This document shows positions 1 through 64,000 of a DNA stretch of 64,000 bases, piece by piece. Under the pieces are notes generated by a model, which did not search any database, was not told where the DNA came from, and saw only the letters and a program-made list of their open reading frames with translations. The stretch spans positions 18,970-82,969 of the forward strand of contig CALWQM010000011.1 of the NCBI GenBank assembly GCA_944383685.1. Direction: 5' to 3'. Within the stretch, counting starts at the first letter, position 1, and every line of letters begins with the position of its first letter. A program made the translations under genes and the position numbers. The stretch comes from an uncultured Clostridia bacterium. Lineage in GTDB: Bacteria > Bacillota > Clostridia > Christensenellales > UBA1242.

Positions 1-918
1 ATCAAGAATAGGTGTTGTTATAAGGTTTAAAAATGAGGATAACAGGTTTGAAAGAAAAGCCCCAAGCGAAAAAAAGGTCAAATAAAATATTACTGACAAA
101 ATAAGAAAAAAGCATGGAAAAGCAAAAAACTTATTTAGTAAAATTTTATCAAACTTACTTTTGCCATACACAAAATCATTTTTTTCACAACATTCTTCAA
201 TTATTTGGTCTAAAAAATTGTATCTTGCACTTGCAATCAACTCCATACTGTTTTGTGGAAGTACGGAAAACAAATTTTTTATTTTTTCGTCACTATAACC
301 ATTAAGTTTAAAAAAGTTTTCATTTCTCTCAAATGCCTTAACACAAAACTTTTTTCTTTCCTCCAAGGGAATTTCTTTGAAAGCATCTTTTAAACATGAA
401 AAGTCAATTTGGTCTAAATATTCACTTTTAAACTTTTTTAAATCTTTTTGTTTTAGAGTTTGCTTTAAGTTTTTTGTTGCCTCCTTATCTTCTGCATTTA
501 ACACAAAAACGGGAACTGATAAAAAATTTGAAAGTTTTTTTGTATTGACCTTGTATTTAGCCTTTTTGTCGATTTCATTTATAACCACAACAACGTCTTT
601 GTTTTCTTCAAGCAAGCATAGTGTCAGGTATAAATTTCTTTGCAAGTTGTTTAAATCACATAGATTGATAATTTTGCTATAATTGTCACTTTCAATAATT
701 TTAAACGAAACTTCTTCTTCAAAAGAAAGTGGAGATAAAGAATATATGCCTGGTGTGTCCACCAAAAGATAATCTTCATTTTCCACCTTAAACATTTTCT
801 TTTTTTCTTCAACAGTAACACCATGCCAATTCCCAACATGTTCACTTGATTTTGTCAACGAATTAAACAAAGTGGTCTTACCAGAATTGGGATTTCCAAC
901 CAACAAAACTTCTTTCAT
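1..918 (-). CDS. feoB: Ferrous iron transporter FeoB, N-terminal part (runs off the window's left edge)
   Basis: Not in the ORF track because it has no stop in the window. Reverse translation from ATG at 918 gives MKEVLLVGNPNSGKTTLFNSLT...DTPGIYSL (G-domain G1/G3 motifs), open through position 1 (306 codons). It follows feoA. Confidence 0.9.
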   Translation of the reverse strand, partial: MKEVLLVGNPNSGKTTLFNSLTKSSEHVGNWHGVTVEEKKKMFKVENEDYLLVDTPGIYSLSPLSFEEEVSFKIIESDNYSKIINLCDLNNLQRNLYLTLCLLEENKDVVVVINEIDKKAKYKVNTKKLSNFLSVPVFVLNAEDKEATKNLKQTLKQKDLKKFKSEYLDQIDFSCLKDAFKEIPLEERKKFCVKAFERNENFFKLNGYSDEKIKNLFSVLPQNSMELIASARYNFLDQIIEECCEKNDFVYGKSKFDKILLNKFFAFPCFFLILSVIFYLTFFSLGAFLSNLLSSFLNLITTPILD

Positions 919-988
919 TTTTAATCCTTTAAACTGAATAATTTTTTAACAGTGATAAATGTTTGCACTTTTAATATTTAAACCAAAT

Positions 989-1219
989 TTATTTTTCTTC
1001 CACTTCAATAAAGTCAAGAAGTGATGTTTTTATGCTCAAAAGATATCCCCTGATTTCAACTAGGTAAACTTTTTTTAGAATAGATTTGTTAATCACCTTA
1101 ACAACTTGTCCCGAAAGCATTCCAAGTTCCAAAAAACGGCGAATAACTTTTGTATCACCACCAGCTACCTTTTTAATTTTATATAACTTGTTTAATTGTG
1201 CATCTTTTAAAGTTGTCAT
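989..1219 (-). CDS. feoA: FeoA family iron transport protein
   Basis: 76 aa, SH3-like FeoA pattern (LGMLSGQVVKVI...V.IRG). Sits directly upstream of feoB. Confidence 0.8.
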   Translation of the reverse strand: MTTLKDAQLNKLYKIKKVAGGDTKVIRRFLELGMLSGQVVKVINKSILKKVYLVEIRGYLLSIKTSLLDFIEVEEK

Positions 1220-1268
1220 ATAAAAATTTTATGGCTTTCAAAAAACCAATATGAAAAAAAGTATAAAA

Positions 1269-1316
1269 TATGCAAATATTGTGATTAAAAAGTTGATTTC
1301 ACACAATATTTTGTGT
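1269..1316. promoter_or_regulatory. NrdR-box pair overlapping the nrdR promoter
   Basis: acacaatattttgtgt (1301-1316) matches the published NrdR-box palindrome acaCwAtATaTwGtgt at 15/16. A half box tattgtga lies at 1277-1284, centres 32 bp apart. TTGATT (1292-1297) and TAATAT flank the full box. Confidence 0.55.
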
Positions 1317-1343
1317 TAATATATTTTAACAAGGAGAAATAGT

Positions 1344-1787
1344 ATGAAATGTATTTATTGTGGTTGTGAAGAAAGCAAGGTTTTAGATTCCAGAAGCACT
1401 GATGAATCAAACTCAATAAGACGCCGTAGAGAATGCCTTAACTGTGGAAAAAGGTTCACTACATACGAAACTGTTGAAACTGTGCCTATTTTAGTTATCA
1501 AAAAAGATGGCTCTCGCCAACCTTTCAATATTGAAAAAATTAAATGTGGAATGATTAAAGCTTGTGAAAAAAGGCCTGTAAGCATTGCACAAATCGATGA
1601 AATGGCGGAAGATATTGAAAAGTCAATTCAAAATTCACTCGTTCAAGAAGTTAAATCTTCTCAAATTGGCGAAATGATAATGGAAAGGCTTAAAAAAGTG
1701 GATGAAATTGCTTATGTCCGCTTCGCTTCTGTTTATCGCCAATTCAAAGATGTCACAAATTTCATTAAACTTATCACAGAAATGTAA
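1344..1787 (+). CDS. nrdR: Transcriptional repressor NrdR
   Basis: MKCIYCG...[12 protein letters not shown] zinc ribbon plus ATP-cone. AAGGAG RBS. Confidence 0.95.
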
Positions 1788-1805
1788 AAAATAGCAGTCA
1801 AACTG

Positions 1806-2378
1806 CTATTTTTCTTTTATCTTAACCAAATCTTTTACGTCCTTGTTAAAATTTCCATTAGTCACCTTTATTTTTTCAATAATATAAGAAAGCATTTTAA
1901 TTATTTGTTTTTTTGAAAAATATGTAACATTTATTCGCTTTTTATTTCTCTCTCCCTTAACATCAAATTCAATATAATCTAATGCAGGGCCCCTACCGTT
2001 TACAAAAAATGAAATAGTTCCGCCTTTGGAGTTTTTTCTTGATGGTTTAAGCCTTATATCTTCAATTAAACTATAATTTAAAGTAAAACCATACTGTATT
2101 TTAAAAAATTTAAGAATCAAATAATCAGATGAAACAACCATTTCGTTTTCTGTAAGTTTTACTTTAACAAAGAAAGTTCTTATCCAAATAAACAATAAAA
2201 AAATTCCAATTAAACCGATAAAAATTGATACCACAATTTTGCCTGGCAAAAGGATATCTTCATCTGTAATAATATAGTATAGTCCAAGTATATCAATAGC
2301 TATAAAGAATAGGTATAAACATTGAATAACAATAACCAGCCCTGAAACAGGATGTAAAGTAATACTATCTTTTTTCAT
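1806..2378 (-). CDS. Hypothetical membrane protein (2-3 TM helices plus a soluble C-terminal domain)
   Basis: ORF 1806-2393. Preferred start is ATG 2378 (MKKDSITLH...) because TATAAT (2385-2390) lies 6 nt upstream of it. No family recognised. Confidence 0.5.
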   Translation of the reverse strand: MKKDSITLHPVSGLVIVIQCLYLFFIAIDILGLYYIITDEDILLPGKIVVSIFIGLIGIFLLFIWIRTFFVKVKLTENEMVVSSDYLILKFFKIQYGFTLNYSLIEDIRLKPSRKNSKGGTISFFVNGRGPALDYIEFDVKGERNKKRINVTYFSKKQIIKMLSYIIEKIKVTNGNFNKDVKDLVKIKEK

Positions 2379-2413
2379 ATTTATATTATACAAAATAAAG
2401 AAAGAAAAGGGAA

Positions 2414-2707
2414 TTATTTTTCTTTCTTTTTATTATTTGTATTCATAATATAAGAGCCCTGATTGTTTGTTCCATAAAGTTCCACCAAAATTGCATCTTC
2501 ACCAACCTTCACAATCTGCGAAATGGGAATAAAAAGTTCCATGCCACTTTTAAAGACATTCCAAAAACTCTTTTCCCCAGGAACAACAATACCTTGCACA
2601 CAACCGCTTTGAAGGTTAAAACATATATCCACAATATGCCCCAACCTTCTTCCATCAACCACATTAACAACTTCCTTACATCTTAACTCTAAAAATGAAG
2701 TATCCAT
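2414..2707 (-). CDS. ylmC: YlmC/YmxH family sporulation protein (PRC-barrel)
   Basis: LELRCKEVVNVVDGRRLGHIVD...GIVVPG pattern. Start trimmed to MDTSFLEL. Confidence 0.8.
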   Translation of the reverse strand: MDTSFLELRCKEVVNVVDGRRLGHIVDICFNLQSGCVQGIVVPGEKSFWNVFKSGMELFIPISQIVKVGEDAILVELYGTNNQGSYIMNTNNKKKEK

Positions 2708-2791
2708 GTGGTAATTTATGTCGCAACCTGTCAAAAAATGTCAAATAGAATAAAATTATGAAAAATAAAAAATATCATGTTTCATTGAATC

Positions 2792-3565
2792 TTACTCAAA
2801 AAACTTTTTTAAGGTTTTAAGGGCCGTTTTTTCAAGCCTTGAAACTTGGGCTTGGCTTATTCCAACTTCTTCACTTACTTCCATCTGTGTTTTGCCAACA
2901 TAGTATCGCATTAAAAGTATTTCCTTTTCTCTTTCACTCAAATTTTTTATGGCATCATTTAAAGTCATCTTTTCCACCAAATTTTCATCATCATCTTTGT
3001 CGTTTGATATTTGGTCCATAATTCTTATTGTTTCATTGCCATCATTATAAACTGGTTCACTTAATGAAACTGTTTCACTGATTGCATCAAGAGCAAATGT
3101 AACATCGCTTAAAGGCAACTCCAATATTTTAGCTATTTCTTCAAGAGAAGGTTCTCGATTATATTTTTTTATTATTTCTTCTTTGACTTTAAGCGCTTTA
3201 TAGGCTACGTCACGAATTGAACGGCTAACCCTAACTGAGTTATTATCTCTTAAATATCTTCTTATCTCACCTATTATCATTGGCACAGCATAAGTGGAGA
3301 ATTTCACATTTAAACTTTCGTCAAAGTTGTCAATGGCTTTCAAAAGGCCAACACAGCCAACCTGAAACATGTCGTCACTCTTATCACAATGTCCTGAAAA
3401 ACGTTGCACCACTGAAAGAACAAGCCTTAAATTTGCAACGACAAATTGGTCTCTTGCAAATTCATCACCCTGTTTCACCTTTCTCATTAATTCAGTTATT
3501 TCTGCATTTTTAAGCTTTGGAAGAGTTGAAGTATTTACTCCGGAAATCACAACACGATTAGCCAT
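2792..3565 (-). CDS. sigG: Sporulation sigma factor SigG
   Basis: 257 aa sigma-70 family with FVVANLRLVLSVVQRF...FQVGCVGLLKAIDNFD...YAVPMIIGEIRRYLRD. Follows sigE as in the canonical spoIIG-sigG arrangement. Confidence 0.9.
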   Translation of the reverse strand: MANRVVISGVNTSTLPKLKNAEITELMRKVKQGDEFARDQFVVANLRLVLSVVQRFSGHCDKSDDMFQVGCVGLLKAIDNFDESLNVKFSTYAVPMIIGEIRRYLRDNNSVRVSRSIRDVAYKALKVKEEIIKKYNREPSLEEIAKILELPLSDVTFALDAISETVSLSEPVYNDGNETIRIMDQISNDKDDDENLVEKMTLNDAIKNLSEREKEILLMRYYVGKTQMEVSEEVGISQAQVSRLEKTALKTLKKFFE

Positions 3566-3710
3566 AACAACCTCCTAAATTAAAAGATATCTTTATCTTT
3601 TTTGAAGTTTGTTATGCAAAAATGCGAAAAAAAGACATTTTTTATCAAAAAAATTGCAATTTAAAAGGTTTATTTCATATTTTTTAAGTTTGAGAAAATT
3701 TTATGAAAAC

Positions 3711-4439
3711 CTATATAATATCAAGTTTTTCCAACTTTTTCTTTAACTTATTCAAAATCTTTTTCTCTATTCTTGAAATGTAACTTTGACTTATCCCCAT
3801 CATATCCGCAACTTCTTTTTGCGTTTTTTCTTCTTCGCCATTAAGCCCAAATCTATATATCATTATCTGCTGTTCACGAACATCAAGTTTTTTAATCACA
3901 CTGAAAAGTATTTGTTTATCTGCACCGCTTTCAACACCTTTTGAAACAGAATCTTCGTCCACAGGAATAATGTCCGCAAGCAACAGTTCATTACCATCCC
4001 CGTCCGCTGAAAGTGGTTCATCTAGGCTCACCTCATTTTTAATCCTTGTGTTTTTTCTCAATTGCATTAAAATTTCATTTTCAATGCAACGGCTGGCATA
4101 AGTGGCAAGTTTAATATTTTTATCCAAACTGTATGTCTTTACAGCCTTGATAAGCCCTATCGCCCCAATAGAAATTAAGTCTTCCAGCTCAAGCCCACTG
4201 GACTCAAACTTTTTAGCAATATACACAACAAGTCTTATATTGTGTTCAATAAGCCTATCCCTTGCAACTTTACTTCCGTTTTGTATTTCTTCAAGAAGTA
4301 TCTGTTCTTCTTCAAAACTAAGAGGCTCAGGCAAGGCCTCTCTCCCACAGACATAGTAAACACAATTTTCAACATCTTTCCAACATTCCTTGTTAAGCAA
4401 TTTATAAATTAACATTTTTATTTTATAATAAAGTTTCAT
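3711..4439 (-). CDS. sigE: Sporulation sigma factor SigE (pro-sigma-E)
   Basis: LPEPLS..EE...L......AR..LIEHNIRLVVYIAKKF motifs. GGAGG RBS precedes ATG 4439, so the track start at 4490 was rejected. Confidence 0.9.
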   Translation of the reverse strand: MKLYYKIKMLIYKLLNKECWKDVENCVYYVCGREALPEPLSFEEEQILLEEIQNGSKVARDRLIEHNIRLVVYIAKKFESSGLELEDLISIGAIGLIKAVKTYSLDKNIKLATYASRCIENEILMQLRKNTRIKNEVSLDEPLSADGDGNELLLADIIPVDEDSVSKGVESGADKQILFSVIKKLDVREQQIMIYRFGLNGEEEKTQKEVADMMGISQSYISRIEKKILNKLKKKLEKLDII

Positions 4440-4477
4440 ATTACCTCCTAAATTAAACCCATATTTCATTTTTAATT

Positions 4478-5269
4478 TCAAGCAAAACAATTATTTAAAA
4501 TAATTTCATAATTGGAAAAATTTTTCAAACACACTGCAAGCATAGGTTTTTTAACTTCTTCTTTTCCCTTAACCGAGATTTTGTCAACTTCAAAAGCCAA
4601 AACTTTATTTCCCTGTCCAACTGTATCTAAACAAATGTAATGCCCTAAACTTAGTTTCTTTAAATCAAAATTCTTTGTGAGAAGGTCTTTAAAATCAATT
4701 TCAAAACCAAGTTCTTCAAAAAGTTTAAGCCCAACAAGGCAAACTGGCTTCTTTGTGAGTGGGTCAACAAGCATATTGCCGGTGTCAAGAAAGCCTTTAC
4801 AGTTCAAAACTTTATCACCATTTTCAAGTAAAACATCATAGCAAAAATTTTCAATGGTTTTGCGTTTATTGATATATTTTAAAAGCCATTCAAAAATGCA
4901 ATATGTTACAGCCACAATAGCTAAAATTATCAAAGTGTGAAGTTGTCCAAAGGTTTCAACAAAACAAGCACAAACCCCACCATACAAAAAGGTGGAAAAA
5001 AGAAATGTTAAAAATATTTTTAAAAAAGAAAGAAAACTTTTAAACTTAAAAGTAAGCGACACAAGCAATATACCTAAAAAAATTTTAATTATAAATTCAG
5101 CAAACTTTGGCAAATAAAAAATTGGAAGAATTAAAGAAAACACTGATGCAAACATAGAAATTGAAACAATGTGATTTCCTTTTATTTTTAGTATGCCTTC
5201 AGTTGTTTTGAAAATCAGATAATCAATGAATAGGTTCTGCAGAAAAACATATTCAACAACAATTTCCAT
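4478..5269 (-). CDS. spoIIGA: Sigma-E processing peptidase SpoIIGA
   Basis: Polytopic membrane N-terminus plus the GFLDTGNMLVDPLT aspartic-protease motif. Immediately upstream of sigE. Confidence 0.85.
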   Translation of the reverse strand: MEIVVEYVFLQNLFIDYLIFKTTEGILKIKGNHIVSISMFASVFSLILPIFYLPKFAEFIIKIFLGILLVSLTFKFKSFLSFLKIFLTFLFSTFLYGGVCACFVETFGQLHTLIILAIVAVTYCIFEWLLKYINKRKTIENFCYDVLLENGDKVLNCKGFLDTGNMLVDPLTKKPVCLVGLKLFEELGFEIDFKDLLTKNFDLKKLSLGHYICLDTVGQGNKVLAFEVDKISVKGKEEVKKPMLAVCLKNFSNYEIILNNCFA

Positions 5270-5325
5270 ATTCTCCCCTTTTTCAAATTTTATTAATTTT
5301 ATACTTATTTATCGAAGGAAAATAT

Positions 5326-5370
5326 TAGAAAAAATAGGGTTTTTAGCACTCATTTTGTCTAAAACCCTAT
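5326..5370 (-). terminator. Rho-independent terminator on the minus strand just upstream of spoIIGA
   Basis: ATAGGGTTTT (5334-5343) / AAAACCCTAT (5361-5370), 10-bp stem, followed on the minus strand by TTTTTTC. Confidence 0.5.
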
Positions 5371-5434
5371 TATCAATCTTTAATATTGACAAATGCTACA
5401 AAATATTGTATAATAATTATGTTAAGGAGAGAAA

Positions 5435-6128
5435 AATGAATATTAAAAAATATCTTGAAGAAAGTTTAGTTACCCCAGACCTACTTACAAGTTCTTATTG
5501 TCAATTTGCAATTTATAATGGGGTTGGACCTGTTCCAAAATATGAAGATTCTGTTTATTATGACTCATTCAATCCAGATAGCAAACAAAATAAATATTTA
5601 TATGAAGGCGAAGTAAACGCAAATAAAGGCAAACATCTTTCACTAAGGGAAATGGCTTTTGAAAATTATCTTATGGCAATTAAAAACTTGCTCGGAAACA
5701 ACCCTGATTTAAAAAATCCATTTAAAAAATCATATTATCAAGGACAAATTGACCTTCAAATTGAAACTTTGGTTACACTTGCAAATTCATATATAAACAA
5801 AGATGCTAAAAAAATTAAATACGATGATGTTGAATTTAATAAAATGGCAAAAGTTTATCCAAATCTTGCGAAAATTGAACCATATATGCCAAGCGTAATT
5901 TACTATGTTGCATTAAAACAAGGCTGGGATTTAAAATATCCAAATGAATATTCTTTATCAAGCAATAAACCATTTAGTGGAAAAATTGAAACTCCGCTTA
6001 ATGATGAAGAAATTGAATATAATCCTGCATATAAAGTTAACGACAAAGATATGATTATGAGTATTGGCAGTAGATTTGGCATGAACTACGGAAAATACAC
6101 TAAAAAAGATTTATTTTATTCTTTATAA
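5435..6128 (+). CDS. Uncharacterised protein, paralog family member 1 (230 aa)
   Basis: AAGGAGAG RBS. Perfect TTGACA-17-TATAAT promoter just upstream. Clear similarity to the ORF at 32311-32889. Confidence 0.6.
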
Positions 6129-6137
6129 ATAAAACTA

Positions 6138-6165
6138 AAAAACACAGGCAAAACCTGTGTTTTAT
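6138..6165. terminator. Bidirectional terminator between the paralog-1 gene and ftsZ
   Basis: ACACAGG-caaaa-CCTGTGT flanked by an A-run and a T-run. Confidence 0.7.
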
Positions 6166-7356
6166 TTATTTTTTGCCTTTATTTCTTATTTTTTCAATCC
6201 AAGGTGGAATTGAAGAAATTTTTGGATTAACATCCACACGAGAAGATAATTCATTTTGTTCTATTTTTACATCTTTTCCTGCTTGTGCATTATAGCCAAA
6301 AGGATTAAAACCTGTAAAGTCGTCTTCTTTCTCTTGTTCTGGCTCTTCCTGCTTTTGTTCAGGCTTTTCTTCTTCCTCTTCTTTCTCCTTATCTTCTGGA
6401 CTCTTGAAGCCAGTTGCAATAATAGTGATTTCAACCTCATCATGCATATCTGGGTCTATGCTTGAACCAAAGATAAGGTTACAACTTGGGTCAATAACTT
6501 CCCTAACCATGTTAGCAGCTTCTGTTACTTCTCTTAAAGTGATGTCACTGCCACCCTTGATGTTAAGAACAACACCTGTTGCCCCTTCAATTGTTGTTTC
6601 AATAAGTGGAGATGCAACTGCTTGACGAACAGCTTCCAAAGTTTTATTCTCACCCTTACCACGGCCAATACCCATATGAGCAAGCCCACGGTTTTTCATA
6701 ACAGTTTCAATGTCAGCAAAATCAAGGTTAATCATTCCAGGAAAAACAATAAGGTCTGAGATGCCTTGAATACCTTGTCTTAAAACATCATCTGCATAAC
6801 GGAAAGCTTCAACCAAAGTTGTCTTTTCAGGAAGAATTGTTAAAAGTCTTTCATTTGGAATGATGACAATAGTATCAACATATTTTTTAAGTTCTGCAAT
6901 ACCCTTTTCAGCATTTTCCATACGTTTTTTGTTTTCAAACAAGAAAGGTTTTGTTACAATGCCAACTGTTAAAATTCCAAGTTCTTTGGCTATCTGTGCA
7001 ACAACTGGCGCAGCACCTGTTCCTGTTCCGCCACCCATTCCAGCGGTAATGAAAACAAGGTCTGTTCCCTTTAAAATTTCAGTTAATGAAGATTTGCTTT
7101 CTTCTGCCGCCTTTCTTCCAATTTCTGGAACAGCACCAGCGCCACGGCCACCTGTGAGCCTTTCACCAATTTGCAATCTTTTTTCTGCCTTCGAAATCAA
7201 AAGGGCTTGCTTATCAGTGTTGATGGCAACAAATTCAGCGGATGAAACATTTGCTTCAATCATTCTGTTGACAGCATTGTTTCCGCCACCACCGATACCT
7301 AAAACTTTGATTTTTACCACAGAAGTTGGGTTAAATTCCTGTTGATTGTTTTCCAT
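6166..7356 (-). CDS. ftsZ: Cell division protein FtsZ
   Basis: [20 protein letters not shown] tubulin signature, acidic linker and conserved C-terminal peptide. Confidence 0.97.
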
Positions 7357-7441
7357 AAGAAATTCTCCTTTAATTTATATTATTTTAACTCATATCAAAA
7401 ACCTTTTGCAACTTTTTTAATGAGTTTTAAATAAATTTTAA

Positions 7442-8563
7442 TTACCTGCCACCAAGAGCAGAATTTACAAGCCCAAGTATTGCCGAATTTTCTGGCTTAT
7501 CAAGTGCAGGAATTGGAGGAACCCCATAAGAAACATTTCTGTTCAAGCACTTTGCCAAATAGTCCTTTCCACCCTTTATTTTGGTTATGCCTGCACCGCA
7601 AAGGTAAATTGGATAATAAGGAACAAATTCTTTTGCAAATAACCTTATACATTCATTAATTGTGGAAGCAATAAGTCCAATTCTGTAACATACAGCTTCA
7701 TTAACAAAATTGAGAGGAATCTTAATGATGTTGCCACTTAAAGTCATGAGTTCATAACAGTCTTTATCACTACCTTTAATGGACAAAACAATTTCTTTTT
7801 TTAAATTTCTTGCTTCTTGATAATCAATTCCACAAGCCTCCGAAAGATCACTTGTTATGTAAGAACCACCCATTGAGAAGGATGTTAAGTTTGTCATTGC
7901 ATTTTCTTTAATGAAAGCCACGCTTGTTGAACGAGCACCAACATCAATAACAATGCAAGTTCTTTCTCTTTCCTCTTTTTCTAATATGAGCATACCTTCA
8001 CATAAAGGTTCACTTAAATATTCAACTTGTTCAATGCCAAGTTTTGCCCAAATTTTGTTGAAAGTTCTTATGAAACTTGCTTGCGCAAGCACAATGGAAA
8101 GTTCCCCGCCAAGAGTGTAACCTTTAAGTTTAATAGGCTCTTGAATATTTTTATTATCATCAACCGTAAAGGAGATTGCATTCACTGAAACCACTTCCAT
8201 ATCGTCAATTTTATTTTTTTCGGAAGCCTGGTTGAAAAGCATATCAACATCATTTTGATTTATTGTGTGCTTATATTTAAAATTGAGTTGTTCCTCACAA
8301 GTGATAACCTTTGAAAACTCAGCAGGAACACCAACGAAAACTTTTTTAATATTCTTTTTGTAAACAGAAGTGATTTGACTAAACAAAGTGCTGACTGCAT
8401 CAAAAAGATAAGCACTTTCAACAAATTCACCTTCAAAAAATCCTGCATATTCTGTTGATGCTTTTGCCTTAATGTTAAAGGTGTTATTAACACCACGTTC
8501 GGCAATCATACAAGATAGTTTTGATGACCCAATTTCAATAACAGTTACATTATTTTCAGCCAT
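7442..8563 (-). CDS. ftsA: Cell division protein FtsA (short actin-like form)
   Basis: 373 aa actin/HSP70-fold pattern (IDVGARSTSVA, GGSYIT). Directly upstream of ftsZ. Confidence 0.8.
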   Translation of the reverse strand: MAENNVTVIEIGSSKLSCMIAERGVNNTFNIKAKASTEYAGFFEGEFVESAYLFDAVSTLFSQITSVYKKNIKKVFVGVPAEFSKVITCEEQLNFKYKHTINQNDVDMLFNQASEKNKIDDMEVVSVNAISFTVDDNKNIQEPIKLKGYTLGGELSIVLAQASFIRTFNKIWAKLGIEQVEYLSEPLCEGMLILEKEERERTCIVIDVGARSTSVAFIKENAMTNLTSFSMGGSYITSDLSEACGIDYQEARNLKKEIVLSIKGSDKDCYELMTLSGNIIKIPLNFVNEAVCYRIGLIASTINECIRLFAKEFVPYYPIYLCGAGITKIKGGKDYLAKCLNRNVSYGVPPIPALDKPENSAILGLVNSALGGR

Positions 8564-8783
8564 ATCACTCCTCTATTTAGTATAATTTTAATAAATAAAA
8601 TAAAAAATGTCAAATAAAAAACAAAATAATTTATAAAAATTAATTTTTGTTAATAATTATGCAAAATTTTAAAAATATCATAAATTGGGCAAAATTTTCA
8701 ATCATAAAAGTTAGCAATCTTGGTTAAAAACTTGATTTTATCTTCGTTTTGAACTATACTTTAAAAGAAACGGAGAGAAAAAT

Positions 8784-10073
8784 ATGATTGACATAAATTT
8801 AATTAGAACAAACAAAGAACTTGTTAAAGAAAATATCAGGAAAAAATTTCAAGACGAGAAACTTCCACTCGTTGATGAAGTTGAAGAACTTGATAAACAA
8901 AACCGCGCCTTAAAACAAGAAGCAGACACTTTGCGCGCAAGCAGAAACACTTTAAGCAATCAAATTGGCATGCTTATGCGTGAAAAGAAAGTGGATGAAG
9001 CAAATAAAATTAAAGAAACTGTAAGAAAAAACAATGACAGAATTGCTGAAATCGAAAAAGAACAAGAAGAACTTGATATCAAGATAAGAAAAATCATGCT
9101 GACAATTCCAAACATTATTGATAAAAGTGTTCCTATTGGCAAAGACGACAGCGAAAATGTGGAAATAGAAAAATTTGGCGAACCAAAAGTTCCAGACTTT
9201 GAAATTCCATATCATGCTGACATCTTAGACACTATAAGCGGACTTGACAAAGAAAGTGCAGGAAGAACAAGCGGAACAGGTTTCTATTACCTTATGGGTG
9301 ATGCTGCAAGGCTTCACGAAGCAATGATTGCTTACGGCAGAGATTACATGATTAATCAAGGTTTCACCTATTGCATTCCACCTTTTATGATAAGAAGTGA
9401 TGTTGTTAATGGTGTTATGAGTTTTGCCGAAATGGAAGCTATGATGTATAAAATTGAAGGTGAAGATTTGTTCCTTGTTGGAACAAGTGAACACAGCATG
9501 ATTGGTAAATTTAAGGGACAAATTTTAAGCGAACAAAACTTGCCAGTCACAATGACCTCATACTCCCCATGTTTTAGAAAAGAAGGTGGCTCACATGGGC
9601 TTGAAGAAAGAGGGCTTTACAGGGTTCACCAATTTGAAAAACAAGAAATGATTGTGATTTGCAAGCCAGAAGAAAGCATGAACTGGTATAACAAAATGTG
9701 GAAATACACTGTTGACATCTTCCGCAATCTTGAAATACCAGTTAGAACACTTGAATGTTGCAGTGGCGACCTTGCAGATTTAAAAGTTAAGAGTTGTGAT
9801 GTTGAAGCATGGAGTCCAAGACAGAAAAAATATTTTGAAGTTGGTTCTTGCTCAACATTAGGTGATGCACAAGCAAGAAGATTGGGAATAAGGGCAAAAG
9901 GAGAAAAAGGAACATATTTCCTTCACACTTTAAACAACACTGTGCTTGCATCTCCAAGAGCACTTATTGCTTTTCTTGAAAACAATTTGCAAGCAGATGG
10001 AAGCATCAAAATTCCAGCCGCACTTCAACCATACATGGGCGGAAAAACAAAAATTGAACCAAAAAGAAAATAA
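8784..10073 (+). CDS. serS: Seryl-tRNA synthetase
   Basis: N-terminal coiled coil plus class II motifs (FRKEGGSHGLEERGLYRVHQFEK, TLNNTVLASPRALIA). TTGATT-17-TATACT promoter. Confidence 0.95.
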   Translation: MIDINLIRTNKELVKENIRKKFQDEKLPLVDEVEELDKQNRALKQEADTLRASRNTLSNQIGMLMREKKVDEANKIKETVRKNNDRIAEIEKEQEELDIKIRKIMLTIPNIIDKSVPIGKDDSENVEIEKFGEPKVPDFEIPYHADILDTISGLDKESAGRTSGTGFYYLMGDAARLHEAMIAYGRDYMINQGFTYCIPPFMIRSDVVNGVMSFAEMEAMMYKIEGEDLFLVGTSEHSMIGKFKGQILSEQNLPVTMTSYSPCFRKEGGSHGLEERGLYRVHQFEKQEMIVICKPEESMNWYNKMWKYTVDIFRNLEIPVRTLECCSGDLADLKVKSCDVEAWSPRQKKYFEVGSCSTLGDAQARRLGIRAKGEKGTYFLHTLNNTVLASPRALIAFLENNLQADGSIKIPAALQPYMGGKTKIEPKRK

Positions 10074-10092
10074 CAGGCATCGCCTGTTTTTC
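10073..10092 (+). terminator. serS terminator, copy 1 of the ACAGGCatcGCCTGTTTTT hairpin
   Basis: 6-bp stem, 3-nt loop, T-run. Overlaps the serS stop codon region. Confidence 0.7.
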
Positions 10093-10152
10093 TTTTTAAA
10101 AGAATTGATATAATAAACTGTGAATTAAATAATTTGATAAATTTAAACAAAT

Positions 10153-10190
10153 AAAAAGATAGTGAAATTATGTTTATCACTATCTTTTTT
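10153..10190. terminator. Bidirectional terminator after the surface protein gene
   Basis: AAAAAGATAGTGA...TCACTATCTTTTTT. Confidence 0.65.
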
Positions 10191-10217
10191 CATTAATTCC
10201 AAGGTAAATTTATAAAA

Positions 10218-13200
10218 TCACACACAACCATATTCACTAACTTTAATTGAAAATTGAATGCCTTGAAGATTAGTGCAAAGGTTTTGTGTGGCCATTCCAA
10301 GTTCAGTGTATGACTTAATTGTGCTTGTGTTTGAACCTAAGTTTCTTGTGTAATATTGCTTTATGCCATTCCCAAATATGTCACTTACAAGGTCACTAAA
10401 TTTAACCGAATATTTCGCTGAACCTGTCTTATTGTTCAATACATTTGACATCTCATCTGTGGATGATATAAACATATTAGCTGACTGACTTTTACTTGTT
10501 GTTCCTGTTGGGCTGAAACTTTCAACATTTGCACTGAATGTTGCTAAATATGTTGTAGATGTTACATTCTTCTTAAACTCATCTAAGGTTGTTGTGACAT
10601 AGCCAGAGTTGAGTCCAATCTCAGTTGCCGAATATTGCCCTGCATACACGATGGTATCCATAACTGCAAATGTGTCAGTGGTTGTTCCATAACCTGACGT
10701 TTGTGAAGAAGAATATGCAAGTCTCCACCTGATTGGCTCAACCTTATACCAGTTGTTTTCATTCTTGCATGCCTCTATGGTTTGATTATTATAAATAACC
10801 ACTTTCCCAACCATTGTTGTGCCATTGATATAGTATGTTCCGCCATTAGTGGTTGCACTATTAAGCTGTGAAATCAAACTGCTGTCTGTGACTTTTGTTT
10901 GTGGCATATTACCAATTTCCACATAATAGTATCCGCCTGCTGTGTCCTTTTTTGCTTCAAGGTTTGCCGTCCACTTAGCATACACTGTGTCATTTGCTGT
11001 AATATAGTTATTTGCTCCTGTGATTTGCCCTGAGCTACTCACAATTTGTGTTCCACCACCATTTGTCTCAGTGAAATATCCTCCAAAAGTGAAACCTGCT
11101 TTTGTTGGAAGAGTTGGCACTGACGTGATTGCTGTTGTTGCAGTGCTGTTTGAATACCAGCCAACACCATACTTCATATATATTGCACTTGTTCCATTGG
11201 TTGCGCCTTGCCTGTCAAGTGTCATAGTGTAAACATTGCTAACTTGGTGCAAATTGATTGAAATTGCTTGTGCTGGCATCTTGATTTCAATGTTTGATTT
11301 ATTGCTGTTTGATGTCTCAATTCCTGAAACATTTATTGTATATGATTGATAAGTGTAACCAGCATTTGAAATTATATCGTAAACTCTTACTGTTGAGCCA
11401 TATGCTATTTGCTGATAAAAATCTGTTGCATTAGTTGCCTTAACCGTGCCATTGGCACTGACATCAAAACTTCCCAAAAAATTGCTTACCCCAGAACCAT
11501 TAAGTGTCATATTAACATCAACATAATACGAATTTACTTGCCAAACGGCATAAAGCGTCATATTTTGAGAACTTGAATATCCTGGCATAATAGTATAAGT
11601 TGCGCTAGCAACATAGTCTGCACTTGTTGCTGTTGAGCTTGTCGACCAGCCTAGAAAAGTGTAACCAGTTCTCGTTGGTTCAGAACTTGTAATTGTAAAA
11701 TTCGCCGATGTGATATATGATGAGGAAACAGTCGCGTTACTCATGTTCCAATACTGTGTCACATGTTGCGAAGATATACTTCCAGAACCACCATTGACAT
11801 TATAATCTAATGTTATCGTACGAGAAGCTATCGCATATAACGAAATAGTAGAAGTTGAAGTTAATGTTACCGACTGATTTGGAGAATAAGTAAGTGAAGT
11901 CCCTGTTGAACTCGTTCTCCATCCATACAAACTCCAGCCATTTGAGGAATAAAAGGTATAATTTAAAGAAGACTGAGTAAGTGTAGAGAAACTTTGCCCA
12001 TAAGTTCTTGTTTGATTTTGCGATCTCAATGTCGTAGGAGATGTTGTGCTTCGATAATAATATGTGTTTGTGTAATCATTTATCTCCCACACAGCAAAAA
12101 GAATAGTACTATTTGAAGATGAATAAGAACGATATCCAAGTGAATATGTATCACCTGGCTCATAAGTTGCACTTGTTGCAGTTGAACTTGTTGACCAACC
12201 TAGAAAAGTATATCCCGTTCGCGTTGGCTTTGAACTTGTGATTGAAAAACTTACTGATGTCATGTATGACAAAGAAGCAGATGTGCTATACATATTCCAA
12301 TATTGAGTTGTTGTTTGCGAACTGGGGACATTCGAACCACCATTCGCATGATATGTAAGGGTAATTGTTCTTTGTGCTATTGCATAAAAGGTTTGAGTGG
12401 AGGTGGTCGTTAAGGCTATCCACTGACCAGGATAAAAATTTATTCCTGTTCCAGTTGTGCTTGCAGTTCTCCAACCATATAAACTCCAACCATTTGTGGT
12501 GTAAAAAGGATAACTTAAGGAAGATTGTGCAAGTGTTGCAAAATCTTCTTCATAATATCTTGTTTGTGTTTGAGACCTTCTAGTTGTTGGAGTTGTTGAA
12601 CTTCTGTAATAATATCTATTTGTATAACTATTCGGCTCCCATACTGCATTCATAGTAATTGTGGTTTTTCCAATTTTTTTCAACTCACTCCAAGGAATTG
12701 TTAATCCAGCAGAATATCCAACACCACCTTCTATTTCCCAACATGCAAATGTATAACCTTCTTTTTTAGGTTTTTCACGGGGCAAAGTATAATCATAACG
12801 TGCCCATGTTGTTTCAGAAGGCATACTACTACCGCCATCAGTATCAAATATAATATCTATTTCTTCCAAAAAATTAACATAAATTTCCGCCTCAAAATAT
12901 GTAGATACAGCAGATAGGGGGTCTATATTTGACAGAGTAGGATAAGTATTATCTTGCCCCCAAATATAAGTTGGACTACTTTCAGAAGCAAGCATATAAT
13001 CATCAAAAAAAGGAGCCTCTAAGGTTATAATAGGCCTCCAATTAACAGTTTTATTAAGTCTTATTTCTACATACCTATTAACTGGCCCTCCGGTCCATGT
13101 GTATCTAAAATATAATAAATTAGTTGCATATGTGTCATCGGCTGTTCCACCAGCACTGTAATATCCATAAGCAGCTGTTCTAGTTGGAGTTACACCCCAT

Positions 13201-13571
13201 GTCCTTAGAGTTCCATGGTTACTGGTCCCGTCACCTTCATGCCAGTAAGTAGAAAACCTGCCAACATCAAGATACCTTGACCGTATTTGACTATAACTTA
13301 ATTCTTCACCATCAATATTATATGCCACAGCTTGAACACCAAAACTTACACCTTGTGCCGATATCTCGTCTCCATCTTCTTGATTCTCATTATCAAAGTT
13401 ATTGTCAAAATTATCATTGTTTATATCACTTGGATTGCCTTCATTTTCATTGTTCTCTTCATTACCTTCTTGGGAATAAGATTGATTGCAGCCTGCTAAA
13501 AGGAAGGCACTTCCAGTGAGTGCAGTCCCAATAAACAAAAATGAAAATAAAACCAAAAACAACTTTTTCAT
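10218..13571 (-). CDS. Large surface lipoprotein with Listeria-Bacteroides (InlB B-repeat/Flg_new-like) repeats and a DUF6273-like C-terminal domain
   Basis: Signal peptide with lipobox LLAGC, then an Asn/Asp/Glu-rich linker. Repeated GYTFLGWSTSSTATSA.Y motifs. C-terminal YKVEPIRWRL motif. Confidence 0.8.
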   Translation of the reverse strand: MKKLFLVLFSFLFIGTALTGSAFLLAGCNQSYSQEGNEENNENEGNPSDINNDNFDNNFDNENQEDGDEISAQGVSFGVQAVAYNIDGEELSYSQIRSRYLDVGRFSTYWHEGDGTSNHGTLRTWGVTPTRTAAYGYYSAGGTADDTYATNLLYFRYTWTGGPVNRYVEIRLNKTVNWRPIITLEAPFFDDYMLASESSPTYIWGQDNTYPTLSNIDPLSAVSTYFEAEIYVNFLEEIDIIFDTDGGSSMPSETTWARYDYTLPREKPKKEGYTFACWEIEGGVGYSAGLTIPWSELKKIGKTTITMNAVWEPNSYTNRYYYRSSTTPTTRRSQTQTRYYEEDFATLAQSSLSYPFYTTNGWSLYGWRTASTTGTGINFYPGQWIALTTTSTQTFYAIAQRTITLTYHANGGSNVPSSQTTTQYWNMYSTSASLSYMTSVSFSITSSKPTRTGYTFLGWSTSSTATSATYEPGDTYSLGYRSYSSSNSTILFAVWEINDYTNTYYYRSTTSPTTLRSQNQTRTYGQSFSTLTQSSLNYTFYSSNGWSLYGWRTSSTGTSLTYSPNQSVTLTSTSTISLYAIASRTITLDYNVNGGSGSISSQHVTQYWNMSNATVSSSYITSANFTITSSEPTRTGYTFLGWSTSSTATSADYVASATYTIMPGYSSSQNMTLYAVWQVNSYYVDVNMTLNGSGVSNFLGSFDVSANGTVKATNATDFYQQIAYGSTVRVYDIISNAGYTYQSYTINVSGIETSNSNKSNIEIKMPAQAISINLHQVSNVYTMTLDRQGATNGTSAIYMKYGVGWYSNSTATTAITSVPTLPTKAGFTFGGYFTETNGGGTQIVSSSGQITGANNYITANDTVYAKWTANLEAKKDTAGGYYYVEIGNMPQTKVTDSSLISQLNSATTNGGTYYINGTTMVGKVVIYNNQTIEACKNENNWYKVEPIRWRLAYSSSQTSGYGTTTDTFAVMDTIVYAGQYSATEIGLNSGYVTTTLDEFKKNVTSTTYLATFSANVESFSPTGTTSKSQSANMFISSTDEMSNVLNNKTGSAKYSVKFSDLVSDIFGNGIKQYYTRNLGSNTSTIKSYTELGMATQNLCTNLQGIQFSIKVSEYGCV
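11535..12632 (-). repeat. Intragenic tandem duplication (2 x ~183 codons) inside the surface lipoprotein gene
   Basis: Residues ~314-497 (NSYTNRYYYRSSTTPTT...LFAVWEI) and ~498-679 (NDYTNTYYYRSTTSPTT...LYAVWQV) align end to end. Confidence 0.8.
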
Positions 13572-13577
13572 ATTTTG

Positions 13578-13606
13578 ATTTTATCAAATCCCCCCCCCCG
13601 AGTCAA
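13578..13606 (-). promoter_or_regulatory. Sigma-A-type promoter with a G10 tract in its 17-bp spacer; -10 lies 6 nt from the ATG
   Basis: Minus strand reads TTGACT c GGGGGGGGGG atttga TAAAAT caaaat ATG. The C-run on the plus strand is 13590-13599. Confidence 0.6.
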
Positions 13607-13782
13607 CTTTTTTGAGGTATTTTTATATATATTAATGATAATTTACTAGAATACTTACTAGCAGTAATCAAATAATCATTGAAACATCGTTTTTTATTTT
13701 TATAATATTGCTAATATTTAAGTACAAAATTAAACGAAAAAAAGAAGGAATAACTTCTTTTCTCTTATAAAAATCAAATTAA

Positions 13783-14745
13783 TTATAAGTCTTTTAAATT
13801 GTAGTATATATCGGTAGGCTTAGTCTCTTGATAATCATTTAAAATGTAATTGTCAATTAATATATATCCATTGCAAAGGCGTTCATATGTCCATTCTTTC
13901 CCCTTTAAAGGTTGTCCATCTTCGCCATACATTATGTTTCCTTCATCATCATAGACATAGTCACACACAACATTTCCATTGGCATCAACAAGTTTACCCT
14001 CGCTGTTTATTTGTTTATAAATGGAACTATCCAAAGCAAACATAAGTTGAAACTTGTTTTCCAAAGCAAAATCAATGTTGTTAATCACATATGTTCTGCC
14101 CTGAAAAGTTGTTAATGTGATAGAGTCATATTCTTTATCTGTTATTTCAACATGATTTTTAGAAAGTGTTAAACTTTTAATAAATCCGCGACTTTCTGTT
14201 AAATTTCTGTTATTTGCTAAAAGTGCATTATAAATATTTTTAACTCCGTTCTGTTCAACAAGCAAAAAGTCGCCAATTTTACATTCATCATTAAGCACAT
14301 TAAGCCCTTCAAGAAGTATTGGATTTTCCCTATCATTTTGAAATTCGTTTTCAATCCTAAGTATTCTTAAATCGTCGTCACAAATAAGGTACTTATCTTG
14401 TAAATTTATTGCAAAAACTTCCTCTCGTTCTGCAACATGGATAACATATTTATTAGGAAACACTGTTTCAATGTTGACAACTTCAAGATATGCAAAATTT
14501 TCATTTTCCTGGATTTTACTGTTGATATTATCTATGTATTTATTTTTACCATCAAAAAGCACACTTGCACCATAATTAAACTTGCCAGCATCAACAATTT
14601 CTTCACTTGTTATTGTTAAGTTCTTTGTTGTGGTCTTAAAGTCAACTTTAACCGTAGATAAAGCAAATAGCGTCCAAAATGAAATTAATATCGCCGCTAT
14701 TAAAGCAATCACTATTGAAAGGGTTATAATGGCTTTTTTACTCAA
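13783..14745 (-). CDS. ftsQ: FtsQ/DivIB-like cell division protein
   Basis: Single N-terminal TM helix plus an extracellular domain. Overlaps the murA stop and sits at the canonical dcw position. Sequence is divergent. Confidence 0.65.
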   Translation of the reverse strand: MSKKAIITLSIVIALIAAILISFWTLFALSTVKVDFKTTTKNLTITSEEIVDAGKFNYGASVLFDGKNKYIDNINSKIQENENFAYLEVVNIETVFPNKYVIHVAEREEVFAINLQDKYLICDDDLRILRIENEFQNDRENPILLEGLNVLNDECKIGDFLLVEQNGVKNIYNALLANNRNLTESRGFIKSLTLSKNHVEITDKEYDSITLTTFQGRTYVINNIDFALENKFQLMFALDSSIYKQINSEGKLVDANGNVVCDYVYDDEGNIMYGEDGQPLKGKEWTYERLCNGYILIDNYILNDYQETKPTDIYYNLKDL

Positions 14746-16000
14746 TTTTTATCCTTTTTATATCAGCCCCGATGGAGGATAGCTTTTCTTCAAATTTTTC
14801 ATATCCTCTGTCGATAAAATGGACATTATGCACCGTTGTGTAACCATCTGCAATAAGTCCAGCCAAAACCAAACCTGCGCCAGCCCTAAGGTCTGTTGCA
14901 AAAACATCTGCGCCATAAAGTTTTTCAACACCAGATATAACTGCAATTCTGTCTTTCACAAGAATATCTGCACCCATTTTGTTTAGTTCCATAACATGAT
15001 TGAACCTGTTTTCAAAAACATTTTCCTTTAAAACACATGTTCCGTTCGCCACAGACTCCAAAGTCATAATTTGAGGTTGCAAATCTGTTGGAAAATTTGG
15101 AAATGGTGCGGTTTCAAGAAAGCGGCATGCCTTGTTGCGTCCATTTGCTGATATAATAATATTATCATTTTTCTCAACAATTTCGCAAGCGGTTTCTTTA
15201 AGAATATTAAGTAAATACTCATTATGTTCTTTTTTAAAGCCATTTATTTGCAATTTTTGTCCACACAGTGCTCCAAGAATTAAATAAGTCCCAGCAATTA
15301 TTCGGTCAGGGAAAACTTTGAAAGTCCCACCCTGCAATTTTGGCACTCCATTAATTTCAATAACATCCGTTCCTGCTCCTTGAACGTCAGCTCCCATTGC
15401 ATTTAAAAATCTTGCAAGTTCCACAATCTCCGGCTCTTTTGCAACATTGCAAAGTGTTGTCCTTCCTTTTAAAAGACAAGTACACATCATTAAACTTTCC
15501 GTTGCCCCAACACTGACAGAGCTGAAAGTGACCTTGCCCGCTTTCATGTTTGAAGCATTGCAATAAATATATCCATGCTTTTCAATAACTTTTACCCCTA
15601 AACTTTTAAACGCATTAAGATGAATATCAATTGGACGTTGGCCAATGTTGCAACCACCAGGATAAGAAATCACAGCCTGCCTAAATTTGCCAAGCATTGC
15701 ACCCAATAAAAAAATTGATGCCCTAAGTTTGTTTGTAAGCTCATGTGTGATTTTTTCATTTTTAACATTTGTTGTGTCGAGTTTTAAAAATTCACCACTA
15801 CTAAATAATTTAACATTTAACCTTTTTAAGATTTCACACATGTTATGTATATCGGTAAAATTTGGAACATTATGAAATATCACTTCACCATCACACAAAA
15901 TTGTTCCCGCAAGAATTGGCAAATATGCATTTTTTGACGCTTCAACATTCACCTTTCCGCTTAAAATTTTACCGCCATTAATCAAAAATAATTCTTCCAT
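14738..16000 (-). CDS. murA: UDP-N-acetylglucosamine 1-carboxyvinyltransferase
   Basis: 420 aa EPSP-synthase fold, with GGCNIGQRPIDIHL around the catalytic Cys and DRGYEKFEEKL at the C-terminus. Confidence 0.93.
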   Translation of the reverse strand: MEELFLINGGKILSGKVNVEASKNAYLPILAGTILCDGEVIFHNVPNFTDIHNMCEILKRLNVKLFSSGEFLKLDTTNVKNEKITHELTNKLRASIFLLGAMLGKFRQAVISYPGGCNIGQRPIDIHLNAFKSLGVKVIEKHGYIYCNASNMKAGKVTFSSVSVGATESLMMCTCLLKGRTTLCNVAKEPEIVELARFLNAMGADVQGAGTDVIEINGVPKLQGGTFKVFPDRIIAGTYLILGALCGQKLQINGFKKEHNEYLLNILKETACEIVEKNDNIIISANGRNKACRFLETAPFPNFPTDLQPQIMTLESVANGTCVLKENVFENRFNHVMELNKMGADILVKDRIAVISGVEKLYGADVFATDLRAGAGLVLAGLIADGYTTVHNVHFIDRGYEKFEEKLSSIGADIKRIKIE

Positions 16001-16236
16001 ATAAAAGTATATGGGAATAAAAATATTAAAGTTACAATAATATTTTTTATTATTTTTTAATTCGCTAAAATAATATTTAAAATCTATTTTTTTAATTAAA
16101 AAACATTTTTTATTATTTTTTCTTTAAATTTTTGCATATTTTTTAATTTTTTTTGATATTTTCTATTTATTTTTTATTTTTTCTTTATTTTTATAATTTT
16201 TTCTTAAATTATTTTCCTTTTAATTAAACATGGTTT

Positions 16237-17394
16237 TTAGCCCCGCTTAGAATATCTATGAACATTTAAACAAACACCAACGCCAGCCATAAAAACGGCA
16301 ACAGAAGTTCCCCCACTTGAAATGAATGGCAGTGGAAGTCCTGTTGGAGGTATTGAACCTGTGACAACCGCAACATTTAAAAGCGTTTGCACAGCAATCA
16401 AAATTCCAACCCCACATGCAAGAAGGCACCCAAACCTATCTTTTGCATTAAGACCTATCTTTATCAAAAAATAAACTAAAACTGCAAATATAGTTAAAAG
16501 TAAAATTCCACCAATAAGTCCAAATTCTTCCCCTATAATTGAAAATATAAAATCCGATTCTGCAAAAGGAAGAAAAAGATATTTTTGCCTTGAATTGAAA
16601 AGTCCAACTCCAAAAAGCCCGCCGTTTCCCAAACTATATAGCGATTGAATAAGTTGAAAACCTTCCCCTTGTGGCGATACCCATGGGTCCAAAAATGCAA
16701 AAAGCCTTTTCATTCTGTAAGGTTCAGCAAAAATCAAAAGTGGAACACATGCCCCTGCAATACCAGAAAAAATAAGTGTGTGTTTTTTGTTTATTCCACC
16801 AATTATAAGCATAAAAAATGTTAAAAATGCCAAACACATTGTAACACTCATACTTGGTTCAATGATAACAAGTAAACACAAAACCCCTGCAACAGCAAGA
16901 GCCGGCAAAAGCCCTTTAAAAGTTTTAATCTTCTCGTGGTTATCAGCAAGGTAACTTGCCAAAAACAAAACAAGTGCAAATTTGGTTATTTCCGAAGGTT
17001 GAATGGAAATGCCAAAAAAATTGACCCAACGATTAGCCCCATAACTTTGAACTCCAAAGCCAGGAACAAAAACCAAAATCAAAAGAACAACACAAACTGC
17101 TAATATAATGTAACGAAATTTTTTCAGTAAGTGATAATCAAAAAATGTAAAAAAAATCATTGCAAAAATTCCAAGTGCAACACCAAGAAGTTGTTTAAAA
17201 AGGAAAAAATATTGATTTCCATACCTTATTTCCGCCGTATAGTAACTTGCACTGTAAACCATCAAACAGCCAAACCCAACAAGAAAAAGAACAAGCAGAA
17301 AAACAGAAATTGTGGTAAAATCAAATTTTTTGCCACTTTTTTCGTAATATTTTGGGAAAAAATTGATATTTTTTATCTTTTTTAAATTAATCAC
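16237..17394 (-). CDS. spoVE: SEDS family peptidoglycan polymerase FtsW/SpoVE
   Basis: 10-TM SEDS pattern (QPSE..K, SDFIFS.IGEE.G, PTGLPLPFISSGGTS). Confidence 0.9.
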   Translation of the reverse strand: MINLKKIKNINFFPKYYEKSGKKFDFTTISVFLLVLFLVGFGCLMVYSASYYTAEIRYGNQYFFLFKQLLGVALGIFAMIFFTFFDYHLLKKFRYIILAVCVVLLILVFVPGFGVQSYGANRWVNFFGISIQPSEITKFALVLFLASYLADNHEKIKTFKGLLPALAVAGVLCLLVIIEPSMSVTMCLAFLTFFMLIIGGINKKHTLIFSGIAGACVPLLIFAEPYRMKRLFAFLDPWVSPQGEGFQLIQSLYSLGNGGLFGVGLFNSRQKYLFLPFAESDFIFSIIGEEFGLIGGILLLTIFAVLVYFLIKIGLNAKDRFGCLLACGVGILIAVQTLLNVAVVTGSIPPTGLPLPFISSGGTSVAVFMAGVGVCLNVHRYSKRG

Positions 17395-18676
17395 TTATAA
17401 ACCTCAAAACAATTTCTTTAAACTTTTCGCCACGTTCTGCATATGAAGCAAATTCATCATAACTTGAACATGCAGGAGAAAGCAAAACAACATCTCCTTT
17501 TTCAGCTTGCCTACAAGCATAGTAAACTGCATCTGCAAATTTGTCTATACTGGACACTTTTTGTTTATGAACACATGCACAGTTATAAATACTTTCTTTA
17601 TCCTCACCAAAACAAACCACCTCTTTAAAGTGCGTTTTAAAAATTTCGTCATAGGGATATCTTTTCCCTCTGCCACCCAGCAAGAGAATGATATTTCTGT
17701 TTTTATAAGCAGAAACTGCATTTAAAGTTGATGCAACATTTGTTGCCTTGCTGTCATCAACATACAAAATTTCATTTTTTTCACCAACAACTTCCAACCT
17801 GTGTGAAGCGGGTTGAAAAGAATTTATGGCATTCTCAATAACATTTTTTTTCAGTTTAAAACCAAGCGTTAATGCCACACTTGCAAGAATATTCTCAACG
17901 TTTTTATCCCCTTTAAGATGGCTATTTTCTATTGATGCTATCAGTTTTTTGTTGTAATATATTTGATTATTTTTCAAATAAACACCCTTTTTAAGTTTAT
18001 TTTTTGAAAAATATAAATATTTTTTATCTAAAATAAGCCTTTTTGACATTTCATCATCTAAATTCAAAATATTAAGTTTGGCAAATTTTAATAACTTTGT
18101 TTTACAATCAATATAATCTTGAAATGTTCCATGCCTGTCCAAATGGTCTGGTTGGATATTTAAAACTGTTCCTACATTACATCTAAAAATTGAAGAACTT
18201 TCAAGTTGAAAGCTGCTTACTTCACAAACCACAACAGAATTTTTTGTTGTGGCTTTACATATTGATGAGATTGGCAAACCAATATTGCCACAAAGAAAAG
18301 TTTCATACCCCGCATCCTTTAACATCTTGTTTATGAGCATGCATGTGGTCGTCTTTCCATTTGTGCCAGTAACTGCAATAATTTTACCTTTGCAAAACAT
18401 ATATCCAAGGTCTAGTTCCGAAAGAATTTTGGTTTTATTTTTCTTTAAAATTTCAATGTACGGATTGTTTTTAATTTTAACACCTGGACTTATTATACAA
18501 TAGTCAAATTTCTCCTTTTCAATATGGCTGACATACCCCACATGGTCGGTATAGTTTATGTTGTCATCATAAAAGAAAACGTAAGCTTTAAGTGATGTCA
18601 AAAGTTTTATGGCACTTCGTCCACTATCTCCAAGTCCATAAACTAAACATCTCTTATTTTTGAACCTATATCTCAT
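17387..18676 (-). CDS. murD: UDP-N-acetylmuramoylalanine--D-glutamate ligase
   Basis: GLGDSGRS N-terminus, VTGTNGKTTT P-loop, position between mraY and ftsW. Confidence 0.9.
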   Translation of the reverse strand: MRYRFKNKRCLVYGLGDSGRSAIKLLTSLKAYVFFYDDNINYTDHVGYVSHIEKEKFDYCIISPGVKIKNNPYIEILKKNKTKILSELDLGYMFCKGKIIAVTGTNGKTTTCMLINKMLKDAGYETFLCGNIGLPISSICKATTKNSVVVCEVSSFQLESSSIFRCNVGTVLNIQPDHLDRHGTFQDYIDCKTKLLKFAKLNILNLDDEMSKRLILDKKYLYFSKNKLKKGVYLKNNQIYYNKKLIASIENSHLKGDKNVENILASVALTLGFKLKKNVIENAINSFQPASHRLEVVGEKNEILYVDDSKATNVASTLNAVSAYKNRNIILLLGGRGKRYPYDEIFKTHFKEVVCFGEDKESIYNCACVHKQKVSSIDKFADAVYYACRQAEKGDVVLLSPACSSYDEFASYAERGEKFKEIVLRFISD

Positions 18677-18699
18677 TTTCCCCGCCTTTACAAAAGCGG

Positions 18700-19662
18700 T
18701 TAAACAATAAGATAAACTCCAAGCACAATTAAAGATATAACCGCTGTTATACTTATATATACGATAACAATTCGGTTTTCATGCACACCTTTTTGCTCAA
18801 AATGATGGTGAAGGGGCGCCATCAAGAAAATTCTTTTCCCTTTGGTCTTTTTAAAATATAAAACTTGCAAAATATCCGAAACCGCTGAAAGAACAAACAT
18901 AATCCCCATAATTGGCAATATGAGTTCTAAACCCGTCAAAACTGCAACTGTTCCAATAAAACCGCCAAGTGCAAGCGAACCTGTGTCACCCATGAAAATT
19001 TTTGCAGGAAAACAGTTAAACATCAAAAATCCTAAAAGACCACCACATAAAGAAAATGTAATAATTGCAAGATTTGACATTTCAATAGAATTAAATAATG
19101 TAAGCAAAATTCCAAAAATCAGCAAATACACAAAACTAACTCCACCGGCAAGTCCATCTAACCCATCTGTTAAATTGACACTGTTAGTGGTGGCAATAAG
19201 CACAAGAATAACAAGTGGAATAATGAAAGCCCCTATGTCAAATGTTATTCCAAAAAAATTTAAGCTTGTCCTGCCAGAAAAATAAATATACAAACTGACA
19301 ATTAAGGCAAGTCCAAATTGCCCTATAATTTTTTGATATGGCCTTAACCCCTCGTTGTGGTGATATCTTATTTTTATGAAATCGTCTAAAAACCCAAGCA
19401 GTCCATAGGATAATGTCACTAAAATTAAAAAAATTGATGTAAACCTTTGTTCAGGAAGCAAAAAACATAATCCAACAAGCATGGCAGCCAAGAAAATCAC
19501 ACCGCCCATTGTTGGAGTCCCCTGTTTTCCAGCATGCTTGTCCACATAATGCAAAATAGTTTGAGAAGCCTTCAACTTTTTGCATACAGAAATAACAAGT
19601 GGAGCAAACAGGCATGCAAACAAAAAGGATATCACACCACTTAAAATAAATTTAATTGCCAT
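18700..19662 (-). CDS. mraY: Phospho-N-acetylmuramoyl-pentapeptide transferase
   Basis: KQGTPTMGG, NLTDGLDGLA, MGDTGSLALGG motifs. Confidence 0.95.
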   Translation of the reverse strand: MAIKFILSGVISFLFACLFAPLVISVCKKLKASQTILHYVDKHAGKQGTPTMGGVIFLAAMLVGLCFLLPEQRFTSIFLILVTLSYGLLGFLDDFIKIRYHHNEGLRPYQKIIGQFGLALIVSLYIYFSGRTSLNFFGITFDIGAFIIPLVILVLIATTNSVNLTDGLDGLAGGVSFVYLLIFGILLTLFNSIEMSNLAIITFSLCGGLLGFLMFNCFPAKIFMGDTGSLALGGFIGTVAVLTGLELILPIMGIMFVLSAVSDILQVLYFKKTKGKRIFLMAPLHHHFEQKGVHENRIVIVYISITAVISLIVLGVYLIV

Positions 19663-21118
19663 ATTTCTCCTTTATAGATTTTTCCGTTTCATTTTTAATA
19701 ATTTTATAAATCACATCAAAGTCATTATAATCTAATTTTTTATCACCAACAATTTGATATTTCTCTCCACCCTTTCCAGCAATCACAAGCACATCATCTT
19801 TCTTGGCATAATTCACCATTTTTTCAATTGCCAGCTTCCTATCAGGCTCCACAAAATGAGATTTTTTCATTCCCTTCTCAATATCCTTAATTATATCCAG
19901 CGAATTTTCAAATCTTGGGTTATCATCTGTCAAACAAACATAGTCACAATATTTTTCTGCAATAGTGCCCATTTTATGTCTTTTGTCCTTATCACGATTT
20001 CCACCACATCCAAAAACACAATATAAATTTCCCATGCACAATTCTTTTGCCACACTTAAAACCTTTTCTAAACCATCTGGTGTATGTGCAAAATCTATGA
20101 CAATATTTTTATCTTTAAACTTAATAACATTAAATCTTCCCTCAACAGGGTTAATGTATCTTAAACTTTCCACAGCTTTTTCAAGGTCAATTCCAAGATT
20201 GACACAAACAGAAAGCCCTGCCAGTGTGTTAAGAACATTATACCCACCAATCAAATTAGTATTCACATTATAAATTTCATCCAAAACATTGCAATAAAAA
20301 TCTGTATGTGAAAAATCTCCATTTATGTTGACCGCAAAAACATCCGCTGGATTTTCAAGTCCATAGGATATTGTTGGCAATGTTATTCTTCGCAATAACT
20401 CTCTCCCACTTTCATCATCTGCACATATAACTGCACTTTTCATAGTTTTAGGAACAAACAAGGAAAGTTTACAATTTTTATAATTTTCCATAGAACCAAA
20501 ATAATCCAAATGGTCCTGTGTTATATTTGTTAAAACTCCAACATCAAATGTGATTCCATGGATTCTTTTTTGTGCAATGGCATGTGCTGAAACTTCCATA
20601 ACAACATATTCAACACCACTCTTTTGCATTTGCGAAAATGACTTTTGAAGCACATCAACGTCAGGGGTTGTCATGGAATAATCTTCTGTTTGGCCGTCAA
20701 ATTCAATTCCCATCGTTCCAATTGTTGCAACTTTTTTTCCAGCAAATCTTAAAATCTCGCTTATAACATGTGCACAGGTTGTTTTCCCATTTGTGCCAGT
20801 AATACCGATAATCTTCAACTTCTTTGACGGATTATCATAAAAATTGCAACAACATTCGCCAAAACATTCACGAATATCACTTGCCAAACATAACTTTTCA
20901 ATTGGTAACTTTATTTGACTTACAACAAACTTTGCACCCCTTTCAAGTGCCTCTTTGGAATATTTTAAGGAATTTTCGTAATCCTCACATAGGTTAAAAA
21001 ATATTTCACCATTTGAAATAGTTTTACTTTCTTGACTGAGTCCAACAACTTCTTCATTTAAAAAAGCCGTGTTCAAAATTTTTGTTTTTCCTAAAATATC
21101 TCCAAACCTCATCTCCAA
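19652..21118 (-). CDS. murE: UDP-N-acetylmuramoyl-L-alanyl-D-glutamate--(diamino acid) ligase
   Basis: ITGTNGKTT P-loop and overall Mur ligase pattern. Upstream of mraY. Confidence 0.9.
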   Translation of the reverse strand: MEMRFGDILGKTKILNTAFLNEEVVGLSQESKTISNGEIFFNLCEDYENSLKYSKEALERGAKFVVSQIKLPIEKLCLASDIRECFGECCCNFYDNPSKKLKIIGITGTNGKTTCAHVISEILRFAGKKVATIGTMGIEFDGQTEDYSMTTPDVDVLQKSFSQMQKSGVEYVVMEVSAHAIAQKRIHGITFDVGVLTNITQDHLDYFGSMENYKNCKLSLFVPKTMKSAVICADDESGRELLRRITLPTISYGLENPADVFAVNINGDFSHTDFYCNVLDEIYNVNTNLIGGYNVLNTLAGLSVCVNLGIDLEKAVESLRYINPVEGRFNVIKFKDKNIVIDFAHTPDGLEKVLSVAKELCMGNLYCVFGCGGNRDKDKRHKMGTIAEKYCDYVCLTDDNPRFENSLDIIKDIEKGMKKSHFVEPDRKLAIEKMVNYAKKDDVLVIAGKGGEKYQIVGDKKLDYNDFDVIYKIIKNETEKSIKEKYGN

Positions 21119-21251
21119 CTCCCTTTATATAGTTTAATATGTTAAGACTAAGATTTTGTTGCCAATAACAAAAATAGTCAAAATAAGACAAAAAAATTTT
21201 ACTTTTAAACAAAAACTGTGGTATGCTATTATAGACTTAAATGGAGATATA

Positions 21252-22205
21252 ATGAAAAGACAAGATTTTATCAATAACCCTGCTTTGCTATTAAAAGAAA
21301 AAGCACATATTGAACAACTTAACAACTATGCCGTTAGTGACATAGAAGGTTTTATTACAAGTGAAGAAGAAAAATATCATAAACAAGTTGATGAGCTTGT
21401 TGCAGACTTTCTTGCATTCGGCAATAAAAGGGTTATCCTTCTTTGCGGCCCAACCTCTGCCGGAAAAACCACAACTTCAAAAATTATCAAACAAAAACTT
21501 AGTGAATATGGCTACAACTCAATAACCATTTCATTGGATAATTTTTTGGTTCCACTTAATGAAAGGGCTGTTTTAAGTGATGGCTCACTTGACTATGACA
21601 GTTTTTCCACAATCAACACAAAACAACTTAATAGGTTTTTAAAAGAACTTTTAACAAACAAAGAGGCCGAAATGCCAATTTACAATTTTGTTAAAAACAG
21701 GCCAGAAGACCATGGGCAAGTTGTGACGATTAAAGACAAAACTGTAATCATCATGGAAGGCTTGCATGCATTAAATCCTAACCTATTAAATTATGATGAT
21801 AACCAAAACTTTGCATATAAAATTTACATTGCTCCAAATGTGGATTTCTATCTTGATAACAAAATAATTTTGGAAGCAAAAAAATTAAGATTGATGCGCC
21901 GTTGCATAAGAGATTATTACAACCGTGGAGCAACCATTGAGCAAACCTTAAAAACTTGGGAACATACTGTTGCCAGTGAAAATCTTTATATAAAACCATA
22001 CAAACAAACTGTTGACTACATCATCAACTCAACACATAAATATGAATTGATGCTATATGCAAAATACCTTAAACCGCTTTTATATACTACCGAAAATAAC
22101 GAAGAAATTTATGAACTAATCAAACCACTTGACGCATGTGAACAGATAAATAAAATATTAATTCCAGATGACTCTATGCTTTGGGAATTTATAAATAAAA
22201 ACTAA
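21252..22205 (+). CDS. Uridine kinase family nucleoside kinase-like protein
   Basis: CGPTSAGKTTTS P-loop with a following LDNF motif. Start trimmed to MKRQDF after a GGAG RBS. Confidence 0.65.
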   Translation: MKRQDFINNPALLLKEKAHIEQLNNYAVSDIEGFITSEEEKYHKQVDELVADFLAFGNKRVILLCGPTSAGKTTTSKIIKQKLSEYGYNSITISLDNFLVPLNERAVLSDGSLDYDSFSTINTKQLNRFLKELLTNKEAEMPIYNFVKNRPEDHGQVVTIKDKTVIIMEGLHALNPNLLNYDDNQNFAYKIYIAPNVDFYLDNKIILEAKKLRLMRRCIRDYYNRGATIEQTLKTWEHTVASENLYIKPYKQTVDYIINSTHKYELMLYAKYLKPLLYTTENNEEIYELIKPLDACEQINKILIPDDSMLWEFINKN

Positions 22206-22231
22206 AAAACTAGAAATTTTCTAGTTTTTTT
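22204..22231. terminator. Bidirectional terminator
   Basis: AAAAAACTAGAAAttttCTAGTTTTTTT. Confidence 0.7.
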
Positions 22232-22263
22232 ATTAAAATTTTATCTTTTTTATGTATTTTTGA

Positions 22264-23388
22264 TTATTTTTGCTTACTTGTAAAATCAATCTTTTCAAAA
22301 AGTGTTAAAGCGTCACTATCATATGCAGAAACAAATTGTTCATTTTTAAATCTTTCCAACCCCTCTTCAATCAAACAGTCAATTAAATCTTTAAACCTCA
22401 AATCTTTAAAAAGATAAAAAGCCATCGAACCAGGGATTGAATTAATTTCATTTACATAAAGTTTTTGCATAACATTGTCATAAATAAAGTCAACTCTAAT
22501 CACTCCATAGCACCCAAAAGCTCTGTAAACTTTTTCTGTAAGATTTTTAATTTTTAAAGTTAAAGACTTATCAGTTTTATCAACCTTTTTCACTCCCTCT
22601 TTAAGGTATTTATCTTCAAAGGAATAAATACCTTCACTTTTTTCAACCTTTTGTATGCTTGATATTTTCAAGTCATTGTTCATGTGAACACATGCACAAT
22701 TATACTCAGTTATATCAGGTAAATATTTTTCAACTAAGATTCGATTGTCAAATCTAAAACAAAAGTCAATATAATTTTTTATATCTTTTTTCTCGTAACA
22801 AATTTTTATCCCAATAGAACTACCCAAATTTGCAGGCTTTAAAATAAGCGGAAATTTTAACTTTGAGACAATTTGATTTATATACCTATCTTTATTTTTC
22901 ACATATTCTTCAAAAACTAAACTAACATATGGAAGATATGGCAGTTTGCGGGAAAGCAAAACATCTTTCATGAAAATTTTGTCCATTATTATTGCACTTG
23001 ACTTTACATCACAACTTGAATATGGAATATGAGAATTATAAAGCATACCCTGCAAAGCACCATCTTCCCCATGTTTTCCGTGAGTGCATAAAAGTGCAAA
23101 ATTGACATTTATAAACTTTGAGTATTTATTGTTTTTTCTTAGTGCTATATAAGGCTTGCCGGAAATTAAGGTAACAAACTTAACTTTTTTTCCTTTCTTC
23201 ATGAAATCATGATATATGCTTACATCCTGCATATTTTCCGCCGTCAGCCAAGTCCCGTTTTTTGCTATGTAAATTGGCACAACATTATAAATTGAATCTA
23301 TGTTTTTTAAAGTTTGCAAAGCGGTTATGACAGAAATATCATGCTCAACACTTTCCCCACCAAAAATTAACAATATATTTTTTCTCAT
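22264..23388 (-). CDS. ddl: D-alanine--D-alanine ligase
   Basis: FGGESVEHDISV N-terminus and ATP-grasp C-terminus (VNEINSIPG). Confidence 0.9.
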   Translation of the reverse strand: MRKNILLIFGGESVEHDISVITALQTLKNIDSIYNVVPIYIAKNGTWLTAENMQDVSIYHDFMKKGKKVKFVTLISGKPYIALRKNNKYSKFINVNFALLCTHGKHGEDGALQGMLYNSHIPYSSCDVKSSAIIMDKIFMKDVLLSRKLPYLPYVSLVFEEYVKNKDRYINQIVSKLKFPLILKPANLGSSIGIKICYEKKDIKNYIDFCFRFDNRILVEKYLPDITEYNCACVHMNNDLKISSIQKVEKSEGIYSFEDKYLKEGVKKVDKTDKSLTLKIKNLTEKVYRAFGCYGVIRVDFIYDNVMQKLYVNEINSIPGSMAFYLFKDLRFKDLIDCLIEEGLERFKNEQFVSAYDSDALTLFEKIDFTSKQK

Positions 23389-23533
23389 ATTTTTTCCTTT
23401 CTTTTTTATATATGAAAAATTAATTTTATATGTTAAATAATATTTTTAAAATATTTTTTTAATTTTTTGTTATTTTTTAATATTTTTTCAATAATTTTTA
23501 TTATTTTTTGATATTTTAATTTATTTTTTATAT

Positions 23534-24946
23534 TTATTTATAATTATCCGGCAAATCATTTTCAAATAAAACAATATCATTTGCTTGCAATATTTTTTTC
23601 AATATTTCTTTTTGCTCTTTCCTTGACTTTGCATGATAAACATTTTTCATGTCAAAATTTTCCGCTTTAAGCCCTTCTATAATAGCTTTATAGTTTACTT
23701 CATTCATCACAACAACAATATCACAAACTTTCGCAACAAGCTTTGCAATTTCAAAATTCATATCAAATTGTTTGCCACCAAGTTCAACCATACCTGGTGT
23801 TACCAAAATTTTCTTAGCATGGAACTTACTTAACACATCAAGCGCCTGTTTAAACCCTTCAAAATTACTGTTATAAGAATCATCAATAATGTTAGCATAT
23901 CCCTTAATTAATTCCATTCTGTGAGGTATTGCTTTAAGAAGTGAAATACCTTTTTTTATATCTAACAAATTCACCCCAAGAAGATATGCCAAGGCTGAGG
24001 CTGTGACTATATTATCAACACTCGCTTTTCCCAATAAATTTGTGGAAACTTCAATGCTTTGGCTTTCAATATGCAAGTTGAAATACGTTTTTAAGTTTTT
24101 GAAATTCACATTTGTTGCATAAGCAAAAGAGTTCTCTTCACCTATTAAATATTTTTTCTTTTCACAACGTTCATAAAGTTTTTTGTTTGAATCACTTTTG
24201 GCATTGATAATCATAAAATCTTGCACATTTTCACAAATCTCAAATTTGGTGTTTTCAACATTTTCCAAGGTCTTAAAGGTTTCAATGTGACAATTCCCAA
24301 CTGGGGTGAGAACACCATAATCTGCGCCAACAAGCTTGCAAAGAAATTCTATATCGCCAATATGCCTAGCCCCCATTTCCACAATAAAAAAATCATCTTT
24401 CTCTGTAAGGTTTTCTAGTATCGTTTTGCAAACTCCCATTGGCGTATTGTAACTTTTGGGTGTTGCACAAACTTTAAACTTTTGAGATAAGATTTGAAAC
24501 AAAATGTTTTTTGTGCTTGTTTTACCAAAACTCCCTGTTATTGCAATTTTCTTACACGGCATGGTTTTAAGTTTATTTTTCGCTTTTTTAATATATGAAC
24601 ATATTATCAACTTTTCAGCTGGAAGAATTAGATAATGAGTTATTATCATAAGCACTGGCAAAAATATTATACCCACAAACATAACAATTAAATTTAAATA
24701 ATATTTTGTTAAAAAGTAAAAAATTAATGAAAAAATAATAAAAAATAGCAAAAATTCGCAAAAAATATATCTTTTTATGCGATTTGTTAAAACCAATTTA
24801 TTTTTATCTCCAAAAGCCAAATTGAATTTAAATACTCTTGAAACAAATTTAAGTGGTTTGTAATTTTCAAGTTGATACACTTTGATCAGTGGCAAGCTGA
24901 GCAAAACCATAGCAACCGAATAGAAAAATCCTGCTAAAAAGACCAT
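23534..24946 (-). CDS. murF: Mur ligase, probable MurF, with an N-terminal multi-TM segment
   Basis: ITGSFGKTSTK P-loop plus Mur ligase middle and C domains. Directly upstream of ddl. The first ~110 aa are hydrophobic helices. Confidence 0.75.
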   Translation of the reverse strand: MVFLAGFFYSVAMVLLSLPLIKVYQLENYKPLKFVSRVFKFNLAFGDKNKLVLTNRIKRYIFCEFLLFFIIFSLIFYFLTKYYLNLIVMFVGIIFLPVLMIITHYLILPAEKLIICSYIKKAKNKLKTMPCKKIAITGSFGKTSTKNILFQILSQKFKVCATPKSYNTPMGVCKTILENLTEKDDFFIVEMGARHIGDIEFLCKLVGADYGVLTPVGNCHIETFKTLENVENTKFEICENVQDFMIINAKSDSNKKLYERCEKKKYLIGEENSFAYATNVNFKNLKTYFNLHIESQSIEVSTNLLGKASVDNIVTASALAYLLGVNLLDIKKGISLLKAIPHRMELIKGYANIIDDSYNSNFEGFKQALDVLSKFHAKKILVTPGMVELGGKQFDMNFEIAKLVAKVCDIVVVMNEVNYKAIIEGLKAENFDMKNVYHAKSRKEQKEILKKILQANDIVLFENDLPDNYK

Positions 24947-25671
24947 TATTCCCCCTTATTTATAAAACTCTTCATTTCCTTTAAAAACTTATATTTGTTG
25001 TCATTAAAACAAAAATGCCCACTGTTTTCTATGAACACTAATTTACTTTTTCTAATTTTTTTATGAAGTTTTTTTGCCATATAACAGGGTGTCGTCTTGT
25101 CGTTTTTACCAAATATAATCAATGTTTTAGCTTCAACATTAGGCAAGAAATCATCCAATGTCGTTTTAACAATACTGTTAAAAACCTTTCTCATATCCTC
25201 ATCAAGCGCAAGATAATCACAACTCCCAAACTTACTGACATCTAAGTGAAGTTTTCTTCTCATTTTATAACGCCAAATTTTAAAGTAATATGATGGTTTT
25301 CTGTGCGGTTTAATTCCAGCGCTATCTATTAAAACAACTTTTTCCACTCTTGATTTGCAAAATGCGGAATATAGAATTGCAACTCGCCCGCCAAATGAAT
25401 GCCCTATCAGGTTAACTTTATGTATTCCTAAATGTTCACAAAGTGAAACAACCATTGTGGTGTATGAGAAAATTGTCCACCCTTTTATTTTTTTCTCACT
25501 TTTACCAAAAGGCGGAAAATCAACAAAAAGTGCAGAGTTTGGAAGATAGTCTTTACAAAAAAATAGCGACTCATAATTTGCACCCCAACCATGCAAATAA
25601 ACATCACAAACAGCACTGTTTTTGTTTATGTAACGATAAAAAATTCGACAGTTTTTATACTTATAAATCAT
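24946..25671 (-). CDS. Alpha/beta hydrolase
   Basis: GHSFGG nucleophile elbow. Its stop overlaps the murF start. Confidence 0.7.
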   Translation of the reverse strand: MIYKYKNCRIFYRYINKNSAVCDVYLHGWGANYESLFFCKDYLPNSALFVDFPPFGKSEKKIKGWTIFSYTTMVVSLCEHLGIHKVNLIGHSFGGRVAILYSAFCKSRVEKVVLIDSAGIKPHRKPSYYFKIWRYKMRRKLHLDVSKFGSCDYLALDEDMRKVFNSIVKTTLDDFLPNVEAKTLIIFGKNDKTTPCYMAKKLHKKIRKSKLVFIENSGHFCFNDNKYKFLKEMKSFINKGE

Positions 25672-25775
25672 ATTCTCATTTTATGCCCAATCTAATTTTA
25701 AGTTACCTTGAAAGATAATTTTAAATGCCTTTAAGCAAAATAAAATTGTCAAAATTTAAAAGTGTTAGAATTTTT

Positions 25776-27035
25776 CTAGTAAATAAACTTATTTTCATAT
25801 AAACTTGCTGGCAAATCACCTGCACCAATAAACACCAAAACATCTTCTTTTTTTAAGGTTGTGAACAAGGTTTTCATAAGTATCTTTAAATTTGAACAAT
25901 ATTTTAAATTTTTATTTTCAATAAGTTCACTCAGCCTTTTTGCGCTTATGCCATCTTTAACATTTTCCCTTGCTTCATAAGTTTTAAATAGTATCAAATT
26001 ATCTACCTTTTCAAACAGCTTTTTAAAGTCTTTCAAAAGCGTTAAAGTTCTTGAATAAGTATGGGGTTGAAAAATATATACAATCTTTTTGCCCTTAAAA
26101 ACTTTCTCACAAGTTTTTATTGTGTTTTTTATTTCAGTTGGGTGATGTGCATAGTCCACTATCACAGTGTTAAAATATTTGCAATTAACTTTTTCAAATC
26201 TTCTTTTTACCCCTTTGAAACTTTCAAGCCCCTTTTTAATAATGCAATCAGGCAGATTTAGAAGTTTACATACCCTGTATGCATAAATACAGTTAAAAAC
26301 ATTAACTTCTTCACAGATGTTCATATTTAAAGATAAGCATTTTTTCTTTTCATGATAAATTGAAAAGCATAACTTTCCATTTTTATACCTTATATTTGAA
26401 GGGTAATAACTTGAATCTTGCTCAACAACAAACTTGCTTTGCTTCATAAAAGTTTTAAAGGAATTTAGTTCATTTGAAAAGGTTTTGAAATAGTCCATAT
26501 GCTCTTTTTCAATATTTGTAACAACACTAATATAAGGATACAAATATAAAAAATTATCATGATATTCACATGCTTCTGTAACAAAATATTTTTTATCACC
26601 AACAACAACATTTGTCTTTTCTTCGCATAAAACACCACCCAAATGCAGTGTGGGTCTTTCACCAGCCTCTTTCAAAACATTATATATCAATGCTGTTGTG
26701 GTGGTCTTTCCATGAGAACCAGCAACTGCTATCACATTTTCGTAAGAATTTGCTATTTTACCAAGCATTTCTCCACGGCTCAAAATTTTTTTATTTAGTT
26801 TTTTAGCATAAATCATGTCGCAATTATCACCTTTAATTGCAGATGAAAAGGCCACAACATCCGCCTTTGCAATCTCTTTTAAATTACTTTCATAAAAAAT
26901 CTCAATTCCATAAGCCTTTAAAATTTCATTTTTTGTTATCAAATCGCTTCCACAAACATGATTTCCTTGTTGTGCCAAAAGAACTGCTAGAGCACTCATG
27001 GAAATGCCGTTTATCCCAATAAAATAATAATTCAT
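25776..27035 (-). CDS. murC: UDP-N-acetylmuramate--L-alanine ligase
   Basis: GINGISMSALA, AGSHGKTTTT, DYAHHPTEI motifs. Confidence 0.9.
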   Translation of the reverse strand: MNYYFIGINGISMSALAVLLAQQGNHVCGSDLITKNEILKAYGIEIFYESNLKEIAKADVVAFSSAIKGDNCDMIYAKKLNKKILSRGEMLGKIANSYENVIAVAGSHGKTTTTALIYNVLKEAGERPTLHLGGVLCEEKTNVVVGDKKYFVTEACEYHDNFLYLYPYISVVTNIEKEHMDYFKTFSNELNSFKTFMKQSKFVVEQDSSYYPSNIRYKNGKLCFSIYHEKKKCLSLNMNICEEVNVFNCIYAYRVCKLLNLPDCIIKKGLESFKGVKRRFEKVNCKYFNTVIVDYAHHPTEIKNTIKTCEKVFKGKKIVYIFQPHTYSRTLTLLKDFKKLFEKVDNLILFKTYEARENVKDGISAKRLSELIENKNLKYCSNLKILMKTLFTTLKKEDVLVFIGAGDLPASLYENKFIY

Positions 27036-27158
27036 ACCATTTTTTATGAATTTAAAATTTTATTTGACAATATTTAAAATTTGTTTGAATTATTTTCATT
27101 ATATGCTATAATTTACTTAACCGTAGAGGTTAAATTTAAAAAAGGAAGGTATAAACAG

Positions 27159-27428
27159 TTGAAAATCACAGACATTAGAGTAAGACTTGTAAACAACAAT
27201 GAAAAACTTAAAGCGGTTGCCTCAATCACAATCGACGACGAACTTGTTGTTCACGACATCAAAGTCATCAATGGTAAGGATGGATATTTCCTTTCAATGC
27301 CATCAAGAAAAACTAACGAGGGAGAATTTAAAGACATTGTTCACCCAATCAAAACCGAAGTTAGGGAACATTTGAAGGAATTGATTCTTGCTGAATATGA
27401 AAAAGCACTTGCAAGTGAACAAAACTAA
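27159..27428 (+). CDS. spoVG: Septation/sporulation protein SpoVG
   Basis: (M)KITDIRVRLVNNNEKLKAVASITIDDELVVHDIKVI.G..G.FLSMPSRK. TTG start 7 nt after AGGAAGG. Confidence 0.9.
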   Translation: MKITDIRVRLVNNNEKLKAVASITIDDELVVHDIKVINGKDGYFLSMPSRKTNEGEFKDIVHPIKTEVREHLKELILAEYEKALASEQN

Positions 27429-27439
27429 GTGTGAATATT

Positions 27440-27468
27440 AAAAAAGTATGCGAACTGCATACTTTTTT
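27440..27468. terminator. Bidirectional terminator between spoVG and ypeB
   Basis: AAAAAAGTATGCgaacGCATACTTTTTT-type hairpin. Confidence 0.7.
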
Positions 27469-27478
27469 ATTCTTTTTG

Positions 27479-28972
27479 TTACATGAGTTTTGAACTGTCG
27501 GCTGTTTGAACAACTTTCAAGATATTTTCTTCAACACCTGTTTGGGCATTAAAGTAGAAATAATATGTTATACCTTCTTTTTCGCATTGATATTCATAGC
27601 ACAAAACTTCTCTGTTATATTCAAGTGGTGCTAAGCACAATCTCTTAGACTTAACTGTAAATCCATCAGGTATTTTTACTGTGATATTTCCTGCTTTTTT
27701 AATATCTCTATTTGCTTCTAAATTGGTCCAATAAGTTATTGCATCATAACCAATCACATTCCCGTGTTCCATATCAACTTTAACTTTAACAAGTTCAGGA
27801 TAGATAATAACACCATCTTTCACTGTTGCAATGTTAAAGTAAGCTTGATTGTCAAGTTCTTCACTCCAAACAACTTCGGCATTTTTAACACCATTTCTGT
27901 TTGCAAACTCCAATGCCACCTTTTCACCAGTAGCCATGTCGATATTTTTCATATCACTTTCGTTTTGTCCACTAACTGTTAAAATATGTCCGCCTGTTTT
28001 GGTCACTTGGATATAAAGATTTTGTTCATCAGTAGTTTTAATCTTATAGTTATAAGTTTCAAATCTGCCATTAGTTTCACCCTCATAACTTATATTTGAA
28101 ATGTTTTTGAATACTTCATCAATCTCTTTAACTGCATCATCTTTTGAAATTGTGCTTCCACTTAGTCCTGTAATTTTTTGATTTACAACAGAATCCGAAA
28201 ATGGTCCATCATAAATCATGGTTGGATAATCAGTTTCATTTGATTTTATTTGACTGAAATCAATAGAAAAATTATTTAACTCGCCATTCATTTGATTGCT
28301 TGCATCCAAAATGCTGTAACCATTACGCATATTCATTGACATTCGGTTCAAATTTTGCTTCATGCTGATTAGTGTGTCATGAAGTTCACTTAATGTGGCA
28401 AGTTCGTCAGCAGTTAAACTTTCCCCTTTACTCACTTTATCTTCAAGTGTTGCTGTGTAGCCTGAAAGTTGATTCACAAAACGCACACTTTCAAGCACAT
28501 TCTCGCCATTAACTGGCAAGTATGAAATGTTGTTTTGCATATTTTTTGAAGAATTAGCGATTTCCATAAGAAGCTTTTTTTGATAAGACGCACTTGATGC
28601 GTTCAAAAGTTTACTCATATCATTGTCTGTATTATTTACATTGTCAACAAGTTCATAATAGTTTTTTTGATAAACATTTTCAAGTTGTGTTCCATAAGCA
28701 TTTGCTTGCGACTGTGTGATACCATAAGCAACACCGAGGCCCAAAGTGGTTGCCGCCAAAATGCTAACAGCAACTGTTAAACCAATAACAGCACTCTTAT
28801 ACTTTTTAATACGTTCACTTCTTGCGCGTTCTCTTTTTTCATTTCTCTCTCTGCGTCTTCTTTGTTGCCTATTGTAATGATAATTTTCTGTTTGAAAGTT
28901 ATCCCCACTCATAACATTTTTTTCATTATATGTATTATTGTTCATATTTTCATTTTTAGAAACATTATTCAT
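27479..28972 (-). CDS. ypeB: Germination protein YpeB
   Basis: N-terminal TM helix, long coiled region and PepSY-like C-terminal repeats. Directly downstream of sleB. Confidence 0.75.
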   Translation of the reverse strand: MNNVSKNENMNNNTYNEKNVMSGDNFQTENYHYNRQQRRRRERNEKRERARSERIKKYKSAVIGLTVAVSILAATTLGLGVAYGITQSQANAYGTQLENVYQKNYYELVDNVNNTDNDMSKLLNASSASYQKKLLMEIANSSKNMQNNISYLPVNGENVLESVRFVNQLSGYTATLEDKVSKGESLTADELATLSELHDTLISMKQNLNRMSMNMRNGYSILDASNQMNGELNNFSIDFSQIKSNETDYPTMIYDGPFSDSVVNQKITGLSGSTISKDDAVKEIDEVFKNISNISYEGETNGRFETYNYKIKTTDEQNLYIQVTKTGGHILTVSGQNESDMKNIDMATGEKVALEFANRNGVKNAEVVWSEELDNQAYFNIATVKDGVIIYPELVKVKVDMEHGNVIGYDAITYWTNLEANRDIKKAGNITVKIPDGFTVKSKRLCLAPLEYNREVLCYEYQCEKEGITYYFYFNAQTGVEENILKVVQTADSSKLM

Positions 28973-28981
28973 ACCACCCTC

Positions 28982-29656
28982 CTAAATTGCAAACACATGG
29001 TTACCAATAGTAACAACTGTTTTTCTAGAATATATCCAAGAACTTGTTGCGGTGCTTGCATTATAATAATACAAACTTCCATAAGTTGGGTCCCATCCAT
29101 TCAATGCATCTCTTGCAGCATTATAAGCTGTTTGATTTGGTTCAAGATTGATTTGTCCATCACTAACCGCCGTGAAAGCATAAGGTTGATAGATAACACC
29201 AGCAATGGTATTAGGGAATTTTTCACTTTCCACACGGTTTAAAATAACAGCGGCAACAGCAACCTGTCCAACATAACTTTCACCCCTTGCCTCAGCATAG
29301 ACACATTTTGCAAGAAGATATAAATCATTGTTTGAAACTGAATTATCATCACTTTTGATTGTAAAACCAATGGCAGCAGCGGTTTTAGGTCCAACAATAC
29401 CATCCACAGCAAGCCCATTTTTTTGTTGAAAGAGCCTTACAGCACTTCTTGTTTTACTGCCGTATATTCCATCAACATTTCCAGTGTAATATCCCCAATT
29501 TTTTAACCTTTGTTGAACAAGTCTTGTTTCACTTGTTGAAATTGCAGCAACAGTCACATTTTCTGGTTGGTATGTATTTATAGCCAATGCAGTCATGCCA
29601 ATGCCAGCAACTATAAACACAAAAACACTTAAAATTGCAAATAATCGTTTTTTCAT
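28982..29656 (-). CDS. sleB: Spore cortex-lytic enzyme SleB
   Basis: PG-binding repeat (LKNWGYYTGNVDGIYGSKTRSAVRLFQ) plus a hydrolase_2 domain (AEARGE...AVAAVILNRV). Confidence 0.85.
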   Translation of the reverse strand: MKKRLFAILSVFVFIVAGIGMTALAINTYQPENVTVAAISTSETRLVQQRLKNWGYYTGNVDGIYGSKTRSAVRLFQQKNGLAVDGIVGPKTAAAIGFTIKSDDNSVSNNDLYLLAKCVYAEARGESYVGQVAVAAVILNRVESEKFPNTIAGVIYQPYAFTAVSDGQINLEPNQTAYNAARDALNGWDPTYGSLYYYNASTATSSWIYSRKTVVTIGNHVFAI

Positions 29657-29664
29657 TTTTCCTC

Positions 29665-30186
29665 CTAATTTATGATATTATTTATAATTTCCCAAATTTT
29701 TGAAATATAAACATAATTTTGGGAATTTTTTGATTCAAGAAAACAAAAAGGAGGATAAACAACACACCACCAATTATCACCTTTGCCCGTTCCAAGTGCA
29801 AGAATAAGGGCATCATAAAACCCTTCTTCAAGCACCAAATCGTCATATTCTCTTGTTGGAAATTCTTCAAAAGAAATGTATGCTTTGCTTTTATAAGAAA
29901 AACCATTTTGCTTCAAAACATCATTTGCAACCGCTTCAATATTTTCAAGTTGCTCATTCATAAGATTTTCCGCTTCTTCCTTTGTTTCCGCTTCACTTAA
30001 AATTGGAATAAGAAAATCAACCACTGCATCTTTAACAATATATTTAACATTTTGGTCCGCACTTGAATTTGAATTTGCACGTATGTGAATCCTAAAATAC
30101 TCCTCCTGTGTCCCACCAATATTTCCACAAAAAACTAAAATTAAAACTATAACAACTGCACTTATAAATGAAAGAAAATATTTCAT
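29665..30186 (-). CDS. spoIIR: Stage II sporulation protein R
   Basis: FRIHIRANSNS..DQ..K and GDNWWCVVYPPFCF motifs. Confidence 0.8.
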   Translation of the reverse strand: MKYFLSFISAVVIVLILVFCGNIGGTQEEYFRIHIRANSNSSADQNVKYIVKDAVVDFLIPILSEAETKEEAENLMNEQLENIEAVANDVLKQNGFSYKSKAYISFEEFPTREYDDLVLEEGFYDALILALGTGKGDNWWCVVYPPFCFLESKNSQNYVYISKIWEIINNIIN

Positions 30187-30331
30187 AAAAAACCTCTTAA
30201 AAGAAATTTTGACTGTTTTTTATTAAAAATTAAAGATTTTATGTGATTTTTATGAAAATTTTGTCATTTTTAGCTTAAAAATAAAAGACTGTTTTTTTAA
30301 CAGCCTTTTACTTGAAGGGTATATCTCTCAT

Positions 30332-31849
30332 TTACTTTGTCTTTTGGTAATATAGAATAACATTTGTATCTTCTGCAAGAGGGAAGGAAACTTCTGGATT
30401 TTGAATCATTAACATTTCTTCCCTAACTTTAAATTTCTTTGCAATGTCCCATGCTTCCATGTCTTTTTTAGCATAAATAAGTTCAATCTCACAATCTCTT
30501 TCAATTGGCTCACCCTGAGTGCTGACAGAATTAATAACAGCAGAAACTTCTTCGCAATCATAATTAACATGAATTTTAAGCTTGCCATCAAAGAATAAAT
30601 CTCTACCCTTTCGAACAACAACATCCACATCATAAAGCACAGCACAAACAGAAATTTCTGGGTTTTCACACAAAGAAGTTGTTTTATCGCTTACAACAAA
30701 TGGAACTTCAACAGTCACTGAATTGTTTGAATTTTCTTCATCATTAAGGTAAACAACATTCGCCTTTGCAACACCTTCAACAAAAATCTCCCCATTTTGA
30801 ATATATGCATTTGAGATTGATAAATTTGTGCCAGCAATAAAAAGAATTTTATCAACTCTTGGCTTATCGTCTCCAAGTGACAAGTTGCCATCAATTTTTG
30901 CTTCAAAATAATCTGCGTTAAGTTCCCTTGTCATGTCAAAAGACTCAGTTGAAACTTCCAATTCTTCACAAGTGCTGTAAATATCTTTGATGACATTTAC
31001 TGGCTTTTCCTCGTATGCACAAACTTTAATATCAACAGGAACGCTAATCTTAATGATAACACCTTTTTCCTGTTCAGTCACTTCACACTTAACTTGCCCT
31101 TTCTTAACTTTTGCTTCCGCCTCGGCAATAGAATCTTTTGAAACACCTTCAAGTTCAATTTCCTCTTTAAAATTTTCAGTGACATAAGAAGTTTCATATC
31201 TATCATTTTCAGTTAAATATAAAAGTCTGTTGATAACTTCCCCTGAAACTGAAACAAAATTGACACCACTTTCAACATCTTTGACAGAAACTTGGCTGTC
31301 GCATAACATCACTTTCTTGATTGGTTCTTTAATTGAAACTTCGCTGTCCATATTAAAGATTTCATTGCTTTGACCAATGAATGTGGAAACAAAAATTTCC
31401 TCTTTTTTAGAGCAAACATTGTCATCATTGCAATCAATTGTTTCAACATCTTTGCAAAAAATGATAACGCCCTTTTGCTGAACAACACAATTTATTTTAA
31501 TGTTTGAACTTGTCACACTGTCGATGGAATAATCAACAACTTCGCAACTTATTCCCACTTTGTCGCCCACGGAAAGTTGAGAATCTTCAAACTTTGAAGA
31601 AAATGGGCAGGTAGAATTTATTGTTAAAATTTCTCCATCCACACCTTGATACAAAATGCAAAAATCAATATTGCCGTTGAAATTTACAATTCCATTCAAA
31701 ATCTCAGCATTTTCAACTTGTGCTGTGTGACAAACAGAAAAAATCTTGTCAATTTCTGCTTCCACTGGAACATTACATTCCACTTTAAATTCACTCTTTT
31801 GCAATCTTTTTTTCTTTACCACCTGAAATTTGTTTTTCTCAAAAGACAT
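30332..31849 (-). CDS. DUF3794/SPOCS-domain protein with a LysM-like C-terminus (possible spore coat assembly factor)
   Basis: Repeated beta-rich modules typical of DUF3794. C-terminal YAKKDMEAWDIAKKFKV resembles LysM. Family assignment from memory only. Confidence 0.55.
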   Translation of the reverse strand: MSFEKNKFQVVKKKRLQKSEFKVECNVPVEAEIDKIFSVCHTAQVENAEILNGIVNFNGNIDFCILYQGVDGEILTINSTCPFSSKFEDSQLSVGDKVGISCEVVDYSIDSVTSSNIKINCVVQQKGVIIFCKDVETIDCNDDNVCSKKEEIFVSTFIGQSNEIFNMDSEVSIKEPIKKVMLCDSQVSVKDVESGVNFVSVSGEVINRLLYLTENDRYETSYVTENFKEEIELEGVSKDSIAEAEAKVKKGQVKCEVTEQEKGVIIKISVPVDIKVCAYEEKPVNVIKDIYSTCEELEVSTESFDMTRELNADYFEAKIDGNLSLGDDKPRVDKILFIAGTNLSISNAYIQNGEIFVEGVAKANVVYLNDEENSNNSVTVEVPFVVSDKTTSLCENPEISVCAVLYDVDVVVRKGRDLFFDGKLKIHVNYDCEEVSAVINSVSTQGEPIERDCEIELIYAKKDMEAWDIAKKFKVREEMLMIQNPEVSFPLAEDTNVILYYQKTK

Positions 31850-31985
31850 AACCCCTCCAATTTCAAAACTATTATAATATACTTGCCAAACCTTCTCATT
31901 AGAACAAAAAAGTTTAATTTTTGTTTAATTGGTAAAAATTTATTAAGAAATTACACTTTCTAATCAAAGTTTAAAAGAGGCTAAA

Positions 31986-32228
31986 ATGAGAAAAATTAAA
32001 TATGGTTTAAATGAAGTCAAAGAAAAAATTAGAAATCTTAAAGGACAAGAACTTACCATGAGTATAAATAGGGGAAGAAAAAAAATAGACACTGTCACTG
32101 CCACCATAAAAGACATATATCCAAGCGTGTTCACAATTAAGACCACCGATGAAAAACTTCAAACTTTCTCCTACTTTGATGTTCTTTGTGGGGATATTGT
32201 GTTTAGTGGAAGTGGCGAAACTTTATAA
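31986..32228 (+). CDS. veg: Veg family protein
   Basis: 80 aa. G..L.......GR.K.....G.I...YPSVF.I pattern matches B. subtilis Veg. Confidence 0.8.
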   Translation: MRKIKYGLNEVKEKIRNLKGQELTMSINRGRKKIDTVTATIKDIYPSVFTIKTTDEKLQTFSYFDVLCGDIVFSGSGETL

Positions 32229-32258
32229 AGTTATGAAATAAAATTTTAAAAATTTCTA

Positions 32259-32290
32259 TTGACAAAATCCCCCCCCCGATATGATATAAT
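32259..32290 (+). promoter_or_regulatory. Sigma-A-type promoter with a C9 tract in the spacer
   Basis: TTGACA (32259-32264) aaat CCCCCCCCC (32269-32277) gatatga TATAAT (32285-32290). Spacer is 20 nt. TGaTATAAT gives an extended -10. Confidence 0.55.
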
Positions 32291-32310
32291 CTTTTCAAAG
32301 GAGAAAGTTA

Positions 32311-32889
32311 ATGAAAAATTATATCACTTATGAATTAATAAACAGTCCAATAAGAAGATGTGGTGGATATGGAAAAGCTAATGGTTGCACAGAAGAACAA
32401 ACAGCATTTGGAAATTATTTATATGCAATAGAACTTTTGTCCGGAACATACAATCACCCAAACAAGGTTTATGCACAAGGCAAAATTGATATGGCAAAAG
32501 ATGTTCTTGAAGATATCGCACATGCCTGCATAGACAAAGATAACATGAAAGTAAATTTCGATGATAAGACTTTTGCTAAGAATTATGCAACCGGTTATCT
32601 TTTTAGTATTGGCGGACTTATGCCATATGTAATTCAATATGTTGCATTAAAAGATGGGCTTGCCTTTGAATTTAATAATGATAATGGTTACTCACTTAAT
32701 AATGTTGATTTAAAAAAAGTTGAACCTGTAAAAGATGAAGATATGATTAAATCTGTTGTTGTAACACTTAATGTTCAAAGAGCAAAAACTCGCGAAGAAA
32801 ACCCAGAATTAAAATTCAATAAAAATTATCAACCTTTACCACTTAATGACTATATACCAGACGAAAATGCTACAAATAAACAACTTTAA
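32311..32889 (+). CDS. Uncharacterised protein, paralog family member 2 (192 aa)
   Basis: AAGGAGA RBS. Aligns with the 5435-6128 product (AFxNYLxAI, YxQGxID, MPxVIxYVALKxG, YSL blocks). Confidence 0.6.
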   Translation: MKNYITYELINSPIRRCGGYGKANGCTEEQTAFGNYLYAIELLSGTYNHPNKVYAQGKIDMAKDVLEDIAHACIDKDNMKVNFDDKTFAKNYATGYLFSIGGLMPYVIQYVALKDGLAFEFNNDNGYSLNNVDLKKVEPVKDEDMIKSVVVTLNVQRAKTREENPELKFNKNYQPLPLNDYIPDENATNKQL

Positions 32890-32915
32890 AAATAATATAA
32901 TAAATATTAAACATG

Positions 32916-32947
32916 AAAAAAGCAGTTCAAAAATCGAACTGCTTTTT
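32916..32947. terminator. Bidirectional terminator
   Basis: AAAAAAGCAGTTCaaaaatcGAACTGCTTTTT. Confidence 0.7.
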
Positions 32948-32965
32948 ATTTATTTTCAAATCTCT

Positions 32966-33511
32966 TTATGAATTTGATTTACTTTCTTCAATGTATTCTT
33001 TAATTTTTTTATAGGTTTCATAAGGATTTGTGATACTTGCAAAAACAACCCCTCCACCTGTCTGGTTATTTATTGGGCTTGACATACTTCCAAAACGAAT
33101 TGAGCCAGTATTTTTGTGAACTAATTTGTCTATAAAACTTACATTAACATCGAATGCGCCAATCATTTTTATATCAAGGGATTTATAATCAACTCCAATA
33201 ATTCCAGTTCTAACAATCACACGCTTATTTGAGTATGCAAAATATGTTTTTTTGTAATACATTGCTGTGAATATTAATATTATCGCTTCAAGCACAATCA
33301 AAATTCCAACTGGAACAAGCACCCAAATTGGATTGATTGGAGTAACTCCCTCCTCAGGAACAAATATTGCTAAACAAGCAATTGCAAACATGAATAATAA
33401 AAACAAAAAGGATGAGATAAATGATGACAAAAATACTTTTGCTCTATTTGGCTTAAATACTTCCATAATTTTTTCGTTTTTATCAAGTATTGGTTCAAAA
33501 ATTTTATCCAT
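32966..33511 (-). CDS. PH-domain (bPH_2/YdbS-like) membrane protein
   Basis: Two TM helices followed by YSNKRVIVRTGIIGVDYKSLDI. Confidence 0.65.
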   Translation of the reverse strand: MDKIFEPILDKNEKIMEVFKPNRAKVFLSSFISSFLFLLFMFAIACLAIFVPEEGVTPINPIWVLVPVGILIVLEAIILIFTAMYYKKTYFAYSNKRVIVRTGIIGVDYKSLDIKMIGAFDVNVSFIDKLVHKNTGSIRFGSMSSPINNQTGGGVVFASITNPYETYKKIKEYIEESKSNS

Positions 33512-33573
33512 AACAACCCCTATAGAGATATTATATCATATATCATAAACTATTTCAAAATAAATAATTCAAA

Positions 33574-34476
33574 CTAATTTAAATTGTGTTTATTTTTGTC
33601 CCCTGCATTCACTTTTTGAACAAAAATATTTCTTTCTTCAATAAGTTTATAGGCTTCTTGAATATCATTACTTATTAAAGGAGTTTCATCTTTAATATAA
33701 AGTTTATTAATGTGATGTCTAACTCGTTTTACATTTAAAAATTTTCTAAGTTCTTTATTTAAAATGTTTAAGTTTTCATCTTTAAGTTCTCCAACAAAAA
33801 TTTCATTATTTACTCTTTCATTCTTGTCAAAACAGCTATAAGTTTCGCCATTCATTTTATATTTAAAAGTCCCTGAACCACCCTTTTTCAAGTTGTCATA
33901 CATTGTTTGTATAAAGCCAGCAAAATGATTGTCACTTGTAAAATAGTCATCATTATAGGTTAATCTTGCCATTGATTTAAGTTTTTCGTCTTTGATTTCA
34001 TTAATTTTATTTACAAGTTTTTGTAATTCCACAACACGTTTTTTGTCTTGGCAAGAAGTTACAGCATTATCCAACACAACTTCGGTTAAATAGTTAAGAT
34101 AATCATAGGTCTTTATAGTATTAACTAAATCATAAGATTTTTTTGCCATAACGTATCTAAAAACTTCTCTGTAAGTTTCTTTATCTGCATTATGCCTTAT
34201 ATTTTCTAAAAAGCTAATCGTTTGAGAAGAGGAAATATTCTTAATTAAAAAATTATTAAGTATCCTTATTTTTTCCTCTTGGCTACACGAAGAATAATAA
34301 GAATTTTCACCACCAAAGACCAAGCCAGCATAAGAATTTGCCAAACATTTTGTGTTGAAAGCCCTTTCTTCCTTTCTTATCCTTTTCCCTTCAACATTAA
34401 AACCATTCAAACACACTTTAAATGCTTGATAAAAATTATTAATCTTTTCAATATCAAATTGTTCTTTATCGTCCAT
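33574..34476 (-). CDS. Hypothetical protein (300 aa)
   Basis: Long ORF with a GGAG RBS. No family recognised. Confidence 0.5.
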   Translation of the reverse strand: MDDKEQFDIEKINNFYQAFKVCLNGFNVEGKRIRKEERAFNTKCLANSYAGLVFGGENSYYSSCSQEEKIRILNNFLIKNISSSQTISFLENIRHNADKETYREVFRYVMAKKSYDLVNTIKTYDYLNYLTEVVLDNAVTSCQDKKRVVELQKLVNKINEIKDEKLKSMARLTYNDDYFTSDNHFAGFIQTMYDNLKKGGSGTFKYKMNGETYSCFDKNERVNNEIFVGELKDENLNILNKELRKFLNVKRVRHHINKLYIKDETPLISNDIQEAYKLIEERNIFVQKVNAGDKNKHNLN

Positions 34477-34701
34477 TAAATTTATCTCCTAATATTATAA
34501 AAGTGCTTTTATTATACCATAAAAAAGATTGGCTTTTCAAGATATTAACATATATTTATATGATTAAAAGGAATATTTGACATATAAATTCACTTCACTG
34601 ACAAAACTAAAATTACAACTATATAAAATTTTATTTGTTTCAAATATTTCAAAATAAAAAAACACCTCTTTTTCAAGAAGTGTTCTTTATTTTTATTAAG
34701 C

Positions 34702-37329
34702 TTATTTCTTTCTTGGATATTTAATGTTTGCTTGTGCAGCTGCAAGACGTGCAATTGGCACTCTGTATGGAGAACAAGAAACATAGTTAAGCCCAATTCT
34801 GTGGCAGAATTCAACAGATGATGGGTCTCCACCATGTTCACCGCAGATACCAAGCTTGATGTCTGGTCTTGTGCTTCTTCCAAGTTCAGCAGCAATACGA
34901 ACAAGTTTGCCAACGCCATTTTGGTCAAGACGAGCAAATGGGTCGCTTTCAAATATCTTCTTTTCGTAATAAACATCAAGGAATTTGCCAGCATCATCAC
35001 GAGAGAAGCCATAAGTCATTTGAGTTAAATCGTTTGTTCCAAATGAGAAAAATTCAGCATATTTAGCAATTTGATCTGCTGTGATTGCAGCTCTTGGAAT
35101 TTCAATCATTGTTCCAACTTTGTAATGCATGTCAACTTTCTTGTCAGCAATAATTCTGTCAGCAGTTTCAGTTACAATATCTTTAACATACTTAAATTCT
35201 TTGCTGTCGCAAGTAAGAGGAATCATAATTTCAGGAACAACTGTGAAACCTTCTTCTTTTTCAACTTCAATAGCGGCTGTAATAACAGCTTCTGTTTGCA
35301 TTCTTGCAATTTCTGGGTAAGTAACAGCAAGACGAAGTCCACGGTGACCCATCATTGGGTTAAATTCATGCAAACTTTCAACAGTTGCTTTAAGGCTTTC
35401 AAAAGTGAGCCCCATTTCTTTTGCAAGAGTTTTGATTTCATCATCTTCATGAGGTAAAAATTCGTGAAGAGGTGGATCCAAGAAACGAATTGTAACTGGA
35501 CGACCTTTCATTGCTTTAAATATACCTTTGAAATCTTTCTTTTGCATTGGAAGAAGTTTTTTAAGAGCTTTTTCTCTTTCTTCTGTTGTTGTTGAAACAA
35601 TCATTTCTCTAACAGCAGGGATTCTGTCTGCTTCAAAGAACATATGTTCAGTTCTGCAAAGACCAACACCTTCTGCACCAAAAGAGAATGCAACAGATGC
35701 ATCACGAGGATTGTCAGCATTTGTTCTAATGTTTAATTTTCTATATTTATCGGCCCATTCCATGATTGTTGCAAATTCACCAACAATTTTTGCAGGTTCT
35801 GTTGCAATAGCTCCATCATAAATTTTACCAGTTGAGCCATCAAATGAAATTACATCGCCTTCTTTATATTTCTTTCCACCAAGAGTGAATGATTTGCCAT
35901 CGTCAGCAAATTTAATTTGAGAGCAACCTGCAACACAGCATGTTCCCATACCACGAGCAACAACGGCAGCGTGAGATGTCATACCACCACGTGCTGTTAA
36001 GATACCTTGTGATGCAGCCATACCTTCAATATCTTCTGGTGAGGTTTCAAGTCTAACAAGAACAACCTTTTCCTTCTTTCCTTCTTCTTTTGCCTTTTCA
36101 GCAGTAAAGCAAATCTTACCACTTGCAGCACCAGGAGAAGCAGGAAGAGCCTCGCCAATAACAGTTGCTTTCTTAATTGCACTTTCGTCAAATGTTGGGT
36201 GAAGAAGTGCATCAAGTTGTTTAGGGTCAATCATAAGAAGAGCATCTTTTTCTGAGATTTTACCTTCTTTAACAAGATCAACGGCAATTTTAAGAGCAGC
36301 TTTTGCAGTTCTTTTACCATTTCTTGTTTGAAGCATATAGAGTTTACCTCTTTCAATAGTAAATTCCATATCTTGCATATCTTTATAGTGGTCTTCAAGT
36401 TTAGTTGCAATAGCAACAAATTCTTTGTAAACTTCTGGATTTTGTTCTTCAAGTTTAGCGATTGGTTGTGGAGTTCTAATACCAGCAACAACGTCTTCGC
36501 CTTGTGCGTTCATAAGGTATTCACCATAGAGAGCATTATCACCAGTTGAAGGGTTTCTTGTGAAAGCAACACCTGTTCCTGAATCTTCGCCCATGTTACC
36601 AAATACCATTGATTGAACGTTTACAGCAGTTCCCCAGTTATATGGAATGTCATGCATTCTTCTGTAAACATTTGCTCTTTCGTTATCCCAAGAACGGAAA
36701 ACAGCTTTAACAGCTTCAATAAGTTGAACTTTTGGATCTTGTGGGAATTCTTGTTTTTGTCCTTCTTTATAAAGTTTCTTGAAGAGTTTAACAATTTCTT
36801 TTAAGTCGTCAGCACTTAAATCTTTATCAAACTTAACCCCTTTCTTTTCTTTGATTTCATCCAAAATTCTCTCATATTTTGATTTGTCTTGTTGCATAAC
36901 AACATCACTGAACATTTGGATGAAACGACGATATGAGTCGTAAGCAAAACGAGGATTGTTTGTTAGATTTGCAAGTCCTTCAACAACTTCATCGTTAAGA
37001 CCAAGGTTTAAGATTGTGTCCATCATACCTGGCATTGAAACTCTTGCACCAGAACGAACTGAAACAAGAAGTGGATTTGATGCATCACCAAATTTCTTTC
37101 CTGTCATTTTTTCAATTTGAGCAAGTTTTTGATAAATTTGAGCAACAATGCCATCATTTATCATTTTGCCATCTTCATAATATTTTGTGCAGGCTTCTGT
37201 TGTGATTGTGAAGCCTTGTGGAACTGGAAGACCAATTCTTGTCATCTCAGCAAGGTTAGCACCTTTACCACCAAAAAGGGCTTTATTATTTCCTTTTGCC
37301 TCTTTAAAAAGATAAACGTATTTTTTCAT
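34702..37329 (-). CDS. ppdK: Pyruvate, phosphate dikinase
   Basis: 875 aa. GGKGANLAEM, GGMTSHAAVVARG (phospho-His), CGEHGGDP motifs. Confidence 0.97.
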   Translation of the reverse strand: MKKYVYLFKEAKGNNKALFGGKGANLAEMTRIGLPVPQGFTITTEACTKYYEDGKMINDGIVAQIYQKLAQIEKMTGKKFGDASNPLLVSVRSGARVSMPGMMDTILNLGLNDEVVEGLANLTNNPRFAYDSYRRFIQMFSDVVMQQDKSKYERILDEIKEKKGVKFDKDLSADDLKEIVKLFKKLYKEGQKQEFPQDPKVQLIEAVKAVFRSWDNERANVYRRMHDIPYNWGTAVNVQSMVFGNMGEDSGTGVAFTRNPSTGDNALYGEYLMNAQGEDVVAGIRTPQPIAKLEEQNPEVYKEFVAIATKLEDHYKDMQDMEFTIERGKLYMLQTRNGKRTAKAALKIAVDLVKEGKISEKDALLMIDPKQLDALLHPTFDESAIKKATVIGEALPASPGAASGKICFTAEKAKEEGKKEKVVLVRLETSPEDIEGMAASQGILTARGGMTSHAAVVARGMGTCCVAGCSQIKFADDGKSFTLGGKKYKEGDVISFDGSTGKIYDGAIATEPAKIVGEFATIMEWADKYRKLNIRTNADNPRDASVAFSFGAEGVGLCRTEHMFFEADRIPAVREMIVSTTTEEREKALKKLLPMQKKDFKGIFKAMKGRPVTIRFLDPPLHEFLPHEDDEIKTLAKEMGLTFESLKATVESLHEFNPMMGHRGLRLAVTYPEIARMQTEAVITAAIEVEKEEGFTVVPEIMIPLTCDSKEFKYVKDIVTETADRIIADKKVDMHYKVGTMIEIPRAAITADQIAKYAEFFSFGTNDLTQMTYGFSRDDAGKFLDVYYEKKIFESDPFARLDQNGVGKLVRIAAELGRSTRPDIKLGICGEHGGDPSSVEFCHRIGLNYVSCSPYRVPIARLAAAQANIKYPRKK

Positions 37330-37366
37330 AAAATCTCCTTTATTAATACGACTTAATTATACAAAA

Positions 37367-37402
37367 AAATATTGTGACAAGGCAAACAAAATCACAATAT
37401 TT
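37367..37402. promoter_or_regulatory. Perfect 11-bp inverted repeat over the ppdK -35 region (candidate operator)
   Basis: AAATATTGTGA-N14-TCACAATATTT. TTGCCT-18-TATAAT lies downstream on the minus strand. The arms equal NrdR-box half sites. Confidence 0.4.
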
Positions 37403-37507
37403 TCTAAATTATTTTATATTTTTTTGTTATTTTATCATATTTATAGTTTTAATTTTTTCATTTATCCTTTTTTAGATTCCTAAAAGATAATAAATGATTA
37501 AAAAAAC

Positions 37508-38086
37508 TTATAAAACATTTTCAATATAATCTAAAATTCTGTCCTTTCCAAAAAAGTTTTCGCTGGAAAAAGGAAGGACAAGTTCTTTTCTTACCCCAAG
37601 GTGCTTTGCAATTTTGCCAGCACTTTGTGGAATTTTGCTCTTTGCAAGTTTGTCCACCTTTGTCATTATTATCATGTAAGGAATTTGATAGTGATTTAAA
37701 AAATTAATCATCATTTTGTCAAGTTCGCTTGGCTCATGCCTGCAATCAATCAAAACAAAAACAGTTTTAAGCAAGGTGGAATTTAACAAATATTTTTCCA
37801 TAAGCCCCGCCCAATTTGCAATGTGCTTTTGCCCAGTTTTTGCATAGCCATAGCCTGGCAGGTCAACAAACTTAAAACTGTTATTTATAACAAAATAGTT
37901 TATCATTTTTGTCAGTCCTGGGGTTGATGAAGTTTTCGCCAAATTTTTGACACCTGTGAGAGCATTAATAAGAGAGGATTTGCCGACATTACTTCTGCCC
38001 ACAAAAGCAAACTCCACCATATCATCGTTTAAAATATTTTTCTCGTCAACAACACTTGTTAAATACTTTGCACTTGTTATATTCAT
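37508..38086 (-). CDS. engB: Ribosome biogenesis GTPase YsxC/EngB
   Basis: GRSNVGKSSLINAL, DLPGYGYA, TKVDK motifs. Confidence 0.9.
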   Translation of the reverse strand: MNITSAKYLTSVVDEKNILNDDMVEFAFVGRSNVGKSSLINALTGVKNLAKTSSTPGLTKMINYFVINNSFKFVDLPGYGYAKTGQKHIANWAGLMEKYLLNSTLLKTVFVLIDCRHEPSELDKMMINFLNHYQIPYMIIMTKVDKLAKSKIPQSAGKIAKHLGVRKELVLPFSSENFFGKDRILDYIENVL

Positions 38087-38125
38087 GTTTTGATTATAGC
38101 ATAAATTTTTTAAAAGGACAATCTT

Positions 38126-38806
38126 TTAAAGAATAACATAAAACAAAATTGAAACAAATTGAAGACAACTGCCGAGAAGCACAAACAAATGCCACACAGA
38201 GTGAATGTATTTCACCTTATGCCCAAAGGCAAAAAAGATTGCACCCACTGTGTATGCAATTCCGCCAAAAAGTAGCCACAAGATTCCATTGAACTCCAAA
38301 TTTCTTGAAAGTGGAGCAAAGGCAATCACTATGCACCACCCTAAAAGAAGATAAAGCACCATGCTGAAATTTTTCCATTTATACATGTTGACTGAATTTA
38401 GAACTATCCCCAAAATGGACAATGCCCAAACAAAGGCAAAAATGCCGTATCCCCATGCTGGCTCTCCCCGCAAAGCAATTAAGCAAAAGGGAGTATATGA
38501 GCCTGCAATCAACAAAAATATTGAACAGTGGTCAAAAATACGAAAAACCTTCTTTGCCTTGTTGGGTCTTAAAAAATGATAAATTGCACTCATGGTGTAA
38601 GTTATTATCATGCAAAAACCATAGACATACATGGCAAAAACACCAAGCCAATCACTATGTAGATGTGCAAACACAACCCCAATAACCAAAAATATTATTC
38701 CAAAAGACGCACCCACAATGTGAGTTACAGCGTTGAAAATTTCTTCTCCCTTTGTGAAAGAAGGAAGTGATTTATCATAAACTTTAACTTTTGCATCAGC
38801 TTTCAT
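38126..38806 (-). CDS. Hemolysin III / PAQR family membrane protein
   Basis: 7-TM protein with FNAVTH, YH and HLFV motifs. Confidence 0.85.
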   Translation of the reverse strand: MKADAKVKVYDKSLPSFTKGEEIFNAVTHIVGASFGIIFLVIGVVFAHLHSDWLGVFAMYVYGFCMIITYTMSAIYHFLRPNKAKKVFRIFDHCSIFLLIAGSYTPFCLIALRGEPAWGYGIFAFVWALSILGIVLNSVNMYKWKNFSMVLYLLLGWCIVIAFAPLSRNLEFNGILWLLFGGIAYTVGAIFFAFGHKVKYIHSVWHLFVLLGSCLQFVSILFYVIL

Positions 38807-38918
38807 AACAATTTAATTATAGCCAACAATATTTATTAAAATCAAATTATTTCAAAAATTTTAAATATTTTTTTGAAATTGTTTGGATATTTGATTTAAA
38901 ATATGTATAATTTAATCT

Positions 38919-39374
38919 ATGAAAAACTTTATACAAATTGTTAAATTCACATTGTTCTCTATATCTGCTGGTATAATTCAAATTGGCACTTTTGCCCTTT
39001 TTGACTATGTTTTCAAATGGCCATATTGGGTTGCGTATCTCACATCCTTGGTGCTTTCGGTGATATGGAACTTCACCTTTAACCGCAGATTCACCTTTAA
39101 AAGTGCAAAAAACATTCCTTTTGCAATGTTTCTTGTCTTTCTATATTACCTTGTTTTCACTCCACTTTCCACACTTTGGGGAAATGCACTTGAAAGCATA
39201 GGCGTCGAAGACATTTTGGTGACCGCTTTTTCTATGATAATTAACTTTGTTACAGAATTTTTATATCAAAAATTTGTTGTCTATCACAATGCGGAAAACA
39301 CCAATGATTTGGCAAAAAATGAAGCTGAACAGAGTTTTGATAAAATTATGAAAGTTTTAAAAACAGATTTATAA
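38919..39374 (+). CDS. GtrA family membrane protein
   Basis: 151 aa, 4 TM helices, WNFTFNRRFTF motif. Confidence 0.8.
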   Translation: MKNFIQIVKFTLFSISAGIIQIGTFALFDYVFKWPYWVAYLTSLVLSVIWNFTFNRRFTFKSAKNIPFAMFLVFLYYLVFTPLSTLWGNALESIGVEDILVTAFSMIINFVTEFLYQKFVVYHNAENTNDLAKNEAEQSFDKIMKVLKTDL

Positions 39375-39464
39375 ATTCGCAAATATGCGGATTTTTTATT
39401 GCCAATTAACATTGTTTTAACCCAATCTTTTCAATCTTCATATTTAAAAAGATAGGAGAAAAAC

Positions 39465-40763
39465 ATGGGAAACTTTTTTGGAACTGATGGCATACGTGGA
39501 ATTTTTGGGCAAACCTTAACAACCAATATTGCAAAAATGGCAGGAAATGCCCTTACACAGGTAAAACATAGACCTAAAATTGTGATTGGCAGTGACACAA
39601 GAACTTCAAGTGACATTTTGAAATGTGCCTTGGCGGAAGGTGTTATGCTTGGTGGCGGTGATGTAATAGATGTTGGAATCGTTCCAACCGCCTGCATATC
39701 TTATTTAACATGCGAATTTTGTTTTGACTACGGCGTTATGATTTCCGCCTCCCACAACCCACCAATGTATAATGGAATTAAAATTTTCAAGTCTAATGGG
39801 CAAAAAATGACAGATGAAGAAGAAAACAACTTGGAAAGTTACTTTTCAAATTTTTATGAAACCTCCCCATATGGAAATTATAGGCAAAAAAATTTGTCAA
39901 AAAAATATATAAATTTTTTACTTGAAAATGCCGAATTTAATTTAAGTGGATATAAAATTTGCCTTGATTGCAGTAATGGCGCATCATATAAAATTGCCCC
40001 AAAAGTATTTAAAAAACTTGGGGCAAAAGTGTTTTGCACAGGCTGTAAGAATGATGGCGAAAAAATTAATGAAAATTGCGGAAGTTTGCATATTGAAAAT
40101 TTGCAAAAGCTTGTTAAAAGAAAACAAGCCAATTTTGGTTTTGCATTCGACGGAGATGCTGACCGCCTTATTGCAGTGGATGGAAATGGAAATATATTTG
40201 ATGGCGACCAAATTTTGTATATTTTGGCAAAAAAGATGAAAAATGAAGGTTCTCTTTATGCTAACACAGTTGTGGGAACAAGTCACACCAACAGTGGAAT
40301 AATGTCCGCTTTAAACAAAAATAAAATAAATTTGATAAGAACGGATATTGGAGATAAATATGTTATTGATGCAATGCAAAAAATGAATCTATCGCTTGGC
40401 GGTGAACAATCTGGGCATATCATTTTAAGAGATAAAATAAATACTGGGGATGGAATTTTAACAGCAATCAATTTAACAAACGCAATCTGCAAAGAAAAGG
40501 CATCTCTTTCCACCCTATTTGATGCACAACTTTTGCCACAAGCAAACTTGAACATTGTTGTTAAAGACAAAATGAAGGTTATGAACAATGAAGAATTAAG
40601 GGAATTAATTTCAAACATATCATGCACAATCCAACCAGCAGGCAGAGTGCTTGTAAGAGCCAGCGGAACAGAGAACAAAATAAGGATTATGGTGGAATAC
40701 ACATCCCTTGCAAAGGCAAAAAAATATGCAAAGGAAATTAAAACTCTTGTATTAAAAATTTAA
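39465..40763 (+). CDS. glmM: Phosphoglucosamine mutase
   Basis: FGTDGIRG, SASHNP (phospho-Ser), GDGDADR-like FDGDADR, GEQSGH motifs. Confidence 0.93.
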   Translation: MGNFFGTDGIRGIFGQTLTTNIAKMAGNALTQVKHRPKIVIGSDTRTSSDILKCALAEGVMLGGGDVIDVGIVPTACISYLTCEFCFDYGVMISASHNPPMYNGIKIFKSNGQKMTDEEENNLESYFSNFYETSPYGNYRQKNLSKKYINFLLENAEFNLSGYKICLDCSNGASYKIAPKVFKKLGAKVFCTGCKNDGEKINENCGSLHIENLQKLVKRKQANFGFAFDGDADRLIAVDGNGNIFDGDQILYILAKKMKNEGSLYANTVVGTSHTNSGIMSALNKNKINLIRTDIGDKYVIDAMQKMNLSLGGEQSGHIILRDKINTGDGILTAINLTNAICKEKASLSTLFDAQLLPQANLNIVVKDKMKVMNNEELRELISNISCTIQPAGRVLVRASGTENKIRIMVEYTSLAKAKKYAKEIKTLVLKI

Positions 40764-40829
40764 ATAAAAAGCAGTTTAAAATATTGAAACTCTCCTATAT
40801 ATGTGATATAATAATAAAAAGGATGTATT

Positions 40830-41423
40830 ATGAGTGAAATTGATATTTTAAACGATAATATTACAGAAATGAGAGAATTAAAAAATAGCCCAGATAAGAT
40901 AAAATCTACTTTGATTGTTGGTTTAACAAAAATGGATTTTGCAATTATATTGAGTAAACATTACAAAGATATAATTGATAAAAATTTCACCCTTTTCTCA
41001 GGATACATAAAATGTTCACACTACTATATCAAAGAAATTAATGATGAAACCGCAATTATTTTCAATGATTTTTCAATATATAATTTGGACACAAAAAATA
41101 ATAAAATTACTTTTTTACCAAAAGAAACAAAAGAGTATCGTGAAGGATTTTTTGAATATCTTGCAGTAAAAGATAGACAGAGGGCAAAAAAATATCTTGC
41201 AGGTTTAACAGATTTTGTTGAAACAAATAAATCACAAGAAATAAAAATTTTAGATATTGTTAAGTATGAAATTGAAAAACGCAATGGAGAAATTAAAACT
41301 AGCTCAAATAATCCGCATTTAGTAAACGATTCAAACTATTTAAAAGTTGTTCAAAAAAGTCTTAAAGAGGAAACATCTTGGTTCAAATTTTATAATGATA
41401 TATTAAATAAAAACGTAGAATAA
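40830..41423 (+). CDS. Hypothetical protein (197 aa)
   Basis: ORF with an RBS. No family recognised. Confidence 0.5.
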   Translation: MSEIDILNDNITEMRELKNSPDKIKSTLIVGLTKMDFAIILSKHYKDIIDKNFTLFSGYIKCSHYYIKEINDETAIIFNDFSIYNLDTKNNKITFLPKETKEYREGFFEYLAVKDRQRAKKYLAGLTDFVETNKSQEIKILDIVKYEIEKRNGEIKTSSNNPHLVNDSNYLKVVQKSLKEETSWFKFYNDILNKNVE

Positions 41424-41490
41424 AAAAAAAGATGGCTAAACACCATCTTTTTAACATTCAATTAATTTTTAATCAAAGCATTTCTTAAAC

Positions 41491-41955
41491 TTAGTATGCC
41501 TTAGCCTTTTTTCTTTTCTTAACAGGTTTGAAAACTTTATCAATTAAAACATCCAAAACATTGTCTATTTGTTTAACATCTTCCTTTTCCAACTTCTTTT
41601 CAATGTTGTTCATGATAAGTTCGCCATAGTTTGCTTTGTTACCATAAAATTTGAAAAACTTATCAGTTGGTGTCAATCTAAATTCTCTGCCATCCTTTTT
41701 GCTTTTAACTTTTTCAATATATCCCTTTTTAATCAATTGTTTAACTTTATAAGTTGCATTTGGAGAAGAAATATCAAGAAAATCTGCAAACTCACTTATA
41801 GTTGGATTATCCAAAAGATAAACACATTCGAGACAAAAATATTCGGAAGAAGATAGACTATCGTCAGTCTTTCCTTTCAAGCCTTTGAAAACATTTTTAT
41901 AAATCATTAATTTGAAATTTTTGTAAATACAATCTAACTTATTTTTTGTTCTCAT
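41491..41955 (-). CDS. MarR family transcriptional regulator
   Basis: Winged-helix pattern (PTISEFADFLDISSPNATYKVKQLIKKGYIEKV.S..DGRE). Confidence 0.7.
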   Translation of the reverse strand: MRTKNKLDCIYKNFKLMIYKNVFKGLKGKTDDSLSSSEYFCLECVYLLDNPTISEFADFLDISSPNATYKVKQLIKKGYIEKVKSKKDGREFRLTPTDKFFKFYGNKANYGELIMNNIEKKLEKEDVKQIDNVLDVLIDKVFKPVKKRKKAKAY

Positions 41956-42122
41956 GTTAACCTCTTTTAAACTTCTATTAATTCTATCACATAATTATTT
42001 ACGATTTCAAGCAAATTTAAAAAATAATTTAAAAATTTTAAATATTATTTGACAACATTGCTTGTGCTATGTTAATTTAAAATTAAGATTGGAACGATTC
42101 TCTTAATTGTTTTTATGGTTTA

Positions 42123-42142
42123 ACAGGCATCGCCTGTTTTTC
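42123..42142 (+). terminator. Copy 2 of the ACAGGCatcGCCTGTTTTT hairpin
   Basis: Identical to the serS terminator, including the flanking taa...tctttt. No plus-strand gene lies upstream. Confidence 0.55.
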
Positions 42143-42237
42143 TTTTAAAATTTTTTCTGCCTATATTTTGGCAGAATTTTATTTTGTTTTTATTTAAACA
42201 CTTGATTTTGAAAATAAAATTATGCTATACTCAAAAT

Positions 42238-42312
42238 GGTCCTATGGTCAAGCGGTTAAGACGCAGCCCTCTCACGGCTGAATCAGGGGTTCGATTCCCC
42301 TTAGGATCACCA
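42238..42312 (+). tRNA. tRNA-Glu (anticodon CUC), CCA encoded
   Basis: Cloverleaf read by eye: GGTCCTA acceptor stem, anticodon stem CAGCC/GGCTG with loop CTCTCAC, T arm AGGGG-TTCGATT-CCCCT. TTGATT-18-TATACT promoter. Confidence 0.9.
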
Positions 42313-42332
42313 CAGGCATCGCCTGTTTTTTT
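42312..42332 (+). terminator. tRNA-Glu terminator, copy 3 of the ACAGGCatcGCCTGTTTTT hairpin
   Basis: Starts at the terminal A of CCA. Same 15-nt hairpin plus T-run. Confidence 0.7.
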
Positions 42333-42396
42333 ATTTATAACACACTAAATTCTTTACTTGCAAGAAAAAATATGTTAATATGTTTTAAGGTGAAGT

Positions 42397-43215
42397 ATGT
42401 TTAAATTTAATTTTGTTGTTGATGAAAATATTTTGGCAATTATGTTAATCTATGACACAAAAAGAACTAACCATGTGTTGTCCAATGAATTTGCAAACTA
42501 CTTATGGGATAAATATCACATGGACTATATTACCATACAACGCAAACGCGTTTCAAAAGATGTTATAGGCAAAGATATCCTTAGAGAAGTTAAAAATCAA
42601 GACTTTTTTAAAAAAATAGTTGCAGATGCAGAAGAAAATGCTAAAAGAATTGAAAATAATTTGAAAGAAAAGCAAGAAGAAATCGAAGAATTTTTATCTA
42701 AAATCCTTAAATATAACAAACCGCTTCCAAATCAAACGGCATATATCTTGCCACCATATTTATGTCATGGTTTCAGCACTTCAAGAGTGTTTCCAAATTC
42801 CTTTGTTTGGGGACACCAAAGAGGTTTAAAAAACAAAAATTACGATTTAGTTTATATTTATCATGAAGCTTTACATTCACTTTTCCCTGTAAATGATTTG
42901 TATGAAACAGTTGTGGAAAACATTGCTGACATTGAACTTGGAAAATTTTTAAACTGCCCAAATAATTTGCAAGATGTTCATGATGAAACGAGGCTTATTC
43001 ATGCAAAAATATTGCCATATTGGAATTTGTATTTAGATAGGTCAAGAAAAGAAATTGAAGAAACTCAAAATTATCTAAATGTAGATTATGATATTGACAA
43101 ATTTGAGCCAATGCGTGATGTATTAAAAAATATGAATATTTTTGAATTTGGGAAATGGCTTGAAAATCAAGATTTAGAAAAGCAAAAACTTGTTTTTACT
43201 TATAAACTTTTATAA
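42397..43215 (+). CDS. Hypothetical protein with an HExxH motif (272 aa)
   Basis: AAGGTGA RBS. YIYHEALHSLF is the only recognisable motif. Confidence 0.5.
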   Translation: MFKFNFVVDENILAIMLIYDTKRTNHVLSNEFANYLWDKYHMDYITIQRKRVSKDVIGKDILREVKNQDFFKKIVADAEENAKRIENNLKEKQEEIEEFLSKILKYNKPLPNQTAYILPPYLCHGFSTSRVFPNSFVWGHQRGLKNKNYDLVYIYHEALHSLFPVNDLYETVVENIADIELGKFLNCPNNLQDVHDETRLIHAKILPYWNLYLDRSRKEIEETQNYLNVDYDIDKFEPMRDVLKNMNIFEFGKWLENQDLEKQKLVFTYKLL

Positions 43216-43216
43216 T

Positions 43217-43411
43217 TTAAAAAATTCCATAATCGTTTAATAACTTAATATATTCGTCAAAATGATCTTGCCTTATTGGCATTGGTTTTTCATCTTTGAA
43301 ATAAATAATAAGGCATGGTGCTATGTTATGATATGAACTTAAAATTTCATAATTAACTGCCCGCCCATCTCTTATTAATTTTTTCACCTTTGCGTGATAG
43401 TTGAAATACAT
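43217..43411 (-). CDS. Small hypothetical protein (64 aa)
   Basis: ORF only; no family assigned. Confidence 0.4.
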   Translation of the reverse strand: MYFNYHAKVKKLIRDGRAVNYEILSSYHNIAPCLIIYFKDEKPMPIRQDHFDEYIKLLNDYGIF

Positions 43412-43485
43412 AATTTAAGTTTGCGCATTTACCAAAATTTTATAAACCGCATATATAAATATGTGAATTTATAAGTGAGGTAATA

Positions 43486-43785
43486 ATGAGAAATGTTTAT
43501 TCAATTTTAGAGCAAAACACAAACCTAACAATCGACAAACTTGCCCAAAACACCAGACTTGACATCATTGGTGAACTTGATGCAATCATTCAATATGAAA
43601 ATCATATTGCTTCCAGCAGTGATGCCGTTTATCGCAACACCCTAACTGACATTGTGAACGAAGAAAAATTGCATGTTGGGCAACTTTTTGGTTTACTTTT
43701 TATGCTTGACCCAACAAGTAAGGAACAATTTGAAAAAGGCTTAAATGAGTTTACAAACCAAAACAGGTCTAACAACAACTATTAA
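43486..43785 (+). CDS. Ferritin-like protein resembling encapsulated ferritin (EncFtn)
   Basis: GELDAIIQYE...NEEKLHVGQL...LDP matches the E / ExxH di-iron pattern of the EncFtn family. GTGAGG RBS. Confidence 0.55.
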   Translation: MRNVYSILEQNTNLTIDKLAQNTRLDIIGELDAIIQYENHIASSSDAVYRNTLTDIVNEEKLHVGQLFGLLFMLDPTSKEQFEKGLNEFTNQNRSNNNY

Positions 43786-43858
43786 AATATAAAACAAAAA
43801 ACTCATAAAACAAAAAGATAGTGTAAAATGTCACACTATCTTTTATTTTCAAAACATA

Positions 43859-44518
43859 TTATTTTTTATATTTTTCACAATTTAAAATGTTGTTTTCTGT
43901 GAAATAATCATACAACTGATTGAAATTACCCGAGTTATAATGTAAATATTGAACACCCGCCTTTTTTGCTGGCAAAATGTCATGTGAATAGCTGTCTCCA
44001 ACCATTAAAAGTTCTGTTGATTTGATATTTTCTTTCTTAATAATATCTAAAAGAATTGGAACTTTTGATTTATCTTCTGCAAGTAAATCGGCAGATAAAA
44101 CCTCTTTAAAAACTGCTCTATCAATTTTATATTTGTCAAAGTAAAAATCAAGATAATTTTCATTAGACATTGAAAGACAATAAATTTCATAGTGCTTGCT
44201 TAATTCTTTCAAAAAATCATTAGAAATAACTTCAACTTCACAAGGATGAACATAAACATTTTCTTTCACAAGGCTTAAAAACTTTTCATAGTCATAACCT
44301 TTTTGTTTCAACAAGGTAATAATATGGTCAATATGCACATTCCCTTGAAAAACTTTAACACTTGCATCCAAAAGCTCTTTTGCTTCCTTATGAGGTAAAA
44401 TTTTTTCAAGAATTTTCAAAACATGATTATTGTAATTTGTCCAAACATCACCATTATAAAGAGTGTTATCAAAATCAAAAACAATAACCTTAATCTTTTG
44501 CAACATTTTATTATTCAA
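43859..44518 (-). CDS. HAD family hydrolase
   Basis: VFDFDNTLY (motif I) and VGDSYSHD (motif IV). Confidence 0.75.
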   Translation of the reverse strand: MNNKMLQKIKVIVFDFDNTLYNGDVWTNYNNHVLKILEKILPHKEAKELLDASVKVFQGNVHIDHIITLLKQKGYDYEKFLSLVKENVYVHPCEVEVISNDFLKELSKHYEIYCLSMSNENYLDFYFDKYKIDRAVFKEVLSADLLAEDKSKVPILLDIIKKENIKSTELLMVGDSYSHDILPAKKAGVQYLHYNSGNFNQLYDYFTENNILNCEKYKK

Positions 44519-45179
44519 TTCCTTTTAAAATATTAATCGCTTTAAATCTGTCTTTTGCATTATATACATAAGAACCTGACACAATTATGTCAACTCCCAA
44601 GTCCCTAAGTTTGCCAGCATTTTTTTCATTCACTCCACCATCAAACTCAATCTTAAAGTCAAGATTGTTATCCACTTTAAATTTGTAAATTTCTGCCACC
44701 TTATCATAGGTTTCAAACATAGTTTCTTGCCCACTTGCACCAGGTTCAACACCCATAACCAAAATGATGTCCGCACTATATGCAAAGGCCCTAATTTCTT
44801 TAAAAGGAGTTCCCGGATTTAAACTTATTCCAGCAAGAGCATGACTTTTTTTGATGTAGTCAATAGCTTCCGCCAAAAGGTCTTTATCTTTAAAAGCCTC
44901 ATAGTGAACAGTCACAATGTTTGCCCCAGCATTTATATATTTTGAGACCTCGTTTGCTGGTTCATTAACCATCAAATGGCAGTCAAGCATAATGGCACTT
45001 GCACTGTTGATTGATTTGACAACATTATAGTCATAAGTGTTCTTTGAAACAAAGTTTTCATCCATAATATCACAATGCAAAAACTCTGCATGCCCCTGCA
45101 TAAGTTTTGCATATTCCACAATGTTTTGAAAGTCGTCAATAGGGTCAGTTGAAACGGCAATGTCCACAATCTTTTTCAT
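44511..45179 (-). CDS. rpe: Ribulose-phosphate 3-epimerase
   Basis: HCDIMD, DCHLMV, PGASGQ, DGG motifs. Confidence 0.9.
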   Translation of the reverse strand: MKKIVDIAVSTDPIDDFQNIVEYAKLMQGHAEFLHCDIMDENFVSKNTYDYNVVKSINSASAIMLDCHLMVNEPANEVSKYINAGANIVTVHYEAFKDKDLLAEAIDYIKKSHALAGISLNPGTPFKEIRAFAYSADIILVMGVEPGASGQETMFETYDKVAEIYKFKVDNNLDFKIEFDGGVNEKNAGKLRDLGVDIIVSGSYVYNAKDRFKAINILKGIE

Positions 45180-45219
45180 AAAAACTCCTTTTTACATGAT
45201 AGCAAAAATTTTAATTAAA

Positions 45220-46062
45220 TCAAAACTTTTTAAGTCGTTTTAAGTTTTCTTGCAAAATTTTATAGTTTTCATATCTTAACTTGCTGATTTTTCCACTTTT
45301 AACAGCATCACAAACACCACAATCTTTTGAAGTTAAGTGTAAACAACTTTTGTATTTGCACTTATATGCTGGTTCAATAAATTCTGGGTAATAACTTTTA
45401 AGTTCATATTCGTCAACATTCAAAAGTCTTTCATCAAGTTTTGAAAAGCCAGCTGTGTCAGCCAAAAATTTCCCCTTTTCAATTTCATAAAGTTGAACAA
45501 GGCGAGTGGTCTGTTTCCCTCGTTCCACCTTTTTGCTGAAATCACCAATAACCGCTTTTTTATCTCCTAAAAGTGCATTGATGATAGAAGACTTTCCAAC
45601 AGCACTTTGCCCAGCAAGAGCAGTTATGCCAAATATGTGGCTTTTTAATGAAAAAACTGATTCATCTTGTGTGGAAATTATCAAGCAGTCACATGCATCT
45701 TTGTAATTTTCCACAATCATATTTGCATAGTCATTCCCAAGGTCCGCCTTGTTTATACACAAAACTGGTTTAATTCCATTCACAACACAAAAAATAATCA
45801 ATTTGTCAACAAGCAAAAAATCTGGTTTTGGCAATTTTGCCACAACAATTATCATTGAGTCAACATTTACAAGTGGTGGTCTTATTAAAAGGTTTTTTCT
45901 TTCCAAAACTTTCACAATTGTGTTGTTTTCGTCAAGTTCCACTTTGTCGCCAACAAAAAGCCCATTTTCTTTCAAATTGCGTGCCACACAAGTGAAGACT
46001 TGCTCATTCACCATAACATCAAACTTATCGGCATTCTTTTTAAGAACTAATCCTCTTTTCAA
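45220..46062 (-). CDS. rsgA: Ribosome small-subunit-dependent GTPase RsgA
   Basis: LAGQSAVGKSSIINAL and CKY.SCLH zinc motif. TTG start 6 nt after GGAGG, overlapping the rlmN stop (TTGA). Confidence 0.85.
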   Translation of the reverse strand: MKRGLVLKKNADKFDVMVNEQVFTCVARNLKENGLFVGDKVELDENNTIVKVLERKNLLIRPPLVNVDSMIIVVAKLPKPDFLLVDKLIIFCVVNGIKPVLCINKADLGNDYANMIVENYKDACDCLIISTQDESVFSLKSHIFGITALAGQSAVGKSSIINALLGDKKAVIGDFSKKVERGKQTTRLVQLYEIEKGKFLADTAGFSKLDERLLNVDEYELKSYYPEFIEPAYKCKYKSCLHLTSKDCGVCDAVKSGKISKLRYENYKILQENLKRLKKF

Positions 46063-47084
46063 ACAGCACCTCCAAGTTTGTTTCTTAACTGCCCGCAAGC
46101 CCCTTCAATATCTTCGCCCATTGTTCGCCTTACAGTTGCACTTATGCCATTCTTTTCCAAAATACCGCAAAGATAATATGCTCTTTTTCTTTCAATTCCC
46201 ATTAAATTTTTCTCTTTAACAGAGTTTAAAGGAATTAAATTAACGTGACAACTTCTGCCTTTTAAAACCTTGCTTAATTCAAGCATATTTTCTTCGCTTG
46301 CATTAACACCATCAATAAGGGAATATTCAAATATAACTCTACGCCCTGTTTTTTCAAAATAATAGTCACAAGCCGACAATATGTCTTTGATTTTATAGAC
46401 ATTTGCAATTGGCATTGTCTTTTTTCTTATTTCGTCATTTGGTGCATGAAGTGAAATTGTGAGTGTGACATTGAAGCCGTCATCTGCAAGCCTTCTTATG
46501 TTTGGAACAAGCCCGCAAGTTGAAAGAGAAATATTTCTTTGGCTTATATTAATGCCATCTGGCGAAGAAATCAAGGTCAAAAATTTTGTGACATTTTCAT
46601 AATTATCAAGCGGTTCGCCACAACCCATTAAAACAACATTTGTCACTTTTCTATCTTTAATTGTTCCGCCTAAAATTTTATTATAAATTAAAACCTGTAA
46701 AAGGATTTCACCAGCTGACAAATTTCTTTTCAATCCTCCTATGGTTGATGCACAAAATTTGCAACCCATACGGCAACCAACTTGCGTGGAAACACACACT
46801 GTGTAACCATATTTATATTTAAGTAACACGCTTTCAACAATGCTTCCGTCTTGAAGTTTTAATGCCATCTTTTTTGTGCCATCTTTACTTTCAAGAATTT
46901 TTAATATTTCCCATTTTGGATAATCTTTACTTAAATTTTCTTTTAAATCTTTTGGCAGATTTGTTATTTCCTCCAAGGTTTTTGCCATATAAAGCGCATC
47001 AAAAATCTGCTTGGCACGAAACTTCGGCAAACCTAAATCACTCACATAGTTATTAAGTTCTTCCAACGAAAAATCTAACAACAT
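46059..47084 (-). CDS. rlmN: 23S rRNA/tRNA (adenine-C2)-methyltransferase RlmN
   Basis: Radical-SAM CRMGCKFC, GCGEPLDN, IPLN motifs. Confidence 0.93.
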   Translation of the reverse strand: MLLDFSLEELNNYVSDLGLPKFRAKQIFDALYMAKTLEEITNLPKDLKENLSKDYPKWEILKILESKDGTKKMALKLQDGSIVESVLLKYKYGYTVCVSTQVGCRMGCKFCASTIGGLKRNLSAGEILLQVLIYNKILGGTIKDRKVTNVVLMGCGEPLDNYENVTKFLTLISSPDGINISQRNISLSTCGLVPNIRRLADDGFNVTLTISLHAPNDEIRKKTMPIANVYKIKDILSACDYYFEKTGRRVIFEYSLIDGVNASEENMLELSKVLKGRSCHVNLIPLNSVKEKNLMGIERKRAYYLCGILEKNGISATVRRTMGEDIEGACGQLRNKLGGAV

Positions 47085-47992
47085 TTTGAAACTTTTTTCT
47101 CCGTAAATCTATATCCATTTAAAAAATCTTTAACAGCCAACACTTTTCCGCCTGGTGCTTGGCATTTAAGCACACTTAAAGCCCCAGTTTTTGCTTTGAC
47201 AACAAATTGTTTCTTGTCTGCATAAATTTCACCCGGCTTCAAAGCTTCAAAACCTGAAATGGCTTTTGCTTTAAACACCTTAATTCTGTCATTCCCCACA
47301 AATAAATATGAAGTTGGGTTTTCAACATAGGCTTTCACCATGTTTTCAAGTTTTTGAGCATCCAAGTTGAAATCAAGTTCAGCATCTTCCTTTTCAATTA
47401 ATTTAACAAAAGTGGCTTTACTGTCATTCTGTTTAATATACTTCACACTTCCATTTTCAATTTTCTCTATTGCCTTTAAAAGAAGTTCACTGCCAACTTC
47501 TGCAAGTTTTGGCATTAGTGAATTGTAATCATCATCTTCACAAATTTCAACTTTTTCTTGCAAAATGATGTCCCCATCATCCATTCCAACCGCAGTTTTC
47601 ATGATTGTTACACCAGTTTCTTTGTCACCATTTAAAAGTGCCGTTTGAATTGGTGTTGAGCCTCTATACTTTGGCAACATTGATGGATGCACATTTATGC
47701 ATAACTTCATGTCTAGTAGTTCTTTTGGCAAGATTTTGCCATAAGAAGCAGTAACAAAAAGGTCACAATCAATATTCCTAAATGTGTCTAAATTGTCCTT
47801 TAATCTTTCAAATTGATAAACTTTTATCCCTAAACTTTCTGCCAACGCTTTTATCTTTGGCGAAACCAATTTCTTTCCACGATTTGCAGGCTTGTCAGTT
47901 TGACATACCACCCCAACAACCTTATGTTTTGAAACAAGTTTCTTTAAAACGATTTCTGCAAAAAGTGGTGTTCCAAAAAACAATATTTTCAT
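47075..47992 (-). CDS. fmt: Methionyl-tRNA formyltransferase
   Basis: FFGTP.FA, NVHPSMLPKYRG motifs. Confidence 0.93.
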   Translation of the reverse strand: MKILFFGTPLFAEIVLKKLVSKHKVVGVVCQTDKPANRGKKLVSPKIKALAESLGIKVYQFERLKDNLDTFRNIDCDLFVTASYGKILPKELLDMKLCINVHPSMLPKYRGSTPIQTALLNGDKETGVTIMKTAVGMDDGDIILQEKVEICEDDDYNSLMPKLAEVGSELLLKAIEKIENGSVKYIKQNDSKATFVKLIEKEDAELDFNLDAQKLENMVKAYVENPTSYLFVGNDRIKVFKAKAISGFEALKPGEIYADKKQFVVKAKTGALSVLKCQAPGGKVLAVKDFLNGYRFTEKKVSKCC

Positions 47993-48474
47993 TAGGCCTC
48001 CACATGTTCAAACTTGCTTCTATAAAGCTTCCCATCTTCTGTATAATCAACAAAAAGAACTCCATTCAAGTGGTCAATTTCATGGCAAATACATCTTGCA
48101 ATATAATCCTTTGCTTCAAAGAAAAATTCATCACCATTTCTGTCCTGTGCTTTAATTTTAACATATTTTGGTCTTTTGACTTCACAATAAAAATTTGGAA
48201 TTGAAAGACATCCTTCGCTGTCAGTTACAGAGCCCCTTGTTTTAATGATTTCAGGGTTAACAATTTCAAGATAATTTCCCTCTTCAACTTCCACAACAAT
48301 GGCACGCCTTAAAACACCCACTTGAACGGCAGCAATACCAACACCATTTTTTTCAATCATGGTGTTTTTCATGTCGTCTAAAAGTGTGTGAAGTGACTCA
48401 TCAAAACTAACCACAGGTTTTGATTTTTTTCTTAATGTTGCACTTCCAATTTTAACAATATTTCTAACTGCCAT
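47992..48474 (-). CDS. def: Peptide deformylase
   Basis: GIAAVQVG, EGCLSIP, HEIDHL motifs. Confidence 0.93.
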   Translation of the reverse strand: MAVRNIVKIGSATLRKKSKPVVSFDESLHTLLDDMKNTMIEKNGVGIAAVQVGVLRRAIVVEVEEGNYLEIVNPEIIKTRGSVTDSEGCLSIPNFYCEVKRPKYVKIKAQDRNGDEFFFEAKDYIARCICHEIDHLNGVLFVDYTEDGKLYRSKFEHVEA

Positions 48475-48484
48475 ATCTTTCTCC

Positions 48485-48796
48485 TTAAATTGTGTTTTCT
48501 TTTATCCAATCTAAAAATTCAGCCGAACTTTTAACAATTGGATTTGCAATTATTTCAGCGACTTCATAAGAATGATTTTTTTTTATAATTTTTTCAATTT
48601 GTTTAAACAACTTTTTCTTGGTTTTTAAAACTGCCATAAACTCTTGGGTTAAACATCTTTCATTTTTCCAAACATAATGACTTTCAATTGGGTAAATTTG
48701 GCAGCATGATACAAGTTTTTTATCCAAAAGGATATTACCAATTTTAACAGCCTCTTCTTTGCTATCTGTGACAAATTTAATCTCAATAAACTTCAT
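48485..48796 (-). CDS. cutA: Divalent-cation tolerance protein CutA
   Basis: 103 aa with the CutA1 pattern (LVSCCQI.P..S.Y.W......E....LKT). Confidence 0.75.
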   Translation of the reverse strand: MKFIEIKFVTDSKEEAVKIGNILLDKKLVSCCQIYPIESHYVWKNERCLTQEFMAVLKTKKKLFKQIEKIIKKNHSYEVAEIIANPIVKSSAEFLDWIKENTI

Positions 48797-48810
48797 TGTT
48801 TCTCCTTAAA

Positions 48811-50985
48811 TCAACTTAAGTTATTTGGATTTATCTCATAAAAGACTGAACTTTTGCACTTTTCATCCACGCAATTATAAATTTCATTTTCAATTTTTTC
48901 TGCTTTTTCAAGTTTAAAACGCATCAAAATTTGATAGCGATATTTTGTTTTTATCCTGTTAAGTGGAGATTTCATCACATCAAGATAAATGAAATCGTCA
49001 GGATACTTTTCTTTCACTTTCTGCACCTTATTATAGCACACTTTTATCTCTTTTGCCACAATATTTTCATCTTCGTGAGAAAATAAAATTCTTAAAACTT
49101 TAGTGTAAGGTGGAAAATTTGTCACTTTTCTTAAATTTGCTTCTTTTTTGAAAAATCCCTTAAAATCATAATTTTGTGCAAAGCGGTAAACATAATGTCT
49201 TGGTGAATAGGTTTGCAAGATAACTTTGCCTTGGTCTTTGCTTCTTCCTGCCCTTCCGCTTACCTGAGTGATAAGTTGAAAAGTTCTTTCAATTGAACGG
49301 TAATCACTTTGATACAAACTTTGGTCCGCATCCACAATTCCAACCAAAATGCAATCTTCAAAATCGTGCCCCTTGGCAATCATTTGTGTGCCAACAAGAA
49401 TTCCCGGTTTTGCTTCTCTAAACTGCGACAAAATGCTTCTATGAGCATTTTTTGTGGAAGTTGTGTCGTTATCCATTCGAAAAATTGGAACATCTGGGAA
49501 AAACCTTTTAAGTTCTTCCACAACTCTTTCCGTGCCTATTGCCCCTTGCTTAATGTTATGACTTCCGCAACTTGGGCAAATATCAAGTGCCTTATATCTC
49601 TTTCCGCAATAATGGCATTTAAGTTTGTTTTCATAGCGGTGATAAACAAGTGACACATCACAATCTTTGCATTTTGCCACATATCCACACTCTCTGCACC
49701 TTTGAAAAGATGAAAAGCCACGGCGATTTATGAATATCATTGCCTGTTTTTTCTTTTCCACAACATTACCTAGTTCTGCCAAAAGTGGTATTGAAAAAAT
49801 TTCACTGTTGCCATGTCTTAGTTCATTCAGCATGTCCACAATGACAATTTTTGGCATTTCCATTCCATTCACACGAACAGGCATTTCCACAAGTTGATAT
49901 TCTCCATCAAGGGCCTTAGAATAACTTTCAATGCTTGGAGTGGCACTTCCAAAAACCAAAATGCAATCATTATATTGCCTTCTAAACAAGGCAATTTCAT
50001 GGGTGTCATATCTTGGATTACTTTCACTTATGTAACTTTGCTCATGCTCCTCATCAATGATGATAATTCCTAAATTTTCAATCGGCGTAAAAATTGCCGA
50101 CCTTGCACCAACAACAACTCTGGCCTCTCCAAAAAATATTCTTCGCCACTCGTCAAATCTTTCCCCAGCGGAAAGCCCACTGTGGATAAGTGCAACAGCC
50201 TCGCCAAACCTTGCTTTAAAGTTTGCAAGCACCTGCGGGGTCAATGAAATTTCTGGCACAAGCATAAGTGCGGTTTTTCCTTTTTTCAACTCTCTTTCAA
50301 TAAGGTTCATGTAAACTTCTGTTTTTCCGCTTCCAGTCACCCCATGAAGAAGATAGGTTTTGTTTTCACATATTGTGTCAACCGCCCTTTGTTGAAGTGG
50401 GGTTAAAATTCTTTTATTGTCAGCAATTTTATCATAATCAATATTGCGTTTCTGTTCTTCAAAAGAAACTTTCACAACATTTTTTTTATTCAATACAGAA
50501 AGTGCTTGATAGCCAAATTCGTTTGAAACATCACTAAATTTTGCCTTTCCGTTTTCTTTCAAATATGCTATGATTTCAAGTTGTTTTTTTGCATTCTTGC
50601 TTGGCATCTCAAAATTATCATTAAGTTCAACATATCTAACCAAGAGTTCTTTAACTTTACCTGTTCTCATTTCACTTGGCAGAAAAAGTCTTAAAATGCT
50701 TGCAAGTTTAAGATGAAGTTTTGTTGCCATATACTTCATAAGTTCAAGCATTTCTTTTTTGATAACAGCAAAGCCATCCACAGTGCTTAAAATTGCTTTA
50801 AGTTTTGATTCGTCAAATGTTGAAGAGTCCTTGATGTCCACAACAAACCCTTGCAACGTTCTGTTGCCAAAAGGGACAAGCACTCTTTCGCCAAGTGTCA
50901 CGTCTAAATCATCAGGAATTTTATATTCAAATTCCCTATCAATCGCCTTAGCATCTTGGTTAATCACAACACTTGCAAATTTCAT
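48811..50985 (-). CDS. priA: Primosomal protein N' (PriA helicase)
   Basis: GVTGSGKTE Walker A, DEEH, four CxxC zinc motifs. Start trimmed to MKFASVV after a TAGGAG RBS. Confidence 0.93.
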   Translation of the reverse strand: MKFASVVINQDAKAIDREFEYKIPDDLDVTLGERVLVPFGNRTLQGFVVDIKDSSTFDESKLKAILSTVDGFAVIKKEMLELMKYMATKLHLKLASILRLFLPSEMRTGKVKELLVRYVELNDNFEMPSKNAKKQLEIIAYLKENGKAKFSDVSNEFGYQALSVLNKKNVVKVSFEEQKRNIDYDKIADNKRILTPLQQRAVDTICENKTYLLHGVTGSGKTEVYMNLIERELKKGKTALMLVPEISLTPQVLANFKARFGEAVALIHSGLSAGERFDEWRRIFFGEARVVVGARSAIFTPIENLGIIIIDEEHEQSYISESNPRYDTHEIALFRRQYNDCILVFGSATPSIESYSKALDGEYQLVEMPVRVNGMEMPKIVIVDMLNELRHGNSEIFSIPLLAELGNVVEKKKQAMIFINRRGFSSFQRCRECGYVAKCKDCDVSLVYHRYENKLKCHYCGKRYKALDICPSCGSHNIKQGAIGTERVVEELKRFFPDVPIFRMDNDTTSTKNAHRSILSQFREAKPGILVGTQMIAKGHDFEDCILVGIVDADQSLYQSDYRSIERTFQLITQVSGRAGRSKDQGKVILQTYSPRHYVYRFAQNYDFKGFFKKEANLRKVTNFPPYTKVLRILFSHEDENIVAKEIKVCYNKVQKVKEKYPDDFIYLDVMKSPLNRIKTKYRYQILMRFKLEKAEKIENEIYNCVDEKCKSSVFYEINPNNLS

Positions 50986-51055
50986 AAAACTCCTAAAAAA
51001 AATCACTGCCTGTTAAGACAGTGAAATTATACCACAACAAGAGTGATAAATCAAA

Positions 51056-51271
51056 TTATTTATCCTCATCTTCTGCAACACCTGTGAATGTGATATCTCC
51101 ATCATAAATTTCTTGAAGTGCAATAGAGATAGCCTTTTTATCAGCAGTTGCAAGTTCTTCTCTTCTTATAGTTTCAATTTCTTTTGCTCTTTTTGAAGCA
51201 AGAATAGATAAAATGTATTTATTTCCCTGTGTTTTTTCAGTAAGTTTGTCGATAGGTGGTTCGTTCATCAT
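51056..51271 (-). CDS. rpoZ: RNA polymerase omega subunit
   Basis: 71 aa; NKY.L....SKRAKEI pattern. Confidence 0.85.
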   Translation of the reverse strand: MMNEPPIDKLTEKTQGNKYILSILASKRAKEIETIRREELATADKKAISIALQEIYDGDITFTGVAEDEDK

Positions 51272-51334
51272 AGCTTTAAATCTCCTTTATTTTGCCATAT
51301 TATTTTAACATAAAATCTCACATTTGTAAAGTTT

Positions 51335-51757
51335 TTAATCTAAAATTTTATGACTTTTAATGTAATCATCATTATATTTTTCACGAAAATAGTAAAAAGG
51401 TGACTTTTTATAATTATCTTTTTTGATTACAGAGGAATTATCAATCTCATAAGCGTGGAAAAAAACTTCTTCACAATCATATAAAACCGCTTTATGTATC
51501 ATAGTTCTGCCTTCACTGTCAGTCATATTTATTAATTTTGGAAATTTATCAATCATGGCGATCAATGTTCTTTGAAGTTGGTTTTCAAAAGAATATTGAA
51601 TAAGGTTTTTGTCTTCATAAGATTTTTTAAATAAGACATTTTCATCTTCACAATCTTTAATAAAATTGCTTAATGTGTAATCTTCTGCCTCCATGCCAAT
51701 TCCGCGGTTTTTGTAATAGGCAACCGCTTTTGCCACTTCGTTAACTAAATTTTCCAT
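51335..51757 (-). CDS. Hypothetical protein, possibly ankyrin-repeat-like
   Basis: DSEGRTMIHKAVLYDCEEV resembles an ANK repeat. Start trimmed to MENLVNE after an AGGGAG RBS. Confidence 0.45.
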   Translation of the reverse strand: MENLVNEVAKAVAYYKNRGIGMEAEDYTLSNFIKDCEDENVLFKKSYEDKNLIQYSFENQLQRTLIAMIDKFPKLINMTDSEGRTMIHKAVLYDCEEVFFHAYEIDNSSVIKKDNYKKSPFYYFREKYNDDYIKSHKILD

Positions 51758-51915
51758 ATTTTCACTCCCTTTCCAAAAAGAGTATAACATAAGAGAGAAA
51801 TTTTGTAAATAGGCAAAATAAAAAATATTTAATTGATTTTAAAATTAAGTAAAAGAAAAGATATGTTAAACATACCTTTTCAAATTTACAAAGAAAACAC
51901 TAAACTTTTCACAAA

Positions 51916-52269
51916 CTAATTAACAAACCCAAGCGAAATTAAAAGTGCTTTGTTCACTTCCTTCATTTTATAATCATCAATGCAGGAAATTTTTTCTTTA
52001 AGCCTACGCTTGTCAAGGGTTCTAATTTGCTCCAAAAGGATAACAGAATCTTTTGGCAAATGATATCTTTGTGAAGAAAGTTCAATATGAGTAGGAAGTT
52101 TAGCCTTTGTAAGTTGACTTGTAATTGCGGAGACAATCACAGTTGGAGAATACTTGTTTCCAACATCATTTTGAATAATTAAAACAGGACGAACGCCACC
52201 TTGCTCACTCCCAACAACGGGACTAAGGTCGGCAAAATAAATTTCTCCTCTTTTAAAATTGTTCTCCAT
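51916..52269 (-). CDS. mazF: Type II toxin MazF/EndoA (PemK family mRNA interferase)
   Basis: [30 protein letters not shown]...[20 protein letters not shown]. Start trimmed to MENNFKRG. Confidence 0.9.
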
Positions 52270-52504
52270 CTTTCCTTCCCAAAAAATTTTGATAATCGAG
52301 AAGGTCACATGTTTCCAAGTCGTTAAGTTCCTGATAAACAGATGACAATTCTTCCCAATCACAAGAAGAGTAATCCTCTTCTAAAATCAGTTTATGTTTT
52401 TTTGAAGGCCAAGTTGATAAAATGACAAAATTTTCAAGTGAACCATACTTTTTTTCAATGTCACTAACCTTTTTAAGGACTTCAACAAAAACATCTCTTT
52501 CCAT
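52253..52504 (-). CDS. Putative cognate antitoxin of MazF (non-canonical, 83 aa)
   Basis: Overlaps the mazF start by 17 nt. AGGAG RBS. Acidic C-terminal half. No RHH or AbrB pattern recognised. Confidence 0.4.
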
Positions 52505-52747
52505 AAATATCTCCTGTTTATCGAATTTTGATACTTTAAAATAAACCAAAAAAACACGAATTTTTGCGTTTTTTATCTATCAAAGATAGGTAAAATTAGT
52601 TTGTAAAGATTTCAAAATTTTATACTTCTGTAATATGGCGTTAAAAAAATATGTCTGCAAAAGCAAACAATATTTTTTATTGCTTCAAAAATGAATAAAC
52701 TTTAAATTTTATTTCATCATTTTCAAAACAGTTCTTTTGTATTTAAC

Positions 52748-53098
52748 TTAAAAAATCACAATTGCCACAACCCCAACAATGTCCACAGTGTGAGAAATTG
52801 AAATTTGAACTTCTTTTCCACCAAGTTTTTCAAGGGCCTCTTTTGCTTTGCCAGAAAGTTTAATGATTGGCTTGCCATTTTCTTTGTGCAAAAGTTCAAT
52901 TTCTTTAAATGAAATTTCGCCTGCACTCACATCAAGGCTCTTAAAAACTGCTTCCTTAACCGCCCAAAGTGTTGCCACTTTTTCCTTTTGGTTTTTGAAT
53001 TTTTGTATGTAGCAAATTTCAGGTTCAGTGGCAATTTTTTGAAGAAGTTTTAAAGGCTCCTTAATTCTTTCAATATGCTCCAAATCAAGCCCAATCAT
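52748..53098 (-). CDS. acpS: Holo-[acyl-carrier-protein] synthase
   Basis: MIGLDLE, WAVKEAVFK, ISISH motifs. Confidence 0.85.
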   Translation of the reverse strand: MIGLDLEHIERIKEPLKLLQKIATEPEICYIQKFKNQKEKVATLWAVKEAVFKSLDVSAGEISFKEIELLHKENGKPIIKLSGKAKEALEKLGGKEVQISISHTVDIVGVVAIVIF

Positions 53099-53717
53099 CG
53101 TCGTTCTCCTTTGTGAAAATTTTGTTAACAACTTTTTGTGCTACACTATAATCATACCCTTTATAGATTAAATGTGCAAGGCACTTTTGTTTGTTTTTTA
53201 GGTTATTTTCACGATTTTTGGCGAATTTAACACCACTTAGATATGCCCGTTCTTCTTCGCTTTCAGCATCAACATTTGAAAGAAGATTATCAATAATTTC
53301 CTGACTTATACCTTTTTCTTTAAGTTTGTTTGCAATGGCACGCTTACCCTTTGTGGAGCAAAGGCTTTCAAAGTATGCTTTTGCAAAATTTTCATCATTG
53401 ATATAGCCATACTCCTGCAATTTCTCACAGGCATGCAAGATTGCATCTTTGTCCATGCCTTTCTTTTTAAGGTAATCTTTCAAGCCTTTTGAAGAAACAT
53501 TATATTTTTCAAGATATGAAAGAGCCATATCAAACGCAAGTTTTTCATCGTTCTCTTTTTTAATTTCCTTCAACTCACTTTCATCAATATCTTGCCCAGT
53601 TTTCAAGCCATATCTTGCCAAAATTTCATCCAAAAAAATGCCAAAAAACTTATCATCCACATAAAGATGATACCTTGAAATGTTTTTTGTTTTTTTGATT
53701 TCGCTTATAGTCATCAC
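53085..53717 (-). CDS. recX: Recombination regulator RecX
   Basis: Three-helix repeat pattern (AL.YL......S...L...L..KG). 210 aa. Confidence 0.8.
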   Translation of the reverse strand: MMTISEIKKTKNISRYHLYVDDKFFGIFLDEILARYGLKTGQDIDESELKEIKKENDEKLAFDMALSYLEKYNVSSKGLKDYLKKKGMDKDAILHACEKLQEYGYINDENFAKAYFESLCSTKGKRAIANKLKEKGISQEIIDNLLSNVDAESEEERAYLSGVKFAKNRENNLKNKQKCLAHLIYKGYDYSVAQKVVNKIFTKENDDDWA

Positions 53718-54028
53718 TTATCCTCTTTCAAAGGTTCGTGATAAAAAATTTCCTTGCCGTGTTTTACTGCATAATCAATTTCTCTTTGGGTGTTTTCGCC
53801 AACATATCCCCCAATGTTAACAACATAAATAGCATTTGAAAGGTCAATTTTCTTGAAATGCGCTTTAACAATCTTTTCATATTCCTGTTTTTTCAGGTTT
53901 TCACTCATAAAATCATAAACACATTGAAGAACACAATAACCAAACTTAGTCTCCAAATTTTTTGCAATTTTAATCATTTCATTTTGATATTTCATGCTTC
54001 CACAAATTGTGATTATCTTCATTTTCAT
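53714..54028 (-). CDS. Small uncharacterised protein (possibly a nucleoside 2-deoxyribosyltransferase-like fold)
   Basis: ICGSMKY...SNAIYVVN.GGYVGENT..EI.YA pattern. Assignment from memory only. Confidence 0.35.
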   Translation of the reverse strand: MKMKIITICGSMKYQNEMIKIAKNLETKFGYCVLQCVYDFMSENLKKQEYEKIVKAHFKKIDLSNAIYVVNIGGYVGENTQREIDYAVKHGKEIFYHEPLKEDK

Positions 54029-54393
54029 TTGTTATCTTTTAAAACCTCACTTGCTAATTTTGTATAGGCACGAACAAGCCCGCCCGCGCCCAGTTTTATT
54101 CCGCCAAAATACCTGACCACAAACACGCAAACATCACTTATTCCTTTCTTTTGAATAACTGAAAGAATAGGTCTGCCAGCAGTGGAATTAGGCTCGCCAT
54201 TGTCAACCGCTTTTTCCAAAAATGGGCTTTTAAGCGAATATGCATAACAAATATGCGTGGCTTTTTTATGTTCTGTCCAAAGTTCTTTTAATGCACTTTC
54301 AACTTCTTGAACAGTTTTGCAATTTAGCCTATAACTAATAAATTTAGACTTCTTTTCAACAAATTCAGTAACATTATCAAACTTCACATTCAT
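54025..54393 (-). CDS. yigZ: IMPACT/YigZ family protein (N-terminal domain only)
   Basis: KKSKF......C......V......HKKATH.CYAY...DNGEP..TAG.PIL...VVRYFGGIKLGAGGLVRAY. Confidence 0.8.
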   Translation of the reverse strand: MNVKFDNVTEFVEKKSKFISYRLNCKTVQEVESALKELWTEHKKATHICYAYSLKSPFLEKAVDNGEPNSTAGRPILSVIQKKGISDVCVFVVRYFGGIKLGAGGLVRAYTKLASEVLKDNK

Positions 54394-54485
54394 GGCAATA
54401 TTTTATCAAATTACTTTAAAAAAAGCAACTAAATGATTTATTTATTAAATAAAATTATATATATAAATATATCTTAGTTCAATTA

Positions 54486-54644
54486 GAAAAAATAAAAACA
54501 GGCAATGCCTGATAAGGGTTCACGAGCAGACAATGTCGAAAGACTTGCCAAGGCAAGGTTAAGAACGGACGATGCCCATTAAAAGTTCGCGTTACTCACA
54601 TTAAGAGCAACGCGAACTTTTAATGAAAACCCTCGACTTTCTTA
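54486..54644 (-). ncRNA. Candidate structured RNA / tyrS 3' UTR element ending in a terminator
   Basis: GC-enriched island containing a perfect 17-bp hairpin (54577-54593 / 54609-54625) and the small hairpins CTTGCCttGGCAAG and GTCtttcGAC. GGGTT/AACCC closing pairs. Terminator CAGGCattGCCTG plus T-run at 54486-54511. Confidence 0.35.
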
Positions 54645-55880
54645 TTATCTTTCAACCTTAACAAAGTTCTTTTTGCCTTTTTTCAAAATGCAAACACCAT
54701 TTTCAAAATCTTTGTCATCAATTTGGTAAGCAAAATCTTTAACCACATTACCATTAACAGAAATTGCCCCTTGTTGACACATCCTTCTTCCTTCCGACTT
54801 TGAAGTAACAAGTTTGCTTTCAAAAAGCATATCATTTAATATCATAGAAGGTGCAGTCATTTTGTAAGTTGGTGCATTATCCAAACTCCCTTGGCCACTG
54901 AAAAGTGCTTGGCTTGCTTCCTCAGCAATTTTTGCATCTTGTTCGCCACGAACAAATTTTGTCATTTCATAGCAAAGTCTTTTCTTGGCTTTAACAATGT
55001 CACCCGCAACAATTTCTTTAATTTCTTTCATTGGTAAGTCTGTGAAAAGGGCAAACATCATTTCAACGCAAGCGTCTGGGGTTTGGTAAATACCTTGATA
55101 AAAATCATAAGCCGAAATTTTATCTTTATCTATCCAAATTGCTCCTTTTTCTGTTTTGCCCATCTTTTTTCCCTCTGGCGTGAGAAGCAATGGGTTTGTG
55201 GCTCCAATAAGTTCAATATCTGTGCCATTTTCAAAATTTAACTTTCTTGCAAGTTCCACCCCTGCAACAATGTTTCCCCATTGGTCAGCACCGCCCCATT
55301 CAAGAGTGCATCCATATTCTTTGTTTAAGTGGATAAAGTCATAGGCCTGCATTGGCATATATCCAAGTTCAAAAAGTGTAAGTCCCCCCTCTTTAATTCG
55401 ATTTGCATAAATTTCGTTTGCAAGCATTTTGTTAACATTAAAGTGTCTGCCAATATCTCGCATAAAATCAACATAGTCATATCCTGTGAACCAGTCCTTG
55501 TTGTTCACAATCACAGCAGGGTTTTCACCATCAAAATCTAAAAAGACCTTTAAAGAGTTTTTGATTTTTTCAATGTTTGCATTAATTGTGTCTTTGTCAA
55601 GCACCTTTCTCATTTCACTTTTCCCAGTTGGGTCACCAATAGATGCAGTTGCCCCACCCATCAAAAGCACAATCTTATGCCCAGCTTTTTGAAAACGACG
55701 CAAAATGCAATATGGCACGCAGTGTCCAATGTGCAAACTGTCAACAGTTGGGTCAGTCCCTTCATAAAGGGCAATAGGTTTTCCACTTTCCAAAACTTTC
55801 TTCAAGGCTTCTTCATCTGTGCATTGATATAAAAGTCCTCTTTCCTTCAACTCGTTAAATAAATTTGTGTCAACCTTCAT
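54645..55880 (-). CDS. tyrS: Tyrosyl-tRNA synthetase
   Basis: HIGH (SLHIGH), KMGKT, C-terminal S4 domain. Start trimmed to MKVDTN after an AAGGAG RBS. Confidence 0.95.
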   Translation of the reverse strand: MKVDTNLFNELKERGLLYQCTDEEALKKVLESGKPIALYEGTDPTVDSLHIGHCVPYCILRRFQKAGHKIVLLMGGATASIGDPTGKSEMRKVLDKDTINANIEKIKNSLKVFLDFDGENPAVIVNNKDWFTGYDYVDFMRDIGRHFNVNKMLANEIYANRIKEGGLTLFELGYMPMQAYDFIHLNKEYGCTLEWGGADQWGNIVAGVELARKLNFENGTDIELIGATNPLLLTPEGKKMGKTEKGAIWIDKDKISAYDFYQGIYQTPDACVEMMFALFTDLPMKEIKEIVAGDIVKAKKRLCYEMTKFVRGEQDAKIAEEASQALFSGQGSLDNAPTYKMTAPSMILNDMLFESKLVTSKSEGRRMCQQGAISVNGNVVKDFAYQIDDKDFENGVCILKKGKKNFVKVER

Positions 55881-56342
55881 TTTCTTTTCTCCTTTCATTT
55901 TTAATCTAACAAAAAAGCACGCTTCCTATTGTTTAGGACGAAGCGTGCTGCTCGTGGTACCACCTAACTTCGGCTGTGTGGACAACTTAAATTTTTCCGC
56001 CGACACGCCATGTCAACACATGTCTAACGGCTAAAATTTCAGTTTTCCCCACATTCCCCTTTCAACCTCTTGAAAAATTCCGCTGGATATTTTTCTGCGA
56101 GATGTGTGCCAATTAAAATTTAAGAGCGGCAAAGCCTTTCACTATAAATTTTAATTGGAGTTAAAACTGAAATCATAAATCAATCATCCAATTTTAAGCC
56201 CTTATTATGTCCGTTCGTGGACTGACGCAAAACTTGAAACAAGTGTAATTCAACTCTGCTCCGCCAAGGTTTTTCAGCTGCCAACCTCTCTCTGTAAGCC
56301 CAAAGCAAAACCTACTTTTCTTGCCCCGCCATTTTGATTATG
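55881..56342 (-). promoter_or_regulatory. T-box riboswitch leader (Tyr specifier UAC) with terminator/antiterminator
   Basis: AGGTGGTACCACG T-box sequence (55953-55965). Terminator AGCACGCTTCC...GGAAGCGTGCTTTTTT (55911-55949). AGAGAG stem I motif. UAC-A at 56245-56247. TTGACA-16-TTAAAT promoter at 56349-56376. Confidence 0.85.
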
Positions 56343-56469
56343 TGCAAAATTTAACATATAAAAATATTTTTGTCAAGTGTTTATGTTTTGTTTTGAAAAT
56401 TTTACCACCTTTGATAAGATAATATTGGTATATTCTAATAAAGCATCATAAAAAAATAAAGGAGAAAAT

Positions 56470-57345
56470 ATGAAAACAAACAAAGTTGAACAATGCGTTA
56501 TTCTTATGGCAGGAAAAGGAACAAGATTTTTGCCAGCAACCAAAGCCGTTGCAAAGGAACTTTTCCCAATAGGTAACAAACCAATTTTAATGTTTCACTT
56601 GCAAGAAGCATTGAAAAGCGGAATAAAAAGAGTTGCACTTGTTATATCAAAAGAAAAGGAAAGTGTAAAAAATTTTCTTAAACACGATGAAAATCTTGAA
56701 AAAACACTAAAAAATAACGGAAAATTTGAAATTTTAAGCGAATTAAATGAAATTATTGATAATATGGAAATTTCATATATTTACCAAGGCGACCTCAATG
56801 GTTCCGGTGGAGCCGTTTATTCTGTGAAAGAATGGGCAAACGGAAAACCTTTTGTGGTTGTTAATGGTGACGACTTTTGCGAAAGCATTCCAGGACATCC
56901 ACCCGTTATGAAACAAGTGATTGATGCTTATGAAAAAACAGGCAAAATGATTATTGGCGCAAAGGCCTTCCCAATGGAGGTAATTCCACGCTATTCATCC
57001 ATTATTAAACAAAAGGAACTTTTTGACAAATGCTTTGAAATAAGTGGCATTATCGAAAAACCAAAAAATCCACCAACAAACCTTGTTGGGCTTGCAAGAT
57101 ATGTTTTGGATAGTGACATATTTGATGAAATATTAAATTGTCAGCCTGTAAACACAGAATACCGCTTGACTGACGCCATTGATTCATTGGCAAAAAAAGG
57201 AAGAGTTGCATCTTATGAATTTTATGCAAACTACTATGATTGCGGAAACAAACTTGAATATTTAAAATGCTTAGTCAACTTCGGCTTAAAAGATAAAGAA
57301 ATTTGTGAAGATTTTAAAAATTATTTAAAAAATATTAAAAATTAA
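56470..57345 (+). CDS. galU: UTP--glucose-1-phosphate uridylyltransferase
   Basis: MAGKGTRFLPATKAV.KE motif. Confidence 0.9.
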   Translation: MKTNKVEQCVILMAGKGTRFLPATKAVAKELFPIGNKPILMFHLQEALKSGIKRVALVISKEKESVKNFLKHDENLEKTLKNNGKFEILSELNEIIDNMEISYIYQGDLNGSGGAVYSVKEWANGKPFVVVNGDDFCESIPGHPPVMKQVIDAYEKTGKMIIGAKAFPMEVIPRYSSIIKQKELFDKCFEISGIIEKPKNPPTNLVGLARYVLDSDIFDEILNCQPVNTEYRLTDAIDSLAKKGRVASYEFYANYYDCGNKLEYLKCLVNFGLKDKEICEDFKNYLKNIKN

Positions 57346-57527
57346 CAAAAAATAAATAAAAAAATCTAAAAAATATCAAAAAATAAACATTTTATTGTTT
57401 TTTTAATTTTAGAAAATTATTTTAATTTAAATTTTAATAAATAAAAATTAAGCAAATAAAACCGAAATATAAAAATAAATTGAATATTTTACCATTATCT
57501 GCAAACACTATCACTAGGAGGTAGAAA

Positions 57528-57683
57528 ATGGAAAAATATAGACCTGGCGAATATGTCCCAGAATCTGGGGAATACACCGCTTTCAGTGACGGTGGAAGAA
57601 ATGGTGGAAAAACATACCTTGAAAAAGGAGAAAAATTCCCACCAACTCAACATGATGGCGCATATTACGTTAAAGAAGACTAA
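57528..57683 (+). CDS. YjzC-like small protein (51 aa)
   Basis: Below the ORF-track cutoff. TAGGAGG RBS. MEKYRPGEYVPESGEYTAF...LEKGEKFPPT resembles the B. subtilis YjzC family. Confidence 0.55.
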   Translation: MEKYRPGEYVPESGEYTAFSDGGRNGGKTYLEKGEKFPPTQHDGAYYVKED

Positions 57684-57736
57684 TTGACCTTCTACAACAC
57701 GAATAGGTAATAACCAATAAAAAAAGATGAGAAATT

Positions 57737-58594
57737 TTACTCATCTTTTTTATTACTTTCAAAAATTTCATTGAAGTCATAATATTTATCATCGTGTTTC
57801 ACCCCAAGCATTGTATCAACTTGGCAGTTATGAATACTTTTAAAAATATGATTTTCAACTTCTGGAATTTGCTCTTTCAAAGCTTTAATCAACTTTTTCA
57901 TGTTGAGTCTTGCAGAAGGCGAAATTTCATCTTCATCCAAATTGCATTTTTCGGTAAACCTACAAGCACACTGCAAGAACTTTAAATCGTTATAATTTTT
58001 CCATGCAATTATATCATCTTCATGAACACAATAAAGCGGACGAATAAGTTGCATCCCCTCAAAGTTTTGCGACCAAAGTTTTGGTGGCATTGCTTGGAGT
58101 TGTGCCCCGTAAAACATTCCCATAAGTGTTGTTTCAATAACATCACTGTAATGATGCGCCAAGGCAATTTTATTGCAACCAAGTTTCTTTGCTTCGTTAT
58201 ATAAATATCCCCTTCTCATTCTTGCACAAAGATAGCAAGGTGATTTTTCAATATTCACAACACTATCAAAAATATTGGTTTCAAAAATTGTTAATGGAAT
58301 TTCCAACATCTCTGCATTATGCTTAATTTGTTCCAAATTTTTTTCATTGTATCCAGGATTCATACAAAGATAGACAACTTCAAACTTTGTTTCACTGATT
58401 TTTTTCAACTGTTGCATAAGCTTGGCAAGAAGCATACTATCCTTTCCACCAGAAACACAGACAGCAATTTTGTCACCATCTTCCACAAGATTATATCTTT
58501 TAAGTGCAACAATAAATTTTGCCCAAATGGACTTACGAAATCTTTTCATCAAACTTCTTTCAACAAGTTGTGCTTTTGTTAAAACTTTTTCCAT
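57737..58594 (-). CDS. ttcA: PP-loop ATPase, tRNA 2-thiocytidine synthase TtcA family
   Basis: SGGKDS PP-loop plus CYLCARMRRG and CACRF cysteine motifs. Confidence 0.8.
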   Translation of the reverse strand: MEKVLTKAQLVERSLMKRFRKSIWAKFIVALKRYNLVEDGDKIAVCVSGGKDSMLLAKLMQQLKKISETKFEVVYLCMNPGYNEKNLEQIKHNAEMLEIPLTIFETNIFDSVVNIEKSPCYLCARMRRGYLYNEAKKLGCNKIALAHHYSDVIETTLMGMFYGAQLQAMPPKLWSQNFEGMQLIRPLYCVHEDDIIAWKNYNDLKFLQCACRFTEKCNLDEDEISPSARLNMKKLIKALKEQIPEVENHIFKSIHNCQVDTMLGVKHDDKYYDFNEIFESNKKDE

Positions 58595-58896
58595 GTTTAA
58601 ATTTTACTCTTTTTACGCACAAAATTCAAGAAAAATTGAAAAATAAGTTATAATTTCACATTTTATTTCTTTTTAACATTTTCAATTTCTTTTTCTTCAC
58701 TTAATATTGAAGCCAAAGGGTCTTCATTTTTCTTTTTAAACCATTTAAAAATACTCATATCTTTAATATGTGCAACAAGCTGAATATTATAGATAGAAGA
58801 AAAAATAAAATTGTCAACAGTTTGGTCGAATACAAAAAATATTAAATTTAATTAAATATAATAGTTTTGTTCATGAACATTAAAAAGGAGAGAGAA

Positions 58897-59136
58897 ATGA
58901 ACGATAATGAAAAATTAGAAAAATATAATATCAACACAAAAATTATAGCCAAAACATTAAAGGAAAAACAATATACATTAGAAAGGTTTTCGAAGTTATC
59001 AAACATAGACATAAACATCTTACAAGAAATATTAAAAAATAACAAAAAAGTGCCGCTTTATTATCTAGTAAAAATTGGAAGATTACTTAACATAAGTTAT
59101 TCAATATTATTTATACTTTCAAAAAAAATAAAATAG
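58897..59136 (+). CDS. Small helix-turn-helix (XRE-like) protein
   Basis: 79 aa. TLERFSKLSNIDINILQEILKN HTH-like segment. AAGGAGAG RBS. Confidence 0.55.
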   Translation: MNDNEKLEKYNINTKIIAKTLKEKQYTLERFSKLSNIDINILQEILKNNKKVPLYYLVKIGRLLNISYSILFILSKKIK

Positions 59137-59169
59137 TGCTTTCTAACACTATTTTATTTAAACAAGTTA

Positions 59170-60027
59170 TTATTCTTTCCCGCCGTCATTGATATACAAA
59201 ATTCCAAGAGTGTTTTCCCCACAATGGCTTGATATTGTTCCTCCCGCCTTTGTGCAATAAATTGTTTTAAATCCGCGGTCAACCAAACTTTGTTTCGCTT
59301 CCTCAACCATCTTTTCTGTTGCAGTTGTATAGGTCACAAAGCCGACTGACAAATCTGGATTATTAAACTCCTCCAATGTGTCTTTACAATAATTTGCAAC
59401 AACCTTGTCCATATTCCCGCGATATTTTTTATATGGTCCCATCTTTCCATCTTTCAAAATGATTTGAGGTCTAATTTGCAACAAGTTTGCCCCAAAATAT
59501 GAAAGCGCTGAACATCTACCACCTTTGTAAAGATATTCCAATTTCTTTAAAACAAAACTTGCCTGAACAGAAGGCACTCTGGATGAAGTTTTTTCGTAAA
59601 TTTCTTTTGCATCCAATCCCTGTTCTGCCAATTTTCTTGCATAAATTGCCAAAAGGGCAATTCCTGTTGACAATGACTTTGTGTCAACAATATAAACATT
59701 TTTCAATTTTTCTGCCGCATTGCATGCATTTTTGCAAGATGACGAAATCTCACTTGATAAGCAAAAATGAATAACCGCATCATAATTTTTCAAAAGATTT
59801 TCAAAATATTCACCATATTGTTCTTCGTTAATTGCAGATGTTTTTGGAAGAATTTTTGTTGCATCAACCTTTTTAAAAATTTCTTCTGGCATAATTTCGC
59901 CGTCAAAATATTCCTTATCCCCCATAATGATAGTGTATGGAATTGTTTGAATATCATATTTATTTAATAAATCTTTTGGCAAATCAATTGTGCTTTCAGC
60001 CGAAATACAAATTTTCATATTATCCAC
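59170..60027 (-). CDS. degV: DegV family fatty-acid-binding protein
   Basis: ISAESTIDLP, TSAIN, GTISSHCGENTLGI pattern. Confidence 0.9.
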   Translation of the reverse strand: MDNMKICISAESTIDLPKDLLNKYDIQTIPYTIIMGDKEYFDGEIMPEEIFKKVDATKILPKTSAINEEQYGEYFENLLKNYDAVIHFCLSSEISSSCKNACNAAEKLKNVYIVDTKSLSTGIALLAIYARKLAEQGLDAKEIYEKTSSRVPSVQASFVLKKLEYLYKGGRCSALSYFGANLLQIRPQIILKDGKMGPYKKYRGNMDKVVANYCKDTLEEFNNPDLSVGFVTYTTATEKMVEEAKQSLVDRGFKTIYCTKAGGTISSHCGENTLGILYINDGGKE

Positions 60028-60165
60028 CTCAAATCAATTATAAACAATTTAAAGGAAAATGTAAAAGAAATATTAAATATTTTAAAATTTTTAACAATTT
60101 AACTTATAAATATTTGACCAATAATTTTTCTTATGCTAAACTTACTTTATATTTAAGGAGGATTT

Positions 60166-61170
60166 ATGAGTAAAGGAAAACTCGCCACAACAATCATAAT
60201 GGCAATAATATTCTTAGCTTTTGCAATCTTTGCAATTGTCTATTATTTTGGCGAAAATTACAATGATTTTTATTCAAATGCAACACAAGAATTTGAAGTT
60301 TCTGGGCTTGATAAAGGTTTTACCCCACAGGGCTTAACCCATGAAAATGAAACTGACACCTTTCTTGTTAGCGGATATATGAATGATGGTTCAGCATCAA
60401 GAATTTATGTTGTTGATGGCGAAACTAACCAAACAGAAAAATATTTCACTCTTGCATATGACAATGACGGCACTTTAACAGATTATGTTGGGCATTGCGG
60501 TGGAATTGCAACCGACGGAAATGGTGTTTGGGTGGTTGGAGATAAAACCGTTTACTTCTTTAAATATGAAACCATTTCTGTTTGCGAAAACGGAAACAAA
60601 ATTGAAGTTGAAAGTTATTTCACCGCCCCTAATGGAGCAGATTTTGTGACTATTTATGAAAACAAACTTCTTGTTGGTGAGTTCCATAGAGATAACAAAT
60701 ATGACACCGATGAAACACACTCCATTGAAACAGCAAGCGGGAACTTGAACAAAGCAGTTTCATTTATGTATGAAATCAATAATAACAATATGTACGGACT
60801 TGAAAACCTTAACCCTGTTCTTGCAATTTCCACACCATCACTTGTTCAAGGAATGGTTATCACAGATGAGAGTATAATTCTCTCAACATCATATTCACTT
60901 CCAAGTTCAAACTTATATTTTTATGACAATATCTTAAACATAACCGAACACACTCAAAAGACCTTCACCGGAATTGATAATGCTGTTGACACATACATTT
61001 TAGACACTCCAACAAAAACAATCAAAGCACCTTGTATGAGTGAAGAAATTGCCATAAAAGACAATTCTCTTTATGTTTTATTTGAAAATGCATGCAACAA
61101 ATATAAATATTTCACTCGTGACAACCTTGAATATGTTTTCAGCTTAGATTTAGATAAAATTAGTTTATAA
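60166..61170 (+). CDS. Hypothetical membrane-anchored extracytoplasmic protein (334 aa)
   Basis: N-terminal TM anchor followed by a beta-rich domain. AAGGAGG RBS. No family recognised. Confidence 0.5.
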   Translation: MSKGKLATTIIMAIIFLAFAIFAIVYYFGENYNDFYSNATQEFEVSGLDKGFTPQGLTHENETDTFLVSGYMNDGSASRIYVVDGETNQTEKYFTLAYDNDGTLTDYVGHCGGIATDGNGVWVVGDKTVYFFKYETISVCENGNKIEVESYFTAPNGADFVTIYENKLLVGEFHRDNKYDTDETHSIETASGNLNKAVSFMYEINNNNMYGLENLNPVLAISTPSLVQGMVITDESIILSTSYSLPSSNLYFYDNILNITEHTQKTFTGIDNAVDTYILDTPTKTIKAPCMSEEIAIKDNSLYVLFENACNKYKYFTRDNLEYVFSLDLDKISL

Positions 61171-61241
61171 TTTTTAAGTCAAAAAAATAAAAAGCATATC
61201 AACAATTTAGATATGCTTTTTTTAATGCAACAAAATATGTT

Positions 61242-62573
61242 TTATTCAACAGTTATTGCAAAGCAAGTTGGAACATTTTCCACTCTCACTTTTTCACTTA
61301 TTGCAAGCCCTGCAATAACATAAACTTCATTGCCACTTGCAAGCACTGGAATAAAATCACGCTTGCGAACAGGTATTTTTTTGTCTATAAATATAGATTT
61401 AAGTTTCTTTGTTCCGCCACCGAATTTTTCAAAGACATCACCATCTTCCCTAAATCTCCAAACAGCATCCTTTGGCACTTTTCTATAATCAAAATACAAA
61501 GTGTTTCCATCATTTTTCATCATGCTGGTTTTAACTCTTTTGATTGTAATAGTTCCATAACCATCAACATTAAAAGTGATACATCTGTTTGGCTTTTTAA
61601 GAGTTGGCTTTTCAACATAAACATTTTCAAATGTCAAAAACCCATATTCTTTTGTGACCGTCACATCAAGTGGAAGTTTTATTTTTTTGCCATTTTCAAG
61701 GTTTAATGCCAAATTTTTGATTATTTCAATATGTTTTCTTTCAATATCTCTTTTAACATCAATAATTGAAAGCGCCTTGAACACTAAGCGATTATAAATT
61801 GCACTGTGAAGTTTAAAGATGCTGCAAGGAAGTTGAACAGTTTTGTTATCCACAATCAAACAGTTTAAATCAAGATTTTTGTTGATATAATCATCATCTT
61901 CGCAAACAGTTTTTGAAAAATTGTTAATCGCTTCAATAGCATTTGGCCAACGAGATAAAATTTCTTTCATAACAACATTGCGCATAAAGTTGCGATTATA
62001 GGAGTTGTCTTGATTGCTGTTATCTTCTATATATTCAATATCATTAATAGAAGCATAATCTAAAATATCTTCCTTTGAAATATTCAACATAGGGCGAATA
62101 TAAATTCCGTCACGAATAGGCTCCATACCCTTTGCACCACTTGCGCCAGCACCTCTAAAAATATGCATCAAAATGGTTTCCGCTTGGTCACTTTGGTGAT
62201 GAGCAAGAGCAATCTTATCAACAATATCTTTTTTGATTAATGCTTCAAAAACTCCATATCTTCCTTCACGAGCAGCAGTTTCAACACTAAGTTTTTTATC
62301 CTTGGCAATTTTCAAAGAGTCTATTGTAAACTTGTAAACTCTTATTCCCATTTCTTTACATTTGTCAATAACAAATTTTGCTTCGTCATAACTTTCCTCA
62401 CGGATACCATGGTTGATATGGATCCCGACAACATCAATATCTAGTTTCTCTTTGTTAGCATTCAAAAAGTGAAGCAAGCACATGGAATCAACACCACCAC
62501 TGACGCCCACTCCAATCACTTCACCTGGTTTTACTAATTTGTTTTCCTTAATAAAATCAATAATTTCTTCCAT
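61242..62573 (-). CDS. tilS: tRNA(Ile)-lysidine synthase
   Basis: GVSGGVDSM PP-loop, AHHQSDQAET motif. Confidence 0.9.
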   Translation of the reverse strand: MEEIIDFIKENKLVKPGEVIGVGVSGGVDSMCLLHFLNANKEKLDIDVVGIHINHGIREESYDEAKFVIDKCKEMGIRVYKFTIDSLKIAKDKKLSVETAAREGRYGVFEALIKKDIVDKIALAHHQSDQAETILMHIFRGAGASGAKGMEPIRDGIYIRPMLNISKEDILDYASINDIEYIEDNSNQDNSYNRNFMRNVVMKEILSRWPNAIEAINNFSKTVCEDDDYINKNLDLNCLIVDNKTVQLPCSIFKLHSAIYNRLVFKALSIIDVKRDIERKHIEIIKNLALNLENGKKIKLPLDVTVTKEYGFLTFENVYVEKPTLKKPNRCITFNVDGYGTITIKRVKTSMMKNDGNTLYFDYRKVPKDAVWRFREDGDVFEKFGGGTKKLKSIFIDKKIPVRKRDFIPVLASGNEVYVIAGLAISEKVRVENVPTCFAITVE

Positions 62574-62712
62574 TGTTTTTCCCCAAAAATTATTTTTATA
62601 TTATTATTATACAGTAAAAATATAGAAAAAACAATATATTTTTTAAAAAATTGTGTGAAAATGGTGCTTTTTTAAATATTTTTTAATTTTTTATTTTTTT
62701 TATTTCATAAAT

Positions 62713-64000
62713 TTAGTTTTCAAAAACCTTAATAATAAGCACAGTCAAATCATCAACAGCATAACCTTTATTTTTGGACAATGCCCTCTCCAATATTTGG
62801 TCAGCCAAATCTTGTGGATTGGTTATCTTCAAACTTTTGACTTCTTCCTTGAAAATTTCATCACTTTCAAAGCTGTCACTTATCCCATCCGAAACCATAA
62901 TAATATAATCATTTCCACCAACCACTTCTTTTTTAGTCACTGGCGTAACATCAGTTACTATTCCCATTGGAAGTGAAGATGATTCAATTTCCTTAATTCC
63001 GTTTTCATTCAAAATATAAGTTATTGGGCTTGCCATTTTAACAAAATCAACAATCCCATTTTTTAAATCTAAAACCCCAACATCAAGTGCAGAAAAAATA
63101 TCCTCTTTATGCAAATTTAAAAGTTTGTTTACCGTTGACAAAATTATATCATTGTCAAAGCCGGCTTTATAAAAATTTTCAATAAGTGAAATGGAAAGTT
63201 CACTTATGTTCTCTGCCTTTTCTCCACTACCCATACCATCACTTACTGCAAACAAAATTCTGTCACCATCAAGCTTAACAATTGTGTAAGTATCACCAGA
63301 CTTTGGTGAGCCTTCTTTTGTTTTTTGTGCGATTCCAAACATGCATTCATAACGAGGTGCCGTTTTTAGGTTAACAACTGTATAGTTTGGTCTGGAACTT
63401 GGGAAAATTTCATATACCGCCATTTTGCATCCACAAACTTTGCCGACACAATCAACAATTCGCAATTTTTCACTATCCTCATTCCTGACCACCAAAGATG
63501 CAACCATTGTGTGGATATCCTTTTCAAACACAACCGCATCAATGCAAATAATGTTGTGATAGGTAAGCTCATCCAAAATTTTGTTTTCCCTGACGGTATC
63601 AAAGGAAACATTACTTTCCACTTCTTTTGACAAAGTTCCAATAACCTTTGAAATTCCCAAAAGTTGTTCTGCGATAATCACCTTGCTTGTGTCAACATCA
63701 CTCAACATTGATATATATTTTTTATATTGTGCAGTAAGTGCGTTGACACTGCCAAGTATTGCCGTTGTCTGCTTGCATCTTGATGTTAAATATGACGGTA
63801 TATCAAGAAGTGTAACTTTTCCCCTGTCAAAAGCAATTGTCACAAGTTCATCAAAAACCTTTTTTGTGTCTTCGGCAAAAGTTCTGTGACAATGATTTCT
63901 TTCAGGGCAATATGAGCAAATTTTATCCTTTATCTCTTGATTCAAAATCTTAACCACATCATCCTTAGACATTCCCTTTTTAAGCATTTGGCGATAGATT
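62713..64000 (-). CDS. spoIIE: Stage II sporulation protein E (PP2C phosphatase), C-terminal part; runs off the window's right edge
   Basis: PP2C motifs (SGDTY, AVSDGMGSG, VSDGI, DDLTV). The frame stays open upstream of the track's ATG through position 64000. Confidence 0.85.
   Translation of the reverse strand, partial: IYRQMLKKGMSKDDVVKILNQEIKDKICSYCPERNHCHRTFAEDTKKVFDELVTIAFDRGKVTLLDIPSYLTSRCKQTTAILGSVNALTAQYKKYISMLSDVDTSKVIIAEQLLGISKVIGTLSKEVESNVSFDTVRENKILDELTYHNIICIDAVVFEKDIHTMVASLVVRNEDSEKLRIVDCVGKVCGCKMAVYEIFPSSRPNYTVVNLKTAPRYECMFGIAQKTKEGSPKSGDTYTIVKLDGDRILFAVSDGMGSGEKAENISELSISLIENFYKAGFDNDIILSTVNKLLNLHKEDIFSALDVGVLDLKNGIVDFVKMASPITYILNENGIKEIESSSLPMGIVTDVTPVTKKEVVGGNDYIIMVSDGISDSFESDEIFKEEVKSLKITNPQDLADQILERALSKNKGYAVDDLTVLIIKVFEN

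Follow-up and report, generated by a model that had tools for sequence, protein, structure and literature searches.

The DNA analysed here, a 64-kb stretch of an uncultured Clostridia genome that we call the window, has a G+C content of 32%, and non-coding DNA makes up no more than 17.6% of it. On the minus strand, the CDS at 10218..13571 encodes a 1117-aa protein whose N-terminus reads MKKLFLVLFSFLFIGTALTGSAFLLAGC. Bacterial lipoproteins, the substrates of Lgt and Lsp, carry N-terminal basic residues, a hydrophobic stretch, and a lipobox of the form L-[AS]-[GA]-C, and here we found a basic MKK, the hydrophobic LFLVLFSFLFIGTALTGSAFL, and the lipobox LAGC. The protein also matches Flg_new, the InlB B-repeat (E = 8e-15), which is the sole Pfam match over its whole length, and it contains TIGR02543 repeats. 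The original prediction had described a surface molecule with the lipobox LLAGC and InlB-B/Flg_new-type repeats, and the signal peptide (...LLAGC) and both repeat matches bear this out.

The C-terminal domain of about 247 aa (residues 871-1117; 10218-10958, minus strand) is conserved and serves as the signature of the protein family. Identity within this domain is 83-94% in P0002, P0003, and P0010, paralogues or alleles that diverge elsewhere, and 35-46% in members from the uncultured Clostridia bacterium E27__bin15. The domain has no relatives in Pfam and none by sequence in the PDB; the DUF6273-like end that had been proposed for the protein was not recovered, and the C-terminal 244 aa gave no Pfam match with an E value of 1 or below. 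An exact-protein look-up found no record of the 1117-aa product. At this gene, other samples encode products of 1113, 1142, and 1215 aa, and a search of the CDS for tandem repeats that could act as a size-variation device gave just one trivial 15-nt repeat.

A G10 tract fills most of the promoter spacer

Upstream of the lipoprotein gene, the minus strand of the window reads aaaagTTGACTcGGGGGGGGGGatttgaTAAAATcaaaatATG. The start codon (ATG, 13571-13569) follows the -10 hexamer TAAAAT (13583-13578) after 6 nt (caaaat), and its A is the predicted transcription start. A TG at 13585..13586 makes this an extended -10 (TGaTAAAAT), and the -35 hexamer TTGACT lies at 13606-13601. Between the two hexamers are a single C (13600), a G10 homopolymer (13599-13590, C10 on the plus strand), and ATTTGA (13589-13584), giving a spacer of exactly 17 nt of which 10 are the G run. 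In a consensus scan, TTGACT-17-TAAAAT scored 10 of 12 matches with the TG preceding the -10, so that the two hexamers and the 17-nt spacer with its G10 are found where they had been predicted. Adjoining the -35 on its upstream side is an A-rich block, AAAAATACCTCAAAAAAG (13607..13624, minus strand), which is conserved in every copy of this promoter described below and is kept as CTCAAAAAAG in L028, a relative that lacks the tract.

Judging from E. coli and B. subtilis promoters, the A-rich block resembles the proximal subsite of an UP element. Together, the UP-like block, the TTGACT, the spacer, and the TGaTAAAAT are best explained as a strong promoter of the housekeeping-sigma (sigma-A) type. 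Promoters for alternative sigma factors (SigB with GGGTAT, ECF with AAC/CGT, sigma-54, and the sporulation sigmas) were compared by eye against their consensus sequences and rejected, since neither spacing nor motifs fit. Searching the 5' regions against Rfam at gathering thresholds returned no known RNA, riboswitches included. The evidence supports the G10-bearing promoter as the only plausible promoter of the lipoprotein gene. Farther upstream, after a 309/320-aa ORF, there is a weak A/U-rich hairpin with a U run (13737..13764, minus strand; -9.2 kcal/mol, z = -1.6), whose sequence is conserved in L027. If this hairpin were a terminator, for which the support is weak, the lipoprotein gene would be transcribed as a unit by itself.

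The lipoprotein mRNA is probably leaderless

We found no Shine-Dalgarno sequence in the caaaat or in the 22 nt upstream, save for the G run 18 nt away. The G run itself was considered as a Shine-Dalgarno sequence and rejected, as it is too distant from the ATG and the TTG ORF that it could serve is 41 aa long and out of frame. A leaderless mRNA has its start codon at the 5' end of the transcript, no Shine-Dalgarno sequence, and a -10 about 6-7 nt upstream, and on sequence the lipoprotein gene has this layout. Its mRNA is probably leaderless, with +1 at the A of the ATG (13571). An mRNA that begins at the ATG would identify TAAAAT as the -10 and place the G tract at about -28 to -19.

This geometry recurs in the window: of 51 gene starts, five have a TAnAAT whose last base is separated from the start codon by 6 nt. 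Offsets 0-5 gave no such case, and the remaining offsets only scattered singles. The five genes, all on the minus strand and none with a Shine-Dalgarno sequence, start at 38086, 58594, 2378, 25671, and 13571; two of them are housekeeping genes, encoding an EngB-like GTPase (38086) and a PP-loop ATPase (58594). A member of the lipoprotein family, L029, likewise has TATAAT-aaaaat-ATG before a full lipoprotein signal peptide (start at L029 1429). Since there is no Shine-Dalgarno sequence and the -10-N6-ATG geometry recurs (5/51; L029), no way of expressing the ORF is evident other than through TAAAAT and the predicted start site. This recurrence suggests that leaderless mRNAs of this layout are frequent in this Clostridia lineage. 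Leaderless starts are rare in C. phytofermentans (PMC5171806), compared to which their frequency in the window is notable. The gene caller had set the start of the L029 gene wrongly, at an internal TTG behind an accidental GGAGG.

In three other loci, a homologous 5' leader of about 65 nt follows the promoter (L007 7844-7915, L010 7015-7079, and L027 2935-3000). It begins with an ATG at the predicted transcription start and opens an ORF of 9-11 codons, whose peptide is not conserved (MKSMIILDSMY, MKNVIIWASMY, and MEKHKNLGI); the main ORF downstream has a weak Shine-Dalgarno sequence only. The ATG of the window's lipoprotein gene occupies the position where the 65-nt leader of L027 begins, and the leaderless layout may have arisen by recombination between the ATGRAAAA of such a leader and the ATGAAAAA of the CDS.

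Long G/C runs are rare and lie within promoter-like motifs

For the window, an independent-base model predicts 0.0024 G/C runs of at least 10 nt, and a first-order Markov model predicts 0.011; the original estimate was on the order of 1e-3 per window. G/C runs of at least 7 nt occur just twice in the 64 kb, as the G10 described here and a C9 at 32269-32277. Both are non-coding, and each is flanked by a TTGAC(A/T) hexamer and a TGnTAnAAT motif. Across L001-L011 and the window, runs of this length are limited to the tracts of the shared promoter and the window's C9. The G10 recurs identically in four independent metagenome assemblies besides the window (ERZ28614507, ERZ24773321, ERZ28614714, and ERZ24773293), and because of this recurrence the tract is no assembly artefact, an alternative that had been raised from the outset.

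The C9 belongs to the arrangement TTGACA-aaat-C9-gatatga-TATAAT with a TGn (32259..32290, plus strand; spacer 20 nt), upstream of a 192-aa ORF of no known family (32311-32889). Among 16 assemblies that carry this second tract, we found C8 in one, C9 in 12, C10 in two, and CGC8 in one, and the downstream protein is identical in most of them. The C8, C9, and C10 states therefore indicate that G/C runs this long drift by plus or minus 1 in this organism. In every state the spacer is 19-21 nt, which is too long for cooperation between a -35 and a -10. Three loci (L035, L036, and L038) that are conspecific, with 98.8% nucleotide identity through SipL and veg, have neither the 192-aa gene nor the C tract and carry a convergent 654-657-aa gene instead; thus, the second tract and the 192-aa gene are a presence/absence polymorphism. 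Nearby, a perfect 14-nt palindrome, AACTTTATAAAGTT, at 32219-32232 (plus strand), spans the point at which the veg ORF ends (32228) and is variable in some strains (...AAATTTATAAAAT... in L014 and L035).

The promoter is reused as a cassette before large surface proteins

A pattern scan over 185,579 GTDB species-representative genomes gave six matches, all in one MAG, E27__bin15. A scan of JGI metagenomes with AAAGTTGACTCGGN{5,13}ATTTGNTAAAAT gave 0 matches, and the lineage seems to be absent there. Within the 64-kb window we found no further copy. The copies read ...AAAATACCACAAAAAAG-TTGACT-C-Gn(T)-ATTTGn-TAAAAT, and in a nine-copy alignment the columns are near-invariant over a stretch that begins about 30 nt before the -35 and ends shortly after the -10, with ATTTG invariant in all copies. 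In the window, this conserved promoter cassette spans 13572..13634 on the minus strand and consists of an AT-rich upstream part, AATACCTCAAAAAAG, the -35, the poly-G spacer, the TG, the -10, and the 6 nt to the start codon. A core of about 48 nt is almost invariant between the window and the six E27__bin15 loci, which share no other nucleotide similarity with the window and whose proteins are at most 46% identical to ours even in the best-conserved domain.

In E27__bin15, the six cassettes stand at different housekeeping loci before large secreted proteins, so that several paralogous surface-protein genes each have their own copy of the promoter, tract included. The genes behind them encode two Flg_new proteins of 1074 and 1058 aa, a GLUG protein, two lipoproteins, and a LamG fragment; in L002 and L027, the cassette precedes the family members P0002 and P0003. 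Altogether, promoter and tract are best explained as a cassette of about 50-85 nt that stands before many large, adhesin-like genes for secreted proteins and lipoproteins in related uncultured Clostridia. L028, a distant family member, keeps CTCAAAAAAGTTGACA but has an AT-rich 17-nt spacer without a G tract, and the family members L029 and L030 have unrelated promoters. The G tract is therefore an extra element in an otherwise functional promoter, and by these sequences it appears to be maintained in a subset of the family. Next to the cassette loci we found no candidate regulator.

Several copies have peculiarities of their own. In the L008 cassette, the A run of CACAAAAAAG shortly before the -35 is A7 and not A6; this is the sole cassette indel outside the G tract, and it too is in a homopolymer. 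In L006 (3486-4222), the cassette is fused directly to a 226-aa Laminin_G_3 fragment without a signal peptide, which may be a by-product of recombination or a decayed family member. In L002 (1-40), the P0002 member and its cassette immediately follow the 3' end of a 16S rRNA gene (...GGATCACCTCCTTT), a context that differs from the dcw/serS locus of the window.

Tract length differs between cassette copies and is constant at the lipoprotein locus

Our comparison of tract lengths rests on consensus assemblies, which are blind to heterogeneity within a population. The spacer is 16 nt in L006 (G8T) and in L007, L008, L009, and L011 (all G9), and it is 17 nt in L010, L002, and L003 (all G9T), in the window (G10), and in L001 and L027 (both G3AG5T). 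Two kinds of pairs thus differ by exactly one G, namely G8T versus G9T and G9 versus G10, and E27__bin15 has a 16-nt spacer in five copies and a 17-nt spacer in one. All cassette tracts are 9 or 10 nt, with no longer or shorter outliers.

At the lipoprotein locus itself, we found no length change in six conspecific assemblies, all of which have 10 nt. Besides the four with G10 named above, ERZ24773486 and ERZ2916643 carry G3AG5T, a pair of substitutions that leaves the spacer at 17 nt. The original prediction of a slippage-prone tract is therefore borne out in part: cassette copies do differ by single G's (spacers of 16 and 17 nt) and the window's C9 does vary, but the cross-strain check at the locus in question turned up the G3AG5T substitution only. 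The share of length variants is 0/6 at this locus versus 4/16 at the second tract, a difference that is not significant (Fisher p = 0.54).

Across 1170 nt, L001 differs from the window at just two positions, both within the tract, and its tract sequence is that of the L027 allele. By this match, the L001 tract looks like a conversion patch. Two contig breaks, one where L026 stops after six G's and one where L020 begins after the second tract, were considered as signs of length heterogeneity and rejected. A break after G6 cannot arise from G8-10 length variants, and low coverage or a loss of read quality is more likely behind both.

A mosaic gene body lies between the cassette and the C-terminal domain

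The flanks of L027 are 95.6-99.1% identical to the window, which places it in the same or a sister species. This flanking-gene identity speaks against L027 as an orthologue in another species, and we treat it as a conspecific or sister-strain allele. Homology to the window (95.6%) spans the promoter and ends exactly at ATGRAAAA. Over the next 2.9 kb the encoded proteins are 25-48% identical (window 10983-13563, minus strand, versus L027 2948-5883), and homology is back at 97.4% for the last ~250 codons and serS. Judged by these breakpoints, the gene body appears to have been swapped between conspecific strains, between the cassette and the conserved C-terminal domain. No inverted repeats or recombinase were seen at the lipoprotein locus.

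Discussion

We propose, with about even confidence, that the G run is a slippage-prone spacer element that gives each family member a heritable and reversible expression dial. A run of 9-10 G is by its nature prone to slipped-strand mispairing, and one G gained or lost would shift the -35 relative to the -10, giving a spacer of 16, 17, or 18 nt. This shift would raise or lower the transcription of that one member, heritably and reversibly, as a per-gene volume control like those of Neisseria porA, Treponema tp0126, and Mycoplasma vlp. We infer slippage at this locus, an effect of tract length on expression, and the transcription start site; the slipped-strand "volume control" is plausible and unproven. 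Because the A-rich UP-like block and the TG of the extended -10 should blunt the effect of a 1-nt change in the spacer, any change in expression is perhaps modest.

Two observations favor a slippage dial, namely that a mutable homopolymer is kept across unrelated genomes in a low-G+C background and that cassette copies differ by single G's. We also count for slippage that the tract may be a hot spot, given that both L001 differences fall inside it. On the other side, tract length is constant at the lipoprotein locus, and the comparison of 0/6 with 4/16 gives no positive support. In addition, the cassette tracts are confined to 9-10 nt, and G3AG5T is stable enough to be found in two alleles. 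Some homopolymers that lie upstream of promoters are also inert, among them the T tract of M. agalactiae vpma (PMC2268961).

The near-identical core at otherwise dissimilar loci means that the tract is more than a plain spacer, which would not stay so conserved. This extreme conservation across unrelated genomes could also be read in a way that denies slippage any regulatory role, with C-G9/10-ATTTG as a conserved recognition or structural element of a surface-protein regulon. A dedicated regulator, either repressor or activator, would then bind there, or the G run would set the kinetics of the promoter as a rigid, A-form-like spacer; selection would hold its length. Such a fixed element would account for the constant 10 nt in six assemblies with variation by substitution only, and for the restriction to versions of 9 or 10 nt, and a promoter common to the whole family suggests co-regulation. 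However, a homopolymer would be an unusual site for protein binding, no other kind of sequence is as mutable, and the tract tolerates either length as well as an internal A and a terminal T. The L028 promoter has the same -35 context without any G tract, and no candidate regulator lies next to the loci. We regard a fixed element as unlikely, at roughly one half the weight of the slippage dial.

The mosaic structure of the family raises a different possibility, which we rate as slightly less probable still. The cassette may be conserved mainly as a 5' homology arm for the exchange of gene bodies between paralogues and strains, or through gene conversion, with the C-terminal domain as the 3' arm and the G tract carried along or at most a stimulant of recombination. 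The L027 allele, in which a body of 25-48% identity is enclosed by ends of 95.6% (up to the ATG) and 97.4% (the last ~250 codons), is what such exchange would leave behind, and so are the 2-nt patch in the L001 tract that is identical to the L027 version, the identical extended upstream cassettes of L007 and L009, and the L006 cassette fused to a LamG fragment without a signal peptide. Yet gene conversion covers identity within a genome and not the keeping of a pure G8-10 across otherwise dissimilar genomes, and G runs of this kind should decay in a 32% G+C background. Exchange of gene bodies is moreover compatible with a promoter switch and does not exclude it. Finally, a two-colour Illumina poly-G or homopolymer miscall is extremely improbable: one Logan contig (L026) does end within the tract and some variants come from low-coverage contigs, but the tract lies mid-contig with identical flanks in at least five independent assemblies, from several studies and at up to 24x coverage.

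The slippage dial has known counterparts. A poly-G between the -35 and the -10, with an optimum of 17 nt, is found at tp0126 of T. pallidum and porA of N. meningitidis (PMC7864442). As in the window, a surface-protein gene has a run of about 8-11 G within the spacer of its promoter, and the spacer length at which expression is optimal in these systems, 17 nt, is that of our promoter (PMC7864442). On the other hand, tract heterogeneity and its effect on transcription have been measured for porA and tp0126, whereas both are predictions at our locus. Its host also differs, being one of the Gram-positive-type, spore-forming Clostridia, and its promoter adds the TG, the UP-like element, and the leaderless start.

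In the vlp lipoprotein family, described by Citti and Wise in 1995, each gene reportedly has a conserved promoter with a homopolymer in the spacer and switches independently. The window family resembles vlp in that its members are surface lipoproteins encoded by multiple genes, each with a separate copy of a highly conserved promoter that holds a homopolymer between the -35 and the -10. The vlp tracts are poly-A and the genes are clustered, whereas the window family has poly-G in a low-G+C genome and is dispersed among housekeeping loci; its proteins are of about 1000 aa or more with Flg_new repeats, and its switching is a prediction. Indels in the spacer switch vlp in M. hyorhinis (PMC2268961). 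By analogy, the family may generate combinatorial surface variation: dispersed genes for giant proteins and lipoproteins, sharing a cassette that is sometimes leaderless, would slip independently at their poly-G tracts so that each cell displays its own subset or dose, while the cassette and the C-terminal domain would serve as homology arms for swapping bodies. We put this forward tentatively, as clearly less probable than the dial at a single gene.

Other systems are more remote. The tprE, tprG, tprJ, and tprL genes of T. pallidum are paralogous surface-protein genes with a poly-G just upstream of the transcription start, of a length (7-11 G, mostly 9) that resembles the cassette tracts, but the tpr tract overlaps or precedes the -35 and works together with a CRP-like factor, whereas the window tract is strictly inside the spacer. 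The genome of Campylobacter jejuni is likewise low in G+C, and its long G/C runs, which are rare, point to hypermutable genes for surface structures; its tracts are mostly in coding sequence and act by frameshift, whereas both tracts of the window are in promoters. Within the class Clostridia, surface and signalling genes of Clostridioides difficile undergo phase variation by invertible promoters (cwpV, flagellar, pdcB, and cmrRST), which is site-specific inversion by a recombinase and not repeat slippage (PMC11868660). We found no description of promoter-spacer homopolymer switching in Clostridia in the literature searched, in keeping with the original prediction, which knew of no such switches in sporulating Clostridia-like Firmicutes. 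The mechanism itself is classical; what would be new, and is unproven, is its presence in this host lineage and its combination with leaderless initiation and with dispersed genes for a family of giant Flg_new proteins.

For annotation, rare G/C homopolymers of this lineage mark regulatory sites, and the lineage seems to use stereotyped -10-N6-ATG leaderless starts that gene callers mis-set, as in L029. If the Vlp-like reading is true, this would be the first family of repeat-slippage promoter switches described in Clostridia, a class known only for invertase-driven switches. If the tract slips and tunes expression, abundant uncultured Clostridia would gain a second, recombinase-independent means of surface diversification, acting gene by gene on very large adhesin-like proteins, which would bear on colonisation, on escape from phages and immunity, and on how strain-level metagenomic variation is read.

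Follow-up and report, generated by a model that had tools for sequence, protein, structure and literature searches.

A run of nine cytosines (C9) lies in the spacer of a sigma-A-type promoter upstream of a monocistronic orphan gene, here called gene X, in an uncultured member of the Clostridia, and it probably acts as a slipped-strand contingency tract that modulates this promoter. Runs of this kind exceed chance expectation in the window analyzed, and the tract changes length recurrently within the species and is maintained at orthologous promoters of other species. An effect of tract length on transcription, and retention of the tract by selection for switchability, are suggested by the sequences. 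The stretch of DNA that was analyzed, hereafter the window, comprises 64,000 nt (64 kb) and has a GC content of 32% overall (29–36% across the stretch; the genome of the lineage, ~31%). Its genes include ones for sporulation and division (sigE, spoIIGA, ftsZ, ftsA, and genes for SipL, Veg, SpoIIR, SleB/YpeB-like, and SpoVG proteins). The closest genomes were MAGs of uncultured Clostridia from the guts of animals, Ca. Caccovivens among them, with a best match of 68% protein identity; none was of the same species as the window. The features discussed are listed in Table 1, where L numbers denote contigs.

Table 1. Features of the gene X locus and of the promoters compared with it. Positions refer to the window; the spacer is the distance between the -35 and -10 hexamers.
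Feature	Position	Strand	Spacer (nt)	Remarks
-35 hexamer TTGACA	32259-32264	+		From sequence; TTGAC(A/T) kept at orthologous promoters of all relatives examined
aaat between -35 and tract	32265-32268	+
C9 homopolymer in promoter spacer, putative slipped-strand tract	32269-32277	+		Sequence, chance statistics, alleles in 17 samples
gatatga between tract and -10	32278-32284	+
Consensus -10 TATAAT	32285-32290	+
TATGaTATAAT, consensus -10 with TRTGn/extended -10	32280-32290	+		TATG at 32280-32283, TG at 32282-32283
Overlapping -10-like hexamer TATGAT	32280-32285	+
Shine-Dalgarno AAGGAGA	32298-32304	+		ATG 6 nt further on
Gene X, 192-aa protein without signal peptide, orphan family	32311-32889	+		ORF and profile searches
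veg (PF06257), upstream of and co-oriented with gene X	31986-32228	+
Bidirectional terminator hairpin after gene X	32917-32947
Second tract-bearing promoter	13578-13606	-	17	TTGACT (13606-13601), c, G10 (13599-13590), atttga, TAAAAT (13583-13578)
Paralog promoter	5386-5414	+	17	TTGACA (5386-5391), TATAAT (5409-5414), tract-free
Gene X promoter, window species			20	TTGACA-aaat-C9-gatatga-TATAAT
Orthologous promoter, L025 / L011-13			17	TTGACT-C9-tgctatgt-TATAAT
Orthologous promoter, L026			16	TTGACT-C9-gctatgt-TATAAT
Orthologous promoter, L048-50			17	TTGACT-C8-TC-gctatgt-TATAAT; interrupted, 'locked' form
Orthologous promoter, L051			13	TTGACT-C8-tattt-TATAAT
Orthologous promoter, L031			20	TTGACA-act-C9-gcctatgc-TATAAT; 39% protein identity, still next to veg
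Orthologous promoter, L027			17	TTGACT-TATAAT, tract-free
Orthologous promoter, L063			17	TTGACA-TACAAT, tract-free

The tract was placed by sequence only between the -35 and -10 of the gene X promoter, both hexamers of which are conserved in orthologs. The arrangement described in an earlier sequence-only reading (TTGACA, aaat, C9, gatatga, TATAAT, AAGGAGA, and the ATG at 32311) matches the sequence to the base, and the 20-nt spacer of the window allele between TTGACA and TATAAT and the TGaTATAAT extended -10, both pointed out there, are present. The TATGa of the focal promoter fits the consensus of the Gram-positive TRTGn '-16' motif quoted in PMC6570832. The gap between veg and gene X is 82 nt long. 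No terminator was found in it (no stable hairpin, fold z = -0.69), and transcription from the veg promoter may extend into gene X; at its 3' end, gene X is monocistronic, since a terminator hairpin follows it.

Only two C/G runs longer than 6 nt are present in the window, the C9 tract and the one at 13590-13599, and both are located in promoter spacers, so the earlier claim that the latter is the other run of at least 9 nt was borne out. The expected number of C runs of ≥9 nt per window is 0.012 (iid) to 0.05 (first-order Markov), and that of G runs of the same length is <0.003; a chance origin of the two runs is excluded. Across 206 kb of non-redundant sequence from the lineage, C/G runs of 5, 6, 7, 8, 9, and 10 nt were counted 40, 1, 0, 0, 5, and 1 times, respectively, a clearly bimodal distribution with a mode of 9. 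With nine residues, the tract at 32269-32277 is within the length range associated with hypermutability (G/C tracts of ~8 or more).

The second tract is C10 when read on the plus strand and G10 in the direction of the minus-strand gene downstream, which encodes a 1117-aa lipoprotein with Listeria-Bacteroides repeats (ATG at 13571). Only 6 nt separate the end of the -10 (13578) from this ATG, and no Shine-Dalgarno sequence is present (13569-13606, minus strand); the lipoprotein mRNA started from this promoter would be leaderless or nearly so. The length of the lipoprotein differs among samples of the same species (1025, 1117, and 1142 aa). The two other samples that could be compared, reached via murA, both had G10 and showed no length variation, and an exact look-up of the 1117-aa protein for further G10 alleles gave no record. 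In a related MAG, an in-frame intragenic G9 (Gly-Gly-Gly; L026, 19533-19541) was observed in a gene for a 268-aa multi-pass membrane protein (18872-19678, minus strand), a candidate site of translational phase variation in this lineage. Neither mutS nor mutL was found among the large window ORFs checked, the rest of the genome being outside that scope.

Allele lengths were compared in 17 distinct metagenome samples of the same species, which were retrieved by exact-protein look-ups of gene X and Veg and had flanks 99-100% identical. C9 was the modal allele across the species (13 of 17 samples); C10 was seen in two samples, and C8 and an interrupted form, C-G-C8, in one sample each. Length variation among relatives, the absence of which had been named in advance as evidence against a contingency tract, is therefore present. 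In a 1.1-kb alignment of the 17 sequences, the tract was an indel hotspot that accounted for four of the five indel-bearing sequences; the sole other indel was one single-base deletion, and A8, A7, and T7 runs within these 1.1 kb were invariant in all 17. Repeat number varied more than the flanks did, as measured in consensus contigs, not reads. Since C10 was found on two distinct SNP haplotypes and one haplotype group of four contigs contained four different alleles, tract length has changed recurrently and was not inherited once. A JGI metagenome scan allowing all tract lengths between specific flanks returned two unrelated consensus promoters without poly-C, and the species was not in that collection.

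All alleles were consensus assembly calls, and two of the variants came from low-coverage contigs (L010, 3.8x; L035, 7x). Homopolymers are error-prone, so some of the non-modal alleles could be assembly errors. That the tract as a whole is a sequencing or assembly artefact, such as a two-colour poly-G artefact or a homopolymer miscall, is nevertheless extremely improbable: in 17 samples, which come from several studies and were built with several assemblers, it lies within contigs and between the same unique flanking sequences, the tract-bearing contigs include ones with 39-57x coverage, and independent MAGs of other species have tracts at the orthologous position. As a separate observation, four contigs from different samples and species (L009, L043, L012, and L062) end within ~10 nt of the poly-C tract; such ends fit breaks of the assembly graph at a heterogeneous or poorly covered homopolymer, which is only suggestive.

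At least five other species have C8-C9 in the spacer of the orthologous promoter (spacers of 13, 16, 17, 17, and 20 nt), with different flanks. The orthologs are syntenic, with veg adjoining wherever the contig extends far enough. The TATGnTATAAT element is kept in the orthologs on L025, L026, L048, and L031, and the distant L031 also shares the 15/20 geometry, with TATGCT and TATAAT as the two -10 hexamers. Because the -35 and TATGnTATAAT are conserved amid changing flanks, the hexamers very likely form a working promoter. To judge from the promoters compared, a G/C homopolymer of 8-9 nt is kept in the spacer across deep divergence, where a GC content of ~31% should let the tract decay. More distant, non-syntenic family members (L028-30, L032) had no tract. 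The proposal that the poly-C was inserted into an otherwise consensus promoter fits the tract-free orthologs on L027 and L063. The C9T and C8TC variants look like a C10 'locked' at 17-nt spacing by a C-to-T change, and C-to-T locking is the usual route by which contingency loci become fixed.

In the proposed mechanism, slipped-strand mispairing during replication would cause the gain or loss of C residues, and each such change would shift the -35/-10 distance and the helical phasing, altering promoter strength. Known promoter geometry favours a spacer of 17 ± 1 nt. With C9, the -35 would stand 20 nt from TATAAT and 15 nt from TATGAT, and because it would be out of register with both, the predicted expression state is low. 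This state is probably not zero, as the TRTGn extended -10 can act without a -35 and read-through from veg is possible; for the same reasons, a graded 'volume control' is likelier than a strict ON/OFF switch. This agrees with the low or OFF and perhaps graded state suggested in the sequence-only reading. Losing two or three C (C7, C6), the contraction proposed in the sequence-only reading, would leave 18 or 17 nt to TATAAT and raise expression. Gaining one or two (C10, C11) would give 16 or 17 nt to TATGAT, with a similar rise, so expansion, which that reading did not consider, could also restore register.

Several points speak against a contingency function. C9 dominates, and none of the 17 samples had an allele that places TATAAT 17-18 nt from the -35; if the ON state needs 17 ± 1 nt, nearly all sampled populations would have gene X OFF. 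Switching ON by contraction would take two to three steps and end at C6-C7, a tract of far lower mutability, and the TRTGn extended -10 may render the -35 and its spacing largely irrelevant. Most phase-variable products are surface structures or restriction-modification systems, from which the gene X protein, having no signal peptide, differs. In an alternative that we regard as rather unlikely, the tract is mutable but inconsequential: gene X expression would be set by the -35-independent TRTGn promoter together with veg read-through, and the tract would persist through a mutational bias towards ~9 repeats rather than through selection. The extended -10 is indeed present and conserved, veg is not followed by a terminator, the majority spacers across species (13, 16, 17, 17, and 20 nt) look unconstrained, and the modal length in Campylobacter jejuni has been credited to the mutational pattern and not to selection (PMC3401435). 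On the other hand, a perfect or near-perfect -35 (TTGACA/TTGACT) occurs in every ortholog, which would be unexpected if the -35 were unused, and the tract-free orthologs have spacers of exactly 17 nt. A neutral C9 in a genome of 31% GC should moreover decay, yet it is kept down to 39% protein identity, and runs of 7-8 nt are absent while those of 9-10 nt are enriched.

The constancy of the tract raises a further alternative, namely a fixed cis-element in which ~9 C:G pairs are bound by a regulator or impose a rigid A-like conformation, the length variants being deleterious noise. The length is constantly 9 in the window species, L025, L026, and L031, and in these the tract is 7-8 nt from the -10. 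This reading is nonetheless improbable. The offset of the tract from the -35 is 0, 0, 3, or 4 nt, and, with L048 and L051 included, that from the -10 spans 5 to 9 nt; the second promoter of the window has its tract in the reverse orientation (G10), 1 nt from the -35 and 6 nt from the -10, and a tract of the same length is also found inside a coding sequence. Interrupted versions (C8TC, CGC8) exist, the length is polymorphic with recurrent events, and no protein stands out as a candidate binder. Constancy at 9 nt is also compatible with the hypermutability that the slipped-strand reading requires, because the mode of nine in C. jejuni is attributed to insertion/deletion bias (PMC3401435).

Slippage in promoter repeats has several known forms. 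The porA poly-G promoter tract of Neisseria meningitidis is a case of transcriptional phase variation mediated by simple sequence repeats (SSRs). In the fim2/fim3 promoters of Bordetella pertussis, a C-stretch lies between the BvgA activator site and the -10, and slippage alters the spacing. The vlp genes of Mycoplasma hyorhinis have a poly-A promoter tract in which slippage changes spacing; as they encode surface lipoproteins, the G10 promoter at 13590 is a better match for them than gene X is. Promoter-located poly-C control is known from opc (PMC3960869) and from fetA, with an intergenic C10-14 (PMC5953494). Like the focal locus, opc and fetA of N. meningitidis have a G/C homopolymer in the core promoter, the length of which is polymorphic among isolates. 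In these genes, repeat number alters promoter geometry and expression is graded, the counterpart of which is predicted from sequence at the focal locus. The two systems differ in the host, here a Gram-positive, spore-forming, uncultured Clostridium rather than Neisseria; in the product, which has no signal peptide, whereas those of Neisseria are outer-membrane proteins; in the shorter focal tract (modal length 9 vs 10-14); and in the presence of the TRTGn extended -10. By analogy, the focal tract most likely adds to the known promoter-located G/C contingency tracts, the mechanism itself being known from Neisseria and Campylobacter.

The phase-variable polyG/C tracts of C. jejuni have bimodal lengths and a modal length of nine, the latter being attributed to a length-dependent insertion/deletion bias (PMC3401435). 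Both C. jejuni and the focal lineage are low-GC (~30%) gut organisms with bimodal G/C runs and a mode of nine. As here, C. jejuni tracts occur both within and between genes (PMC3401435; PMC8355987). They are mostly intragenic translational switches in surface-modification genes, whereas two of three tracts in the ~206 kb examined here are in promoter spacers. For Clostridia, the only phase variation that a 2025 review describes is that by invertible promoters (PMC11868660). The invertons of Clostridioides difficile (cwpV, flgB, cmrRST, pdcB) are likewise heritable, reversible, and stochastic promoter switches within the Clostridia; the focal site differs from them in having no convincing flanking inverted repeats, no recombinase, and no alternative orientation in 17 contigs.

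Should the tract function in the proposed way, never-cultured, sporulating commensal gut Clostridia would use slipped-strand contingency switching. SSR-based bet-hedging would then reach a class for which the 2025 review (PMC11868660) describes only inverton switches. More tentatively, and with somewhat less than even confidence, a polyG/C 'phasome' of mode 9 like that of Campylobacter may exist in an uncultured family of spore-forming gut Clostridia close to Ca. Caccovivens, and gene X would then be conditionally costly. The tracts that would belong to it so far are those in the lipoprotein promoter spacer, within the membrane protein gene, and in the gene X promoter spacer across genus-level divergence. 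Under this phasome reading, a switched and strain-variable gene X could be, for example, a target or sensor in phage/host interactions. A functional tract would also flag the orphan family as needing stochastic up/down control, a reason to study what the family does. Homopolymer length at such sites in MAGs would then carry biological state, which 'polishing' would erase.

The gene X protein had no match in Pfam, NCBIfam, PHROGs, or PADLOC, and a PDB sequence-profile search gave nothing credible. Its AF2 model was confident (pLDDT 89, pTM 0.86) and had no fold match in PDB or BFVD, and the modelled fold may be new. Matches to a cytochrome c555 trimer (E 3e-5, 34 residues, 0 stretches passing) and to Cas13-ApeA (2 of 16 members, E 5e-4) were rejected as noise. 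Among 1.84 billion clustered proteins, the family is represented by only 39; the motifs RCGGYG, TAFGNYLYAI, and PYVIxYVALK are conserved in it, and its larger members (327 and 626 aa) contained no Pfam domain. The window also encodes a paralog (230 aa, CDS 5436-6128), 37% identical to gene X over 134 aa (E 1e-16). It had previously been placed at 5435 behind a tract-free TTGACA-17-TATAAT promoter; the paralog and its promoter were confirmed, and the ATG is at 5436 rather than 5435. The paralog is wedged between ftsZ and spoIIGA-sigE on the opposite strand.

Gene X and its poly-C promoter were missing from three samples of the same species (L055, L056, and L059) that are 99% identical at sipL-veg, and no remnant of gene X was detected by BLAST in these samples. 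Gene X is therefore dispensable and occupies a strain-variable slot. The region corresponding to window 32229-32965 is occupied there by a replacement cassette (L055, 6298-10160) of four minus-strand genes, encoding a 654-657-aa LRR-like protein, a 161-aa LOR/Tubby-C-like protein, and proteins of 169 and 145 aa, and a 66-aa plus-strand ORF is also present.

Other types of element were considered at the focal promoter and rejected. For a structured RNA or attenuator in the spacer between veg and gene X, there was no Rfam match at the gathering score, and the fold z was that given above. An inverton was dismissed, as the only inverted repeats present were short (12-14 nt) and AT-rich and all 17 contigs had one orientation; no recombinase was found at the locus, where the neighbours are veg, sipL, spoIIR, and genes for hypothetical proteins. 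A promoter for a sporulation sigma factor was weighed because of the neighbourhood (sipL, spoIIR, sleB/ypeB, and spoVG), and inspection by eye revealed no consensus for sigma-E, F, G, or K, the sigma-A elements being the conserved ones.

A 13-nt inverted repeat (32282-32294 / 32314-32326, 92% complementary) would pair the -10 region with gene X codons 2-6, leaving the Shine-Dalgarno sequence and the ATG inside a 19-nt loop. Only read-through transcripts from veg could fold in this way, and the repeat may be a coincidence, TATAAT being the reverse complement of ATTATA (Asn-Tyr-Ile codons). Elsewhere in the window, phased A/T tract arrays with a period of ~10-11 nt were observed in intergenic regions (16105-16215, 23438-23545, and 57314-57387); such arrays are typical of intrinsically curved DNA upstream of promoters.

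What the first reader, a model, noticed from the sequence alone, without database searches (positions are those of the whole stretch)
38084..38921. Recurrent '-35 / 17 nt / -10 / 6-9 nt / ATG' architecture with no Shine-Dalgarno: many genes appear to be leaderless
**Exemplar locus.** Three genes in this span share the layout.
- engB: TTGTCC-17-(TGc)TATAAT-6-ATG, with the -10 at 38093-38098.
- hlyIII: TTGATT-18-TATAAT-9-ATG, with the -10 at 38816-38821.
- gtrA: TTGGAT-17-TATAAT-7-ATG, with the -10 at 38906-38911.

**Same layout elsewhere in the window.**
- feoA: TAAAAT-6-ATG, -10 at 1226-1231.
- Membrane protein starting at 2378: TATAAT-6-ATG.
- Surface lipoprotein: TTGACT-17-TAAAAT-6-ATG.
- Alpha/beta hydrolase: TAAAAT-6-ATG, -10 at 25678-25683.
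- murC: TTGTCA-17-ATAAAA-6-ATG, -10 at 27042-27047.
- yigZ: TTGCTT-17-TAAAAT-6-ATG, -10 at 54400-54405.
- ttcA: TTGAAT-17-TAAAAT-6-ATG, -10 at 58601-58606.

**Interpretation.** None of these has a GGAGG-like element, whereas most other genes here have strong ones. Transcription normally starts about 7 nt after the -10, so these mRNAs would begin at or within 1-2 nt of the AUG. A fixed 6-nt offset recurring at about 7 of roughly 70 genes is far beyond chance. Abundant leaderless mRNAs are known for Actinobacteria and Deinococcus but are considered rare in Firmicutes.
Basis: partly seen in the sequence, partly recalled or inferred. Interest (0 to 1): 0.6.

Follow-up and report, generated by a model that had tools for sequence, protein, structure and literature searches.

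The report
Leaderless genes in reduced gut Clostridia
About 4-5% of the genes of this 1.1-Mb uncultured gut Clostridia genome (Candidatus Caccovivens group, family UBA1242) have a full promoter ending exactly 6 bases before the ATG and no ribosome-binding site, so their mRNAs very probably start at the start codon; this is a known mode of gene expression, found here in a lineage where it had not been noted.

Summary
In the window, seven genes have a -10 hexamer exactly 6 nt before the ATG: engB, feoA, the membrane protein at 2378, the 1117-aa lipoprotein, the alpha/beta hydrolase, yigZ and ttcA. gtrA has 7 nt and hlyIII 9 nt. murC is weak.

Genome-wide, 40 of 864 long ORFs have a TAnAAT-type hexamer at spacer 6, against about 9 at control spacers. 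Thirty of these also carry a TGn extension and/or a TTG -35 at 16-18 nt, against 2.7 at controls (Poisson p about 2e-21). Thirty-eight of the 40 start with ATG.

The layout is conserved. engB keeps it in about 57 of 65 related MAGs and gtrA in most of 34. Where it is lost, a Shine-Dalgarno sequence appears, sometimes with GTG or TTG.

Across 146 other Clostridia genomes the same motif shows no preference for spacer 6 (2290 versus 2176 hits at spacer 12). In five genomes of this family the counts are 161 versus 17.

The best reading is genuine leaderless mRNAs at roughly 7-12% of recognisable promoters, similar to streptococci (about 9%) and far below Actinobacteria. This is a new member of a known kind, of moderate interest.

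The parts
38093..38121 (-). engB promoter: -35 TTGTCC (38116-38121), 17-nt spacer, extended -10 TGCTATAAT (38093-38101). It fills the 39-bp gap after the hlyIII stop codon.
   Evidence: conserved in 16/18 congeneric species and about 57/65 related MAGs
37508..38086 (-). engB (YihA/EngB GTPase) CDS. The ATG at 38084-38086 lies 6 nt after the -10; no SD.
   Evidence: MMR_HSR1 from residue 26; orthologues align from residue 1
38816..38845 (-). hlyIII promoter: TTGATT-18-TATAAT, 9 nt before the ATG at 38806. The predicted leader is about 2-3 nt.
   Evidence: orthologues in relatives mostly have SD-led starts
38126..38806 (-). hlyIII-family membrane protein CDS
   Evidence: PF03006 from residue 18
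38883..38911 (+). gtrA promoter: TTGGAT-17-TATAAT, 7 nt before the ATG at 38919
   Evidence: TATAAT-6/7-ATG in most of 34 orthologous loci
38919..39374 (+). gtrA-family CDS
   Evidence: PF04138 from residue 9
989..1231 (-). feoA CDS (989-1219) with TAAAAT (1226-1231) 6 nt before the ATG; no clear -35 or TG
1806..2390 (-). Membrane protein: ATG at 2378 preceded by TATAAT (2385-2390) at 6 nt. The open frame also reaches a TTG at 2393 that overlaps the -10.
10218..13606 (-). 1117-aa surface lipoprotein CDS (10218-13571) with TTGACT (13601-13606)-17 (G10 tract)-TGATAAAAT-6-ATG
   Evidence: a paralogue at C2:125670 has the same layout
24946..25683 (-). Alpha/beta hydrolase CDS (24946-25671) with TAAAAT (25678-25683) at 6 nt; no TG or -35, so a weaker candidate
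25776..27047 (-). murC CDS (25776-27035). The proposed -10, ATAAAA (27042-27047), is poor. No SD either. Status unresolved.
   Evidence: (Mur_ligase from residue 3)
54025..54428 (-). yigZ (UPF0029) CDS (54025-54393) with TTGCTT-17-TGATAAAAT (54400-54408)-6-ATG
57737..58629 (-). ttcA (PP-loop) CDS (57737-58594) with TTGAAT (58624-58629)-17-TAAAAT (58601-58606)-6-ATG
   Evidence: not conserved as leaderless in other genera of the family

Best explanation
These genes are transcribed from ordinary housekeeping-sigma (sigma-A/sigma-70 type) promoters. Many of these have a TGn-extended -10 and a TTGaca-like -35 at 17 bp. The -10 hexamer occupies positions -12 to -7 relative to the A of the ATG.

RNA polymerase therefore starts at, or within 1-3 nt of, the start codon. 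The mRNA has no 5' untranslated region and no Shine-Dalgarno sequence.

Translation must then begin by direct binding of a ribosome with initiator tRNA to the 5'-terminal AUG. This is the known leaderless pathway and it demands AUG.

**Shown:**
- the promoter anatomy;
- its exact register and its statistical excess;
- the ATG bias;
- conservation of the layout, and its replacement by SD in relatives;
- the restriction of the signal to this family within Clostridia.

**Inferred:**
- the actual 5' ends;
- the translation mechanism.

**Scale.** About 30-45 genes of about 1,050 are affected, roughly 7-12% of recognisable promoters. They are mostly low-abundance housekeeping genes: the GTPases EngA and EngB, RsfS, RecF, uracil-DNA glycosylase, a pseudouridine synthase, TtcA, a XerS-like recombinase and a sigma factor. 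Surface lipoproteins are also among them.
For: - **Spacer profile.** There is a sharp peak at 6 nt: 40 hits against 4-15 at the neighbouring spacers 1-5 and 7-10.
- **Promoter elements.** 24 of the 40 have TGn, 22 have a -35 TTG, and 38 of the 40 start with ATG. With TG and/or -35 required, the counts are 30 against 2.7 per control spacer, p about 2e-21.
- **Bimodal distance.** The -10-to-start distance shows a spike at 6, almost nothing at 9-15, then leadered promoters from 16 nt. Of promoters with TG, -35 and -10 all present, 17 of 139 (12%) fall at 5-8 nt.
- **Gene-calling-free test.** TGNTANAAT-N6-ATG occurs 34 times, against 5-7 at in-frame spacers.
- **engB.** The layout is kept in 16/18 congeners despite 55-80% protein identity. 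The two exceptions have SD, one with GTG. 12 other families of the order have SD. About 57/65 named MAGs keep it.
- **gtrA.** The layout is kept in most of 34 loci. Three exceptions have SD, two of them with TTG.
- **N-termini.** Pfam domains begin at residues 1-26 of the called proteins.
- **Class-wide contrast.** The N6 and N12 counts are 161 and 17 in family f1, and 2290 and 2176 in 146 other Clostridia genomes.
Against:
- Some listed cases are weak: murC has no proper -10, and the alpha/beta hydrolase and feoA have neither -35 nor TG.
- hlyIII, at spacer 9, would carry a 2-3 nt leader.
- ttcA is not leaderless-type in other genera of the family, so the state turns over.
- No terminator separates hlyIII from engB, so engB may also sit on a read-through transcript.
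Confidence: 0.8

Rival explanations
1. Leadered mRNAs with a non-SD, AT-rich element. Transcripts would start further upstream or read through from the upstream gene, and the TAnAAT box just before the ATG would act at RNA level as an unstructured or S1-binding translation enhancer, not as a promoter.
For: - Several cases lack a -35 or TG (feoA, alpha/beta hydrolase).
- engB follows hlyIII with no terminator between them.
- An S1 homologue is present.
Against: - 30 of 40 spacer-6 boxes carry DNA-level promoter features (TGn one base upstream, TTG at 16-18 bp), against 2.7 at control spacers.
- The register is fixed to one base, as expected for start-site selection and not for an RNA enhancer.
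- Divergently oriented genes with no upstream co-directional gene, such as gtrA, show it too.
Confidence: 0.08
2. The promoters are real but the true start codons are wrong. Translation would begin at a downstream in-frame SD-led codon, so the first ATG lies in a short leader.
For: A few spacer 4-6 cases have a strong SD-led in-frame start 4-16 codons downstream, for example C4:25350, C12:2396 and C5:50712.
Against: - Most spacer-6 genes have no downstream SD candidate.
- Pfam domains and orthologue alignments start at residues 1-26 of the long form.
- The ATG and the first codons are conserved while upstream sequence is not.
Confidence: 0.07
3. Chance or artefact: AT-rich intergenic DNA throws up TAnAAT often, and TAAAAT at spacer 6 contains an in-frame TAA that by construction makes the next ATG the 'first start'.
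For: - 25 of the 40 spacer-6 hexamers begin with an in-frame TAA or TAG stop, most of them TAAAAT.
- The genome is 32% G+C.
Against: - In-frame control spacers 3, 9 and 12 give 6, 7 and 11 hits.
- Stop-free hexamers also peak at spacer 6 among spacers up to 10 (15 hits against 1-10).
- TG and -35 co-occur.
- The layout is conserved across species.
- 146 other Clostridia genomes, including AT-rich ones, show no spacer-6 excess.
Confidence: 0.03

Closest known systems
Leaderless mRNAs of streptococci (S. pyogenes, S. agalactiae, S. pneumoniae; dRNA-seq, PMC6431027, PMC4448216)
   Same: - A low-GC Firmicute with about 9% of mRNAs leaderless.
- The set is conserved between species.
- The transcripts are driven by sigma-A promoters.
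- The scale is like the 7-12% of promoters estimated here.
   Different: - There the 5' ends are mapped experimentally; here they are inferred from sequence only.
- The lineage differs: Bacilli there, a reduced-genome Clostridia family (UBA1242, Christensenellales) here.
Computationally predicted leaderless genes in bacteria (Zheng et al. 2011, PMC3160421; GeneMarkS-2 group C, PMC6028130 / bioRxiv 10.1101/193490)
   Same: - The same signature: a Pribnow box about 10 nt (6-8 nt spacer) before the start codon.
- A TG peak upstream of the -10 in low-GC genomes.
- Firmicutes that have the signal average 4.2% of genes, which matches the 4-5% here.
   Different: - Those surveys located the Firmicute signal in Lactobacillales and Mycoplasma, not Clostridia.
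- Group C genomes have 25-50% of operons leaderless, far more than here.
Actinobacteria and Deinococcus leaderless transcriptomes (M. tuberculosis, D. deserti; cited)
   Same: The same mechanism: -10 at -12 to -7, TSS on the start codon, no SD.
   Different: - There 25-60% of transcripts are leaderless and GUG starts are tolerated.
- Here the share is under 12% and the starts are almost only ATG.
Cultured Clostridia with mapped TSS (solventogenic clostridia PMC9045289; C. phytofermentans PMC5171806)
   Same: The same class, the same promoter type, and a minority of leaderless transcripts.
   Different: - There the share is 2-4%, and in C. phytofermentans these genes usually keep an RBS and another upstream TSS.
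- The 5' UTR mode there is about 32 nt.
- Here there is a clear SD-free class, and the predicted leaders of the other genes are very short (about 10-17 nt).

Membership tests
Bacterial leaderless genes/mRNAs | -10 promoter hexamer ending 6-8 nt upstream of the start codon (TSS on or next to the start codon) | tested here: met
   There is a spike at spacer 6 (40 hits; 30 with TG and/or -35) against a control mean of 2.7-8.8. The exemplar coordinates were verified.
Bacterial leaderless genes/mRNAs | No Shine-Dalgarno sequence before the start codon | tested here: met
   84 of the 87 first starts with a -10 at spacers 4-9 have no SD core, and none of the spacer-6 cases has one. The 6-nt spacer leaves no room for one.
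Bacterial leaderless genes/mRNAs | Strong preference for AUG as start codon | tested here: met
   ATG is the start in 38 of 40 (95%) spacer-6 cases, against 76% of all first starts. Relatives that switched to SD use GTG or TTG in 3 of the 5 sequence-shown engB/gtrA switches (G003, G015, L052, L056, L086).
Bacterial leaderless genes/mRNAs | Primary transcript 5' end mapped at the start codon | not testable with these tools
Bacterial leaderless genes/mRNAs | Protein made from the 5'-terminal AUG | not testable with these tools
   There is only indirect support: Pfam and orthologue alignments begin at the called N-termini.
GeneMarkS-2 'group C' genome (frequent leaderless transcription) | A promoter box at about -10 from the start in a large share (about 25-50%) of first genes in operons | tested here: not met
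   The estimate is 5% of putative first genes to 12% of full-consensus promoters. This is well below group C levels.

The most novel reading that the evidence does not exclude
The family UBA1242 consists of reduced-genome (0.8-1.3 Mb), probably partner-dependent gut Clostridia. It may have undergone a lineage-specific expansion of leaderless gene expression, together with a shrinkage of the remaining 5' UTRs to about 10-17 nt, as part of genome streamlining. Some genera show 43-66 TGNTANAAT-N6-ATG hits per Mb, against about 6.6 per Mb elsewhere in the class, and may use it much more than the genome studied here. That would make this the first Clostridia lineage with streptococcus-level or higher leaderless usage, and a natural test case for how SD-led and leaderless initiation interconvert gene by gene.
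Probability: 0.45. Interest if true: 0.45.

Novelty: new member of a known kind. Interest (0 to 1): 0.35.

Why it matters
**Annotation.** SD-trained gene callers may mis-place or mis-score such SD-free starts in these MAGs. My own SD-first rule moved engB, hlyIII, ttcA and murC to internal codons.

**Biology.**
- The contrast between this family and other Clostridia, all with similar sigma-A promoters, shows that leaderless usage can rise sharply within one family.
- The engB and gtrA series give natural examples of a gene flipping between 'promoter-6-ATG' and 'SD + ATG/GTG/TTG'.
- This is useful material for studying how initiation modes evolve.

It does not change the known mechanism.

Tried and rejected
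- **16S anti-SD check.** The assembly has no 16S gene. SD use is nevertheless evident at most genes.
- **SD-first start-calling rule.** Rejected. Chance internal 5-mers displaced true starts, as for engB, hlyIII, ttcA and murC. Counts were redone on first starts with spacer controls.
- **Gene-calling-free count with plain TANAAT.** Too noisy, because of coding-region periodicity. Only the TG-extended form is informative.
- **Ribosomal protein S1 form as the cause.**
  - Within the order, low-scoring stand-alone S1 coincides with the spacer-6 excess.
  - At class level it does not hold. Family f27 and G164 have weak or no S1 hits but no excess, and f48 has normal S1 with a mild excess.
  - Rejected as a general explanation.
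- **ttcA as a second conserved leaderless orthologue across genera.** Not supported: other genera have SD-led or operon-internal ttcA.

Full report
**Setting.** The window is C11:18970-82969 of a 1.13-Mb, 17-contig, 32% G+C assembly that is 99% complete. Related loci carry names such as Candidatus Caccovivens and 'uncultured Clostridia/Christensenella/Catabacter' from animal and human gut. Ca. Caccovivens is GTDB genus UBA11517, family UBA1242, order Christensenellales (PMC8035907). This family has been described as reduced-genome, spore-forming and probably partner-dependent (PMC12306168).

**Check of the observation.** All quoted motifs are present at the stated places.
- Exactly 6 nt separate the -10 hexamer from the ATG at engB, feoA (minus strand, CDS 989-1219), the membrane protein at 2378, the 1117-aa lipoprotein (13571), the alpha/beta hydrolase (25671), yigZ (54393) and ttcA (58594).
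- gtrA has 7 nt and hlyIII has 9 nt.
- murC is the weak item. Its 'ATAAAA' lacks the conserved first T, and the gene has neither a good -10 nor an SD.
- engB, yigZ and the lipoprotein gene also have the TGn extension. A -35 TTG at 17 bp is present at these three and also at ttcA and gtrA.
- An independent consensus scan ranks the hlyIII, engB and gtrA promoters as top-scoring sites of the 2.1-kb region; a fourth site, an alternative gtrA promoter at 38873-38902, ties with them at 10 of 12.
- Pfam domains start at residues 3-26 of the called proteins, so the start codons are reasonable.

**Genome-wide statistics.** I took 867 non-overlapping ORFs of at least 100 aa and used the first start codon of each.
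- A TAnAAT-type hexamer (at least 5 of 6 matches, with T1, A2 and T6) sits at spacer 6 in 40 ORFs.
- The counts at spacers 1-5 and 7-10 are 4-15. The in-frame control spacers 3, 9 and 12 give 6, 7 and 11. The in-frame TAA inside TAAAAT therefore does not create the peak.
- Of the 40, 24 have TGn, 22 have TTG at 16-18 bp, 16 have both, and 38 start with ATG.
- Requiring TG and/or -35 leaves 30, against a control mean of 2.7 (Poisson p about 2e-21).
- Measured from SD-aware starts, the -10-to-start distance is bimodal: a spike at 6, almost nothing at 9-15, then a broad mode at 16-27.
- Among promoters with TG, -35 and -10 all present within 150 nt of a start, 17 of 139 (12%) lie at 5-8 nt. With looser promoters the share is 33 of 449 (7%).
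- As a share of genes, about 30-45 of about 1,050 (4-5%) are affected.
- The window, with 7-9 such genes out of about 65, is richer than average.

**Which genes.** The spacer-6 set includes:
- EngA, EngB and RsfS;
- RecF and uracil-DNA glycosylase;
- a pseudouridine synthase and TtcA;
- YigZ and FeoA;
- a PAP2 phosphatase and an ABC ATPase;
- a sigma-70-family factor and the XerS-like recombinase;
- two giant lipoproteins whose promoter spacers hold poly-G tracts.

**Comparative evidence.**
- engB, within the genus: in 18 other species (55-80% protein identity), 16 keep TTG-17-TGnTAnnAT-6/7-ATG although the surrounding bases differ. The other two have an SD instead, one of them with a GTG start.
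- engB, within the order: in 12 other families (1.4-3.2 Mb genomes), most have a clear SD before engB and none shows the promoter-6-ATG layout.
- engB, in named MAGs: about 57 of 65 keep the layout.
- gtrA: TATAAT-6/7-ATG is present in most of 34 loci. Three exceptions have SD, two of them with TTG.
- This coupling is what the leaderless mechanism predicts: ATG when leaderless, any start codon when SD-led.
- The state is not fixed for every gene. hlyIII orthologues are mostly SD-led, and ttcA is SD-led or operon-internal in other genera of the family.

**How unusual within Clostridia.** I counted TGNTANAAT-N6-ATG and used the same motif with N12 as an in-frame control.

| Group | N6 hits | N12 hits |
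|---|---|---|
| 19 species of the genus | 462 | 126 |
| 12 other families of the order | 149 | 90 |
| 5 family-f1 genomes in the class sample | 161 | 17 |
| 146 genomes of 68 other families in the class sample | 2290 | 2176 |

- Within the order, the excess is carried by three small-genome families.
- In the class sample of 151 Clostridia genomes, the excess per Mb is 21-41 in f1, against 0.4 +/- 2.9 (maximum 9.3) elsewhere.
- Across 29 genera of the family, N6 hits range from 8 to 66 per genome of about 1 Mb. The trait is therefore family-wide but uneven.

**Comparison with what is known.**
- The signature is the one described for bacterial leaderless genes, a Pribnow box 6-8 nt before the start.
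- Zheng et al. found such genes in 56 of 209 Firmicutes, at an average of 4.2% of genes. They were concentrated in Lactococcus/Streptococcus, Oenococcus/Leuconostoc and Mycoplasma, with a strong TG peak.
- dRNA-seq gives about 9% leaderless mRNAs in three streptococci, conserved between species.
- Cultured Clostridia show 2-4%.
- GeneMarkS-2 placed only 36 of 1064 Firmicutes in its leaderless 'group C', whose members have 25-50% of operons leaderless. This genome does not reach that level.
- I found no mention of leaderless expression in the one paper on UBA1242 genomes that I searched for the term (PMC12306168: 0 occurrences); the other UBA1242 and Caccovivens papers listed were not checked for it.

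**Verdict.** It is a known mechanism in a lineage where it had not been noted. Its use is clearly elevated relative to other Clostridia but modest in absolute terms.

Noticed in passing
whole genome; e.g. window 44511-45179 and 40830-41423: Leadered promoters sit very close to their genes. The -10-to-start distance has its second mode at 16-23 nt, which implies 5' UTRs of only about 10-17 nt that begin almost at the SD. Solventogenic clostridia have a mode of about 32 nt. This suggests general 5'-UTR compaction in this reduced genome.
   Followed up: partly
G000:C12:42265-43260 and relatives: The ribosomal protein S1 homologue is a stand-alone protein of about 350 aa with a low score (about 170 bits) in this genus. 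Most Clostridia have a 640-840-aa frame scoring 260-400 bits. Within the order this coincides with the spacer-6 excess, but the link fails at class level (f27, G164, f48).
   Followed up: yes
window 38087-38125: The whole engB promoter is packed into the 39-bp gap between the hlyIII stop codon and the engB ATG, with no terminator-like hairpin in between. engB may therefore also be present on read-through hlyIII transcripts, from which it would lack any SD.
   Followed up: no
window 13572-13606 and G000:C2:125620-125670: Two paralogous giant lipoprotein genes (1117 and 1194 aa) share the layout TTGACTC-G(9-10)-ATTTG(A/G)TAAAAT-6-ATG. A slippage-prone poly-G promoter spacer is thus combined with a leaderless start.
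   Followed up: partly
L036:9951-10003 (CAZFRA010000014.1): One relative has TGATATAAT-6-GTG at engB, with no SD. This is a possible GUG-initiated leaderless mRNA and the only such case among 65 loci.
   Followed up: no
window 25776-27478: murC has neither an SD nor a proper -10 before the start supported by Pfam (Mur_ligase from residue 3). A 440-bp gap with a 115-aa plus-strand ORF lies upstream. How murC is expressed is unexplained.
   Followed up: no
whole genome: Secondary bumps of -10-like hexamers occur at spacers 0, 11 and 14 (19, 25 and 19 hits). They have few TG or -35 partners and are unexplained. They may be AT-rich sequence next to SD regions or mis-called first starts.
   Followed up: no
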